A stretch of DNA of 49,544 nucleotides, the filler included, from Candidatus Methanoxibalbensis ujae (GTDB taxonomy: Archaea; Halobacteriota; Syntropharchaeia; Alkanophagales; Methanospirareceae): NCBI GenBank assembly GCA_026134085.1. It is 13 parts of 13 records of this genome, joined end to end, with 100 filler letters (N's around TTAATTAATTAA, not from the genome) between each part and the next. Parts side by side here need not be neighbours in the genome. Positions count along the whole stretch, not along the records: positions 1 to 5,430 come from JAOQIN010000070.1; 12 more parts are not named here. One strand, 5' to 3'. The notes beneath the pieces are model-generated. The model did no database searches, was not told the DNA's origin, and worked only from the letters and a program-made list of their open reading frames with translations. Shown in pieces: positions 1 to 49,544 of this stretch; the first letter of the stretch is position 1, and every line of letters starts with the position of its first letter. The position numbers and the translations under genes were made by a program.

Positions 1-112
1 CCGCTGGAACAGCATATAACAGCGAGGTGGAACAGGCGTTCCAGAAAATGGAATAAGGGGTTCCAGGGAATGGAACAAGTTACAGAACACCGTGGAGAGC
101 TTTTTGATTGGC
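1..112 (-). promoter_or_regulatory. Operator-array promoter (copy B), continuous with 34091-34222
   Basis: TGGAA(C/T) half-sites at 5, 28, 49, 71; perfect palindrome TGGAAC-AGGC-GTTCCA at 28-43; minus-strand TTATAT box at 14-19. Near-identical to 5320-5430. Bases 1-77 are the exact reverse complement of 34091-34167. Confidence 0.75.
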
Positions 113-232
113 AAATGCTAACTCTTATGCTGAGCTTTAAGCAGAAATGTGCGCTTCAACGCAAAATAGGTAAAAGTCCTGTGAAGAAACAAAAATTTAT
201 AATGGGGCTATTGCTTAAGAAGAAGCCATAAA

Positions 233-616
233 ATGACAATAAGAATCTCATTTGGTGTCGAGGATGTGATAAAAATTCATGATGATATAATCGAAAATAC
301 TGGAGGTGCGTTTGGTATTTTGAATAAAGGTTTGATTGGGTTCACGATTGAGCGGGTGAAGGGTGAAGTAATAAAAGAAGAGGATACAGACCTATTTGAA
401 GTTGCATCCCTCATCTTAAGGGATTTCGTTCAGGGTCATCCTTTTGTGGATGGAAACAAGAGAATCGCCTTTGAGGATATATTATTAAGGGATAATGGAT
501 ATATATTTAAAATAGAAAAAGAAGAAGTAATTAAGTTCCTGTTGCAGCTAGCAAAAGGAGAATCAGGATTAAAAGAGGTGAAAGAATGGATAAAAAAGAA
601 GGTAAAATCGAAATAA
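233..616 (+). CDS. Fic/Doc family toxin (death-on-curing type)
   Basis: Fic motif HPFVDGNKR; N-terminal IHDDII..TGG..G typical of Doc proteins; 127 aa. Confidence 0.88.
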   Translation: MTIRISFGVEDVIKIHDDIIENTGGAFGILNKGLIGFTIERVKGEVIKEEDTDLFEVASLILRDFVQGHPFVDGNKRIAFEDILLRDNGYIFKIEKEEVIKFLLQLAKGESGLKEVKEWIKKKVKSK

Positions 617-705
617 AACATACAAGGGATAAGAAGTTGAAGAAACTGCTGAAAGAGTCGATGGAAGGGAATATTGAGTTGCTGCGCGAGCTGGCGAAAT
701 ATTGA
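586..705 (+). CDS. 39-aa putative antitoxin partner of Doc (not in ORF track)
   Basis: ATG at 586 with GAGGTG at 575-580; translates MDKKEGKIEIKHTRDKKLKKLLKESMEGNIELLRELAKY; overlaps the doc 3' end; ends in an amphipathic NxELLxxLAK helix as seen in Doc-associated antitoxins. Confidence 0.6.
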   Translation: MDKKEGKIEIKHTRDKKLKKLLKESMEGNIELLRELAKY

Positions 706-847
706 GAAACCGTAACTCCGCAAGTTAACCCATAGGTAGAACCTCAGGGAACAATGAACACATCCGTCTTGCTCTCTTCGGGATCTTAGCGAACTCTTCC
801 ACTCTTTTCAACAATTTTTGTGACCTTTTCAGCTTCCTCTTTTCCTA

Positions 848-1663
848 TTATGTCTCTTTTTTCCTATCGCTAACTTCTGCCTCTCTGTATATCTTATCAA
901 TTCTTTCCATGATTTCTTTTGCCGTTATTGTGGCTGTTTCTGGCTCTGGAAATGAAGGAGGTCGTAGTCTCAATCTCAGCGTTTTATTCAATGGTGTGCA
1001 TGAAATTTTTGCACCACCGCCAACGGGGTCAAATATACAGTCCATATGGTCCCTGATAAGTTGTTCACTCGCATTTACTGTATATTCACTATATTCGCTA
1101 AGATTTAAGAAAAGTTCTAAAAGAGCGTCAATTTCTTCTCTTGAGATGTGTCCTTCTTTGATTACTATTTCTTTATAATCAGGATAATAATGGTCACTAT
1201 AACATATAACTTTTCCATCGTTAAATATGCTCATCCCTCTCTCTCCTTCAAATACCGTTGAATTCACCGAGATAATAGAATCAATCATCTTCTGCTCCAG
1301 CATATCCCACTTCTCGTCCATCACCGCGGAAGTCACTCTCCCTTGCTCGATGATGATTCTTGCAGTGTGGGGCGTTATGACCTGAGCCAGCATCTGACCC
1401 GTCCTGTTGCCGTATCCCGAATGCCTGCACTGGAATTCAAACACGAATTCCCAGCAACAGGGGCATTTGAGCGTATTTGTCACCACCAACTTCAGGCTAT
1501 CTTCTATGCCATCAAACCTGAAGGTAGGGCTGTTTAGCAAGTAATCATTGGCTATTTCCCGGCTCTTGTCCTTATCCGCTGGCATGGGGCTTTGAGCTAC
1601 GATAATCTCCCAACCATCAATCATCTTGCGATGTAGCTGCTGATTCTCTGGTTGACGCACCAA
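848..1663 (-). CDS. Uncharacterised extracytoplasmic-type protein (SPTFxFDG...GYGxRTG...QVITPH...WDM domain); 5' end apparently disrupted
   Basis: Conserved-looking domain I recognise from methanogen/Chloroflexi hypothetical proteins. The frame continues upstream about 30 codons to a TAA at ~1754-1756. No signal peptide is present. Confidence 0.6.
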   Translation of the reverse strand: MVRQPENQQLHRKMIDGWEIIVAQSPMPADKDKSREIANDYLLNSPTFRFDGIEDSLKLVVTNTLKCPCCWEFVFEFQCRHSGYGNRTGQMLAQVITPHTARIIIEQGRVTSAVMDEKWDMLEQKMIDSIISVNSTVFEGERGMSIFNDGKVICYSDHYYPDYKEIVIKEGHISREEIDALLELFLNLSEYSEYTVNASEQLIRDHMDCIFDPVGGGAKISCTPLNKTLRLRLRPPSFPEPETATITAKEIMERIDKIYREAEVSDRKKET

Positions 1664-1868
1664 TTTGCATTCATCAGTTGCCTCTTCATCTTCTGTTTCA
1701 TTTGGTGAATAGACATCAGCATTTGTACTTACTGAAGGTCCATCGGTGTTCGGTTAAGGAGGATTGCTGAATGCACTACCTAATTTTTAAATTTGCCTTA
1801 AAAAGCTAAACACGGTAGATTTTTAAAAAACGCCCCCTCTCATGCATCTATTCCATTATCTTATATCT

Positions 1869-1887
1869 ATTGGTAACTTTTACCAAT
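1869..1887. repeat. Palindrome ATTGGTAA-N3-TTACCAAT overlapping the stop codon of 1880-2143
   Basis: Read directly; partner copy at 2151-2172. Confidence 0.75.
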
Positions 1888-2143
1888 GTCCCTTGTGTTT
1901 ATCTATTACTTTCTCCACCACATTCCTCAGATGCTTTAGATCTTTCTTCGAAATTTTTATTCGATAATCCTTCTTTATTGCCTTGTAAATTTCATCCTTT
2001 AGCTTTTCAGGATCAACGCCTTTAGCATCTCTTTCTTTACCAACATAGTTCCATATCTGCTTTTTCTTCTCGGGATCCCAACTCACCTCGTAGATATACT
2101 TGTGTCCTTTTATCTCTTTTACAATCAAAGCCACTTTTGCCAC
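1880..2143 (-). CDS. Small basic putative DNA-binding protein
   Basis: 87 aa, Lys-rich; N-terminal KxIKGxxYxY...WD...K..W.YVGK beta motif resembles IS1634 transposase N-termini and small MGE DNA-binding proteins. Minus-strand TTTAAATA box at 2171-2178. Confidence 0.65.
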   Translation of the reverse strand: MAKVALIVKEIKGHKYIYEVSWDPEKKKQIWNYVGKERDAKGVDPEKLKDEIYKAIKKDYRIKISKKDLKHLRNVVEKVIDKHKGHW

Positions 2144-2150
2144 CTCTTAT

Positions 2151-2172
2151 TATTAGTAACTAATTACCAATA
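2151..2172. repeat. Palindrome TATTAGTAA-N4-TTACCAATA between the TATA box and start of 1880-2143
   Basis: One mismatch in the arms; same motif as 1869-1887. Confidence 0.7.
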
Positions 2173-2219
2173 TTTAAAGATAACCTTGATGCGTAGGTTA
2201 AAAAACGTTAGCTGCCAAA

Positions 2220-2420
2220 TTATACGGTATTTATTTTGGTCAGAGATGTGATCCAAATATTAAAGAAGGCTGAGTCAAGGGGATATAGATTGCTTAACCG
2301 AACACACATGACTGAAGGTCTATCAATTGTCTCAAAGCCGAGAGCTAAAACTATAGCTAAAACTAAAACCAAAAATATACCTACTGCTATTTCCTTTTTT
2401 ATTTTAATCAATGATTCCAC
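2220..2420 (-). CDS. Small protein with N-terminal TM/signal helix (possibly a detached N-terminus)
   Basis: KIKKEIAVGIFLVLVLAIVLALGF hydrophobic stretch; starts 4 nt after the regulator stop. Confidence 0.45.
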   Translation of the reverse strand: MESLIKIKKEIAVGIFLVLVLAIVLALGFETIDRPSVMCVRLSNLYPLDSAFFNIWITSLTKINTV

Positions 2421-2424
2421 AGCT

Positions 2425-3012
2425 TTAATGTTGATTTACTACAAACTTCTCACCCAATTTTATCATCTTACTTGTTCCGAAACCATATCTGATGACCAAG
2501 CCTCTTCTTTCCAAATCTGCCAGAATTCTTGAGAGCGAGGACCTCGGAATACCTGTTCTGGCGGCAAGCTCCGCTTGATTCATCTCACCAAAATCTAACA
2601 GGGTTTTGATAATTTTAGGCTCGTTTCCTTTCAAAACTCCCAGTATCTCTTCGATTTTATCCCGGCTTATATCTGGAATTTGTCTTTCATAATTTGAAGC
2701 GGAAGCCTTTTCAACAGTGGAAACACGCTCTGATTTTTTCTCCAAAGCAGGTTTGACATCAACAAACAGGAGGTATATAGCACTGATTCCGAGCAGAAGA
2801 GCAGAAACGGTAACGATGACCATGTCAGCGAGAGTATAAAATCCCGGCATTTGACTTACAATTACATCGCTTCCTTCTACAAAAATGTTGATGGGCGTAG
2901 GAGTGATGAGTTTTATACCTGTTATGAATATGGAAGCTATGAACAACACCGCCATGAATATTGATACGGTTTTACCGTGAACATCCATTCTCTTTCGTGC
3001 CATCTCCATCAT
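2425..3012 (-). CDS. Membrane-anchored winged-HTH transcriptional regulator (COG2512-like)
   Basis: Two hydrophobic helices, then LKGNE.KII..L...GEMNQAELAARTGIPRSSLSRILADLERRGLV wHTH. Start likely ATG 3012, 3009 or 3003 (GGAG upstream) rather than 3075. Confidence 0.82.
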   Translation of the reverse strand: MMEMARKRMDVHGKTVSIFMAVLFIASIFITGIKLITPTPINIFVEGSDVIVSQMPGFYTLADMVIVTVSALLLGISAIYLLFVDVKPALEKKSERVSTVEKASASNYERQIPDISRDKIEEILGVLKGNEPKIIKTLLDFGEMNQAELAARTGIPRSSLSRILADLERRGLVIRYGFGTSKMIKLGEKFVVNQH

Positions 3013-3616
3013 CTCCGCGGCAAGAGCTAACGTTAATAATGTAAAAGCGGTTATTAAATTTTTTCGCCTCTTCAATATTGACTACTTTCTCGTTGTTAAC
3101 ATCCACTGTCACTTCATATTTTTTGTTTTCTACAGCGACGACGACCTCAGCAACGACTCCTTCTTCTCCTTGAAATATCCTCCACATTAACGTTGAATAT
3201 TCCTTCCCATTAACGAGCTCTTTAACTCTTTGATTGGTTTCAGCTATCCTGAATGTCTTATTTATCAAACTCTCTTTATTTTTGTACTGCTCACTTTGAT
3301 TGTTTAGTTGTTCTTTTGTTATATACTTCAACGAAATCCCCCTATTCTTTTCACCGCGGGAAAATTTGACTCCAGTTGCTCCTTCAGGCAATTTAAAGGA
3401 TTGCAGAACTTCTCCTTCTCGAATCAAGTTCAGGGTTCTGTTGCCCTCATCTAATGCGGTAACGACCTTAGCCTGAAAACTGATAGGCAATTGTTCTGCA
3501 ATGCCGGTAGCATAAGCTACTGCGACCATACCAATTCCTATTACTGCTAATATTCCCAGAAGCATCACTTTATTTACGATAATTCCTTCTATTATTTTCA
3601 CCCGTTTATTTTTCAT
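2972..3616 (-). CDS. Membrane-anchored protein with a PepSY-like domain; paralog of 35391-35825 and 36517-37287
   Basis: TM LLGILAVIGIGMVAVAY; C-terminal IAETNQRVKELVNGKEY...VTVDVNNEKVVNI matches IALSDPEV..I..GK.Y...VDL.K..V..I of the paralogs. Confidence 0.65.
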   Translation of the reverse strand: MKNKRVKIIEGIIVNKVMLLGILAVIGIGMVAVAYATGIAEQLPISFQAKVVTALDEGNRTLNLIREGEVLQSFKLPEGATGVKFSRGEKNRGISLKYITKEQLNNQSEQYKNKESLINKTFRIAETNQRVKELVNGKEYSTLMWRIFQGEEGVVAEVVVAVENKKYEVTVDVNNEKVVNIEEAKKFNNRFYIINVSSCRGDDGDGTKENGCSR

Positions 3617-3635
3617 CTTTTTTCATTTGCTTTTC

Positions 3636-4213
3636 CTACGCAGGGCCGATTGCAATGTACTGGATGTAATTGTTTGAAAGATCATCAATAGCAGTTATAC
3701 GTGCGTCAAAGGAACTGGTACTTATCCAACCTCTATCAATGGCATAGTGTGCCTTTGCCTCGTAGGGATAGACTTCATTTGTCCACACTACATTGGGAGT
3801 ATATCTTCAAATACTATTGGGAAGTGTACTCTGATCAAAGCAGTTTCACCTGCAGAAAGGGAATAAGAATCTGTTCTACCACTGACGATAGTATAACTTC
3901 CACTGTGTGTAACATAAAAAGTCACGTTAAGCACTGCGACGAGTTCAGCAGATTCTTTATCTGATTCCTTATAAACTTTGGCTTTTGTCGGTGTTTTCAC
4001 TGCTTCCGTAATATACCCATCTTCTTTTTCTTCTTCAGAATCTGGGATATCCTTGGTTATTCCTTTGCTACTTTCTGCCACAACGAGTACAGGTTCACTT
4101 GAACTTCTCGCCTTTTCGACATAAGCCACTGTAGAAAGCTTTTTTGCTGCTACAATTAATACAACACTGCATACCAGTAGCGCTATTATTCCAATTGCCA
4201 ATATCTTTTTCAT
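3636..4213 (-). pseudogene. Secreted precursor protein with an apparent single frameshift near 3800
   Basis: Signal MKKILAIGIIALLVCSVVLIVAA. The annotated frame stops at 3788, but a shifted frame continues RYTPNVVWTNEVYPYEAKAHYAIDRGWISTSSFDARITAIDDLSNNYIQYIAIGPA to TAG at 3638-3636, ~20 nt before the next start. Confidence 0.6.
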
Positions 4214-4270
4214 CTTTTTTATTACTTCTCTTCCTTATAAAGCGATCCCTCGGCGCATACATATTTCCTG

Positions 4271-4307
4271 TGGAAAGTATATAAATGTAAGTGGAACAGG
4301 TGTTCCC
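4271..4307 (-). promoter_or_regulatory. Single-operator promoter (copy C)
   Basis: TGGAAC-AGGT-GTTCCC at 4292-4307, next to minus-strand TTTATATA (4278-4285), with a TGGAAA half-site at 4271; same geometry as copies A and B. Confidence 0.7.
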
Positions 4308-4323
4308 AAAAATGTATGAAAAT

Positions 4324-4356
4324 TAAAAAAAATAAATCGGGGCGAGAGAACGCCCC
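4324..4356 (-). terminator. Hairpin plus T-tract after 4402-5253
   Basis: GGGGCG-N6-CGCCCC (4339-4356) followed on the minus strand by a T-rich run. Confidence 0.55.
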
Positions 4357-4401
4357 ATTTGTTTAATTTTTTCATATTATGTGGTTATAACCCTGCATTC
4401 G

Positions 4402-5253
4402 TTAGGTAGTTCCGGCATTACCTGCAACGCCGCCATAGCAATTCACTGTAACCCATGCCCATGCTGATACCGACTGCCCAAGTGGACCACTGAAGTCAGC
4501 ATCAGCATCAACCTTTCCTAAGCATGAGTGAGGTATTGTTGCTTCACTGCTGAATGAATCACACTGCCATCCTAAAGCACTGTTATGGTACTCTGAAGAG
4601 TGATCTACCACACTAAGCATTTCTACACCGTACTCGTAAGTAAAGCTACCGCTGGCTGTGAGCTTCCACAACGTAATGCCAAATATGTTTTTTCCTTCTA
4701 TACTCTGTGATGCATCCGTAACGTGGATATCACGGGTTCTTAGTCTAAGCAGATATTCTTCACTCTCTCTACTTTTGTATATTTCTGCACAGATAGCTTT
4801 TTGGTCCTTCTCTTCGCCCACAGTATTAAGCTTCTGTACTAAGATTTCATTTGAAGAGCTCTTGTTTACAAGCATTGGTTCTATCTCCTTCACATCAGTA
4901 GCACCGTTTTCTCTAAATACTTCCACGTACTTTATGTCCTCCTTATTGTTTTCATTGCTCAATTTTACAAGAGCATCATACCCATCGTCACTTGTATTGA
5001 TCCACAGTAGCTTGGCTGAGTAGCCGTCGATTTGGGCTTTGTTAAGTATCTCCTCTTCTACTTGCCGTGGTACATCTGGCTTCTCTATTGGTTTGGGTAA
5101 CCCATCCGATATTTTAATCGTTTCACTTGAGATACCACCTTCAATACTTGTCATTACAGAGGGATTTATCTCGTTGTTACCGATTATAGCTGCAACTAGT
5201 CCAACACCTAACATCAATATCGCTATGACGCCGATCGCCAATATTTTTTTCAT
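4402..5253 (-). CDS. Secreted precursor: signal peptide, charged pro-region, C-terminal beta-rich domain
   Basis: MKKILAIGVIAILMLGVGLVAA signal; GGAGGTG RBS at 5266-5272; C-terminal ~105 aa KNIFGITLWKLTASGSFTY...GW.C...AWAWVTVNCYG, rich in Ser, Gly, Ala and Trp. Confidence 0.75.
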   Translation of the reverse strand: MKKILAIGVIAILMLGVGLVAAIIGNNEINPSVMTSIEGGISSETIKISDGLPKPIEKPDVPRQVEEEILNKAQIDGYSAKLLWINTSDDGYDALVKLSNENNKEDIKYVEVFRENGATDVKEIEPMLVNKSSSNEILVQKLNTVGEEKDQKAICAEIYKSRESEEYLLRLRTRDIHVTDASQSIEGKNIFGITLWKLTASGSFTYEYGVEMLSVVDHSSEYHNSALGWQCDSFSSEATIPHSCLGKVDADADFSGPLGQSVSAWAWVTVNCYGGVAGNAGTT

Positions 5254-5264
5254 CTTTTTCGCTT

Positions 5265-5430
5265 TCACCTCCTAAAGAGCGCTACGCCCTCTCGGCGTTA
5301 AAGCACTCCATACGGACCTCCGCTGGAACAGCATATAACTGAGAGGTGGAACAGGCGTTCCAGAAAATGGAACAGGTGTTCCGGAAAATGAAACAAGTAA
5401 AGAACAAGAGAGAAAGCTTTTTGATTGGCA
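5265..5430 (-). promoter_or_regulatory. Operator-array promoter plus 5'UTR/RBS (copy A)
   Basis: Half-sites at 5324, 5347, 5368, 5389 (23/21/21-bp spacing); TGGAAC-AGGC-GTTCCA at 5347-5362 and TGGAAC-AGGT-GTTCCG at 5368-5383. UTR 5265-5319 is nearly identical to the reverse complement of 34168-34222. Confidence 0.75.
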
Positions 5431-5530
5431 NNNNNNNNNNNNNNNNNNNNNNNNNNNNNNNNNNNNNNNNNNNNTTAATTAATTAANNNNNNNNNNNNNN
5501 NNNNNNNNNNNNNNNNNNNNNNNNNNNNNN
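5431..5530. other. Artificial contig linker (N-TTAATTAATTAA-N), first of 12
   Basis: Identical 100-nt linkers also at 10871, 16065, 21238, 26273, 30549, 33991, 37288, 40278, 43009, 45311, 47444. Confidence 0.99.
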
Positions 5531-5532
5531 AG

Positions 5533-6186
5533 GATGAGGCGATATTTGAGGCGACCATTGATACAACAGATGCAATCCCGGGCACATACACGCTCGAAGC
5601 AGATGATAGAGATGAGAACACAGACACAATCACAGTTGAAATTTTAGCAGCAGTTCCATCCCCAACACCAACTCCGACGCCATCCCCAACACCAACTCCG
5701 ACGCCATCCCCAACACCAACATCTCCCACCCCAACGCCTTCACCGATACCATCTCCGACACCAACGCCCACGCCGCCTTACACATTTGACACAGGTCAGA
5801 GCCCCAACCCCTATCCATCCATCTCCGGCACGCACAACTGCACAATCGTCCCTGCGAATGACATCACAGCGAGCAAAATCTCTGTTTATCCTTGCGCTGG
5901 AACGGGAGGACATGCCGAATATGTGCGAATATGGGGGAACGGTGTTGACGCTCATGCAACTTGGAATGGCTACGGTGGCGAATGGAATATTTTGCACTTC
6001 AACAGAACTTTCACGCTTGAAGCGGGAAAAGAATACAATTTCACGATAAAGACAGGCTCTTACCCACAGATATTTCACGAGGAAGTGCTTGAGACTTTGG
6101 ATGGTAGCATCGTGAGATGTGAAGAGTTCGTTGATGCGAATGGAATCATTCATAAATGGATTCCCGCATTCAAAATATATGCGTAA
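5533..6186 (+). CDS. 3' part of an S-layer-like surface protein: Ig-like end, Pro/Thr linker, ~135-aa C-terminal domain
   Basis: Open frame from 5533 ([25 protein letters not shown]...PSPTPTPT...[18 protein letters not shown]...YPCAGTGGH...TGSYPQI...DANG...WIPAFKIYA). 5531-5607 is the reverse complement of 43109-43185. Confidence 0.8.
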
Positions 6187-6440
6187 GGGCAAAACGGTGC
6201 GGGCATGACTGCGTGGAACTTTTACCGACATCAAAAAACAGCTAATTAAATCGTTTATTTCATTTTTTACTTGTTTTTATTTCATTGTTTTTATTTCACG
6301 GTTCAATTATCTCTGAAGCGCTCGTGTTCTGGAACTTCAGCCACAACTGACAAAACATTCTACATGCAAACTCTCCTCCGCTCATTTGCAGCATCAATGC
6401 TAAACTTGATTACCGCCTGCTCGTTGAGGCGCTCATTATC

Positions 6441-6540
6441 CATACTCCAAACAAACTCATTATGCTCCAAACGAGCTCTACTCCAAACGAGCTCATCACG
6501 CCACAAGCTCATAATACTACAAGCTCATAATACTCCAAAC
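6441..6540. repeat. Degenerate short tandem repeat built from ACTCCAAAC and AGCTCAT units
   Basis: About six imperfect units upstream of the GT2 gene; no unique spacers. Confidence 0.6.
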
Positions 6541-6602
6541 AAAAAAACATAACAATTGAACGAAGGGACAATAAATAAAAAAATGCATGACACTCTCTAT
6601 CA

Positions 6603-7310
6603 GTGATGTATAGTATATCCGTTGTGATTCCAACATATAATGAGGAGCTGTTCATAGGCAGATGTCTTGGCAGTCTGATGAATCAGACATTACCACGCAG
6701 CTCATACGAGATAATCGTGGTTGACGGAGGGAGCGATGACAGAACTGTTGAGATCGCATCCAGATATGCCGATAAGATCATAAAGCAGCGCAGCAAATTC
6801 GTAGGCGGTGCGAGGAACGAAGGTGTGATGGCAGCTGAATCTGATATAATCGCGACAACAGATGCGGACATCATACTTCCGAGAAAATGGCTTGAGCGCA
6901 TAATTCACGATTTCAGAGATGATGTGGTCGCTGTATACGGACCAATAGAGCCTATAGAGTGTCATTTAAAATACAGAATTATGCTTGAAATGTTCAATAT
7001 TTTATCGCATGCTGCCAATAAAATCCATATTTACACCACTGTCGGCGCCAATACAGCGTTCAGGCGTGATAAATTCTTTGAGGTTGGAGGATATCCTGAA
7101 GTTCCGGCTGGCGATGACTACAGCATAGCGATGAAACTGCACAGAGTCGGCAGGATATATTACGACAGGGAGCTGCGTGTTTTGTTTTCAATGCGCAGGA
7201 TGGAGAAGTTCGGCGTGTTGCGTGCACTGCTGATGTGGGCGGAGAACGCATGGGCTGCAAAGAGGGGTCGCTCCCCCAGAAGAAATTACACAATGCAGCT
7301 ATACAGATGA
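6603..7310 (+). CDS. Glycosyltransferase family 2
   Basis: ISVVIPTYNEE, EIIVVDGGSDDRT, GGARNEG, TDAD (DxD) motifs. Confidence 0.92.
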   Translation: MMYSISVVIPTYNEELFIGRCLGSLMNQTLPRSSYEIIVVDGGSDDRTVEIASRYADKIIKQRSKFVGGARNEGVMAAESDIIATTDADIILPRKWLERIIHDFRDDVVAVYGPIEPIECHLKYRIMLEMFNILSHAANKIHIYTTVGANTAFRRDKFFEVGGYPEVPAGDDYSIAMKLHRVGRIYYDRELRVLFSMRRMEKFGVLRALLMWAENAWAAKRGRSPRRNYTMQLYR

Positions 7311-8642
7311 TGAAAGGTTCGGTTTCAGCTGTGCTGTCTGCTGTCTGATTATGTGCAGCAGAGCGTCAACGCTCGCATCCACTTCCAGTGGTTTTTTGCA
7401 TATGCGCACAACATGCTCAGGGTCTTTCAGGAGATTTCCGGTTGCGATGCAGACAACTCTCTCGTCACTGTCAACGACGCCATCCTCAATCAATCTGCGG
7501 AGGCCTGCGATTGATGATGCTGATGCCGGCTCAACGCCTATTCCCTCAAGTCCCGCGAGTGCTTTCTGAGCGTCTGTGATCTCATCATCGCTCACTGTTT
7601 CTGCAACGCCACCCGATTCTCTTATCGCATGCAGTGCCTTCTGCGCGTTGACGGGATTACCGATTCTTATAGCCGTTGCGATTGTCTCAGGATGCTCAAC
7701 TGGCGTTATGTTCTCCTCTCCCTTTTTGAATGCATCAACGATGGGAGAAGCGCCTTCTGCCTGAATTCCTGTCATCCTGGGTATGTGTTCTGTGAATCCA
7801 AGCTTTTTCAGCTCCCAGAAACCCTTATATATCGCGCTTATGTTCCCCGCATTTCCAACGGGAACAACAACTCTGTCCGGAATTTCTATCTCACAGGCAT
7901 GCTTATTGGTTCGGGGAGTGTGATGGCTTTTCACAATGTTCCCTTTTGTGAGCTGTTCTGCTATCTCAAATGCGATTGTTTTCTGACCTTCCAATCTGTA
8001 GGGATTCACGGAGTTGAGCAGATATATGTTTGCCCTTTCGCAGAGCTCTCTGACAACACAAAGAGCATCGTCAAAGTTTCCTCTGATGGAAAACACCATT
8101 GCACCGTGCATAATCGCCTGTGCAAGCTTTCCCAGCGCCACTTTTCCCTTCGGCAACAAAACATAGCAGGGAATCGATGCACGAGCTGCGAAAACAGAAA
8201 GCGATGCTGATGTGTTTCCCGTTGACGCGCATGCAACTCCTCTCACACCGAGCTCAACAGCTTTCGTCACGCCGACAGTCATGCCGCGGTCCTTGAAAGA
8301 GCCTGTGGGATTCAGCCCCTCATGCTTCACATACAACTCACGAACTCCGAGCAGACTGCCGAGACGATCACAGTGATATAAAGGGGTGTTTCCCTCACCC
8401 ACACTTACAACCCGAACTCCAGCGCCGAAAGGAAGCAGTTCACTGAACTTCCAGACACCTGAATGATGAGCACTTTCCTCCCTCAAAACTCTCTCAATTG
8501 AATCCGTGTTCACCGCGGAATAGTCGTATTTCACATCCAGAAGACCGCCACATCGCTCACATATATACACAATGTCATCCCCAGAATAGCGCTTTCCGCA
8601 CTTTATACATGTCAATTCATGCGCACTCATTTCCTCACACAC
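7299..8642 (-). CDS. thrC: Threonine synthase
   Basis: N-terminal CxxC...CxxC; NPTGSFKDRG PLP lysine; ASTGNTSAS; NSVNPYRLEGQKT; PVGNAGN. Confidence 0.95.
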   Translation of the reverse strand: MCEEMSAHELTCIKCGKRYSGDDIVYICERCGGLLDVKYDYSAVNTDSIERVLREESAHHSGVWKFSELLPFGAGVRVVSVGEGNTPLYHCDRLGSLLGVRELYVKHEGLNPTGSFKDRGMTVGVTKAVELGVRGVACASTGNTSASLSVFAARASIPCYVLLPKGKVALGKLAQAIMHGAMVFSIRGNFDDALCVVRELCERANIYLLNSVNPYRLEGQKTIAFEIAEQLTKGNIVKSHHTPRTNKHACEIEIPDRVVVPVGNAGNISAIYKGFWELKKLGFTEHIPRMTGIQAEGASPIVDAFKKGEENITPVEHPETIATAIRIGNPVNAQKALHAIRESGGVAETVSDDEITDAQKALAGLEGIGVEPASASSIAGLRRLIEDGVVDSDERVVCIATGNLLKDPEHVVRICKKPLEVDASVDALLHIIRQQTAQLKPNLSSSV

Positions 8643-8707
8643 TTCTCAACGCACTCTTATATGTATATGTGAATGTATATGTGAATGCATCAATATAATC
8701 CTGGTGC

Positions 8708-9400
8708 TCATGGCACATTCAGTATCCTCAGAACTTCATTCAAATTTTTTATCTCTCCCCTCACACAGTCGCCGTTGGCATTGGCATCTGCTATGTGATC
8801 CACATCATTATCAGCATCAGCGCCGTGACGCCTGAGCAAAAGCGCATTCATCCCCGCTTTTATTGGATTTTGGTAGTCAAAAACAGGATGGTCTCCGATA
8901 TGAACCACCTCACGGGGATGAACACCAAGTATTACGCACACTCTCATGTAGAATTCACGCGATTTTTTAACCTCTTTGAAATCGGATGTTGCGGAGAACA
9001 CATGTGAGAAATAATGGAGAAGAGGCTTTATCTGAAAAAAAATGAACTCTCTTGCAGCATTTGAACTTATTATCATATCATATCCGGCATCCTTAAGCGC
9101 ATTGAGCACATATTCAACATCTTCATATATACTTATTCTGTGCCTGTATCTGTTGAACAGCTCGTCAATTGTAATTTTGAGGTTGAACCTCCTCAGCCAG
9201 TATCTCAGGTCATACCATTCTATGCGGTTCTCACCTATCTCGTTGTATGCGGCACAGACAATACTGTATGCCTGTCTGAAATCAATGCCATTCTCAGAGG
9301 CGTATTCATGAGGAATGCCCTCCAACCAAACAGCATTGACGAAATCAGGCGACACCAGCGTCCCATCCACATCAAAAGACACAATTTTTATGCGGTTCAT
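8708..9400 (-). CDS. HAD-superfamily hydrolase
   Basis: FDVDGTL motif I, SSN motif II, HIGD...D motif IV. Confidence 0.9.
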   Translation of the reverse strand: MNRIKIVSFDVDGTLVSPDFVNAVWLEGIPHEYASENGIDFRQAYSIVCAAYNEIGENRIEWYDLRYWLRRFNLKITIDELFNRYRHRISIYEDVEYVLNALKDAGYDMIISSNAAREFIFFQIKPLLHYFSHVFSATSDFKEVKKSREFYMRVCVILGVHPREVVHIGDHPVFDYQNPIKAGMNALLLRRHGADADNDVDHIADANANGDCVRGEIKNLNEVLRILNVP

Positions 9401-9621
9401 TGCGCACCCCTCTTTGCGCGAATATCCGCAGCATCAGCGCGGGCCTGATGCCTGGCACAATGTAGATGCAGATTCGGAGCTTATTTATCCTTACCCTGAC
9501 ATCGGATGGCTTGTATTGAGATGAAGACAGATGAAGATAGATGAAGACATATGAAGATGAGCGTGGGCAGGTGGTCACCGCAAGGAGCAAGCTCGGGACC
9601 CCTGAACAAGTTTGAAATCCG

Positions 9622-10677
9622 TCATATTGCCGGTTTCCTGTTTTTTTGAAGAAGGTATATGAAGAAAGGAGCGCCGAAGAAAGAGGTGATGACGCCTATG
9701 GGCATTTCACCGTAAGGCAGCACAGAAGACAGAAAACGGACGAGCATGTCAGCCCACACGAGGAATATTCCGCCCATGAGTGCTGATGCCGGCAGCAGTA
9801 TGCGGTGATCAGCTCCCACAAATATGCGTGTGATATGAGGTATTATCAGTCCCACGAACCCTATGGTTCCCGTGAAAGCGACTGCTGAAGCTGTGAGAAG
9901 TGCTGAAAGGAACAGCAGCGTCTTCTTCACACTTTCCACAGATATTCCGAGTGTCTGCGCAGTTTCCTCGCCTATGAGCAGTGCATTCAGGTCACGGGTG
10001 AACATGAAAAGTGGCGTGATACATGCGCACACAGCTGCCGCAACGATGAGCACATTCTCCCATGGCGGCTCGTCAACCCTTCCCATAAGCCACATGAATA
10101 TATATCCGAGGTCGTGCCCCACCATATACATCATGAAAGACAATATCGCATTCAGAAATATTGAGACTGCAATCCCTGTGAGAAGCAGCATGTCAACAGG
10201 AACCCTTCCACCCGTCCTCGCGATGTTGTAGACGAGGAGCGTTGCTGAGATCGCACCTATGAATGCAAACAGCGGAGTGATATAAGAGGATATGGGGATA
10301 AAAAAAGAAAACACAGCACCGACGCTCGCTCCTGATGCGGTTCCTATGATGTATGGATCAGCCATCGGATTCTTGAATATGCTCTGCATCACGACACCAG
10401 CAGCAGAAAGCGCAGCACCTATGAAAACACCCATGACAGCACGGGGAATCCTTATCTGAAACAGTATTATATGCTCAGAACGCGGATAATCGTATGAAAC
10501 AATATGCAACTCGTTTCCAATTATCCTGAGGACATCAACAGGCGAGAGGGAAGTGCCCACTGTCACCGATATGAACACTGAAATGACAAGTATCAATGTG
10601 AGCTGGAATATCAGAAACCTCCAGTGTGCAAACCTGTTCATCAGCTCTTCAACAGCATTATCCTCCTTCATTTTCAT
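9622..10677 (-). CDS. FecCD/BtuC-family ABC transporter permease (iron chelate or cobalamin)
   Basis: IRIPRA, FKNPMADPYIIG, LLIGEETAQTLG, GTIGFVGLIIPHI, GAPFFIYLL motifs. Confidence 0.92.
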   Translation of the reverse strand: MKMKEDNAVEELMNRFAHWRFLIFQLTLILVISVFISVTVGTSLSPVDVLRIIGNELHIVSYDYPRSEHIILFQIRIPRAVMGVFIGAALSAAGVVMQSIFKNPMADPYIIGTASGASVGAVFSFFIPISSYITPLFAFIGAISATLLVYNIARTGGRVPVDMLLLTGIAVSIFLNAILSFMMYMVGHDLGYIFMWLMGRVDEPPWENVLIVAAAVCACITPLFMFTRDLNALLIGEETAQTLGISVESVKKTLLFLSALLTASAVAFTGTIGFVGLIIPHITRIFVGADHRILLPASALMGGIFLVWADMLVRFLSSVLPYGEMPIGVITSFFGAPFFIYLLQKNRKPAI

Positions 10678-10793
10678 TTTTCATCTCCTTTCATCTCCAT
10701 TCATCTCACTCCATCTCAGCTCAGGATTCATCCCAGCTCAAGGGGAGATCGGATGCATTTGGAGATATTAAAAAGACATGACAGAACAAAAAA

Positions 10794-10870
10794 TATAGTT
10801 AGGTGCATAACACTTTAAACTTATTATGAATTTCTCAATCCAACTTTCTGCAAAGGATATTGATTTTGTC
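10794..10870 (-). mobile_element. Right end of an IS630-like element (assembly break)
   Basis: Identical to 26197-26272; begins TATAGTTAGGTGCATAA; minus strand reads TKSISFAESWIEKF, resembling C-termini of methanogen IS630 transposases. Confidence 0.65.
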
Positions 10871-11453
10871 NNNNNNNNNNNNNNNNNNNNNNNNNNNNNN
10901 NNNNNNNNNNNNNNTTAATTAATTAANNNNNNNNNNNNNNNNNNNNNNNNNNNNNNNNNNNNNNNNNNNNCTCATAATTAACCTCCCCCGCTGTCCCCGC
11001 CGTCTCCGCCACTTCTCCACCACGCTCTTTCTCATTTCCCCGCTTTTCCACTGCGCTCCGCTAGCACATAAAGGAGCACATAAAGAATGTCATTGAAGGC
11101 ACACCTTAAGCCCTTAGTCACCCTGTCCCTGGCTTCTCCGGCGGAAAATTTTATTAGTTCATCTTCTACCTCCCTAAATGCTTTATATTTTTATATCTTA
11201 TCATTTATGTTTTGGGATAACCTCAAAAATAAAAGATGTAGGAATAAGAATGATAATTGCTATTTATATTATAGATATATATTATTTATTGAAAGATGAG
11301 AATAGAGAAGGAAATTCAGGTTGATCCTTGGTCGTCACGCTTCTGGCAAAATGCATGGTTTTTCTTTTGATATACTTCAATTCCTCTCAATTCCATCGGA
11401 TGGAGCCACCGGTCTTGAGGCGAGAAAGATGAAATGAAAAAGAGGGATGAAAG

Positions 11454-12515
11454 ATGATGAGTGTTCCGCGTTTGGATTATGATGCGATGAGGAAGGCACG
11501 TGCCCGCCAGGACAGACTGACGAAGCCGCAGGGGAGTCTTGGGTTTCTTGAGGATCTATCAGTGAAAGTGGCTGGCATAAAAGCCGATCCTCGTCCCAGG
11601 ATAGAGGGAAAGCTCATATTGACATTTGCAGCCGACCACGGTGTCGCTGAAGAGGGAGTGAGTGCATATCCTCAAGAAGTAACTGCGCAGATGGTTCGCA
11701 ATTTCCTGCGAGGTGGTGCGGCGATAAGCGTTCTTGCACGGCATATTGGCGCGAAGCTTGTGGTTGTTGACATGGGGGTCGCAGATGACATATATCCTCC
11801 CATCTCCGCACACGAAAATTTCGTGGTGAAGAAGATTGCATACGGCACCAGAAACATGGTTGAAGAGGATGCAATGAGCAGGGAGCAGGCTGAACGCGCT
11901 GTTTATGCAGGTATGGATGTTGTTAAGGAGCAGTTTGAGCTGTTTAAGCGCAGCGGAAGCTCTCTTGACATAGTTGGAGTTGGAGATATGGGCATAGCAA
12001 ACACAACAGCATCAAGCGCAATCGCCGCATTGATAACAGGAGAGCCGCCTGAGCTCGTCACAGGTCGTGGCTCAGGACTGACAGATGAATGTGTTCAGCA
12101 CAAGATTGATGTTGTGAAAAAGGCAATCACACGTCGCAGCATAGATGTGGACGATCCTTTTGATGTGCTCGCTGCCGTGGGTGGTTTTGAGATAGCGGGC
12201 ATCGCAGGCGCAATAATAGGTGCTGCATCTCTTCGCATCCCTGTTGTCATAGACGGTTTCATCGCATGTGCAGGCGCACTCATAGCATACAAACTCAACA
12301 AAAACATCGTGGAGCACATGATCGCAGGTCATATGTCAATGGAGAAAGGTCATCCAGTCGTGCTTGAATACCTGAAAATGCGCCCCATACTGCAGCTCGA
12401 CATGCGCCTCGGTGAGGGGACAGGCGCCGCACTCGCGATAAATATCGTGGAGGCAGCATGCAAAATACTTGATGAGATGGCAACATTTGAAGAGGCAGGC
12501 GTATCTGAAAGATGA
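11454..12515 (+). CDS. cobT: Nicotinate-nucleotide-dimethylbenzimidazole phosphoribosyltransferase (bacterial-type)
   Basis: LTKPQGSLG.LE, FAADHGV, SAYPQEVTAQM, GDMGIANTT, GGFEIA, MRLGEGTGA. Confidence 0.95.
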   Translation: MMSVPRLDYDAMRKARARQDRLTKPQGSLGFLEDLSVKVAGIKADPRPRIEGKLILTFAADHGVAEEGVSAYPQEVTAQMVRNFLRGGAAISVLARHIGAKLVVVDMGVADDIYPPISAHENFVVKKIAYGTRNMVEEDAMSREQAERAVYAGMDVVKEQFELFKRSGSSLDIVGVGDMGIANTTASSAIAALITGEPPELVTGRGSGLTDECVQHKIDVVKKAITRRSIDVDDPFDVLAAVGGFEIAGIAGAIIGAASLRIPVVIDGFIACAGALIAYKLNKNIVEHMIAGHMSMEKGHPVVLEYLKMRPILQLDMRLGEGTGAALAINIVEAACKILDEMATFEEAGVSER

Positions 12516-12526
12516 AACAGCCATGT

Positions 12527-13744
12527 TCAGCCTTCCAGCAATTTTCTGACCGCTTCCTCACACTCTTTTGGTCCTCGCATGATGATTATGTCATCCGGCT
12601 GCAGTATTGTGTGCTCATCCGGATTATATATCCATGTGCCATCCTTTCTGCGCACGGCCAGCACGAACATTCCCATTTTCTTCTCAATGCCCAGACTCTC
12701 TATTGTCCTTCCAGCTGCGTTTTTCACCTCTGCTTTGAGCACAACTTCATCCATTTCACGGAGGGAAGCGGCAAAAACAGGATGCATAGGTATGTCACGG
12801 AGAATGATATCAGCGATTTCGTATGCGGCATCGGATATGATCTCCGATGAGAAGCAGACATGCAATATTCCCCGCAGCTCGTTGAAACGCTTCTTTGATG
12901 CGTTGCTTGCTGCAGCAGCCTCCATGACGAGCATCTCAAGCTCATCCTTCATCCTGTCCATGCGCTCCTCAAGTGCAGCGACCTCCTCCGCGATCTCTTT
13001 GCTCTGAAATGTAACTGCGGAGTATGCGAGACCGACCATGAGTTCGGAGATGTTCTTCATCTCAGCTATGCGGTCTGCAATCTCCTCATATATCATGCGC
13101 CTGCTCCTCCTGCTCCTCGCGAAGTCCTCACACGCAACAACCCTGTAAAATGATGGCACGCTGTCAGTCGGTCCTGATGCGATGAGAAGGTCGTTTTCCA
13201 TGATGACTTCATCCCTGTCAGGCGAGTAAATCCACCTGTCCCCCCGCTTTATCGCGAGAATTCGCATTCCAGTTTCCGTCTCAAGCATGAGCTCCCCCAG
13301 AGTTTTGCCATTTAAGGGTGATTTAGAAGATACTCTGACATGAACAACAGCCTCTTCAAGGTCCTCAATATCAAAATAGCATGTTATATCAACTGATAAT
13401 GCAGTTTTAGCGATGTCTGCTGCTGCATTTGATATGTTTTCAGCTGCTGATGCTATCTGCAGTATCCCAGAAAGCTCAACGGCATCCTGCAGATTTCTCG
13501 CGCCGAGTATCGCAGCAACCCTCAGGTTGTAAAGCAGGGAGTCCATCTGCTCCTCAAGCCTCAAAACCTCCTTCACAACCTCTCTGTTCCTGTAAAGCAC
13601 AGCAGAATATGCAAGGTCAAGCATCTCCTCAGAAATATTATTCATATCCGCAAGAACCTGCTTCACATTTGTTTCTTTATATTCTCTATACCTATCATAC
13701 CTGCCATTATCACGCATCCACATCATCACCTCTGAGCTGTTCAC
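12527..13744 (-). CDS. Tandem (PhoU + TrkA-C) x2 protein, potassium-channel/PhoU regulator family
   Basis: Two repeats of MxxxSExMxxLAYSAV...EVxxLEExMD, each followed by an RCK-C domain (GM..LA..R...WIY.PD). Confidence 0.85.
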   Translation of the reverse strand: MNSSEVMMWMRDNGRYDRYREYKETNVKQVLADMNNISEEMLDLAYSAVLYRNREVVKEVLRLEEQMDSLLYNLRVAAILGARNLQDAVELSGILQIASAAENISNAAADIAKTALSVDITCYFDIEDLEEAVVHVRVSSKSPLNGKTLGELMLETETGMRILAIKRGDRWIYSPDRDEVIMENDLLIASGPTDSVPSFYRVVACEDFARSRRSRRMIYEEIADRIAEMKNISELMVGLAYSAVTFQSKEIAEEVAALEERMDRMKDELEMLVMEAAAASNASKKRFNELRGILHVCFSSEIISDAAYEIADIILRDIPMHPVFAASLREMDEVVLKAEVKNAAGRTIESLGIEKKMGMFVLAVRRKDGTWIYNPDEHTILQPDDIIIMRGPKECEEAVRKLLEG

Positions 13745-13755
13745 CTCCCTCGGGG

Positions 13756-15150
13756 TTATTTACCCCCATTTCCCGAGGATTCAACCCCTTTGTTTGAGGA
13801 TTCAACCCCTTTCTTTGAGGATTCTTCCTTTGAGACTCCATCCTCATGCGAATTCAGGAGGAAATTCGCACCAAGTGCAGCAAGATGTTTGAAAAAATCA
13901 GGATATGATACACTGACGCACTCAACACCTTCCACAACTGTTTCCACATCTGCTGCGAGCGCAGCTACACAAGCAGCCATCGCAACACGATGATCTCCAT
14001 GCGAGCGCACTACAACGCGCCTCCTCCCCCCTTTCAGTGCTGCGATGTTTCCATGAATCACAAAACCGTCTGCACGCTCCTCCACTTTTATGCCGAATTT
14101 ACGCAGCTCCTCCGATATCGTTCGTATTCTGTCGGTTTCCTTATGCCTGAGGTGTGATGCACCTTTTATCTCTGTTTTTCCACCTGCAAATGCGCCCAAG
14201 ACAGCGACAGTGGGCGCGAGGTCGGGGCTGTCACGCAGATCAACAGTTATTCCTTTCAACTCGCTGCCTCCTCTCACCTCAACAATGCCGCCTTCTTCAT
14301 TCCAACGCACATCAGCGCCCATGTCACGCAATATATCAACAATGCGGGAATCCCCCTGCATGCTCCGATAAAGATTGTGCACACGCACAGAGGATGTTGA
14401 TGTAAGTGCAGCCGCTGCGAGTATGTAGGATGCGGATGAGAAATCGCCGGGCACTTTGAAATGTTTCAGTGAATATTCACGGCCCCCTTCTATGTGAAAA
14501 ACCGATTCATGCATCTCTATATCAACGCCAGCCCTCCTCATCACATCCATTGTCATGTGCATGTATGGCTTTGAGATGAGGTTGCGCACTTTTATGCAGC
14601 TATCCCCGGACGCAAGAGGACATGCAATGAGGAGTGCGGATATGAATTGAGAGCTGATTGAGCAGTCTATCTCTGTTTCACCACCTCTCAGAATTCCACG
14701 CACCACTATCGGAGCTCTTCCGTTTCCTGTTGTTGAAAACGCATCTGCACCCAGATCATTCAGCGCATTCAGCAGAGGTGTGTTTGTTCGCCTTCGCAGC
14801 GATTCATCGCCGGTGAGCACGGCAGCACAATCACACAACGCGCATATAGCCGTGAAAAATCGCAGCGTTGTTCCTGAGTTGCGCGCATTTATCACATCCT
14901 CTGGCGTTTTCGGCGAGCTTCCAACACCTTCCACAGAAACACAACGCCTCTCTCCGTCAACAAAAACAGAAGCACCAAGCGCATTGATCGCATCCATCGT
15001 CGCCTTCGTGTCATCGGATATGAGCGGAAACATCACATCACACTTTCCACTGCTGAGAAGCGAGACGGCGAGCGCCCTGTGCGTATAGCTCTTTGAAGGC
15101 GGCGCATCTACATCCCCTATCAGTTTTGAAGGATACAAAACCGCTCTCAT
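13756..15150 (-). CDS. aroA: 3-phosphoshikimate 1-carboxyvinyltransferase
   Basis: PPSKSYTHRA, NSGTTLRF, SSQFISALL, PGDFSSA, LRHKETDRI, GDHRVAMA, SYPDFF; C-terminal tail formed by a 21-bp tandem repeat. Confidence 0.96.
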   Translation of the reverse strand: MRAVLYPSKLIGDVDAPPSKSYTHRALAVSLLSSGKCDVMFPLISDDTKATMDAINALGASVFVDGERRCVSVEGVGSSPKTPEDVINARNSGTTLRFFTAICALCDCAAVLTGDESLRRRTNTPLLNALNDLGADAFSTTGNGRAPIVVRGILRGGETEIDCSISSQFISALLIACPLASGDSCIKVRNLISKPYMHMTMDVMRRAGVDIEMHESVFHIEGGREYSLKHFKVPGDFSSASYILAAAALTSTSSVRVHNLYRSMQGDSRIVDILRDMGADVRWNEEGGIVEVRGGSELKGITVDLRDSPDLAPTVAVLGAFAGGKTEIKGASHLRHKETDRIRTISEELRKFGIKVEERADGFVIHGNIAALKGGRRRVVVRSHGDHRVAMAACVAALAADVETVVEGVECVSVSYPDFFKHLAALGANFLLNSHEDGVSKEESSKKGVESSNKGVESSGNGGK

Positions 15151-15419
15151 TCCTTCTCTTTTGTTCTCCTCAATTCATGCTTACTATACATATGTTTATA
15201 GATTATAAAAGAATATCTTATCACATCGCATGAGCCACCGCGATTCACAGATACAGCGTCAGATGGGGCTTGCCCACTTCTCCACTTTTATCCCTGAGTG
15301 CACTTTTATTCCTGAGTGCATACGCCCGTCAGGCCCGTTAAGCGACAGCAGTTTAATTCACCGCAGAGCCCAAATGTGGGTGATTTTGCCCGCAAGAGCA
15401 AATTTTGGCGAGTGCAAGT

Positions 15420-15589
15420 TTGGAATGTCTCTACAACCTCCCATTTCGGTATTTGACAGCCTCTCCAATAATTATGGCTCTGATAACTGACGGGGTATCT
15501 TTAACGAACTCATCGTCATATCTTTTGTGAATTCCATAACGTTAATCATAGCTTCTAATGTCCTTATGGTCGCCGATTTCCCTTTTCAT
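15420..15589 (-). pseudogene. Decayed HepT/DUF86 (HEPN) toxin
   Basis: Frameshifted fragments MKREIGD..., EAMINVMEFTKDM, DEFVKD, VIRAI.IGEAVK; end coordinate approximate. Confidence 0.65.
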
Positions 15590-15597
15590 ATTTTACA

Positions 15598-15769
15598 TCA
15601 TATATATACAACCTCACTTAAGATGAGTTTGCCAATTCTTAATGCGGATTTTTCAACCAGATCAACCCCTACTCAAAGCAAATCGCTGAGATAATTTTCC
15701 AGTTCAACAAATTCCAAAAGACTAATCTTCGCATCAGGCTCAAATTCCACTAAAAAGCGATTTTTTCAT
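15598..15769 (-). pseudogene. Decayed minimal nucleotidyltransferase (MNT) antitoxin
   Basis: LVEFEPDAKISLLEFVELENYLSDLL*VGVDLVEKSALRIGKLILSEVVYI; internal TGA; the catalytic N-terminal half is missing. Confidence 0.7.
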
Positions 15770-15831
15770 TTTTTGCCACCTATTATTTTATTTCATTCTC
15801 GGTTTTAAATATTTTCAGGCGGCGGGCATTT

Positions 15832-15908
15832 CACTTAACGTTTGCGGATAAAAGAAGCTGCCGAAGGCAATTGAAATCTTTGATTTCCCTTTTATCCGCT
15901 GTTAAGTG
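15832..15908 (-). other. Integron attC-like recombination site
   Basis: Minus strand CACTTAAC-A-GCGGATAAAAG...CTTTTATCCGC-AAAC-GTTAAGTG: RYYYAAC and GTTRRRY boxes, an 11-bp inner stem and two internal hairpins (one with a TTCG loop). Confidence 0.65.
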
Positions 15909-16553
15909 ACTCAAGCGTAAGCGAGGGCAAGCAACCGTCGGGGGCAACTGTCCTTTGTTCTTTCATCTAACCACCTCAAGGAGACCTCATCCGAGAGGGA
16001 GGAAAGGTATATAAATATATTCTTTCCGAAAATATAATCATGGAGGTTGCTAAAAGCATTACGGNNNNNNNNNNNNNNNNNNNNNNNNNNNNNNNNNNNN
16101 NNNNNNNNTTAATTAATTAANNNNNNNNNNNNNNNNNNNNNNNNNNNNNNNNNNNNNNNNNNNNGCGCCTCAAGCCTCAACCCCCTTTTCACTGCCACTC
16201 CTGACTGCCAATGCAGCAGCGCCCCACAGTTTCTCGGAAGTTTAGGGTCTTCTTTACTCAACAGCTTTTGCGGCAGAAAAACAGAAATAACCTCCCGTTC
16301 CATTGCACCATCTCTTATCTATGAGGAAAACAGATAACACTGATTTCAATTTTACTTTAACATCTGAATTTTCCACATAATAGCGGAGCCATTCTCAGAT
16401 TTAACGATTCTGTATATGGTCGTTTGCATTATCAACAGCCCACCAAACACTGTCCGCTCTTCGCCACACTTCCACCGTTCTGCCTCTGTTTGTTTGGATG
16501 TCTTTCAGAGTAAATATTTTATAAGAGAAGTGAGAGACAGACAGTGGTTGCAA

Positions 16554-16720
16554 GTGGCGAAGATATACAAAAGATGCGGATTTGGGCGTTCTTGCGGGAA
16601 GACAACTGCAGTAACAGGCTGCGGCAACCAGGGAGCAGGCGAAGAACCTGCGAGATTCTGGCATTTCTTCAGTTGTTTGAGTTCGTGAGGATTGAGCGAG
16701 CTGGGAGAAGGCATCCGCAA
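16554..16720 (+). pseudogene. ilvC: Decayed 5' fragment of ketol-acid reductoisomerase
   Basis: Across frameshifts reads VAKIY..DADLGVLAGKTTAVTGCGNQG.AKNLRDSGI..V*VRED*ASWEKA, matching the IlvC Rossmann N-terminus. Confidence 0.7.
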
Positions 16721-16801
16721 ACTCAGAGCAATCATAAATATCGTTATTGTTGTGGCGCAATGGAAAAAGCGATAAATGGTATGGGAGGATTATGGATAAG
16801 G

Positions 16802-17185
16802 ATGAGTGGAAAAATTCTGTCGGCGGACTTCTCGCTTGACGACCTTGTGAATGAGATGAAAGAAGGACGGCGGGATCTGGGATGCATAGTTGCATTCATA
16901 GGTATCGTCAGGGGAGACGAAGGAGTAAAAGGCATGAATGTGCGAGTTGACAACGAAAAAATTTCAGATGCGCTGGAATCACTTTGCGTGGAGACAAAGA
17001 GGAAGTTTGAAATTGCAGATGTCAAGATAGTGCTTAAAAAAGGATATTTGAGCGTGGGAGAGAAAATAGATGCAATACTTGTCAGCGCAGCACACAGGAA
17101 AGATGCATTTAAAGCGTGTGAATTTGTTGTAGATAAGTTGAAAATGGGAGCAGTTCCCATAAAGGATGAGGAGATAAGAGAGTAA
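16802..17185 (+). CDS. moaE: Molybdopterin synthase catalytic subunit MoaE-like (divergent)
   Basis: G.IV.F.GIVR, G.L.VGE, VSAAHRKDAF.AC..VD.LK. True start probably 16802 (or 16760), not 16544. Confidence 0.75.
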   Translation: MSGKILSADFSLDDLVNEMKEGRRDLGCIVAFIGIVRGDEGVKGMNVRVDNEKISDALESLCVETKRKFEIADVKIVLKKGYLSVGEKIDAILVSAAHRKDAFKACEFVVDKLKMGAVPIKDEEIRE

Positions 17186-17525
17186 AATTGATATTGCACA
17201 TTGAACATGGGATCTATACGGCAGGAAACGCTTTCCTCAGCAATAACTCCCCTCAGCAATAACTCCATAATTCACAGTCGCTGAGTGCTGCAGTTGATGA
17301 TGATGCTTCAATGCTGTTGAAACATACGGCATCGCGCATTTGAGAAAATAGTAATCAGGCAGGATTTGTCTCAGCAATTGCGGATTTCATGGCACGGCGA
17401 TTTTCGTGCTTGAGACCTCCTCATACGCATTTTGCATCAGAAATACAGAAAAATTTGCGCTCTCGCCTCTTCTCCAAATCCTCACCTCAACCTCCAAGTC
17501 ATCTCACACAATTCATCACAGAATG

Positions 17526-20500
17526 TCATGCAAAATCGCTTTCTGACTGGCGCTGAAACACACTCCTCATTAAGTATTCATTGAGCGATTTCACAGAGAT
17601 CTCTTTCATACGCAGTATTGCATCTGCAGCTGCATTTGCTGCGTTCATCGTCGTGATGTAGGGGATGCGGAAATCAACGCAGGCACGCCTTATTATATGA
17701 GCATCTTTATACGCATATTTATCCCTGACCGTGTTTATCACGAGCTGAATTTCACGCTCAAGCAGCATATCTATGATATTCATCTGGTTATCCTCGTGTA
17801 ATTTACCGACTGTACTTACTTTTATACCCCTTTCACGCAGGAATTTTGCCGTTCCATCAGTTGCAAAAATTCTCATATTTGCTTCAGAGAGTTTTCTCGC
17901 CACCTCAACTGCTTTTTCTTTGTCCTCGTCGCAGACGGAGATGAACACAGATGCCGTGTGCTTTGATGGTAAGGGCAGAGGGTTCTCAGCAGCGAGCTGC
18001 GCCTTGAAGAAAGCCTCCTCAAACGATGATGCGATTCCCATAACCTCGCCTGTGCTTTTCATCTCCGGACCCAACAGTGGAGCTGAGTGTGGCAGTTTTA
18101 TGAAGGGGAGCACAACCTCCTTCACAGCAAAATGATTGAGCCTTCTCTCATTGACGCCGAGCTCCCTGAGTTTTTTGCCGATCATCACCTTTGCGGCGAT
18201 CTTCGCAAGTGGTATGCCCGTTGCTTTTGAGACAAAAGGAACTGTGCGTGATGCTCTCGGGTTCACCTCAAGCACATATACAACATCATCTTTAACAGCG
18301 AGCTGAACATTCATCAATCCACATATGTTGAGAGCCTTCGCTATCTTCTTCACATATTCACGGATAGTGTTCAGCGTTTTTTCTGAGAGTGTAAGCGGAG
18401 GGATAACGCATGCAGAATCTCCTGAATGAATGCCTGCCTGTTCTATGTGCTCCATTATCGCACCTATGAGCACATCTTCACAGTCGCATACAGCATCTAC
18501 ATCTATCTCAACGGCATTTTCAAGGAACTTATCTATGAGAACGGGCTTTTCCTTCGAAACTTTAACAGCCTCCTTCATGTAACGCTCAAGCTCCTCTTCA
18601 TCATGAACAATCTCCATCGCACGACCTCCGAGCACATATGATGGTCTCACGAAAACGGGATATCCTATGCGCCTAGCGACCTCCTTTGCTTCCTCATATG
18701 AAAAGGCATAGCCGCTTTCAGGCTGCGGAATCCCCAATGAAAGAAGAAGTTTGCTGAATCTTTTCCTGTCTTCCGCCTCATCTATGCGGTCAGGCGGCGT
18801 TCCGAGTATTTCTGTCTTGAGACCCCTCTCCCTCATTCTCAAAATATGTTCCTTGAGAGGGACTGCAAGATTGACAGATGTCTGACCGCCGAACTGCACA
18901 ATCACTCCTTCATAGTTCTCCTTCTCTATGACATTCATAACATCTTCAAGCGTCAGAGGCTCAAAGAACAGCTTATCAGATGTATCAAAATCTGTTGAAA
19001 CTGTTTCCGGATTGTTGTTTATTATGTGTGCCTCTATTCCCTCCTCCCTCAAAGCCTTGACAGCATGAACAGTTGAGTAATCAAACTCAATACCCTGACC
19101 TATCCTTATGGGACCTGAACCAATAATCAGCACTTTCTTCCTTTCTGACGGATGCAACTCGCATTCCTCCTCATATGTTGAGTAGTAATAAGGAGTGGAT
19201 GCCTCAAATTCAGCTGCGCATGTGTCAACCATTTTGTATGTGGGTCTTATGCAGAATCTCCTCCGAATCTCACGCACTTCATCCTCCGTCATGCCTGTGA
19301 TGCGAGAAATGCGCTCATCGCTGAACCCCATTCTCTTCGCTTTCTTAAGCAATTTTCTGAATTCTTCCTCACTCCCCTTCTCATAACGATATCTGCGCAG
19401 TTCTTTCTCAATTTTCACAATATTTTCAATTTTTTTGATGAAGAAAATATCTATATTGCTCAATTTTGATATTTTATCTGCACTTATTCCTCTCCTCAAA
19501 GCCTCATAAATTGCGAATATTCTCTCATCATTTGGCCATTCTATCAGTCTCAGTATCTCATTATCCTTTTTTTCTGCGAATTCATCGTCTCCGAAATCGC
19601 GATCTATGTCAAGCGACCTTATTGCCTTCTGCAGGGCCTCCTCAAATGTTCGTCCGATAGCCATCACCTCTCCCGTGCTCTTCATTGATGTTGTGAGTGT
19701 GCGGTCAGCCTCCGGAAACTTGTCAAAAGGCCATCTCGGTATTTTCACGACGACATAATCTATCGCCGGCTCAAATGATGCGGGTGTCTTCCCCGTAACT
19801 CTGTTTTCTATCTCATCAAGCGAAAGACCGAGGGCTATTTTCGCTGCAACTCTCGCGATTGGATATCCTGTTGCCTTTGAGGCGAGTGCTGAAGAGCGGG
19901 AGACACGAGGATTCACCTCTATAACGCGGTATTCCCCTTCCCTCAGCGCGAACTGTATGTTGCAACCTCCTTCAACTTTGAGCGCTCTTATTATTTTAAG
20001 AGCTGCACTGCGCAGCATCTGATGCTCTTCGTCAGTAAGTGTCTGAGAAGGTGCGACGACTATTGACTCGCCTGTGTGAATGCCCATGGGGTCAAGATTT
20101 TCCATGTTGCACACTGTTATGCATGTGTCTTTCGCATCCCTCATGACTTCATACTCAATCTCCTTCCAGCCGAGAACACTCTCCTCAATGAGCACCTGAT
20201 GTATGCGAGATGCGTTCAACCCGCGCTGCACAATGTCTTTCAGATCTTCTTCATCCCTCGCAATGCCTCCTCCCGCACCTCCCAGTGTGTATGCAGGGCG
20301 TATGACGAGAGGGTATCCCAGTTCCTCAGCCACATCCAGAGCCTCCTCAACAGAGTTCACAGCCTCGCTGCGAGGCACGGGCTCTCCTATGCGATGCATC
20401 AGATTTTTGAATCTCTCCCTGTCCTCCGCGTTGTATATCGCCTCAACAGGTGTGCCCAGCACTTTAACACCGTATTTTTCAAGTGCGCCGCGCTCCACAA

Positions 20501-20804
20501 GCTCAACAACGAGGTTCAGCGCGGTCTGACCTCCAAGACCGGCGATGACGCCATCAGGACTCTCTTTATCCAGTATCTTTTCAACAACATCCGCCACTAA
20601 GGGCTCGATATATATCACATCCGCCATCTCAAAATCAGTCATTATCGTGGCTGGATTTGAGTTCACAAGCACAACCTTCACACCCTCATCACGCAGCGCA
20701 CGACATGCCTGCGAACCTGAGAAGTCAAATTCAGCCGCTTGCCCTATCTGAATAGGTCCCGAACCTATCACAAGCACCTTTCTTATGTCTCCACGGAGAG
20801 GCAT
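17526..20804 (-). CDS. carB: Carbamoyl-phosphate synthase large subunit
   Basis: GSGPIQIGQAAEFDFSG, two ATP-grasp halves, EVNPRVSRSS, C-terminal MGS domain; 1092 aa. Confidence 0.98.
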   Translation of the reverse strand: MPLRGDIRKVLVIGSGPIQIGQAAEFDFSGSQACRALRDEGVKVVLVNSNPATIMTDFEMADVIYIEPLVADVVEKILDKESPDGVIAGLGGQTALNLVVELVERGALEKYGVKVLGTPVEAIYNAEDRERFKNLMHRIGEPVPRSEAVNSVEEALDVAEELGYPLVIRPAYTLGGAGGGIARDEEDLKDIVQRGLNASRIHQVLIEESVLGWKEIEYEVMRDAKDTCITVCNMENLDPMGIHTGESIVVAPSQTLTDEEHQMLRSAALKIIRALKVEGGCNIQFALREGEYRVIEVNPRVSRSSALASKATGYPIARVAAKIALGLSLDEIENRVTGKTPASFEPAIDYVVVKIPRWPFDKFPEADRTLTTSMKSTGEVMAIGRTFEEALQKAIRSLDIDRDFGDDEFAEKKDNEILRLIEWPNDERIFAIYEALRRGISADKISKLSNIDIFFIKKIENIVKIEKELRRYRYEKGSEEEFRKLLKKAKRMGFSDERISRITGMTEDEVREIRRRFCIRPTYKMVDTCAAEFEASTPYYYSTYEEECELHPSERKKVLIIGSGPIRIGQGIEFDYSTVHAVKALREEGIEAHIINNNPETVSTDFDTSDKLFFEPLTLEDVMNVIEKENYEGVIVQFGGQTSVNLAVPLKEHILRMRERGLKTEILGTPPDRIDEAEDRKRFSKLLLSLGIPQPESGYAFSYEEAKEVARRIGYPVFVRPSYVLGGRAMEIVHDEEELERYMKEAVKVSKEKPVLIDKFLENAVEIDVDAVCDCEDVLIGAIMEHIEQAGIHSGDSACVIPPLTLSEKTLNTIREYVKKIAKALNICGLMNVQLAVKDDVVYVLEVNPRASRTVPFVSKATGIPLAKIAAKVMIGKKLRELGVNERRLNHFAVKEVVLPFIKLPHSAPLLGPEMKSTGEVMGIASSFEEAFFKAQLAAENPLPLPSKHTASVFISVCDEDKEKAVEVARKLSEANMRIFATDGTAKFLRERGIKVSTVGKLHEDNQMNIIDMLLEREIQLVINTVRDKYAYKDAHIIRRACVDFRIPYITTMNAANAAADAILRMKEISVKSLNEYLMRSVFQRQSESDFA

Positions 20805-20848
20805 TGCTGATCCCTTGCACCGCTTCTTTTATTATATCTCAGATAAAC

Positions 20849-21237
20849 GTGACCTCCTCCCTCTATTAAAGGGGCATCCAGCGGATGCGAGAGGTTGGGG
20901 AGTGTGGCTCAGAACAAACCGCTCCCCTTCGGGCTTGACCACAGAAGCCCCTATGAGCATATAGCCTACGGCTCGTTTTAATATGTTCTTTGCTCCGTTC
21001 ACGTCTGCGTTGACCTGATAGCCGCAATCCTTGCAGATGAATAATCCTTATGTCTTTCAGTGTTCATTGAGCCACAGCAAGAGCACTGCTTCTGTTATAT
21101 TCTCTTCTATCACCACAATACCCTTCTCAAGCGCCTTTGATATATTCCTTCAGTTTATGGGATGGCATTGAATTGACCTTCCTGTTGTTTCTGATGCCCT
21201 TCAAATCGCCTATCGCTATTGCTGCGTTGTGCTTTTC
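20849..21237 (-). pseudogene. tnpB: Decayed IS200/IS605 TnpB 3' half with right end
   Basis: Fragments IAIGDLKGIR, QCSCCGS, FICKDCGYQVNADVNGAKNILKR; right end GGAGGAGGTCAC preceded by hairpins. Confidence 0.8.
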
Positions 21238-21337
21238 NNNNNNNNNNNNNNNNNNNNNNNNNNNNNNNNNNNNNNNNNNNNTTAATTAATTAANNNNNNN
21301 NNNNNNNNNNNNNNNNNNNNNNNNNNNNNNNNNNNNN

Positions 21338-21698
21338 CAGTCTCTCAGCATCTGACCTTTCTGACATAATTGATAATCACCTTTTTTAGTCGTCCAGCTT
21401 ATCAGGCTCTTCCTCTTCAATAGAGAGCTCAAGTGGTCTTCCTCCTTTATTCTCGGAAACAGACATATCTTCCCCTGTTCCACTTTTTCACCTAAAGACT
21501 TCTCAATTGCATCAGCGGCTTTAGCCGATCGATCCATTGGCTCCAACAGGTATAGAAAAGATAGCTTTTGCTTTATCCTCTGGTCTTTTTCCAGCTTCAA
21601 TAAATCTCTGATCTCCTCAAATTTCTTAATTGAGTTCTTTTTTCCTCTCATGATAGTTATTTATATAGCAAGTGGATAAGCTTTCGCAGAAAACTATA
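21338..21698 (-). mobile_element. Left end and degenerate N-terminus of an IS630-like transposase
   Basis: ORF 21651 has LKLEKDQRIKQKLSFLYLL; minus-strand terminus TATAGTTTTCTGCGAAAG matches the right-end pattern TATAGTT-NNN-TGC-NN-AA. Confidence 0.55.
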
Positions 21699-21746
21699 AA
21701 TAATCAGGCGATTGACTGAAAACGAGGGATATGAGAGGAGAATGAA

Positions 21747-22685
21747 ATGAGGGTTGTTGTGACCGGTGGTGCTGGATTCATAGGCTCAAATCTCGTAGAA
21801 GTGCTTTCAGGAGATAACGAAGTGATTGTTGTGGATGATCTCTCAACAGGTGATATCAGAAACATTCAGTGTGTTGAGGGAGATGTGACATTTGTCAGGG
21901 GAAGCGTGACAGACTTGAATCTGCTTATGAGAGTGTTTGAAGATGTTGATTATGTTTTTCATCTGGCGGCAATTGCATCAGTTCCCGGAAGCATAAGAGA
22001 CCCGATCATATACAATGATGTGAATGTGAAAGGAACACTCAATGTATTGATGGCTGCGAGGGATTGCGGTGTGGAAAAGGTCGTATATGCATCTTCATCT
22101 GCTGTATACGGGAACACGCCAGAGCTTCCAAAAAGGGAGGATATGCTCCCAGATCCTTTGTCACCATATGCTGTTACGAAGCTCGTCGGGGAGTATTACT
22201 GCAATGTGTTCAATGAGGTTTACGGATTGAAAACTGTCTCTTTACGCTATTTCAATGTGTATGGTCCGAGGCAGAACCCTCACTCAGAATATGCGGCAGT
22301 AATCCCCAAATTCATAAAGCGCGTTTTATCAGGAAAACCTCCTGTGATATACGGGGACGGTGAGCAGACAAGAGATTTCATTTTTGTAAGGGATGTGGTA
22401 AATGCAACAATCCTCGCAGCGAAAAGCAATGCTGAAGGAGTATATAACATCGCCACAGGACGAAAAACAAGCATAAATGATCTTGCTCATATGATAATGA
22501 AATTGATAGACAGCAACAATCCGCTGAAACCTGTGTATGATGCTCCGAGAGCTGGAGATGTGAGGCACTCATTCGGCGACATATCAAAGGCGAGAAGGGA
22601 TATGGGATATGAGCCGAGATACAGCCTTGAAGAGGGTCTTATGGAAACTATAAGTGCATGGCGAACAGACGAAAGCATGCGATGA
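21747..22685 (+). CDS. NAD-dependent nucleotide-sugar epimerase/dehydratase (extended SDR)
   Basis: TGGAGFIGS, FHLAA, ASSSAVYG, YAVTK (YxxxK), RYFNVYGPRQ, GDGEQTRDF. Confidence 0.93.
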   Translation: MRVVVTGGAGFIGSNLVEVLSGDNEVIVVDDLSTGDIRNIQCVEGDVTFVRGSVTDLNLLMRVFEDVDYVFHLAAIASVPGSIRDPIIYNDVNVKGTLNVLMAARDCGVEKVVYASSSAVYGNTPELPKREDMLPDPLSPYAVTKLVGEYYCNVFNEVYGLKTVSLRYFNVYGPRQNPHSEYAAVIPKFIKRVLSGKPPVIYGDGEQTRDFIFVRDVVNATILAAKSNAEGVYNIATGRKTSINDLAHMIMKLIDSNNPLKPVYDAPRAGDVRHSFGDISKARRDMGYEPRYSLEEGLMETISAWRTDESMR

Positions 22686-22833
22686 GGGGAGGGAGAGAAC
22701 AATAAGAGCAATAATTAAATATAAAAATGGATGTTTCAGCTTTGAGTGAGAGGTGCAGCTTTGAGTGAGAGGTGCTCGTGCATGGGGCTGGGAGCCCACA
22801 CGAAGCCATACTGAGAGGCTGTAGGGAGAGGAG

Positions 22834-23211
22834 ATGCGGGCTCGTGAGATTGCGAAGGCACGGAAGACGCATCCTGGGATATTGAGGATGCTGGATGAGC
22901 TGCGGAAGGCATCAAGAGAGAACAATGTGCGTATATGGAGAGACATTGCTGAGAGATTGGAGCGACCGCGAAGGAGCTATGCCGAGGTGAATCTGAGCAG
23001 AATAAACAGATATGCGAGGGAGGGAGAGACGATAGTCGTTGCTGGAAAGGTCCTCGGCGCAGGAAAGCTGGATAAGCGTGTTTATGTTGCGGCACTCGGA
23101 TTCAGCCGGAAGGCTTATCTGCGCATCACTGCGCTTGGAGGAAGGTGCATGAGCATTGATGATCTTCTGAAGGAGAATCCAAAAGGAAGCGGCGTAAGGA
23201 TAATGGCTTAG
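22834..23211 (+). CDS. rpl18e: 50S ribosomal protein L18e
   Basis: IWRDIAERLERPRR..AEVNLSRINRY, VAGKVLGAG, NPKGSGVRI. Confidence 0.95.
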   Translation: MRAREIAKARKTHPGILRMLDELRKASRENNVRIWRDIAERLERPRRSYAEVNLSRINRYAREGETIVVAGKVLGAGKLDKRVYVAALGFSRKAYLRITALGGRCMSIDDLLKENPKGSGVRIMA

Positions 23212-23331
23212 CGACATCTGAGGAAGGGAGAGCGACATCTGGAGAGAGGGATGAAATGGCGAATGAAATGGCGAGTATGCGAGTATGATTGAGTGGAGCG
23301 GTGAGAGGCGGTGAGAGAGGGATCGTGGAAA

Positions 23332-23793
23332 ATGGGAAAGACGGAATCTGATGAGGATGTAGTTGTGATAGATGGTGCCGGGATGATTCTCGGCAGGCTT
23401 GCGAGCGTGGTGGCGAAGTCTCTGTTGAAAGATGAGAAGAGGAGAATAGTCATATTGAATGCGGAAAAGGTTATGGTGAGCGGTTCTCGCGAAAACATAT
23501 TTGAGGAATACAAGGAGAAGAGGGATATAGGCTCGCGTGAGAAAGGTCCTTATTATCCGAGGACACCGGATGGCATTGTGAAGAGGACTATAAGGGGAAT
23601 GCTGCCATACAAAAAAGCGAGAGGGAGGGATGCGCTTTCAAGGGTGAAGGTATATCTTGGAGTGCCAGACGAATATAAAGATGTGCCCAAGACGCGCTTG
23701 AAGGAGGCGGAAGGGCGCCTCTCTCTCGCGAAATATGTGCTTTTGAGGGAGGTGAGTGAGCATCTGGGATGGCGTCCAAGAGGAAAGTTGTGA
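23332..23793 (+). CDS. rpl13: 50S ribosomal protein L13
   Basis: IDG..ILGRLAS.VAK, NAEK, GPYYPRTPD.IVKRTIRGMLP. Confidence 0.95.
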   Translation: MGKTESDEDVVVIDGAGMILGRLASVVAKSLLKDEKRRIVILNAEKVMVSGSRENIFEEYKEKRDIGSREKGPYYPRTPDGIVKRTIRGMLPYKKARGRDALSRVKVYLGVPDEYKDVPKTRLKEAEGRLSLAKYVLLREVSEHLGWRPRGKL

Positions 23794-24188
23794 TCGCTGT
23801 CGGAAAGCGTAAAACAGCTATAGCACGGGCAACGCTTGAAGAAGGTGATGGAACAGTCAGAATAAACAAAAAGCCTCTGCAGATAATAGAGCCGGAGGTT
23901 GTCCGTGAAAAAATAGCAGAGCCACTTTTCATCGCGTCTGAGCTGGGCATAGATCTCTCAAACATAAGCATAAGCGTGAATGTGCGTGGCGGCGGGTTCA
24001 TGGGCCAGGCTGAAGCATCCAGAACAGCGATCGCGAGGGGTCTTGTGGAGTGGACGGAGAATGAGGAGCTAAGGAAGGCATATCTGAGCTACGACCGCAG
24101 CCTTGTCGTAAGTGATCCGAGGAGAAAAGAGCCCAAGAAGTTCCTGCGCAAAGCGGCAAGAGCACGCCGGCAGAAGTCATACAGGTGA
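23769..24188 (+). CDS. rps9: 30S ribosomal protein S9
   Basis: [43 protein letters not shown]. Confidence 0.96.
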
Positions 24189-24195
24189 TGGTGAC

Positions 24196-24384
24196 ATGAT
24201 GATACCGGTGCGTTGTTTCACATGTGGCAGGGTAATTGCAGATGTCTGGGAGGAGTTCAGAGAGCGCATAAAGACAGAAGAACCGAAAAAAGTGCTTGAC
24301 GACCTCCACATCGAGAGATACTGCTGCAGACGTATGCTGCTTTCTCATGCGGAGATTGTGGAGGATATAGTGCCTTTTGGTTGA
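24196..24384 (+). CDS. rpoN: RNA polymerase subunit N (Rpo10)
   Basis: [11 protein letters not shown]...RYCCRRMLL; true start at 24196. Confidence 0.96.
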
Positions 24385-24442
24385 ATGTGATGAGTGCATG
24401 AGTGATGCATGAGTGATGCATGAGTGGTGCATGAGTGTGAGG

Positions 24443-24516
24443 GGGGTTGTGGGGTAGCTTGGCTATCCTTCGGCGTTCGGGACGCCGAGACCTGAGTTCA
24501 AATCTCAGCAACCCCA
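24443..24516 (+). tRNA. tRNA-Pro(CGG)
   Basis: Acceptor GGGGTTG/CAACCCC; anticodon arm CGGCG-TT-CGG-GA-CGCCG; TTCAAAT T-loop; CCA not encoded. Confidence 0.95.
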
Positions 24517-24610
24517 CTGATCCTTCTTACTTCCCCTCAACATCATTCTCATTCGTTATGCATCTGAGATCCGAGATGAATAAAAGTGGACGAGGAAAAA
24601 TGATGAAGAG

Positions 24611-24826
24611 ATGATGAAAAAGGAAGATGTTGCTGGTAACGAGATTATAAAGCGCGAGAAATACACAAAATATGAGAAAGCACGCATCATAGGCGCGAGA
24701 GCTCTGCAGATCGCAATGGGCGCACCCGTTCTAATAGATACCGACAAAACAGATCCCATTGAAATTGCAATAGAAGAATTCAAAAAAGGCGTAATCCCCA
24801 TAACAGTGCGCAGACGAAGATGGTAA
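24611..24826 (+). CDS. rpoK: RNA polymerase subunit K (Rpo6)
   Basis: [21 protein letters not shown]...IPITVRR. Confidence 0.96.
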
Positions 24827-25011
24827 CAGTGGGGGAATTGCCACCGCTCCATTTCCCAACTGCTTATACATCACGCATTCATCTGTACAATGCTCTCCGC
24901 ATCTGTGAAACTCAACTGTGAAACTTGAAAATCAACTGTGAAACTGAGAACTCAACTTTGAAACTGAGAGCAGCCCGGAGCATATGTGCGGAGAGCAGCG
25001 AGATAAATGGA

Positions 25012-25094
25012 TGCGGAGGAGGGGATTCGAACCCCCGAACCCCTTCGGGACTGACCCCTCAAGCCAGCGCCTTTGTCCACTCGGCAACCTCCGC
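25012..25094 (-). tRNA. tRNA-Leu(GAG)
   Basis: Acceptor GCGGAGG/CCTCCGC; anticodon arm CTGGC-TT-GAG-GG-GTCAG; long variable arm; GTTCGAATC. Confidence 0.95.
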
Positions 25095-25147
25095 TCGTAG
25101 AAACTTAGCTGATTCATTATTATTATGTTCAATAAATAATAAAGCAC

Positions 25148-25300
25148 GTGACCTCTCCCCCTCACAGAGGTATATGAGGGAAGGTTCCTCACGGAGGAAA
25201 CTTCATCTGTCTCACTTTGCATGGAGGGGCCAGCCCTTTTCTGTTGCCTGCAAGACACCTTTCGAGAGAGTGAGAATACATAGGGAGAAGTCTGGTTTAG
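25148..25300 (-). mobile_element. Orphan IS200/IS605-type right end / MITE-like remnant
   Basis: Ends GGGGAGAGGTCAC like the TnpB right end at 20849; preceded by hairpins (CCCTCA...TGAGGG, TTCCTC...GAGGAA); no transposase ORF; upper boundary approximate. Confidence 0.45.
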
Positions 25301-25673
25301 CTATTAAAAACATAAAAATACATCGCCAGGAAAAACCGAGATACGACAAGAAAACAAAACTCTACCTCAAGGGCCAAACTACTTCGGATGAATACATTTC
25401 ACAAATCTGTCCGTTGATACATAAGGAAAAACAAAAACAACAGAAAACATTGCGGAGAATGTGAGGATTTCAGCCACCACCTCACGAAGCCCGGCGAGGT
25501 TCACTACCCTCATCTTATTCCTATTTCCCATTTGTGCCCCTCCAATGCCTGCTGCTGTTGTGCCTGGCGTCTCTCCGATTCCGCTTCCGCCTGCCTCCGC
25601 TCATCCAGTGCTGCCAGTGCCACCTGAGCGCTGTTCTATCTCATTTCCAATTTCGCCGCACCATACCCGACGC

Positions 25674-26102
25674 TCACTCTTCCCCAGCGGGGTAGAACTT
25701 GCTAACGCATGCTGGGCTTCTCGTCAAAATGTTTCTCACGCTAATTACTCCCACAAGTTTGTCGTCTTCAACTACTGGCAATCTCCTTATTCTGTTCTTT
25801 GCCATGATTTCGCATGCTTTTTCTATGGATGCATCCGCTTCTATAGTGATTAGAGGCGAAGACATTATATCTTTTGCCTTAACTTCTCTCACCAGTCTGT
25901 CCTCCTTTATAACTTTTAATGCTATATCTCTGTCAGTAACGATGCCAACAGGCTCTCCCTCTCTCGTAATTATGACGCTTCCAATACCATACACTTCCAT
26001 GTCCTTCGCTATTTTCGTCACTGGTGTGTCCTCCTCCTCCGTAACAACTTCCGGCGTCATCACATCCCGCACTTCCAGCAATTCCGTCATCTCACTCGCC
26101 AT
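25674..26102 (-). CDS. Tandem CBS-domain protein
   Basis: VRDVMT..V, GIVTDRDI, KDIMSSPLITI, IRRLPVV..LVGVIS. Confidence 0.92.
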   Translation of the reverse strand: MASEMTELLEVRDVMTPEVVTEEEDTPVTKIAKDMEVYGIGSVIITREGEPVGIVTDRDIALKVIKEDRLVREVKAKDIMSSPLITIEADASIEKACEIMAKNRIRRLPVVEDDKLVGVISVRNILTRSPACVSKFYPAGEE

Positions 26103-26196
26103 CCCTTTCCAGCTGTTAAAATGGTTTCCGAAGGTGATGATGAATTATGAGTGGTGAGAAAAAAAATTGATGCTGTGAGTGATGCGAGCAGTTTTT

Positions 26197-26272
26197 TATA
26201 GTTAGGTGCATAACACTTTAAACTTATTATGAATTTCTCAATCCAACTTTCTGCAAAGGATATTGATTTTGT
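26197..26272 (-). mobile_element. Second copy of the IS630-like right end
   Basis: Identical to 10794-10869. Confidence 0.65.
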
Positions 26273-26869
26273 NNNNNNNNNNNNNNNNNNNNNNNNNNNN
26301 NNNNNNNNNNNNNNNNTTAATTAATTAANNNNNNNNNNNNNNNNNNNNNNNNNNNNNNNNNNNNNNNNNNNNTTTAATATTGAAGCAGAAAGAAAATAGT
26401 TTTGAGAGTGCGAGCCATGCCCATAATATTTCTAATTACAAGAATTGAAAAGCACTGGAATGAATTGTGTAAAGAGCTTAAAGCTACTGAAATGTCAAAA
26501 AACGATGCTGAAAGTTGACGTCTTAGATTTCAAGTGGAGAAAAACATGTTAATGATACCTGTAACTTGTTTTGAACTTGACGAATTCAACCAAACAGTGG
26601 ATAGAGTTGAAGATAAGCTCGAACTTTCAATTTTGGAAGCAGGAGCTAACTTTCGTGAAAAGGAGAAAATACGAAGGATGCTTATGGTTTTCTTGGTGTA
26701 TTGGACTCTTTCCACTCCTTACTCAAATCCACCACTCCACCTGTGTGTTTTTACTTTCACTTTTAAAAAAACGGCCTATGTCACATTCTCCTTAACATTC
26801 TTCCCGTTTAAAACCATAATTAGCTTTCGTAAGAGAGGTGAAAGAGATTGGAGAGAAAGGGGGAAACAA

Positions 26870-27012
26870 TTTTGATTTAAGAAGGAGAGGCGGAGGGTCA
26901 TACAAGGAAGATAAACCACCAGACACGGATTTCTGAGAGCATGGCTGAAACAGAAGTGTATCAGAACACTATCTTGGCAAGTACATCTCATTCTTTGAGC
27001 TCTTGCTCAACT
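26870..27012 (+). pseudogene. IS1595-family transposase remnant (internal and C-terminal pieces)
   Basis: Fragments LRRRGGGSYKEDKPP, FLRAWL, HYLGKYISFFELLLN; coordinates approximate. Confidence 0.55.
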
Positions 27013-27150
27013 CAAAGGAAACCTGGTCATCCATCATTTTGTCCCGATGGTTTAGGGGGATGAGCGAAAATTTTATATATCATTTTTCCATGATAAAAAA
27101 TCTAAAAAATCAGATAATGCACCCGTCAAAAGAGAAAGAAGGTGAAAAAT

Positions 27151-27780
27151 ATGAAAAGGAAAACCATAGCAGCAGGCTTAATTGCCATAGTAATAATTAC
27201 ATCAGTTGCAATATTTACTTTTACGGGAGGTGTTGAGAAGGAAATTGTTAAAAAGCCAAAACTAAGCAGACAACCAAAACCTTATCTTTCTTTTAAAGGA
27301 ATCGGAGGTTCTGACACCGGTAGTAGAATATCCATGGTTTATACAGGATGGTGGACAAATGGCTGTCCAATGAAGGGTTACTCGCCTATAATTGTTAAGA
27401 ATAGAGGTGACCCAGGAACAATTGAAGTAAAGCTTATCAAACTGAAGCGCAAGGAAGGTTCTGGGGGTTCTGAGGAATGGGAAGAAGATAAAGTCCTAAA
27501 TACAACTTCTGTTTTCTTAGATAAGATGGAGGAGAAGGAGTTACGCTTTGAGTTCCATAATCCTGGATATTTTGGTGAAGAGAAATATGAGATAAGGGCA
27601 TTGGTCAATGGGCAGACTGCAGCCAAACTAACACTCTACATTCCTCGTTGTATTCTACGTCCACTTACACCTCCTCCAACAATATATAATCCACCCCCTC
27701 CAACTCCATATAATCCAACTGATCCAACAATTCCAACAATATATAATCCTCCACCAATGCCGGGATACCCATACCCATAG
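27151..27780 (+). CDS. Membrane-anchored hypothetical protein with Ig-like core and Pro/Tyr-rich tail
   Basis: MKRKTIAAGLIAIVIITSVAIF anchor; IIVKNRGDPGT; C-terminal PPPTIYNPPPPTPYNP...PTIYNPPP repeats. Confidence 0.7.
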   Translation: MKRKTIAAGLIAIVIITSVAIFTFTGGVEKEIVKKPKLSRQPKPYLSFKGIGGSDTGSRISMVYTGWWTNGCPMKGYSPIIVKNRGDPGTIEVKLIKLKRKEGSGGSEEWEEDKVLNTTSVFLDKMEEKELRFEFHNPGYFGEEKYEIRALVNGQTAAKLTLYIPRCILRPLTPPPTIYNPPPPTPYNPTDPTIPTIYNPPPMPGYPYP

Positions 27781-28058
27781 CATAGTATCCGTCTATTCTC
27801 ATGGCTTTTCCCTTTACTCTCATATAAATTCCTTGAATCATACCAAGAATCGCGAAGAATATAAATTCAGCCTCCTCCGTAACACGACCTATAATCTATA
27901 ATTCTAAATTAATTTTTGTATATTTGCCTTCTGTATTTCGCAGATATGCGAATTATTTATATAATGTGAATCTCCTTGCAGCAAGCTTTGCCGAAATTTA
28001 TAACTTTTTTATGGTAAACTGTGGAATGTAAAATAAGCGAACCATGAGTTATAAAAAC

Positions 28059-28310
28059 ATGATCGAGTCAAGTATAATCAAAGTGGTGTTTCTCCCCAAT
28101 AGAGGGAGTTGCCTCGAGTGTTTGAGGAAGCTAAGGTGGCAGGATGGAGTGAGATGTCCTTATTGTATCGAGGCTGCATAGGGATTATACACAGGGAAAG
28201 GAGCAGCGAAGTATCACTGCCTGAACTGCGGCAAATATTTCAATGACCTCACGGAGACAATATTTGAAAACAACAAATTCCCTATCGAGGAGATGTCCTA
28301 CATCTTGAGG
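28059..28310 (+). pseudogene. IS1595-family transposase N-terminal zinc-ribbon remnant
   Basis: LRKLRWQDGVRCPYC...KYHCLNCGKYFNDLTETIFENNKFPI, with frameshifts. Confidence 0.7.
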
Positions 28311-28412
28311 GGGAATGAGCTTGCAGATATCTTAGAAGTTCGGAAGGATAGTACAGTATAAGCAAAAATGACTACATGAAAAACACCTCCTTATAAATGG
28401 GGAAAGAATGAG

Positions 28413-29217
28413 GTGCATTATATAGGATTGGATGCACATAAAAAGCTGAGCTACCATTCGATGGGAGACAGCAGGGGAACAGAAAAGAGAGGTCCAACGA
28501 CATGCGAAGGTTTGGACGAATTTGCGAGCAAGCTGCCCGAAGATGCAAAAGTAGCGATCGAAGTGTCGACTTCGGGTGTTTTTGAGCATAAGTATCCGGA
28601 TGAGAGGGGGATAGAGGTGCATTTGGCACATCCTGTTTATGTCAAGCCGTTTGCAAAGAAGCATGTGAAAGATAAGGTGAATGCCGGGGTGTTAGCGCAA
28701 TTGTTGAGTATGGATTACTCGCCGGTATGTTCCAGATGTAAGGGACCAGAAAGTTTTGATTCGGCATGGTGTTGAAAGTGCTGAAAGAGAGGATTGAAGA
28801 GATGGAGGATATCCTGAAGGAGAAAACGAAGATAACTCCCGTCCGGCATAAAATACCACAATATCCTGCTAATGCTAAGCGAATTGGTAGAGATAAAGAC
28901 AGCAACCCGAAGAGTATGGTTAGCCGGACCGGCACCAAAAGTGGAGCAACAGATTATACGAGATATGGGCTGTGTGGCTCTGCCCCACGACCAAAGTAAT
29001 AAACAAGCACAGCAATGGGTTCGGTGGGCATTCATTCAGAGTTCAGAGTGCAAGGGCAGCAGTGCGTTCTTCTAAACCAAATCGCTTCCAGAGAATATAC
29101 AACAAAATAAAAGCGAGGAGAGGAGAAAAAGTGGCAATCATTGCAACAGCTCGCCACATGGCAGAATCGGTCCACTGGGTGCTGACAGGGAAGGAATACT
29201 ACAAAATAGGGCAATAA
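28413..29217 (+). pseudogene. IS110-family recombinase, fragmented
   Basis: YIGLDAHKK, VAIEVST, AHP...KHVKDKVNA.VLAQLL, VRWAFIQS, AAVRS...YNKIKARRGEKVAIIATARHMA, split over several frames. Confidence 0.82.
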
Positions 29218-29437
29218 GAGCCTCGTACTTTTCATGATCCCTTAGAATGATCCCTTAGAGGATGCCAAAATGAGTGAGGTGCCACCCTAACGACGCCATG
29301 TGCCGGAAAAGGCACGAGGAGATGAATGTATATATGGCGAAAAAGAAAAGAATTGGGAATGGAAAGGAGGAATGAACGGATAAGGAAATGATAATATAGC
29401 TGTGTACAGGTAAAATAGGTTGAGGTGTTTTTCAGAG

Positions 29438-30157
29438 ATGAACGGGATATATTTTTTGATAATTGCAGTAGTGGTTATTGCAGGGGTTGGATGCTCGTTC
29501 CTTTTCATGGATTTTGGAGCATCGAGAAGTGAAACTTCAGTAAACTCAATGACGGCGAAGTTTGAATGGGGGGAAGAGGAGGCCAAAGTTTCAGGTGCCA
29601 AAGTTTCAGGTGATATCTATCTCTATGTGGATGGCGGAGAGGAGTTTGATAGCGTGCTGGGAGATGAGCTGGAGAGAGAGCTGGAGGGTATCGCTTGGAG
29701 ACTTATAGAAGTTGCAAAGCTTAAGGATGAGTTCGATGGGCAGCTTGTTGCAGTTACTGTAATTAGGAATGATATTGATTATACGCCTTTATATTCACGG
29801 GCAGAGATAAATGTTTTATATTTCTTTTCATCCTCCGGTGAAAGTGAGTATTTCAAGAAGTTCAAAAGAGAGAAGTCGGGAGGGAAGGATGTTATCGTGA
29901 GGCACAACTGCAGCAAAGGACCTCAGATTATAAAGAAGGGAGAGATAAGTCTCAGAGATACAAGCTATGGTATCTTCTCTCCTAAGTATTACAAGAGGCA
30001 TCTTGCGGATAGGCTTGCGAGAGTGATACAAGCTGGGCTGAAGCAGGAGCTGAAAAATGGAGCGAGAACAGGATTGGCGCCAAAGGTAGAACAATCCGGA
30101 TGTGGGATAATCATTCACCCAAAATTTTCGCTGAATCGTCATAAAACCGTATCATAA
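29438..30157 (+). CDS. Membrane-anchored hypothetical protein
   Basis: GAGGTG upstream; N-terminal IYFLIIAVVVIAGVGCSFLF helix; 240 codons; family not recognised. Confidence 0.6.
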   Translation: MNGIYFLIIAVVVIAGVGCSFLFMDFGASRSETSVNSMTAKFEWGEEEAKVSGAKVSGDIYLYVDGGEEFDSVLGDELERELEGIAWRLIEVAKLKDEFDGQLVAVTVIRNDIDYTPLYSRAEINVLYFFSSSGESEYFKKFKREKSGGKDVIVRHNCSKGPQIIKKGEISLRDTSYGIFSPKYYKRHLADRLARVIQAGLKQELKNGARTGLAPKVEQSGCGIIIHPKFSLNRHKTVS

Positions 30158-30170
30158 CTTTGTCACTTCA

Positions 30171-30356
30171 TTATCCTCGCCTAATGTGAACGTTCTTATT
30201 TGTTTGCTCACTTTGCCTTCTTTCACGATGTTCATTTCCAAAAGCGGCTCGATCTCGTGCAACGCTGGAGTGAGAAAGTCCGGTCTCCTCCGCGATACCT
30301 GAGAGATAGGTTGTCGTGCCACGATTTCTTATTAAATGCAGAAACGGAGGACCCAC
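30171..30356 (-). pseudogene. Decayed winged-HTH regulator
   Basis: TYLSGIAEETGLSHSSVAR helix-turn-helix, then a frameshift; the alternate frame gives IEPLLEMNIV. Confidence 0.5.
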
Positions 30357-30375
30357 TTCACGGATTCAACATACA

Positions 30376-30548
30376 GCCACAACTCCGAGAGTGGTAAATG
30401 CAACCGACTATATCTGCCGCCATTGGAATGACCCCAATGACGATCCAGGGTGGAGACCGAATAACTATCATGCAATGTATACCACGATGAAGGGGCTCAC
30501 ATCGCTTGATATCCATGATATATGCGGATATGACTGGCAAGCTGAATT
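30376..30548 (+). pseudogene. Internal fragment of an alpha/alpha-toroid (prenyltransferase/squalene-cyclase-repeat-like) surface protein
   Basis: PRVVNATDYICRHWND...GW...NYHAMYTTMKGL...DW; no credible start; runs into the contig end. Confidence 0.4.
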
Positions 30549-30789
30549 NNNNNNNNNNNNNNNNNNNNNNNNNNNNNNNNNNNNNNNNNNNNTTAATTAA
30601 TTAANNNNNNNNNNNNNNNNNNNNNNNNNNNNNNNNNNNNNNNNNNNNTGAGGTCCTCTGGGTTATTGTGTAAACAAGCCATTGCCGGAGCCGTGATGAA
30701 GGCATAAAGCTCCCAAGGTGGGTGTGGTTTACTTATAACCCAAAACAACAAATGCGATATGCCCGGTTTTTTCATCTCTGTTCTGTTTT

Positions 30790-31224
30790 TCATTTTTTAT
30801 ATCTCACGCCTTTTATTGCGAGCGTCTGCCTGTATATCTGTTCAAGCAGCATTATACGAAAGAGATCATGCGTGAAAACAAGCTTTGAAAAAGATATGCG
30901 CTCTCCTCTTACCGATGGAGACACGCCATAAGGCCCGCCAACCACTATGGAGATGTCATCATATAGCGATCTTTTCACAATGGAAAGCATGAAATCGTCA
31001 TTTATGAGGATTCCTTTGGGATCTGTCACATAGGACTTTCCTTTCAACAATCTATCTATGCGCCTTGCCTCTTCTTTCAGACGTCGGTCTGCAGGAAGCG
31101 ATTTCTCAGCCACCTGAAATATCTCAATTTTCATCAACATGCGTAATTTCCGCACGAGGTCCTCCTCAATACTGCGATAATGAGCGGAAGGACTCCCAAC
31201 AAAAATAACACGCATCATAGCCAT
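30790..31224 (-). CDS. rlmH: 23S rRNA m3Psi1915 methyltransferase RlmH-like (SPOUT)
   Basis: DPKG, IVVGGPYG, ISFSKLVFTHDLFRIMLLEQIYR...GVRY. Confidence 0.85.
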   Translation of the reverse strand: MAMMRVIFVGSPSAHYRSIEEDLVRKLRMLMKIEIFQVAEKSLPADRRLKEEARRIDRLLKGKSYVTDPKGILINDDFMLSIVKRSLYDDISIVVGGPYGVSPSVRGERISFSKLVFTHDLFRIMLLEQIYRQTLAIKGVRYKK

Positions 31225-32051
31225 GAGCCTCTGCGGATGAATCTGAGGCTTTCAATTCCGTCTTCAAATGAGAGCATCTCCGTCACAGCAATGCCTTTGA
31301 AGTTTCTGAGTGCGTCAAACACGATATCCCACTTCACATGACCTCTTCCGAGAGGGAGATGCTCGTCCTCCCTGCCAAAGTTGTCGCTGAGATGCACATG
31401 CAAGATGCGCTTATCATATGCTGTGCTGCTGTCAGTTTTGTTTTTGAGAAGAAGCATGAAATCATGCAGTGTGCCTGTTGTGAAAGCGTGACCGACATCA
31501 AGACAGATTCCTATGTTCTCAGTGCCTGTGGCGATAACAGCGTCAATGAGCGTTATGAGTTCATCTGGCGTTCTGCCGAGCATCATGTCCTCGGGGGTCA
31601 TGTTCTCAACAGCGATGGACATGCCGAAATCAGCAGCGAGATCGCATATTTCCTTCAGTGCATCCACCTGACGATGCAGCACGATGTGTGAGGGCATCTG
31701 AATGCTTAGCGGCGAATGCGTGCCCGGATGCACAACACATATCTCAGATACAAACTCATGCGCATAGGAGATCGCCTGTTTCACCTGCCTCACGCTCTCA
31801 CGCCATATTCCATCGTTCAGTGATGCGATGTTTATGTCTGAAAGAGGTGCGTGCAGCGAGATCGTGAGAGATGTTGTGTCGTGTATTTGCTTGAGGTGTT
31901 CCCTCAGCTGTTCCGATGTTCGTATGTCCTGCTTTCCCTCTGAAATGATCTCCAAACCGTCAAATCCCGCGTCGTCCACGCGATATATCCAGTTCAGAGG
32001 ATCGCTCGCAGCATCTATACAGGAGAATGAAATCCTCATTTCCCGCATCAT
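31215..32051 (-). CDS. Sugar-phosphate isomerase/epimerase (xylose isomerase-like TIM barrel)
   Basis: LHAPLSDINIAS, VVHPG, AVENM, CLDVGHA, HVHLSDN...DEHLPLG.G. Confidence 0.88.
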   Translation of the reverse strand: MMREMRISFSCIDAASDPLNWIYRVDDAGFDGLEIISEGKQDIRTSEQLREHLKQIHDTTSLTISLHAPLSDINIASLNDGIWRESVRQVKQAISYAHEFVSEICVVHPGTHSPLSIQMPSHIVLHRQVDALKEICDLAADFGMSIAVENMTPEDMMLGRTPDELITLIDAVIATGTENIGICLDVGHAFTTGTLHDFMLLLKNKTDSSTAYDKRILHVHLSDNFGREDEHLPLGRGHVKWDIVFDALRNFKGIAVTEMLSFEDGIESLRFIRRGSWL

Positions 32052-32247
32052 ATCTTCACCCCTCTTATATAAGTGCCACTACACATTCAACCATCATAAG
32101 TGGGTGCAATTGGAAATGGAAGGATGGATGAGGAAATGGAAGGAAAGTAACGGACTGTGCAGGGAGAAACAACAGGAGAACAAAAAAAAGAACAGAAGTT
32201 TTTAATTGAAAAAATGGCAGAAAAAATGGCAATAAAATATGTGCTGA

Positions 32248-33534
32248 ATGCTATGTGCAATGGGAGAGATGAAATCAGAAAGTCTTTATGAGGAGGCTCT
32301 GAAGCACATTCCGGGAGGCGTCAGCAGTCCGGTGAGGGCGTTCAGGCCATTTCCGTTTTTCACAGCATATGCGAAAGGCTCACGCATATATGATGTTGAC
32401 GGCCGCTCTTTCATTGACTACTGCCTCGCATATGGTCCGCTTGTGCTCGGTCATCGCAATGAAGAGGTGATGAACGCTGTGAAGGAGCAGTTGGAGAGGG
32501 GCTGGCTCTTCGGAACGCCTCATGAGGCCGAGATAGCGCTTGCAAAGTTGGTGAAGCGGTGTTTTCCATCAATAGATATGGTTCGTTTCGTGAACACGGG
32601 CAGCGAGGCCACTATGTCAGCGATGAGGGTTGCGAGAGGATTCACAGAGCGCGATAAGATCGTCAAGATAGAAGGAGGATTTCACGGCGCTCACGATGGT
32701 GTGCTCGTCAAGGCGGGCTCAGGCGCAACAACTTTCGGCATACCTGACTCAAAGGGCGTTCCCGCTGATATGGTGAAGAACACAATTCAGATACCTTTCA
32801 ACGATGTTGAGATGTTGAGCTATGTGATAGAGCGTCAGCGAGAGGAGATTGCAGCACTCATCATTGAGCCTGTTCTCGGAAACACAGGCGTCATACCTCC
32901 TGAAAATGGCTATCTGAATGAAGTTCGCAGAATAACCGCTGAGAACGATGTGCTCCTCATTTTTGATGAGATAATCACGGGATTCAGACTTGCTCCGGGC
33001 GGAGCTCAGGAGTTTTACGGCGTCAACGCAGACATCACGACTCTCGGAAAAATACTCGGCGGTGGATTTCCCATAGGCGCTTTCGGCGGCAAGCGCGAGA
33101 TAATGGAGCTCGTCGCTCCTTCAGGTCCTGTGTATCAGGCAGGAACATTCTCAGGAAATCCCGTGTCCGTCTCAGCCGGATTGAGGACAATTGAGATACT
33201 GCTGAGGGAGCAAGTGCATGCGAAAATAAATGAGAAAGGAGAGAGAATCAGAAAGGCACTCACACAGATCGCAGAGAACAAAATACACGTAAGCGGCGTC
33301 GGCTCTATGTTTCAGATATTCTTCAGCGAAGGCACTGTCAAAAATTACGCAGATGCGCTTAAATGCGACAGGGAAAAATACATGCGGTTCTTCCATGAGA
33401 TGCTGAACGCAGGCATTTTTCTCGTCCCTTCTCAGTTTGAGACAAACTTCATAAGCTTCGCTCACTCAGACGATGATCTGACTCAGACAGAAGAAGCATT
33501 CAAAGAGAAACTGCCCCCCCTCATAAAGCCTTGA
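32248..33534 (+). CDS. hemL: Glutamate-1-semialdehyde 2,1-aminomutase
   Basis: [56 protein letters not shown]. Confidence 0.97.
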
Positions 33535-34090
33535 TCTTGATCCTGATCCTGATCTGATCCTGATCCACTCATCTCATTTCTCTCATGACGCGCTCTATCT
33601 CTATAAAAATGTTGCTGAGAGTGCCACCGCAATCGGTGGGTGAATTGGGAGGAGGTGGATACTTGATCTGAAAATTATTCAACAGAGAAAACCCAGATAA
33701 TCCAGAATTACTTGATGAACTCATGCCTGAATTTCGCAATGTGTTCGACCGAGCAAAAAGCTGAACACAACAAACAGAAACAGGAGAAGTATCCCGGGCT
33801 CATCCAGAACACAAGCAAGGGAGAAAGCAAGGGAAGCTGTAATATGTTTTGAACTCAGGAGACAGGAAGTCTCCTTCCCAGAACCCACAATGCCCGTCAG
33901 GAAAGAGGGATACCAGGAATTCCCGCGGCAGACTTGAAGGGAGCGATTTGGATTTTGTCTCTACAACGCAGGGGTAAGTATGACATGGGANNNNNNNNNN
34001 NNNNNNNNNNNNNNNNNNNNNNNNNNNNNNNNNNTTAATTAATTAANNNNNNNNNNNNNNNNNNNNNNNNNNNNNNNNNNNNNNNNNNNN

Positions 34091-34222
34091 TGTTCCATTC
34101 CCTGGAACCCCTTATTCCATTTTCTGGAACGCCTGTTCCACCTCGCTGTTATATGCTGTTCCAGCGGAGGTCCGTATGGAGTGCTTTAACGCCGGGGGGG
34201 CGTGGCGCTCCTTAGGAGGTGA
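34091..34222 (+). promoter_or_regulatory. Operator-array promoter plus 5'UTR/RBS (copy B, continuation of 1-112)
   Basis: 34091-34167 is the reverse complement of 1-77; TTATAT at 34149-34154; GGAGGTG at 34215-34221. Confidence 0.75.
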
Positions 34223-34229
34223 GCGCGGG

Positions 34230-34787
34230 ATGAAGAAGAAAGCGACTGTTTTGGTTGCCCTGATAAGCATGTGCCTGATTGCGACGGCGGGGATCGGAGC
34301 GGTAAGCGCGAGTGATGAGCCAGTTGGTGACTACGTGATAACGATATTTAAGATAAACCCTGATGGAACCACTACGACGATTGAAACCTTCGAAAGCAGT
34401 GGTCCTATAGTGGTAAAGGAGACCATGAATGAAGACGGTAGCAGGAATATAATCAGGGAATACAGGGAAAGAACAGAAGACGAGCTCCATTTAGATGAAG
34501 CATGTATAACAACGGGGACATCAGAAACAGAAGTTCCGATGAGGATTGAGGAAGAAAACTTCACTATAGTAGTCGATACCCTGGAAAACCTCACTGCAGA
34601 TACTCTGATGCCTCTAAAGCCATCAAAAAAAATAGACGCATCGGCGAGGCAGATATACCACGAAGCATGCACATACAACCATGTAATAGGCAGTGGATGT
34701 TGCATATATGGGTACTGTTACTGCTGTGGCGTAGCTGCAGAGTCTTGTGACAGCTACCGGGCGTGCTACGGCTACAACTGTTGCTAA
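34230..34787 (+). CDS. Secreted precursor with acidic pro-region and C-terminal 10-Cys peptide
   Basis: Signal MKKKATVLVALISMCLIATAGIGAVSA; Glu/Thr-rich middle; ends CTYNHVIGSGCCIYGYCYCCGVAAESCDSYRACYGYNCC. Confidence 0.8.
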   Translation: MKKKATVLVALISMCLIATAGIGAVSASDEPVGDYVITIFKINPDGTTTTIETFESSGPIVVKETMNEDGSRNIIREYRERTEDELHLDEACITTGTSETEVPMRIEEENFTIVVDTLENLTADTLMPLKPSKKIDASARQIYHEACTYNHVIGSGCCIYGYCYCCGVAAESCDSYRACYGYNCC

Positions 34788-34826
34788 GAGGTCATAAGAT
34801 ATGGCAAAGGAATAAAATAAAAGTTT

Positions 34827-34858
34827 GGTGGGCTATTCATTTTTTGCCCACTTTTTTT
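34827..34858 (+). terminator. Hairpin plus T7
   Basis: GTGGGC...GCCCAC followed by TTTTTTT. Confidence 0.55.
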
Positions 34859-34913
34859 ATTTTCGGTGTCTGGAAAAAGAAAAAATGATGGGAAAAGGAG
34901 GTGAGAAGAAGAG

Positions 34914-35375
34914 ATGAAAATGGTAAGAATTAGTGTATCTGCGGTGATCATACTGATCGGAATATCAGTGGGGGTTGGTATAATTATTGCAAATAATAAG
35001 ATGCCGAAGATGATAATAGGCCCAGGAGGCGGCATATCCATTGATAACAGCACGATTGAACCTCCTAATAAGTCTAGTGGGGGATGGGGAGGGTATAACT
35101 ACACGATAGGCCCTAACGGCACAGTGATTAAAGGAACCCTTAACGAATCCAATATGCCCCATCTGGATAACATATCGAATAAAACATCACATTATGTTGA
35201 TTACTGGAATGCCACACCAAGCCCAAATGCTACATTAATAACGCCTGACATCGTATCCACACCATCTGCCACTGCACAGCATGGATCGCGCCAAATTCCA
35301 GGATTTAACGTGGGTTTAGCAATTGTAATGATACCGCTGGTATCCTGTCTAATGCGTAAAAAACGGGGTAGATAA
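34914..35375 (+). CDS. Small PGF-CTERM surface glycoprotein (archaeosortase substrate)
   Basis: N-terminal hydrophobic helix; many NxS/T sequons; ends IPGFNVGLAIVMIPLVSCLMRKKRGR (PGF, TM, basic tail). Confidence 0.82.
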   Translation: MKMVRISVSAVIILIGISVGVGIIIANNKMPKMIIGPGGGISIDNSTIEPPNKSSGGWGGYNYTIGPNGTVIKGTLNESNMPHLDNISNKTSHYVDYWNATPSPNATLITPDIVSTPSATAQHGSRQIPGFNVGLAIVMIPLVSCLMRKKRGR

Positions 35376-35390
35376 ACCACGAGATAAAAG

Positions 35391-35825
35391 GTGATGGAAA
35401 TGAACAAAAAAGAGATCATGGGGGTATTAGCAATAATAGGAGCGGGAATAGCATTCGTATATTTTGGAACGAATATTGGAGTGATGATTACGGGAGAGAA
35501 TGAAACAGTTCCGAGATTAACGGAAATCCCGTCTAAACCGGGTGAGATCATTATAGGAAAGAATGACACGGGAGAGATACCAGAATTAACAGAGGAGCAA
35601 AAAGAGAAGGCAAAAGAGATTGCTCTATCAGACCCCGAAGTGAGGAAGATAGTAGAGGGGAAAAGATATGAGATAAAAGTAACTCCAATGATAATGACAG
35701 TAATAAATGGAGAGACAAAGAAAACAACAAAAATCTCAGTAAATTTTGAATTCGAAGATGGAACGAGGATGAAAGTGTTTGTAGACTTGGATAAGGAAGA
35801 GGTAACAAGAATATGGTCGCAGTGA
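35391..35825 (+). CDS. Membrane-anchored PepSY-like domain protein
   Basis: TM GVLAIIGAGIAFVYFG; LTEEQKEKAKEIALSDPEVRKIVEGKRY...VFVDLDKEEVTRI. Confidence 0.7.
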   Translation: MMEMNKKEIMGVLAIIGAGIAFVYFGTNIGVMITGENETVPRLTEIPSKPGEIIIGKNDTGEIPELTEEQKEKAKEIALSDPEVRKIVEGKRYEIKVTPMIMTVINGETKKTTKISVNFEFEDGTRMKVFVDLDKEEVTRIWSQ

Positions 35826-35866
35826 TAAAACCACAAAGATATTATTTTTTGGAGGGGAGATAACGA

Positions 35867-36490
35867 ATGAAGATGATTTCTAAAAAATCAAAATGGTTTG
35901 TAATTCTGGGGATGATAGTAGTGTCAGTTACAGCAGCGGTATTCGCCGGTGCATATATCATCCAATCCCCAGCGCATATCGGTAATAACAGCAATATTAC
36001 TCATGACGGAAACAGAAACCAATCCATAAGCTATGCGACATATACGACTGCAAACTTCACGATGGACTATCCCGCTGACTGGACCGTGATTCCTATGGCA
36101 TCAAAAATTGTCTTCGTCTCGAAAACCGGATATGAAGGAGGATATATAACGTTAAATATACAACTTCTATCGTCTGTTGAAAGTGGAGGAATTTATAATT
36201 CAGTTGAGGACGTGGTGGCGGATTTAGTGCAGCGGTTTCCGGGAGATGTAAAAAACGTCAGTAATGTCAGTATAAACTATGAGCGAGAAGAGATGTTGGG
36301 TGGAACAAAAGGAATTGAAATAAGTATTTCATACACCGCTCACAATATAAGTTATACACAAACACAAATTATCGCACAAAAAGGTAAATATTTTTATGTG
36401 CTTACATATCATGCCCCCACAGCATATTACGGCGAGTATGAAGAGGCATACGAATATGCAAAGAAGCACTGGACCTGGAAATTTTCGTGA
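35867..36490 (+). CDS. PsbP/Mog1-like extracytoplasmic protein
   Basis: Signal/TM; FTMDYPADWTV; LGG.KG..I.Y; YFYVLTY.AP...Y. Confidence 0.72.
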   Translation: MKMISKKSKWFVILGMIVVSVTAAVFAGAYIIQSPAHIGNNSNITHDGNRNQSISYATYTTANFTMDYPADWTVIPMASKIVFVSKTGYEGGYITLNIQLLSSVESGGIYNSVEDVVADLVQRFPGDVKNVSNVSINYEREEMLGGTKGIEISISYTAHNISYTQTQIIAQKGKYFYVLTYHAPTAYYGEYEEAYEYAKKHWTWKFS

Positions 36491-36516
36491 TAACTAAAAG
36501 GAGGTGATATAAAAAA

Positions 36517-37287
36517 ATGGAAGAAAAGGGCATTGCCATATTGGGAGTACTGGCATTTATAGGGATAGGTATGGCTTTCCTTTTCGTCGGGCTCATGGTC
36601 GGCGAAACAGGAAAGCCTCATGAGGATGTATGGATGTATCAGAATCTGGCGAAAGCAGCACAAACAGTGCAAATGCCGATGCTGACTGAAGAACAGCAAC
36701 AGAAAGCGATTGAAATCGCAAAGCAGAATGAAACCGTTAGACAATACTTAGAACGGGGATACAAGATGCTCGGCATAAGTTCAACTTTTGGCAATATATC
36801 TGATGGTGAAACAGCAATAACAGATGTATATGTCACCCTCAACAGGGATAAAGACTGGGTATTCGCAAATGTAAACCTGAACAAAGAGAAGGTCACAGGA
36901 ATACTCAAGTCACATGGAGAAATTGCGGGATTGGAGATGCGAGAAGATGGCGAGATCAAAGCAGTGAATGAGACCGAGCTAAGAATAGCGATTGTAGGCG
37001 GGGAGGGCAAGCTGATAAGGGCTCCGAAAGTGCGGGAATTGACTGAAGAAGAGCGCGAGAGAGCAGGAGAAATTGCCCTCTCGGACCCGGAGGTGCAGAA
37101 CATCATAAACGGGAAGAGTTACGAGATGAAGATAAGACCAGCGGGTGTAATTATAACAAACGAAGCAGGAGAGGTGGAAACGAAATTTAACGGTGCATCA
37201 GTAATGTTCGAGCTGGAAGATGGAACGATATACTTCGTGCATGTGGACCTGGAGAAAGGAAAGGTGATAAGGGTAAGTCCACCGCTC
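36517..37287 (+). CDS. Membrane-anchored protein with two PepSY-like domains (3' end at contig edge)
   Basis: TM GVLAFIGIGMAFLFVG; LTEEQQQKAIEIAKQNETV...VNLNKEKV and LTEEERERAGEIALSDPEV...VDLEKGKV. Confidence 0.7.
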
Positions 37288-37387
37288 NNNNNNNNNNNNN
37301 NNNNNNNNNNNNNNNNNNNNNNNNNNNNNNNTTAATTAATTAANNNNNNNNNNNNNNNNNNNNNNNNNNNNNNNNNNNNNNNNNNNN

Positions 37388-38209
37388 GTGCTGATGACAA
37401 TTGCAGTGGTCGCTGTAGGTATCATCGCTATGCCGAGCACAATCTCGCTGTTCGCAGGGCAACATGCGTGGTATAACATCAGTGGTGAGGGAAATGAGGT
37501 GCCCTGTGTGAAGTGCCACGCTGATGTTTATGAGGAGTTCAAGCAGAGTGACGTTCATAAGACATTGGCAGGAGGGTCGGGTGCAAAAAGCTGGGATTTT
37601 GGCACTGATTATGAGGTGAACAAGGCTTGCGGCGCATGTCATCGGGCTGCATATGAAGAACTTGGAAAAATCACATATGCGGAGGGTGATGGCGAGGCGG
37701 CAACTCCCGGTGTGCAGGCGCACGCAGCATCCACAGTCGCATGCATGGCATGTCATCAAGTAGAAGGAAATTACACGAATGCACCACCAGCTGGAGGTTT
37801 TGAGGATCCATATAACAATTCATCAGGACTCGGAATCACAGATGGCATGCCTGCTGACCCTGTTACTGGTTTCAACTTCTCATACAACAGTAGCGATTAT
37901 CCAGGAGGTCATGCCGCCCACCAGGGCTTCATAGAGGGTGCGATAGCATTCGAGAGGATGGAGGACTCAAATGAGGCATGCATAGCATGCCATACGCACG
38001 TCCCGGTGAAGATATCATGGAAACACGCATACAGTCTTGAGTTCAACGCCACATATGACCCGAGCCTGTTGCTTCCGCCCACGCACTTCAACACTTCAAA
38101 CTATGATACAAACGGCACAATACTTGTGATATCCTACGGTAACCACAGTGGTGAATCAAAGGTGGGTAGTTGGCCAGAGGGCAACGTCTCAATATGGGAT
38201 GGGAAGTGA
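37388..38209 (+). CDS. Tetraheme c-type cytochrome (5' end at contig edge)
   Basis: CVKCH, CGACH, CMACH, CIACH; leader ending PSTISLFAGQH. Confidence 0.9.
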   Translation: MLMTIAVVAVGIIAMPSTISLFAGQHAWYNISGEGNEVPCVKCHADVYEEFKQSDVHKTLAGGSGAKSWDFGTDYEVNKACGACHRAAYEELGKITYAEGDGEAATPGVQAHAASTVACMACHQVEGNYTNAPPAGGFEDPYNNSSGLGITDGMPADPVTGFNFSYNSSDYPGGHAAHQGFIEGAIAFERMEDSNEACIACHTHVPVKISWKHAYSLEFNATYDPSLLLPPTHFNTSNYDTNGTILVISYGNHSGESKVGSWPEGNVSIWDGK

Positions 38210-38287
38210 AGGCATGAATAGCCGTTGTTTTCCTCTTTTCTTTTCTTCTTTTTTCCTTGTCATATAGATGAATAGGGGGTGAAGATA

Positions 38288-39214
38288 ATGAGAGAAAAAT
38301 TAGTTCTGGTAGTGACAGCAGTTGTGGCGATAGGTATATTTGCACTGCCAAGCACTATTTCGCTGTTCGCAGGGCAACATGCGTGGTATAACATATCAGA
38401 CGTGGGCAATGAAGTGCCTTGCGAGAAGTGTCATGCTGATGTTGCGGAGGAGATGGAAAAAATTACAGGACCGCACACGGGAGAAACGGGACATGGAAGG
38501 TTTAAGTGCGATTATTGTCATAGAACCTTTGATCTAAATGATTATGGTCCAGAGCCTAACCAAAATATTAACCAGAGCATTTTTTCGAGATACTATTACA
38601 CCTATGCTTCCGGGGATGGCACGGGTGCTCAGCCGGGCGTAGAGGCACATGCAGCTTCCACCGTTCCCTGTATGTACTGCCATAGCGGGGAAGATGAGGG
38701 TGGTAAGGGTACGCATGGTACTTTTACTTCAAACTGCTGCTTATGTCATCATGATGGTGACGACGATCATTACTATCATGGCAACAGATTTTATGATGGG
38801 GAAGCATCTCCAGAAAAGTGTGAGTGCATTAAGTGCCATCCAGTGAGTGGAGACTATGTACTTTATGTCCCACCGGCAGGAGGCTTCAACTTAACAGCCA
38901 ATTCGTCAGATACTGGCAAACTGGCAGCACATAAGGCTTTTGTGTTTGATGCGATAGGCAATCCAGATATGGAAGATGCGAACGAAGCATGCATAGCATG
39001 TCACACAGGGATACCGGTTAGAATAACATGGACGCATGCATACAGTTTGGAGTTCAACGCATCTTACGACAGAGGACTTCTTCTGCCACCCACGCACTTC
39101 AACACTTCAAACTACAATACGAATGGAACAGTTGTTGCCGTATCCTACGGAAATTGGTCCGGTGGTGCAAATGTGGGCGATTGGCCATCAGGAAACATCA
39201 CAATATGGGGCTGA
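38288..39214 (+). CDS. Hexaheme c-type cytochrome, paralog of the upstream gene
   Basis: CEKCH, CDYCH, CMYCH, CCLCH, CIKCH, CIACH; same leader and C-terminus as 37388-38209. Confidence 0.9.
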   Translation: MREKLVLVVTAVVAIGIFALPSTISLFAGQHAWYNISDVGNEVPCEKCHADVAEEMEKITGPHTGETGHGRFKCDYCHRTFDLNDYGPEPNQNINQSIFSRYYYTYASGDGTGAQPGVEAHAASTVPCMYCHSGEDEGGKGTHGTFTSNCCLCHHDGDDDHYYHGNRFYDGEASPEKCECIKCHPVSGDYVLYVPPAGGFNLTANSSDTGKLAAHKAFVFDAIGNPDMEDANEACIACHTGIPVRITWTHAYSLEFNASYDRGLLLPPTHFNTSNYNTNGTVVAVSYGNWSGGANVGDWPSGNITIWG

Positions 39215-39353
39215 TCTTCGTTTTTCTTTTTTCTTGTTATTTTTATTTTATATTAATATTAAATCTTAACTTCTCCCTTTTTAGGGTATAACTTTCCAGG
39301 GCACCACCGACCTTTCTCCCGCAATTAACAGCATAGCGTATATGTATCAATAT

Positions 39354-40160
39354 GGGATACATGGATGAATGGGTTAATGGCTTGAAGAAGGTAGGAAACA
39401 AGAGATAAAAAAGCAAAGAAGAGGAGAAAAAAGTCCGAATACGTCGGCAAACCCCGGAAGGATTGATAAAGAGAAGGGAGAAGAAGACAACTGTAAAGCA
39501 GTACGGAAATGCCTTGCTTCTTCACTCCGAAGTCCCCTCACTGAAGGCTTTTGAGAGCTGGAGGGAGGTATATGCTTTAGCGCTGGTCAGTTATACACCA
39601 GGAGGGTTAAAAATGGGAGTTTACATGGATATAAGACCAAACCTCTATCCAGAGAAGCTCTCATCAGTAGGAGGTCGGACTGGATCAAGAAAGCCAAGGT
39701 GCTGTTTTTAAAGCTTTAATGAGAGGAATTGAGACAATTACAGGATGCCGGACGAAGGAGGGATAGGCAGAGAGGAGGCTAAAAAAAGACTGGAGAGGGC
39801 TGGTAAAATTTTACTCATCTCTGATATTGATGTCAAGTCGAAGAACATCTTCCTGATGTACAAGCAAAGAGGGAGCATTGAATAATATTTACAGGAATTT
39901 GCTGAATGCTGACAGAATGTATTTACAGAGCGATGATGCTGTGTTCTGACATCTCTTTGTATCGTTTTTGGCTCTTTACAGGTATTGTAATCTCCAGCTG
40001 ATGTTAATAATTGCTGGATAAGCTCTCTCCAATGGATGAGGAGTTCTCCAAGGTTCACATGGTTAAGATTGGCGAGAAGGAGATCATGTCCGAGGTACCA
40101 AAGAAGGTGAGGAAGCCTGATGAGAAGCTTGGTCCGAACTTATCCCCCAAATGATGCGGA
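39354..40160 (+). pseudogene. IS1634-like transposase remnant
   Basis: Fragments KQYGNALLLH and AGKILLISDIDV...IFLMYKQRGSIE, LNADRMYLQ; many stops; boundaries approximate. Confidence 0.65.
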
Positions 40161-40377
40161 GTTAAAAATTATTTTTCATTATTTATCCAGCACCCTCAAC
40201 AAGAGGAGAGTGACAATTAGTCAGAGATCTCATACTGAGATATGGAAGAGGATCTCACGATTTGGTGGGACGATGAGNNNNNNNNNNNNNNNNNNNNNNN
40301 NNNNNNNNNNNNNNNNNNNNNTTAATTAATTAANNNNNNNNNNNNNNNNNNNNNNNNNNNNNNNNNNNNNNNNNNNN

Positions 40378-41180
40378 ATGATAGGGAATCCTCTATAATT
40401 CTCGATTCTGATGGACTGAAGGTGAAAAAGAAAGACCAAATTTGGAGCGAGACGCATATGGCAGTAGCTGGAAGATACGGTTTACTACTAACTTACAGCT
40501 CATTATCAGATTTTCTCGGTTCTGTTATGAAAGGTGAAGTGTCAAAAGAAGAAAAAGAGGTTGCTATTAGGCTTCTTTCAGCATTCTCACCGTTTATTGA
40601 TATATTTCTCAAATCACCGCTCTTGGCTCCCCTTCCGATATTTATCGAGGAGATTCTCAAAGCATGTGGAGTTAAAGTCAAGCCAGAAAAAAAGGAGTTT
40701 GGGATCGGAGCTTTTGAATTTGAGCCTCTGGTTTTCGCATCTTCAACCCTTCTTAAATATTATGATATGATCGATAAGAACTTAGAACTCACAGTTAAGG
40801 AGGCTCCATCAGGACTTGTAGATTCCGCAATCTTAAACCTAATAGTTTCAAAAGCTGAAAAAAAATCATTAATCGTGATAGAAGAACCTGAGGGACATAA
40901 GAATCCCGTAATGCAAATAGAGTTGATGAAGAATCTGATTAAAGCTGTGAAAGAGAAAGATTTGACATTAGTTCTTACCACTCATTCTGAGATGATAATA
41001 CACTCGGTTTTAAAAGAAATTGAAAAAGGTGATATAAGTTCCGATGATGTGAAGCTTCATTATTTCATCAGAAGTGAGCAAGAACCATGGACAGAGATAA
41101 AAGAGATAAATGTGCATGAAGATGGAAGCTTGGAAGAACCTTTGGAGGATTTCATAGAAGCCACCGTTAAGGTGTTTTAA
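40378..41180 (+). CDS. ABC/AAA_21-type ATPase, C-terminal part (5' truncated by contig edge)
   Basis: APSG signature-like motif, LIVIEEPEGHKNP (Walker B/D-loop), LVLTTHSE (H-loop). Confidence 0.82.
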
Positions 41181-41183
41181 ATA

Positions 41184-41624
41184 ATGAAAATGATCTTTGA
41201 CACCTCTGCCTTCATACCAAAAAATAAACCAGAAAGAGAGCGTGAAGCCATTATTGCATTAACTAAGCGTCTTCCAGATTTGGATATAACGATCTATGTT
41301 TCAAGGGAAATACTCAAAGAATATCGCTCAAAGCTGAAATTTTTTCCGGGCAGATTTCCTGATTTATTTAAAAATGTGATTCTTGAAGCATATCGTTATA
41401 AAACTTGCAAGTCTCTTCCATTTCATAAACTTAAGATTCACAGAATTGAACCCAAGATAAATTTAGACAGGAAGATGATTGAAAGGAGATGTAGGGAATA
41501 CGATCCTGAGGATGAGAAATTCTTAAAACTTTTCATATATCTTGGACAGCGAGACGATATTTACTTGATTACACTATCAGAAGATTTGGCTTGTATGGCA
41601 AAAGAATCTATAATGACTCTATAA
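41184..41624 (+). CDS. PIN-domain protein
   Basis: MIFDTSAFI, VS.EILKEY, DPEDEKFL, LIT..ED; starts 3 nt after the ATPase stop. Confidence 0.72.
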   Translation: MKMIFDTSAFIPKNKPEREREAIIALTKRLPDLDITIYVSREILKEYRSKLKFFPGRFPDLFKNVILEAYRYKTCKSLPFHKLKIHRIEPKINLDRKMIERRCREYDPEDEKFLKLFIYLGQRDDIYLITLSEDLACMAKESIMTL

Positions 41625-41655
41625 TCTGAGAGGACATTTGTGCGAGATAGGAGAT

Positions 41656-42138
41656 TTAATAAATTAACGCCCGTATATTTTCGAACATTCTTTTCCTCAT
41701 GAAGTTCTCTGAAACCTGAAATTCTTCTGCAAGCTCAGGTATCGGATTTGGATGCTCCTTCACCCATTCTTGATTCAGGACTTCTTTCAGTTTGTCTTCT
41801 GAAATCAAAAGATATGCCGCAAAAACCTCCGCTTCTCTTTCCTTTCTCCTCACTCTCATCCTGTTTGCAAAGTCCTCCTTATCATCAAGGAAGTAGTTTG
41901 CCTTTATTTTCTGATGGAAAAGGTGGTGTGCCAATGCATGAGCAATGAGATGCTTTTCTTGTGGATGCAAATCCGGATCAATAACGATTACTTTCAAATC
42001 TTTGAAGTAGGCTTCCTTGATTATCCTTCCGAGCTTCTCTTCCACCACTTCAGCTCCGAGCTTTTGAGCGAGTCCTTCAATGTCATCCGTGCCATACTTC
42101 TCCCTGATCTCATTCGCTTTTTTGATTATCCACTCCAT
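41656..42138 (-). CDS. ImmA/IrrE-family (Peptidase_M78) protein with HALAH in place of HExxH
   Basis: IAHALAHHLFH, EREAEVFAAYLLI, LAEEFQVS. Confidence 0.8.
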   Translation of the reverse strand: MEWIIKKANEIREKYGTDDIEGLAQKLGAEVVEEKLGRIIKEAYFKDLKVIVIDPDLHPQEKHLIAHALAHHLFHQKIKANYFLDDKEDFANRMRVRRKEREAEVFAAYLLISEDKLKEVLNQEWVKEHPNPIPELAEEFQVSENFMRKRMFENIRALIY

Positions 42139-42465
42139 TTTTGCTTTCTTCTTTTTATCTCGAGATACGCTTTGACAATCGCTTCTTTGTCCTCTTTTGG
42201 CATTCTCGGAATCTCCCTGAAAAGCTCAAGAAGTTCTTTCTCTTTTATTCCGAGTTCCTTAAGTTTCTCCTCAAAAAGCATATCTTCAAGCTCCTGGAAC
42301 TCTTAAAGTCTTCGCGATCTTTCTCAATTTCTCTTTTGAGAGCTAAAACAATCCTTTTTCAATGTCTGAAATGTAGCTGTTTGATGAATGTCCGAGCATC
42401 TCTGCAAGCTCTTTTTGCGTCAACCCCGCCTTTTCCCTTAACCTTCTTAACTTTTCTCCAAACAT
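42126..42465 (-). pseudogene. XRE-family HTH regulator (ImmR-like) with an internal TAG and a frameshift
   Basis: MFGEKLRRLREKAGLTQKELAEMLGHSSNSYISDIEKGLF*LSKEKLRKIAKTLRVP, then shifted-frame QELEDMLFEEKLKELG...KWSG*, overlapping the ImmA start. Confidence 0.78.
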
Positions 42466-42556
42466 CGTATAAAGATGATAAGAATTTCAATGAGGGTTGT
42501 CAATGCTATTTTATGGACATAATGATGTTTATTTTATGACTGAGCACTGCAACTTC

Positions 42557-42688
42557 CGATAACAGGCAGATATGCAGTTCGAGCTAACGCCCTCACCCAA
42601 TGACCAGCGCCAAACTTATATCTCGTCGAAGTATTACTTATCAATGATGGTAGGCGGTGGCACTTCGCATACCCGCAGGATGTTATAC
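42557..42688 (+). other. Integron attC-like recombination site
   Basis: CGATAAC-AG-GCAGATATGC...GCATACCCGC-AGGAT-GTTATAC; same architecture as 15832-15908; the next ORF starts 36 nt later behind only an RBS. Confidence 0.6.
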
Positions 42689-42724
42689 GCAATCACTCCA
42701 ATATGAAGGAGGTAATATCCCACC

Positions 42725-43008
42725 ATGAACATTGTATATATCTCGGGAAGTCCAAGGAAAAACAGTAATACGGATTACCTTTTAAAAATCACATTATCTG
42801 TAGCTGGCGGTCAATTTATAAAACTTGCAGATTATCGGATAGAACCATGTAAATCCTGTAGAGCCTGTCAAAAGTTAGATAAGTGCGTAATTGATGACGA
42901 TATGTGTAATATTATCATACCAACATTATTAAAAGCCGATGCTATTGTTATAGGCAGTCCGGTTTATTTCAACAATGTATCCGCCCAAACTAAAGCCTTC
43001 ATAGACCG
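42725..43008 (+). CDS. Iron-sulfur flavoprotein / NADPH-dependent FMN reductase family (3' truncated)
   Basis: ISGSPRKNSNT, CKSCRAC-X5-C, GSPVYF..VSAQ.K.FID. Confidence 0.88.
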
Positions 43009-43108
43009 NNNNNNNNNNNNNNNNNNNNNNNNNNNNNNNNNNNNNNNNNNNNTTAATTAATTAANNNNNNNNNNNNNNNNNNNNNNNNNNNNNNNNNNNN
43101 NNNNNNNN

Positions 43109-45289
43109 ATCATCTGCTTCGAGCGTGTATGTGCCCGGGATTGCATCTGTTGTATCAATGGTCGCCTCAAATATCGCCTCATCCTTTGATATCCACTCCA
43201 CCTCTGTCACCACTGATGGCAGATCCATGGGTCCAGCAATCGTTGATATCGTTATTTTTGTTCCTGGCTCCCTGTTTGTTGTGCCTGTCACATTCAAAGG
43301 TTCTCCAACTGGCACACTCTCAACAGGATTGAACCTCACATACGGCGATTCCACTTTGAAGTGTAACACACACATGAGGTCATCGCTCCCTGCTTTGTCC
43401 ACGGTTGCACCCTTCACCAAACTCAAGACCTGATCAGGATCTCTGCCCTTTATCCATTTTAGAAAGTCGGCCTCCGAGGTGTATCCATATTCCCACATCA
43501 AAGCGCCCATAATGTCCCCTTCTCCGCTGTCAGAAGAGCCATACTGTCCATCTCTGCCCGGTGATGTGACGATGCACACATATCTGCCTGTATCCGCATC
43601 ATCTGGTATCATTATATCTTCTTCAAATGTGTTGTCCTCAGCTACCGAGCCTGTTGTTATATAAAGTCCATTTCTAACGCTTAATCCGTTGCCTTCGTAT
43701 CCATCAGGACCCACAATTATGATGTCAACCTCGTCAACACCTGTTGCATTTCCTATCACCGTGTAATCATCATCTTCCGCAGCTACAACACTTGTCACCT
43801 GATCGCAGCTCAATCCGGGAGCGATCAACATGAGCGTGGCGCTCCCGTCCTCATCCGCAAACTCCGGTATATTATTTAGGTCATCCTCATGCGTATAACT
43901 GTATGGACAGTCAACATATACTCTCACATCCTTCCCGCCTGCTGTTTGTCCCTCAGTGTCCCATATCTCTTCAAATTCGTTGTCTGTGACTGCAACATCG
44001 TCGAACTCCAAGATCTCATCTATGTATATATCAACTGTGCTTCCAGCTGGAACATATCCATGTATTGTGACATCTTCTCCCACTTCCGCAGGATTTGGCG
44101 TCAGATCTATTGTCACCTCAAGTTCCTGGACATCAACATCTATCCAATCCCTCGCTCTCTCCTCCGCATCCCAATATGTGCCACTCGGCAGACTCGTGGG
44201 ATTATCGTAGTTGAACCATACTCTGACCGTGTATGTCCTGTCATCCGTGAAACGAATGACGATTTCGCACTTACCATCTTCATCTGTCTTCGCTGTGAAC
44301 TTCCCTTCTTCATATATCGCAGGAATCCCAGTAACATTTGAAAGATTTGTCTCGTATATACGGGATGTAGGAGCGTTATAGTTAGCATTGTCGGAGTGTC
44401 CTGTGAGGTTGAGAGGGTCATCTCCTCCATCGGTAACGACGACATCCTCAGGATGATTCACTGAGAAATTGAATATCGTATATGGAGGAGCTGTTACTGT
44501 GAAAGTCACATCCTCCTGCTCTGTTGGCTCACTCTTCTCTACATCTAAGCTTATCTCATACTCTCTTACGGTAAGCCTCTCCACATTTGATTTCAGATCC
44601 AGATCCCTCGCTTTATCTCCATCATCTGCCGTCTCAACCCATATCTTGTATTCTCCCGTGTATTTCCAGTTAGATGTATCTATGACATAGTTGAAAGCAT
44701 CAGATAGGTCACCGTAGAACTCCCGATATTCATGTCCTTTTGGATCCTCATACCATATCTCAACCATGTCGTCTCCCATTTGATTCCTAACTGTCACATT
44801 ATCTATCGCTATAAGATTCGTATAGAAGTCTATGGTTATTTTGCTTCCGAGCGTTGTTGATTCAATAGACTTTCCTGCCTCATCTTCAACATCTATCTCA
44901 AATATCGGCTCCGTCACTGATAGGTTCACATCTGTTCCTTCAACATGATATATGCCCTCTACCGTGAAGTAAGATTCTGTGTCATAGTTATGCGAAGTTG
45001 TTCCGTATGTCCTACCCTCTATGTCCTCCGGCATCACTCCTATTATCGTCAAACCTGTTTCGCTGAAATCGAGCGTCTGACCTATCAGCACAATGTATGT
45101 GCCTGCCTCACTAAGATCTATGAACGCCTTATCTCCTTCATTCGCAGTCCAAGGAGGTATCGTTTTTACTGGCACATATACCACCTTCCCGAGAGCAGCA
45201 GGCATCATCACAGCGAAAACTGAAGCCACTAAGACTGCTGCAATCAACGCCCCTGCAATCTTACTCTTCCCTTCCATTTCTTCTCTCAT
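43109..45289 (-). CDS. Large acidic S-layer-like surface glycoprotein (continues in 5533-6186)
   Basis: Signal peptide; strongly Asp/Glu/Thr-rich tandem Ig-like domains; SPGRDGQYG, AGSDDL, VTGTTNREPGT motifs as in Methanomicrobia-type S-layer proteins. Confidence 0.8.
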
Positions 45290-45418
45290 CACCTCCCTTC
45301 CGCTTTTCACNNNNNNNNNNNNNNNNNNNNNNNNNNNNNNNNNNNNNNNNNNNNTTAATTAATTAANNNNNNNNNNNNNNNNNNNNNNNNNNNNNNNNNN
45401 NNNNNNNNNNTTTCCAAC

Positions 45419-46255
45419 CTAAACATTTCCACCACTACCGCCACCATTAACATCGCCAATATCCCGTCCATCCTTCTTCTCCAATTCACGCAAAATTGCA
45501 TTTATCGCCGCAATGCACTCCCTACACATAATAACCGAAACTACGCTTTGCGGTGGATGCATTCTCCCGCATATTTGGCAAGTTATACGAATCGGGTCTT
45601 TCTTAACAGGCGTTAATATTCCATACTGCAAATCTTCCGTCTCCAATCCACTTCTCCTTGCTTCCTCCCACATATCCACCCATGATTTGACTACTTTCGC
45701 ACTAGATTGACTTTCTATTGCACTCATTAAATACCTTGCCCTCGTTTCTGGGTCATCTACCCTAGCCAATTCTTCAGCCACAGAAAGAGAAATTGATCTT
45801 TCGTGGAGTGCCTTTTGGATATCTGTTGGGAAATCTAATATTCTTAGTCGTCTTATGACATATTCTCTTGATTTGCCGATTGCTTCTCCTAATGATTTTG
45901 GAGTATGTCCTAACTGCTCTATTGCATCTTTAAAAGCACATGCTTCTTCAAGTGGGGTTAAGTCGTGTCTGGCTAGGTTTTCGGCTAGCATTATCTGTGC
46001 TTCTTTTTTATCATCCGCTTCAACCACAATGGCTTTTATCTTTTTTAAACCTGCTTTTTTGCAAGCTAGAAATCTTCTGTGTCCTGCTATGATTTCATAA
46101 CGTCCATTAACTGGTTTAATTGTGATTGGATTTATTAAACCTATGGCTTTGATGGATTCTGCAAGTTCATCAATATTTGTCTTTTCTGCTTCAAGTCTAA
46201 GAGGTGCTGGTGGGGGATTTATGAGTTCTATATCAATCTCTCTAAACTCACTCAT
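45419..46255 (-). CDS. ParB/RepB/Spo0J family protein with C-terminal CxxC...CxxC zinc finger
   Basis: LAESIK..GLINPI, YEIIAGHRRFLA, ENLARHDLTPLEEA, HTH, CQICG...CREC. Confidence 0.9.
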   Translation of the reverse strand: MSEFREIDIELINPPPAPLRLEAEKTNIDELAESIKAIGLINPITIKPVNGRYEIIAGHRRFLACKKAGLKKIKAIVVEADDKKEAQIMLAENLARHDLTPLEEACAFKDAIEQLGHTPKSLGEAIGKSREYVIRRLRILDFPTDIQKALHERSISLSVAEELARVDDPETRARYLMSAIESQSSAKVVKSWVDMWEEARRSGLETEDLQYGILTPVKKDPIRITCQICGRMHPPQSVVSVIMCRECIAAINAILRELEKKDGRDIGDVNGGGSGGNV

Positions 46256-46433
46256 TTTTTATTTTTTTTATCAACCTTTTTCTTTCTATATCTTGTAACA
46301 TTTGCGTGATAGCTCTATGTAAAAGGTCATACATCGTATCTTCATCTAAATCATTTGAATGCATACAAACATCCATTAACGCCACCATATATCCATGATA
46401 AAACTCTATTACGTCTTGTATTTCCTTATCCAT
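46248..46433 (-). CDS. Small hypothetical protein
   Basis: 61 aa; GGAG upstream; overlaps the parB start. Confidence 0.55.
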   Translation of the reverse strand: MDKEIQDVIEFYHGYMVALMDVCMHSNDLDEDTMYDLLHRAITQMLQDIERKRLIKKIKNE

Positions 46434-46548
46434 TTACAGCTCCATCCTTTTGGCACACTTCTTGCATACCACAAAAAACTTCCATTTGTCAACCCAAAAA
46501 AAAACCCCCGACACCCAAACGGGCACCGGGGGCTTAAATAGAATTTTA

Positions 46549-47016
46549 TTAGATTATTATGATTTCCTTAGATATAAAAGGAATTTGATATGGTTCTACT
46601 CTCTTAATACCTTCTTTAGAAACTTTAAACCATTCAGGGGGCTTCCTATTTTTGTAAGTGTATTCCTTTATGTAAATCTCATCCTTCAACTCGTATATGC
46701 CAAATTGAGACTGAGAATTACCATAACCGCCTACACTGTAATCTTCAAAGATTGGTTTTACAGCCTGACCGGTTTTATCGAAGACATCATAACCGTATCC
46801 GGAATTAAGCCATATAACAAGGTCTTTTTGTGTCTGTCCTTCGTTTATAAAGATATAAGAACATTTTCCTTTAGTTAAATAGCCTATTCTGGCGGAAAAT
46901 GGAGATTTTAGTTTCTTACCGGTGGTATTGACGACAATTAACCTCTGTCTTGTCGCCCCATTACAAGCAGTCCAAGGTCTTTCTTGCTCTGATAAAGTCA
47001 CGTTGCACCAAATCAT
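46549..47016 (-). CDS. Hypothetical protein (MGE-like)
   Basis: 155 aa; GAGGAG RBS; followed by a GC hairpin and T-run at 46495-46533. Confidence 0.6.
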   Translation of the reverse strand: MIWCNVTLSEQERPWTACNGATRQRLIVVNTTGKKLKSPFSARIGYLTKGKCSYIFINEGQTQKDLVIWLNSGYGYDVFDKTGQAVKPIFEDYSVGGYGNSQSQFGIYELKDEIYIKEYTYKNRKPPEWFKVSKEGIKRVEPYQIPFISKEIIII

Positions 47017-47032
47017 CTTTCCCTCCTCGCCC

Positions 47033-47224
47033 CTATATTTCTTCCTCGTCCCTGTCCGGGCCAGACAGAGACTCTTTTAAGAAAAACGGACGATGGCTCT
47101 CCACCATCGCCCTGATATAATCAAGAAGTATTCTTTCAATTGAAATACCATATACTTTAGAAATTCTAATCAAAATTTCTTGTTCACTTTCATCTAACTG
47201 ATGCATCAACTCTAACCACCACAT
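47033..47224 (-). CDS. Small hypothetical protein, possibly ribbon-helix-helix
   Basis: 63 aa; GGAGGTG RBS; LDESEQEILIRISKVYGISIERILLDYIR. Confidence 0.5.
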   Translation of the reverse strand: MWWLELMHQLDESEQEILIRISKVYGISIERILLDYIRAMVESHRPFFLKESLSGPDRDEEEI

Positions 47225-47543
47225 CTTGCACCTCCTACCCTAATTCATGCAATCCCCATGCCAAACCCAAAACCACCCAAAAATCCACATTTTTTATTTT
47301 CAAAGATATCCTGTCTCTGTATCCCAACCGCACACCCTCCAGCACTAAGTCCCCAATACAGCAACAAAACTTGTTCATGCACCAAAAACGCCCACATGTG
47401 CCAAACCGCCCACCAACAACAACTTTTTCCCCTTCCGTTTTGCNNNNNNNNNNNNNNNNNNNNNNNNNNNNNNNNNNNNNNNNNNNNTTAATTAATTAAN
47501 NNNNNNNNNNNNNNNNNNNNNNNNNNNNNNNNNNNNNNNNNNN

Positions 47544-47614
47544 ATGAGCGAAGGCTCATACGGCGGAGCTGCCCACCACGGCGGTCCCCACCACCAGGGA
47601 TGCCACCACCACAT
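47544..47614 (-). CDS. 5' end of a Trp/Pro-rich small protein (truncated by contig edge)
   Basis: GGTGGTGAG RBS, TATA-like TTTATATT upstream, MWWWHPWWWGPPWWAAPPYEPSL. Confidence 0.45.
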
Positions 47615-47755
47615 CTCTCACCACCTATGAATATTTATTCATTAAAATATAAATTGTTTTCAGCTGCATAAATTATTCTCAGCTGCGTGACTTTGCACGG
47701 AGGAGGATAAAGCAGACAGAGACGCTGCTATCTCCGTCGGGTGGAGAGCGAGGTG

Positions 47756-49264
47756 TTATGACACCGGAGCATCAGTGAATATTTGCATTTTCACGCGCAT
47801 TTCAGCGAGGTTTACCAGGGTTGCGCGGCATGTGACAGGAGAAATTCCGCGCTTTTTCTGATAAGAGGTCTGCGACTGCCATGTGCCTGAGTTTATGAGG
47901 AGCACATGTCTGTATGATGTGATGCCCACTGTATGAGTATGTCCGCAGTGCATGATGTCGGGTATGGGTTCAATGACGCCGTAATCGTGCATTGATGGGA
48001 AAACGGACACAGACCTTCCGTATATCGGAGCGACATGCCTGCGCTTCAGCATTTCAATCATAACCGCCTCTGGTTTGTCGTATTTCAAGCGCGGTATTGC
48101 GCTGATGAAGTCATCGTATGACTGGCCGTGATATATAAGCACAGTCCTTCCGCCCATGATGATATATGCGGGATTGCTGACGAAAATCGTGTTCTGGGGG
48201 AACATCTTCTGAATGTGCTGCGGGAGAGGGGGCTGAGGCTCCGCATTCCTTACGGCATCGTGGTTGCCCGGAGATAACACTATGTGAATGGATGAAGGGA
48301 GGCGCTTGAGATATGATGCGACGAGCGCATATTGCTCCTCAACATCGCGCAACTCAAGATCTCGCTCCTGCTCGGGATACACGCCGATGCCATCCACAAT
48401 ATCCCCGGCAACACATAGATAGGCGATGTTCATTGCAGCTGCATTTTCACGGATCCAATCGATGAACGAACACCATGCATCCTCCATGAAAGTCCTGCTT
48501 CCCGCATGAATGTCAGATATAAAAACTGCAACAGCGGGAGAGCCACTTATCTCATTTTCCGCTTGCTCCTTGTTTTCATAATTCCCGCGTTCAACTTTAT
48601 GATCAGAGGCAGTGTGCGGTCTGTCATGACGGATAATGGGCACATCTGGTCTTATCACGCTGTTCGCGAGCAGATATCCGCTTTCAAGAATGTGTCCGGA
48701 GACACATATGACCTCATCCTCTATGATGTTTTCCGCGAGATTTTGCCTGAGGATCACAGGTAAATAGCCCGTCATGTCCTCTATCTCAACGATTGTGTTG
48801 CCCTTGGCGGTTTTTCGCATGCTTGAGACCATGCCTATGACAGACACCTCCTCACCAACATCACGACTGTCGGTTCTGATTCTTCTCCCTCCTCTGCCGT
48901 TTGAGGTTTTGTTCATCAACGCCCTTATCTGCACCGCTCCCCTCGCACGATGCCTCAATATGCCGCTCAATCGCTCGTATCTGTCTCTGAACATATGCAG
49001 GAAGTCACTCTGAGTCCGCACATCCGTGAAAGACCTCAGCACAACTGGCTTCGGCGCAACATCGCTCACAGCACGCTTCTCGTGAGGAAAATCCGGTTCA
49101 GCCTGCACTGCCAGTTCTTTCACATAATCATTTTCATTTTCATATTCCATCATGCGAGCCGATTCTGATTGCATGCCGGGAGATGCGAGCACATGTGATA
49201 TTGGCGCTCCTTCCTCAGTCCCTTTCTCCTTTCTGTCCTCTGTGTTTCTGTCATTTCTTATCAT
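47756..49264 (-). CDS. polB: DNA polymerase D small (exonuclease) subunit DP1
   Basis: FRDRYERLS.IL, OB fold VIGMV...IEDMTG, phosphoesterase motifs SDIH, GDIVDG, PGNHD, YHG, HCGHTH, NSGTWQ. Start placed at 49264 because of the GGAGG RBS. Confidence 0.93.
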   Translation of the reverse strand: MIRNDRNTEDRKEKGTEEGAPISHVLASPGMQSESARMMEYENENDYVKELAVQAEPDFPHEKRAVSDVAPKPVVLRSFTDVRTQSDFLHMFRDRYERLSGILRHRARGAVQIRALMNKTSNGRGGRRIRTDSRDVGEEVSVIGMVSSMRKTAKGNTIVEIEDMTGYLPVILRQNLAENIIEDEVICVSGHILESGYLLANSVIRPDVPIIRHDRPHTASDHKVERGNYENKEQAENEISGSPAVAVFISDIHAGSRTFMEDAWCSFIDWIRENAAAMNIAYLCVAGDIVDGIGVYPEQERDLELRDVEEQYALVASYLKRLPSSIHIVLSPGNHDAVRNAEPQPPLPQHIQKMFPQNTIFVSNPAYIIMGGRTVLIYHGQSYDDFISAIPRLKYDKPEAVMIEMLKRRHVAPIYGRSVSVFPSMHDYGVIEPIPDIMHCGHTHTVGITSYRHVLLINSGTWQSQTSYQKKRGISPVTCRATLVNLAEMRVKMQIFTDAPVS

Positions 49265-49544
49265 GTTTCTCCCTCCATCCGCTGCCTCCATTCGCTGCCT
49301 CCATTCGCTGCCTCCATCCGCCGCCCGCAGCACCAGCAGCGCAGAAGTGGTGCTCTCCGCCACTTCTGATGAATTACTGCCTCACGATACTGAGCTTTTC
49401 ATCAGCATCTGAACCATCAGCCCTTAGCGCTCAGTGCATATTTAGGATGATGTTGCTGCCGATCCCATCCTTTTCAAATGAGCGGAAGGGGATGTGGGTG
49501 AGTCAAGTTAAATGGAAGTGACGAAGACAGTCAGGTGCAATCAT

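Follow-up and report, generated by a model that had tools for sequence, protein, structure and literature searches.

Transmembrane transcription regulators are described in excerpts of PMC10269533 as widespread, archaea included, with about 4 per archaeal genome; the same excerpts cite BcrR as a membrane-bound bacitracin sensor (its references 12-13), and the BcrR-bcrABD system of Enterococcus faecalis is also listed in a part of PMC3968067. Small extracytoplasmic partners of membrane sensors are on record as well: a passage of PMC13042144 uses the wording 'co-component' for ToxRS, and passages of PMC12714742 report that DbfQ, a small PepSY protein, directly controls the sensor DbfS and that PepSY-sensor gene pairs are >60-fold enriched. 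Among variable archaeal loci, the ABC operons of 'dark matter islands' have a proposed role in resistance to antibiotics or chemicals (PMC4158269, in part), and a Thermococcales module of hypervariable secreted proteins is discussed in an excerpt of PMC8416519 in terms of conflict or self/non-self recognition.

The locus analysed here lies in a window of 49,544 nucleotides (the whole stretch of DNA that was analysed, 13 contigs with N/TTAATTAATTAA spacers between them) from the 1.99-Mb genome, coded G000, of Candidatus Methanoxibalbensis ujae, a methane-oxidising ANME-1 archaeon. The best reading of it pairs a transmembrane transcription regulator and an accessory protein, in what is likely an envelope-sensing circuit that regulates itself. 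The regulator, a winged-helix protein anchored in the membrane by two passes, is predicted to bind the repeated GGAAC-N4-GTTCC operator flanking the TATA box, and likely acts with a PepSY-like exported protein encoded just ahead of it; through this operator the regulator would govern its own operon as well as an ABC-2 exporter and strain-variable exported envelope proteins. As a whole, this proposal strikes us as somewhat better than an even bet. The ORFs and gene order are as the earlier note described them:

1..113, minus strand: promoter B, upstream half and core (node X), with GTTCC/GGAAC half-sites, palindrome GGAACAGGCGTTCC at 29-42 and TATA box (reverse complement TTATATGC) at 12-19
115..231, plus strand: 38-aa ORF whose end lies 1 base ahead of the Doc start
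233..616, plus strand: Doc (death-on-curing, Fic fold) toxin, 127 aa, motif HPFVDGNKR
586..705, plus strand: 39-aa basic ORF overlapping the Doc end
848..1663, minus strand: 271-aa ORF without a hydrophobic segment
1880..2143, minus strand: 87-aa basic protein
2220..2420, minus strand: 66-aa single-TM peptide
2425..3012, minus strand: transmembrane transcription regulator, paralogue a (MarR_2, E 7.6e-10; TrmB; DUF7343)
2972..3616, minus strand: 214-aa exported protein with N-terminal anchor, beside paralogue a; PepSY-like by sequence pattern only
3636..4213, minus strand: 141-aa exported protein, its end overlapped by a 56-codon open frame; orphan
4214..4330, minus strand: promoter C, with palindrome GGAACAGGTGTTCC at 4293-4306, TATA box TTTATATA and leader
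4402..5253, minus strand: 283-aa exported protein, with signal/anchor, cystatin/PepSY-like domain (about residues 58-128) and beta-sandwich (176-283)
5254..5430, minus strand: promoter A, with two palindromes (5348-5361, 5369-5382) and TATA box
34091..34229, plus strand: promoter B core (reverse complement of node X), leader hairpin and Shine-Dalgarno sequence
34230..34787, plus strand: 185-aa exported protein, with conserved N-domain and variable aromatic/Cys-rich tail
34914..35375, plus strand: 153-aa protein with N-terminal anchor and a C-terminal PGF, TM segment and RKKRGR tail
35391..35825, plus strand: 144-aa anchored protein with a single PepSY-like domain
35867..36490, plus strand: 207-aa anchored PsbP-like protein (PF18933, 28.6 bits, cut-off 27)
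36517..37287, plus strand: double PepSY-like protein, 271 aa, its last 14 aa on contig C67
G000:C67:208-822: regulator paralogue b, directly after the double PepSY-like gene

The palindrome GGAAC-N4-GTTCC occurs at 5 sites in the window against 0.02 expected, a count reached by 0 of 100 shuffles; genome-wide, 8 of its 9 copies lie in the contigs of this locus (iid expectation 1.5). Each of the three exported-protein genes has it beside the TATA box and is preceded by operator, TATA box and leader in that order, so that the earlier note's statement that all three lie directly behind the same operator holds. The operator sits just upstream of BRE/TATA, with an extra half-site between the TATA box and the start site, and the operator-promoter-leader unit, ∼110 bases long, is repeated 4 times at the locus. 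In promoter A a GTTCC half-site lies between the TATA box and the likely start site, followed by a 5' leader hairpin and a Shine-Dalgarno sequence, while its last 77 bases (node Y) are common to contig C73. Promoter B points leftwards off the end of contig 1, toward the 10-Cys gene (34230..34787) of contig 8. A strict 37-base core, GGAAC-N4-GTTCC-N9-TTWTATGCTGTTCC, is present in 24 of the 79 genomes that represent the class, and these 24 belong to one family (Methanophagales/ANME-1), in which the unit hardly varies; the reversed control pattern gives 0 matches.

Regulator a contains two hydrophobic segments (TM 39-57 and 86-104 of the long ORF), joined by a loop of some 28 aa, and a C-terminal winged helix. 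It is 43% identical to paralogue b and 88% to its orthologue in genome G013, and the family is restricted to ANME-1 among the named matches. The co-occurrence of this gene with the promoter, which the earlier note had proposed as a check, is found across genera: with the family threshold set at E<=1e-20, 18 of 79 genomes carry both, 50 neither, 6 the promoter alone and 5 the regulator alone. Like all the evidence for the regulator proposal, this is a comparison of incomplete, related MAGs that are not independent. The 6 promoter genomes with no regulator match, and the 5 with the reverse, count against the regulator proposal. The membrane regulator of the earlier note is thereby borne out in its hydrophobic segments, its winged-helix matches and its genomic coupling to the operator, but its control of these genes is a prediction. 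Since the loop between the TM segments measures only about 25-28 aa, a co-sensor would be needed, and the PepSY-like partner may relay an extracytoplasmic signal across the membrane. The output would be envelope defence or stress relief, through export by the ABC-2 pump and through surface proteins.

The candidate partner, the 214-aa protein, is paired with regulator a also in genomes G013, G019, G012 and G004, and has no Pfam match. Structurally, the double PepSY-like protein consists of two helix + 4-strand domains, the second of which is 40% identical to the 144-aa protein. Among single domains, the PepSY domain in the propeptide of vibriolysin gives the best fold match (3nqz_A, Z 7.4, rmsd 2.9, 76 aa), followed by CD1622 (Z 6.4) and UipA (7ath, Z 6.4), scores that fall in the middling range on the tool's own scale. 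The PepSY profile of Pfam gave no real match, with 1 of 13 members scoring at E 0.78; this and the middling fold scores count against the regulator proposal. The label 'PepSY-like' holds at the level of the modelled fold, with moderate support, but not by HMM match.

The three exported proteins, which the earlier note had taken for precursors or pro-proteins, show no relation to one another beyond the signal peptide, and the predicted structure of the 283-aa protein is two folded domains (cystatin/PepSY-like and a confident beta-sandwich) rather than a pro-peptide. Its family comprises 9 homologues, in ANME-1 only. The gene at 3636..4213 is plausibly frameshifted, its two frames overlapping at 3788-3806; no homologue of the mature part was found. 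The 185-aa protein carries 10 Cys within its last 45 aa. Of its 57 homologues, 18 have alignments that extend to query residue 170 or further, and 39 align over the N-terminal part only; the tail Cys count ranges from 0 to 10, with the query at one extreme, so that the family as a whole is not marked by a disulfide-rich peptide. The PGF-CTERM label of the 153-aa protein was assigned by eye and gained no HMM match (0 for PGF-CTERM); archaeosortase A is encoded in the genome.

In relatives, ABC-2 exporter operons are the most frequent cargo of the promoter (15 of 42 copies), next to unrelated exported proteins (17/42), an ArsR-like gene in first position (7/42) and the PepSY-like/regulator pair (2/42); in G000 itself the exporter is on the alternative contig C73. 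The exporter cargo, the second regulator paralogue and the ArsR-like gene of relatives do not figure in the earlier note. The promoter unit also heads operons whose last genes are the PepSY-like/regulator pair. The minimal form, promoter > PepSY-like > regulator, has only housekeeping genes around it (G023, L018); a longer one runs promoter > ArsR-like > ABC ATPase > permease > NEW3/CARDB protein > PepSY-like > regulator (G061, L065), and a third promoter > exported protein(s) > PsbP-like > double PepSY-like > regulator (L070, L073, L023, L068). Regulator and promoter share 11 of the 32 stretches retrieved from relatives, and, as a point against the regulator proposal, some promoter copies are on contigs remote from any regulator gene (e.g. 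G013:C38 and C88). The cargo differs among genomes and also among strains of the source sample, in agreement with the earlier note's interchangeable exported proteins; 0 of 7 exported cargo proteins of relatives fell into a Pfam family. The ABC ATPase resembles lantibiotic-protection/DrrA-type exporters (TIGR03740, E 5.6e-58; TIGR01188, 262 bits), both under cut-off.

Among the remaining ORFs of contig 1, the Doc toxin is genuine (PF02661, E 1.2e-11; TIGR01550, 87.6 bits, cut-off 38.65). No antitoxin family was recognised, and the stabilisation of the island that the earlier note ascribes to a toxin-antitoxin module is a supposition. The 38-aa ORF is possibly a short antitoxin; it has no Pfam family, and the DNA of its region is 91% conserved beside Doc in G081. 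The 39-aa ORF is 92% conserved next to the promoter element in G006, where Doc is absent. The 271-aa ORF shares 85% identity over its C-terminal 141 aa with a portion of a PGF-CTERM surface protein (430 aa) in G004, and is probably a truncated remnant. The 87-aa protein belongs to no family and has no homologue in the retrieved relatives; none was found for the 66-aa peptide.

The earlier note joined contig 8 to contig 1 through bases 1-77, which indeed match 34091-34167 exactly as reverse complement; the 77-mer is shared, in that orientation, with C79. More than one join is possible, however, since a third contig, C73 (4903 bp, outside the window), opens with the same 77-mer. Contig 1 (C68) and C73 share both their first and last 77 bases, which implies an assembly-graph bubble with the two as alternative paths; 77-base end overlaps are a general feature of this assembly. 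The locus extends into C67, where the double PepSY-like gene finishes and the second TM-wHTH gene follows, and a third variant at that junction joins C40 directly to the gene end. Unitig depths from the likely source run are 176 for C68-specific sequence, 268 for the C73 branch, 189.9 for the 10-Cys allele and 490.8 for the shared downstream unitig with the PsbP-like and double PepSY-like genes. They suggest co-assembled strains, and weakly pair contig 1 with the 10-Cys allele of contig 8. C68 and C73 could instead stand in tandem in one genome, as copies of the same promoter repeat bound both and, the smallest contig kept being 2001 bp, a short linker below the 2-kb cut-off could be missing. 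We consider this unlikely: the unequal depths sum to that of the flank and fit with alternative haplotypes, and in two other runs node X continues into C73-type sequence only.

Three other readings bear on function. The small cytoplasmic ArsR-like winged-helix protein could be the operator-binding autoregulator, with the membrane regulator and its partner as cargo or a second layer. Autoregulation via palindromes is common among ArsR-type repressors, and the ArsR-like gene (HTH_20/HTH_5), besides its first position behind some promoter copies, occurs in 10 of 79 genomes, all 10 of which carry the promoter. Yet these are only 10 of the 24 promoter-bearing genomes, the minimal module of G023 has no ArsR-like gene nearby, and G000 keeps 4 promoter copies with the gene present only as a broken remnant at the C40 end, which speaks for the regulator proposal. 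There is a small chance that this reading is correct; the operator binder would more probably be the membrane regulator.

The archaeocin/effector island of the earlier note, in which precursors are cleaved to C-terminal peptides, exporter and surface proteins serve export or immunity and the regulator controls production, found no direct support and seems to us improbable. A conserved signal and N-domain followed by a hypervariable aromatic/Cys-rich ∼45-aa tail, a C-terminal region to which only 18 of the homologues align, the exchange of cargo between strains and the below-cut-off likeness of the ATPase to lantibiotic-protection exporters are consistent with it. Against it stand 0 matches to a leader-cleavage motif, maturation enzyme, peptidase-domain ABC transporter or known bacteriocin/halocin family, together with the folded 283-aa protein, the mutual unrelatedness of the three 'precursors', the variable tail Cys count and the ABC operons, which lack a small exported protein directly behind the promoter. 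Extracytoplasmic metal sensing or sequestration, with PepSY-like domains and Cys/Trp-rich tails binding metal, an ArsR/SmtB-like regulator and ABC-2 export, is very improbable. It could draw on the 10-Cys tail, the hydrothermal vent source, an ArsR-family member of the regulon whose C-terminal part has a conserved C-x4-C, and the match to UipA, a PepSY protein that is uranium- and iron-binding according to a reference title in PMC12714742. However, that likeness is at fold level only, conservation does not extend to the Cys-rich tail, reading of the sequences showed no canonical ArsR metal site, and metal transporter families gave 0 matches.

Read as a membrane regulator with a PepSY-like partner, the locus shares features with several described systems. 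With the archaeal 'dark matter islands' (arCOG00194) it has in common variable islands of an ABC ATPase, a diverged permease and a large diverged extracellular protein, but the excerpt of PMC4158269 mentions neither a dedicated membrane regulator nor an operator or a promoter cassette in common. The Thermococcales module likewise combines a conserved frame with rapidly exchanged downstream secreted genes; its proteins are others (an Ig-domain giant protein), and the excerpt of PMC8416519 mentions neither a shared promoter-operator nor a membrane regulator. DbfQ-DbfS-DbfR of Vibrio cholerae, as portrayed in passages of PMC12714742, places a small exported PepSY protein beside the membrane sensor it acts upon, also with tandem PepSY genes; DbfS, however, is a histidine kinase of a bacterial two-component system, whereas the present regulator is an archaeal one-component membrane protein and its partner is PepSY-like at fold level only. 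BcrR-bcrABD, compared by description, resembles the locus in coupling a membrane-bound DNA-binding protein to an ABC exporter operon. BcrR carries its HTH, of the XRE type, at the N-terminus and has four TM segments; we know of no accessory protein for it. The layout of ToxR/ToxS and TcpP/TcpH, a membrane-tethered DNA-binding domain with an adjacent gene for a small anchored extracytoplasmic partner, recurs here with a different construction: the winged helix is C-terminal to two TM segments with their short loop (about 25-28 aa), is MarR/TrmB-like rather than OmpR-like, and is preceded by the gene of a PepSY/cystatin-like partner, in a family restricted to ANME-1 among the named matches, whose targets would be marked by a portable promoter-leader unit.

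The 49.5-kb window consists of 13 contigs, with N/TTAATTAATTAA spacers between them, of a single metagenome-assembled genome (G000; 86 contigs, 1.99 Mb, stated completeness 89%) whose named homologues belong to Methanophagales / ANME-1 archaea; most runs holding the stretch are hydrothermal-vent and sediment metagenomes. The palindrome GGAAC-N4-GTTCC occurs five times in this window, against 0.02 copies expected, and nine times genome-wide, eight of these at the locus described here. Alignment of 42 distinct copies yields the consensus CTTGTTCCATTTTcT-GGAACGCcTGTTCC-ACCtc.CTa-TTaTATGCTGTTCCA-.CcgAgaTttgtAtGg, in which an invariant GTTCC half-site precedes the core palindrome by 7 bases, a TATA box lies 9 bases downstream of the core, and an additional GTTCC sits between the TATA box and a conserved GTATGG, probably the start-site region given its distance to the TATA box. 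A second palindrome (N4 or N5) is present about 21 bases further upstream in 26 of the 42 copies. Leaders of the exported-protein and regulator class carry a hairpin just before the Shine-Dalgarno sequence (10 predicted pairs over 16 sequences, 2 pairs with compensatory changes), and ABC-operon leaders carry a different one. The former is found in relatives (alignment A2) and at two positions in the window:

5262-5300 (-), 5' leader hairpin GAGUGCU..ACGCC-loop-GGCGU..AGCGCUC
34178-34216 (+), 5' leader hairpin of the same form

The repeat extends into the signal-peptide codons, and the 283-aa and 141-aa exported proteins share 64% identity over 22 aa with no other similarity. The unit varies in arrangement among stretches fetched from relatives. 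The hairpin module is doubled in some of them (L054, L063, L078), and in L068 (G069:C113, 5240-5465) a single exported-protein gene is preceded by two complete promoter cores, arranged in tandem at a distance of 44 bases. A promoter copy runs antisense into a 39-aa ORF and a Doc gene at G081:C160 (L081, 486-1057), and a palindrome-less promoter remnant runs antisense into the 39-aa ORF at G006:C170 (L023, 4418-4640); genome G006 retains this ORF and its upstream region, Doc having been lost.

Genomic neighborhood analysis reveals a constant promoter followed by changing genes. In G000, the copies precede the following gene orders, the last on C73, a contig outside the window:

Promoter A: 283-aa protein
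Promoter C: 141-aa protein (with a possible frameshift), PepSY-like A, regulator a (2425..3012, -), TM peptide, basic protein, truncated surface-protein remnant
Promoter B: 10-Cys protein, PGF-tailed protein, PepSY-like B, PsbP-like protein, double PepSY-like protein, regulator b
C73 copy: ABC ATPase, ABC-2 permease, NEW3/CARDB protein, remnant gene with a frameshift (related to the 283-aa protein's C-domain)

The C73 exporter is of ABC-2 type, with an ABC_tran ATPase (PF00005, 102.9 bits) and an ABC-2 permease (PF12679, 164.9 bits) behind the same promoter. Among the 42 copies classified in relatives, 17 head exported proteins of several unrelated families (16 genes) and 15 precede ABC operons, which by Pfam are of two types: an ATPase of ∼304 aa with one or more ABC-2 permeases and a NEW3/CARDB protein of ∼490 aa, or an ATPase of 245 aa with a permease of 477 aa. 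An ArsR-like gene stands first behind 7/42 copies (one gene broken), a PepSY-like/regulator pair directly behind 2/42, and 1/42 is antisense into a Doc module. The PepSY-like/regulator-b pair ends promoter operons in L017, L018, L023, L065, L068, L070, L076 and L080, and the regulator-b gene also ends those of L054, L056 and L073 (partial in L054 and L073). No Pfam family was found in seven exported cargo proteins of relatives. Several cargo genes have a decayed look, namely the C73 remnant, the frameshifted gene at 3636-4213 and a 271-aa ORF (848-1663, -); the last has neither signal nor PGF-CTERM, and its similarity is to the interior of a PGF-CTERM protein of 430 aa in G004 (L021:1864-3156).

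The two regulators are 43% identical paralogues in which two hydrophobic segments, separated by a loop of about 25-28 aa, precede a C-terminal winged helix. Regulator a matches the Pfam families MarR_2 (39.3 bits, cut-off 27), HTH_24, TrmB and DUF7343, and regulator b matches MarR_2 (40.1), DUF7343 (39.1) and TrmB (38.1), so that both contain the DNA-binding domain of a transmembrane transcription regulator (TTR). By hydropathy both also contain the transmembrane region: each has two 19-aa windows with a mean Kyte-Doolittle value of 2.3-2.5, conserved in 16 aligned sequences.

The PepSY-like gene always precedes the regulator gene. The label ‘PepSY-like’, already used in the earlier note, is retained with moderate confidence as a statement about the predicted fold of the double protein, not about family; for PepSY-like A (214 aa) it follows a sequence pattern. 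None of the four PepSY-like proteins matched the PF03413 HMM, which hits one of 13 family members at E 0.78. The model of the double PepSY-like protein shows an anchor helix and two domains of a helix and four strands (pLDDT 70-95 in the domains, 62 overall), and Foldseek lists among its best rows, at E > 0.001 in each case, the PepSY-containing structures vibriolysin propeptide 3nqz_A (E 1.8e-3), YpeB (5boi), YpmB (2gu3) and CD1622. VIA comparison gives Z 7.4 (rmsd 2.9, 76 aa) with the PepSY domain of 3nqz_A and Z 6.4 with both 4exr and 7ath; a designed cystatin fold reaches Z 7.6, and amine-oxidase N-domains score similarly. When regulator b (residues 1-100) was paired with the double PepSY-like protein, the complex prediction (score 0.02, mark 0.32) spoke neither way on binding.

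Of 79 genomes in the class, 24 have the strict 37-base promoter core, and all these genomes lie in one family (23/65, plus G000). Each has 1-5 copies, many of them close to the end of a contig; a reversed control pattern gave 0 hits in the same search. By profile A5 at E<=1e-20, 23/79 genomes have a member of the regulator family. Promoter and regulator occur together in 18 genomes, the promoter only in 6, the regulator only in 5 and neither in 50, a cross-tabulation that, for related and incomplete genomes, describes an association and is not a test. One of the six promoter-only genomes, G019, has a split regulator-a gene. On the fetched stretches, regulator gene and promoter lie together in 11 of 32 cases. 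Activity of the promoter only in cis, beside a regulator gene, was considered and rejected, as genome G013 has copies on two contigs (C38, C88) with no nearby regulator. Searching a 5.8-billion-protein collection with the regulator-b profile returned 269 proteins at E<=1e-5, named MarR/wHTH regulator or ‘membrane protein, TrmB family’ and derived from Methanophagales, ANME-1, ‘Halobacteriota’, ‘Euryarchaeota’, ‘archaeon’ and uncultured archaeon records; contigs of 211 kb and 179 kb encode identical or 97% identical regulator b.

The earlier note's regulatory interpretation, a membrane regulator controlling genes behind a shared operator, has support from comparative genomics. DNA binding and regulation from the membrane by these TTR-class proteins are predictions, and the tie to the operator is one of co-occurrence. 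A rival explanation is that the ArsR-like protein, not the membrane regulator, binds the operator; its gene follows the promoter directly at the seven copies already mentioned. The ArsR-like protein (L070:4773-5081; orthologues in L067, L072, L065 and L062) carries a C-terminal ELCDFELC (C-x4-C) that is conserved and, judged by eye, could be a metal or redox site.

The structure of the locus depends on how its contigs connect. The earlier note had joined window contig 8 (C79, 34091-37287) to contig 1 (C68, 1-5430) because bases 1-77 are the exact reverse complement of 34091-34167. The sequence facts are real, but the join is not unique, since C73 (4903 bp) begins with the same 77-mer. The first 77 and last 77 bases are exactly common to C68 and C73, and 77-base end overlaps occur throughout the G000 assembly, as would be expected for a de Bruijn graph with k = 77. 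The end of C79 overlaps C67 by 77 bases, and C67 continues with the end of the double PepSY-like gene, the second TM-wHTH gene (regulator b, L002:208-822) and housekeeping genes. Together, the common ends and the C79-C67 overlap therefore give the graph Y > {C68 or C73} > X > C79 > C67 in the direction of transcription, X being the 77-mer that starts C68 and Y the last 77 bases common to C68 and C73. A further contig, C40, has at its end (L003, 9780-10000) the broken start of an ArsR-like gene, to which the final part of the double PepSY-like gene is fused, and overlaps C79 near its position 3080, joining the window at about 37170. This variant is a deletion haplotype that leads directly from C40 to C67, bypassing C79 and lacking the whole contig-8 block. 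Many G000 contigs, among them C74, C76, C83 and C81 of the window, have 77-base end overlaps to at least 2 partners; strain-level bubbles are common in this genome, and further joins could be proposed likewise.

Logan contigs give no phasing across the 77-mer, and depths and internal loose ends were used instead; bins without cover in the run comparison carry no meaning. Logan unitig depths in a possible source-sample run are as follows:

C68-specific piece: 176
Branch into C73-type sequence: 268
34286-35426, 10-Cys/PGF segment: 189.9
35882-37162, PsbP-like/double PepSY-like segment: 490.8
Last 155 bases of C79: 676.6

These unequal, roughly additive depths are compatible with two or three haplotypes assembled together. 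C68 (176) is weakly paired by them with the 10-Cys allele (190), which is the join of the earlier note, a pairing that is not phasing. In run X1, depth goes from 490.8 to 676.6 where the C40 variant joins (about 37170), and the depth of that variant, taken from 676.6 - 490.8, would be similar. On contig G019:C98 the promoter, a 10-Cys-family gene and a PsbP-like gene come after a PepSY-like gene and the split regulator-a gene, and this synteny supports the joined order as a natural one. In two other runs, node X is followed by C73-type sequence only, and an exact scan of JGI metagenome contigs with an X-specific 37-mer gave 0 matches and hence no independent contig over the junction.

Variation behind the promoter extends to individual samples. 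In run X6, one contig has 360 other letters in place of 34487-35389, and loose ends at 34330 in runs X2 and X5 show other sequence attached just behind the signal peptide; the cargo slot therefore varies within and between samples. The exchange falls between a conserved head and a conserved PepSY-like/PsbP-like tail. Elsewhere in the locus, the interval 709-826, which separates the Doc module from the 271-aa ORF, reaches a depth of about 3000 in run X3 and has different flanking sequence on both sides in X1, X3 and X4. An attC-like or structured element at 700-835 was considered and rejected (fold z-score 0.55; no copy in G000 or the fetched relatives). No tRNA or Rfam family was found within 1-5430, and thus no sign of tRNA-targeted integration.

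The earlier note had regarded the exported proteins as precursors in a candidate archaeocin/effector island that a toxin-antitoxin module stabilizes. The archaeocin and precursor claim is unsupported and rather improbable: HMM searches recognised no described bacteriocin or archaeocin family among the three exported proteins, no peptidase or maturation enzyme was found at the locus, whose ABC pump, ABC-2/DrrA-like, lacks a peptidase domain, and the 283-aa protein models as folded domains. The first of these, at residues about 58-128, is cystatin/PepSY-like (Z 5-7), and the second is a confidently modelled beta-sandwich (176-283, pLDDT about 90), the latter nearest to the uncharacterised lmo2686 (4k15_A; Z 8.1, rmsd 3.1, 93 aa); Foldseek against the PDB gave no match at E<=0.001, and the best ESM Atlas score, 0.83, is under lead level. 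The model thus describes a folded two-domain envelope protein that is not obviously a pro-peptide. Only nine homologues of it were found, and the only two with an organism name are both Methanophagales. The 10-Cys family comprises 57 clusters with a conserved signal and N-domain and a variable tail, which holds 0 to 10 Cys and ends in aromatic or Cys residues.

The toxin half of the proposed module stands: Doc scores 87.6 bits with TIGR01550 (cut-off 38.65), a bona fide Doc toxin gene, and has the Fic/Doc motif as HPFVDGNKR. HMM searches recognised no antitoxin family in the 38-aa ORF before it or the 39-aa ORF after it, and an unrecognised antitoxin may still be present. The 153-aa protein called PGF-CTERM has, by eye, a tail of PGF, a hydrophobic stretch and RKKRGR, and archaeosortase A is encoded in G000 on C56 (TIGR04125, 187.4 bits, cut-off 75), but neither PF18204 nor TIGR04126 hits the protein, even in a six-frame search at E<=1. 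The PsbP-like protein matches PF18933 marginally (28.6 bits, gathering score 27).

ANME-1 archaea, still uncultured, have a key part in anaerobic methane oxidation, and there is next to no knowledge of how they sense their environment and regulate genes; among the results listed for ANME-1/Methanophagales with membrane-bound regulators, PepSY or hypervariable secreted genes, no paper describing the present system was found. The locus offers a precisely defined, testable regulon, with an invariant operator by the TATA box, a conserved leader hairpin, a candidate regulator with its PepSY-like partner, and an ABC-2 exporter and exported proteins as outputs; DNA binding is open to in vitro tests that need no culture. 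Since strains exchange cargo while the promoter and signal peptide stay constant, the region is a hot spot at which the surface or secretome varies inside a single population; this bears on interactions inside methane-oxidising consortia and explains why the region breaks metagenome assemblies. A more far-reaching proposal, which we regard as rather improbable, is that this lineage-specific membrane-tethered circuit uses the promoter, leader and signal peptide as a ‘socket’ into which recombination swaps exported proteins, including Cys/Trp-tailed ones, beside an ABC exporter, so that coexisting strains display or release different cargo under one signal; in methane-oxidising consortia it would then be what polymorphic toxin/immunity or kin-recognition loci are elsewhere, in archaeal form.

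The system is well defined and lineage-specific, its parts fall in known classes, and its function is a prediction. Intramembrane-sensing kinases sense through a partner, and the short loop of the regulators suggests sensing of this kind; the regulator would then respond via the PepSY-like protein, the obvious candidate. In BcrR, which PMC10269533 cites, a one-component regulator bound to the membrane is coupled to an ABC exporter. PMC10269533 defines TTRs by a predicted TM region and a DNA-binding domain, an anatomy matched here by TM segments and winged helix, and its survey reports the class as widespread, archaea included. In PMC12714742, the small PepSY protein DbfQ controls the sensor kinase DbfS and PepSY-sensor gene pairs are more than 60-fold enriched, a direct precedent for such control, although the partner here is PepSY-like at fold level only. 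PMC4158269 notes that operons of an ABC ATPase, a diverged permease and a large extracellular protein are plentiful in the variable islands of archaea, and proposes a role for them in resistance. Because of the TTR anatomy and the DbfQ, BcrR and variable-island ABC precedents, the locus is filed as a candidate ANME-1 co-component membrane regulator that has an operator of its own and a promoter-leader-signal unit that is portable.
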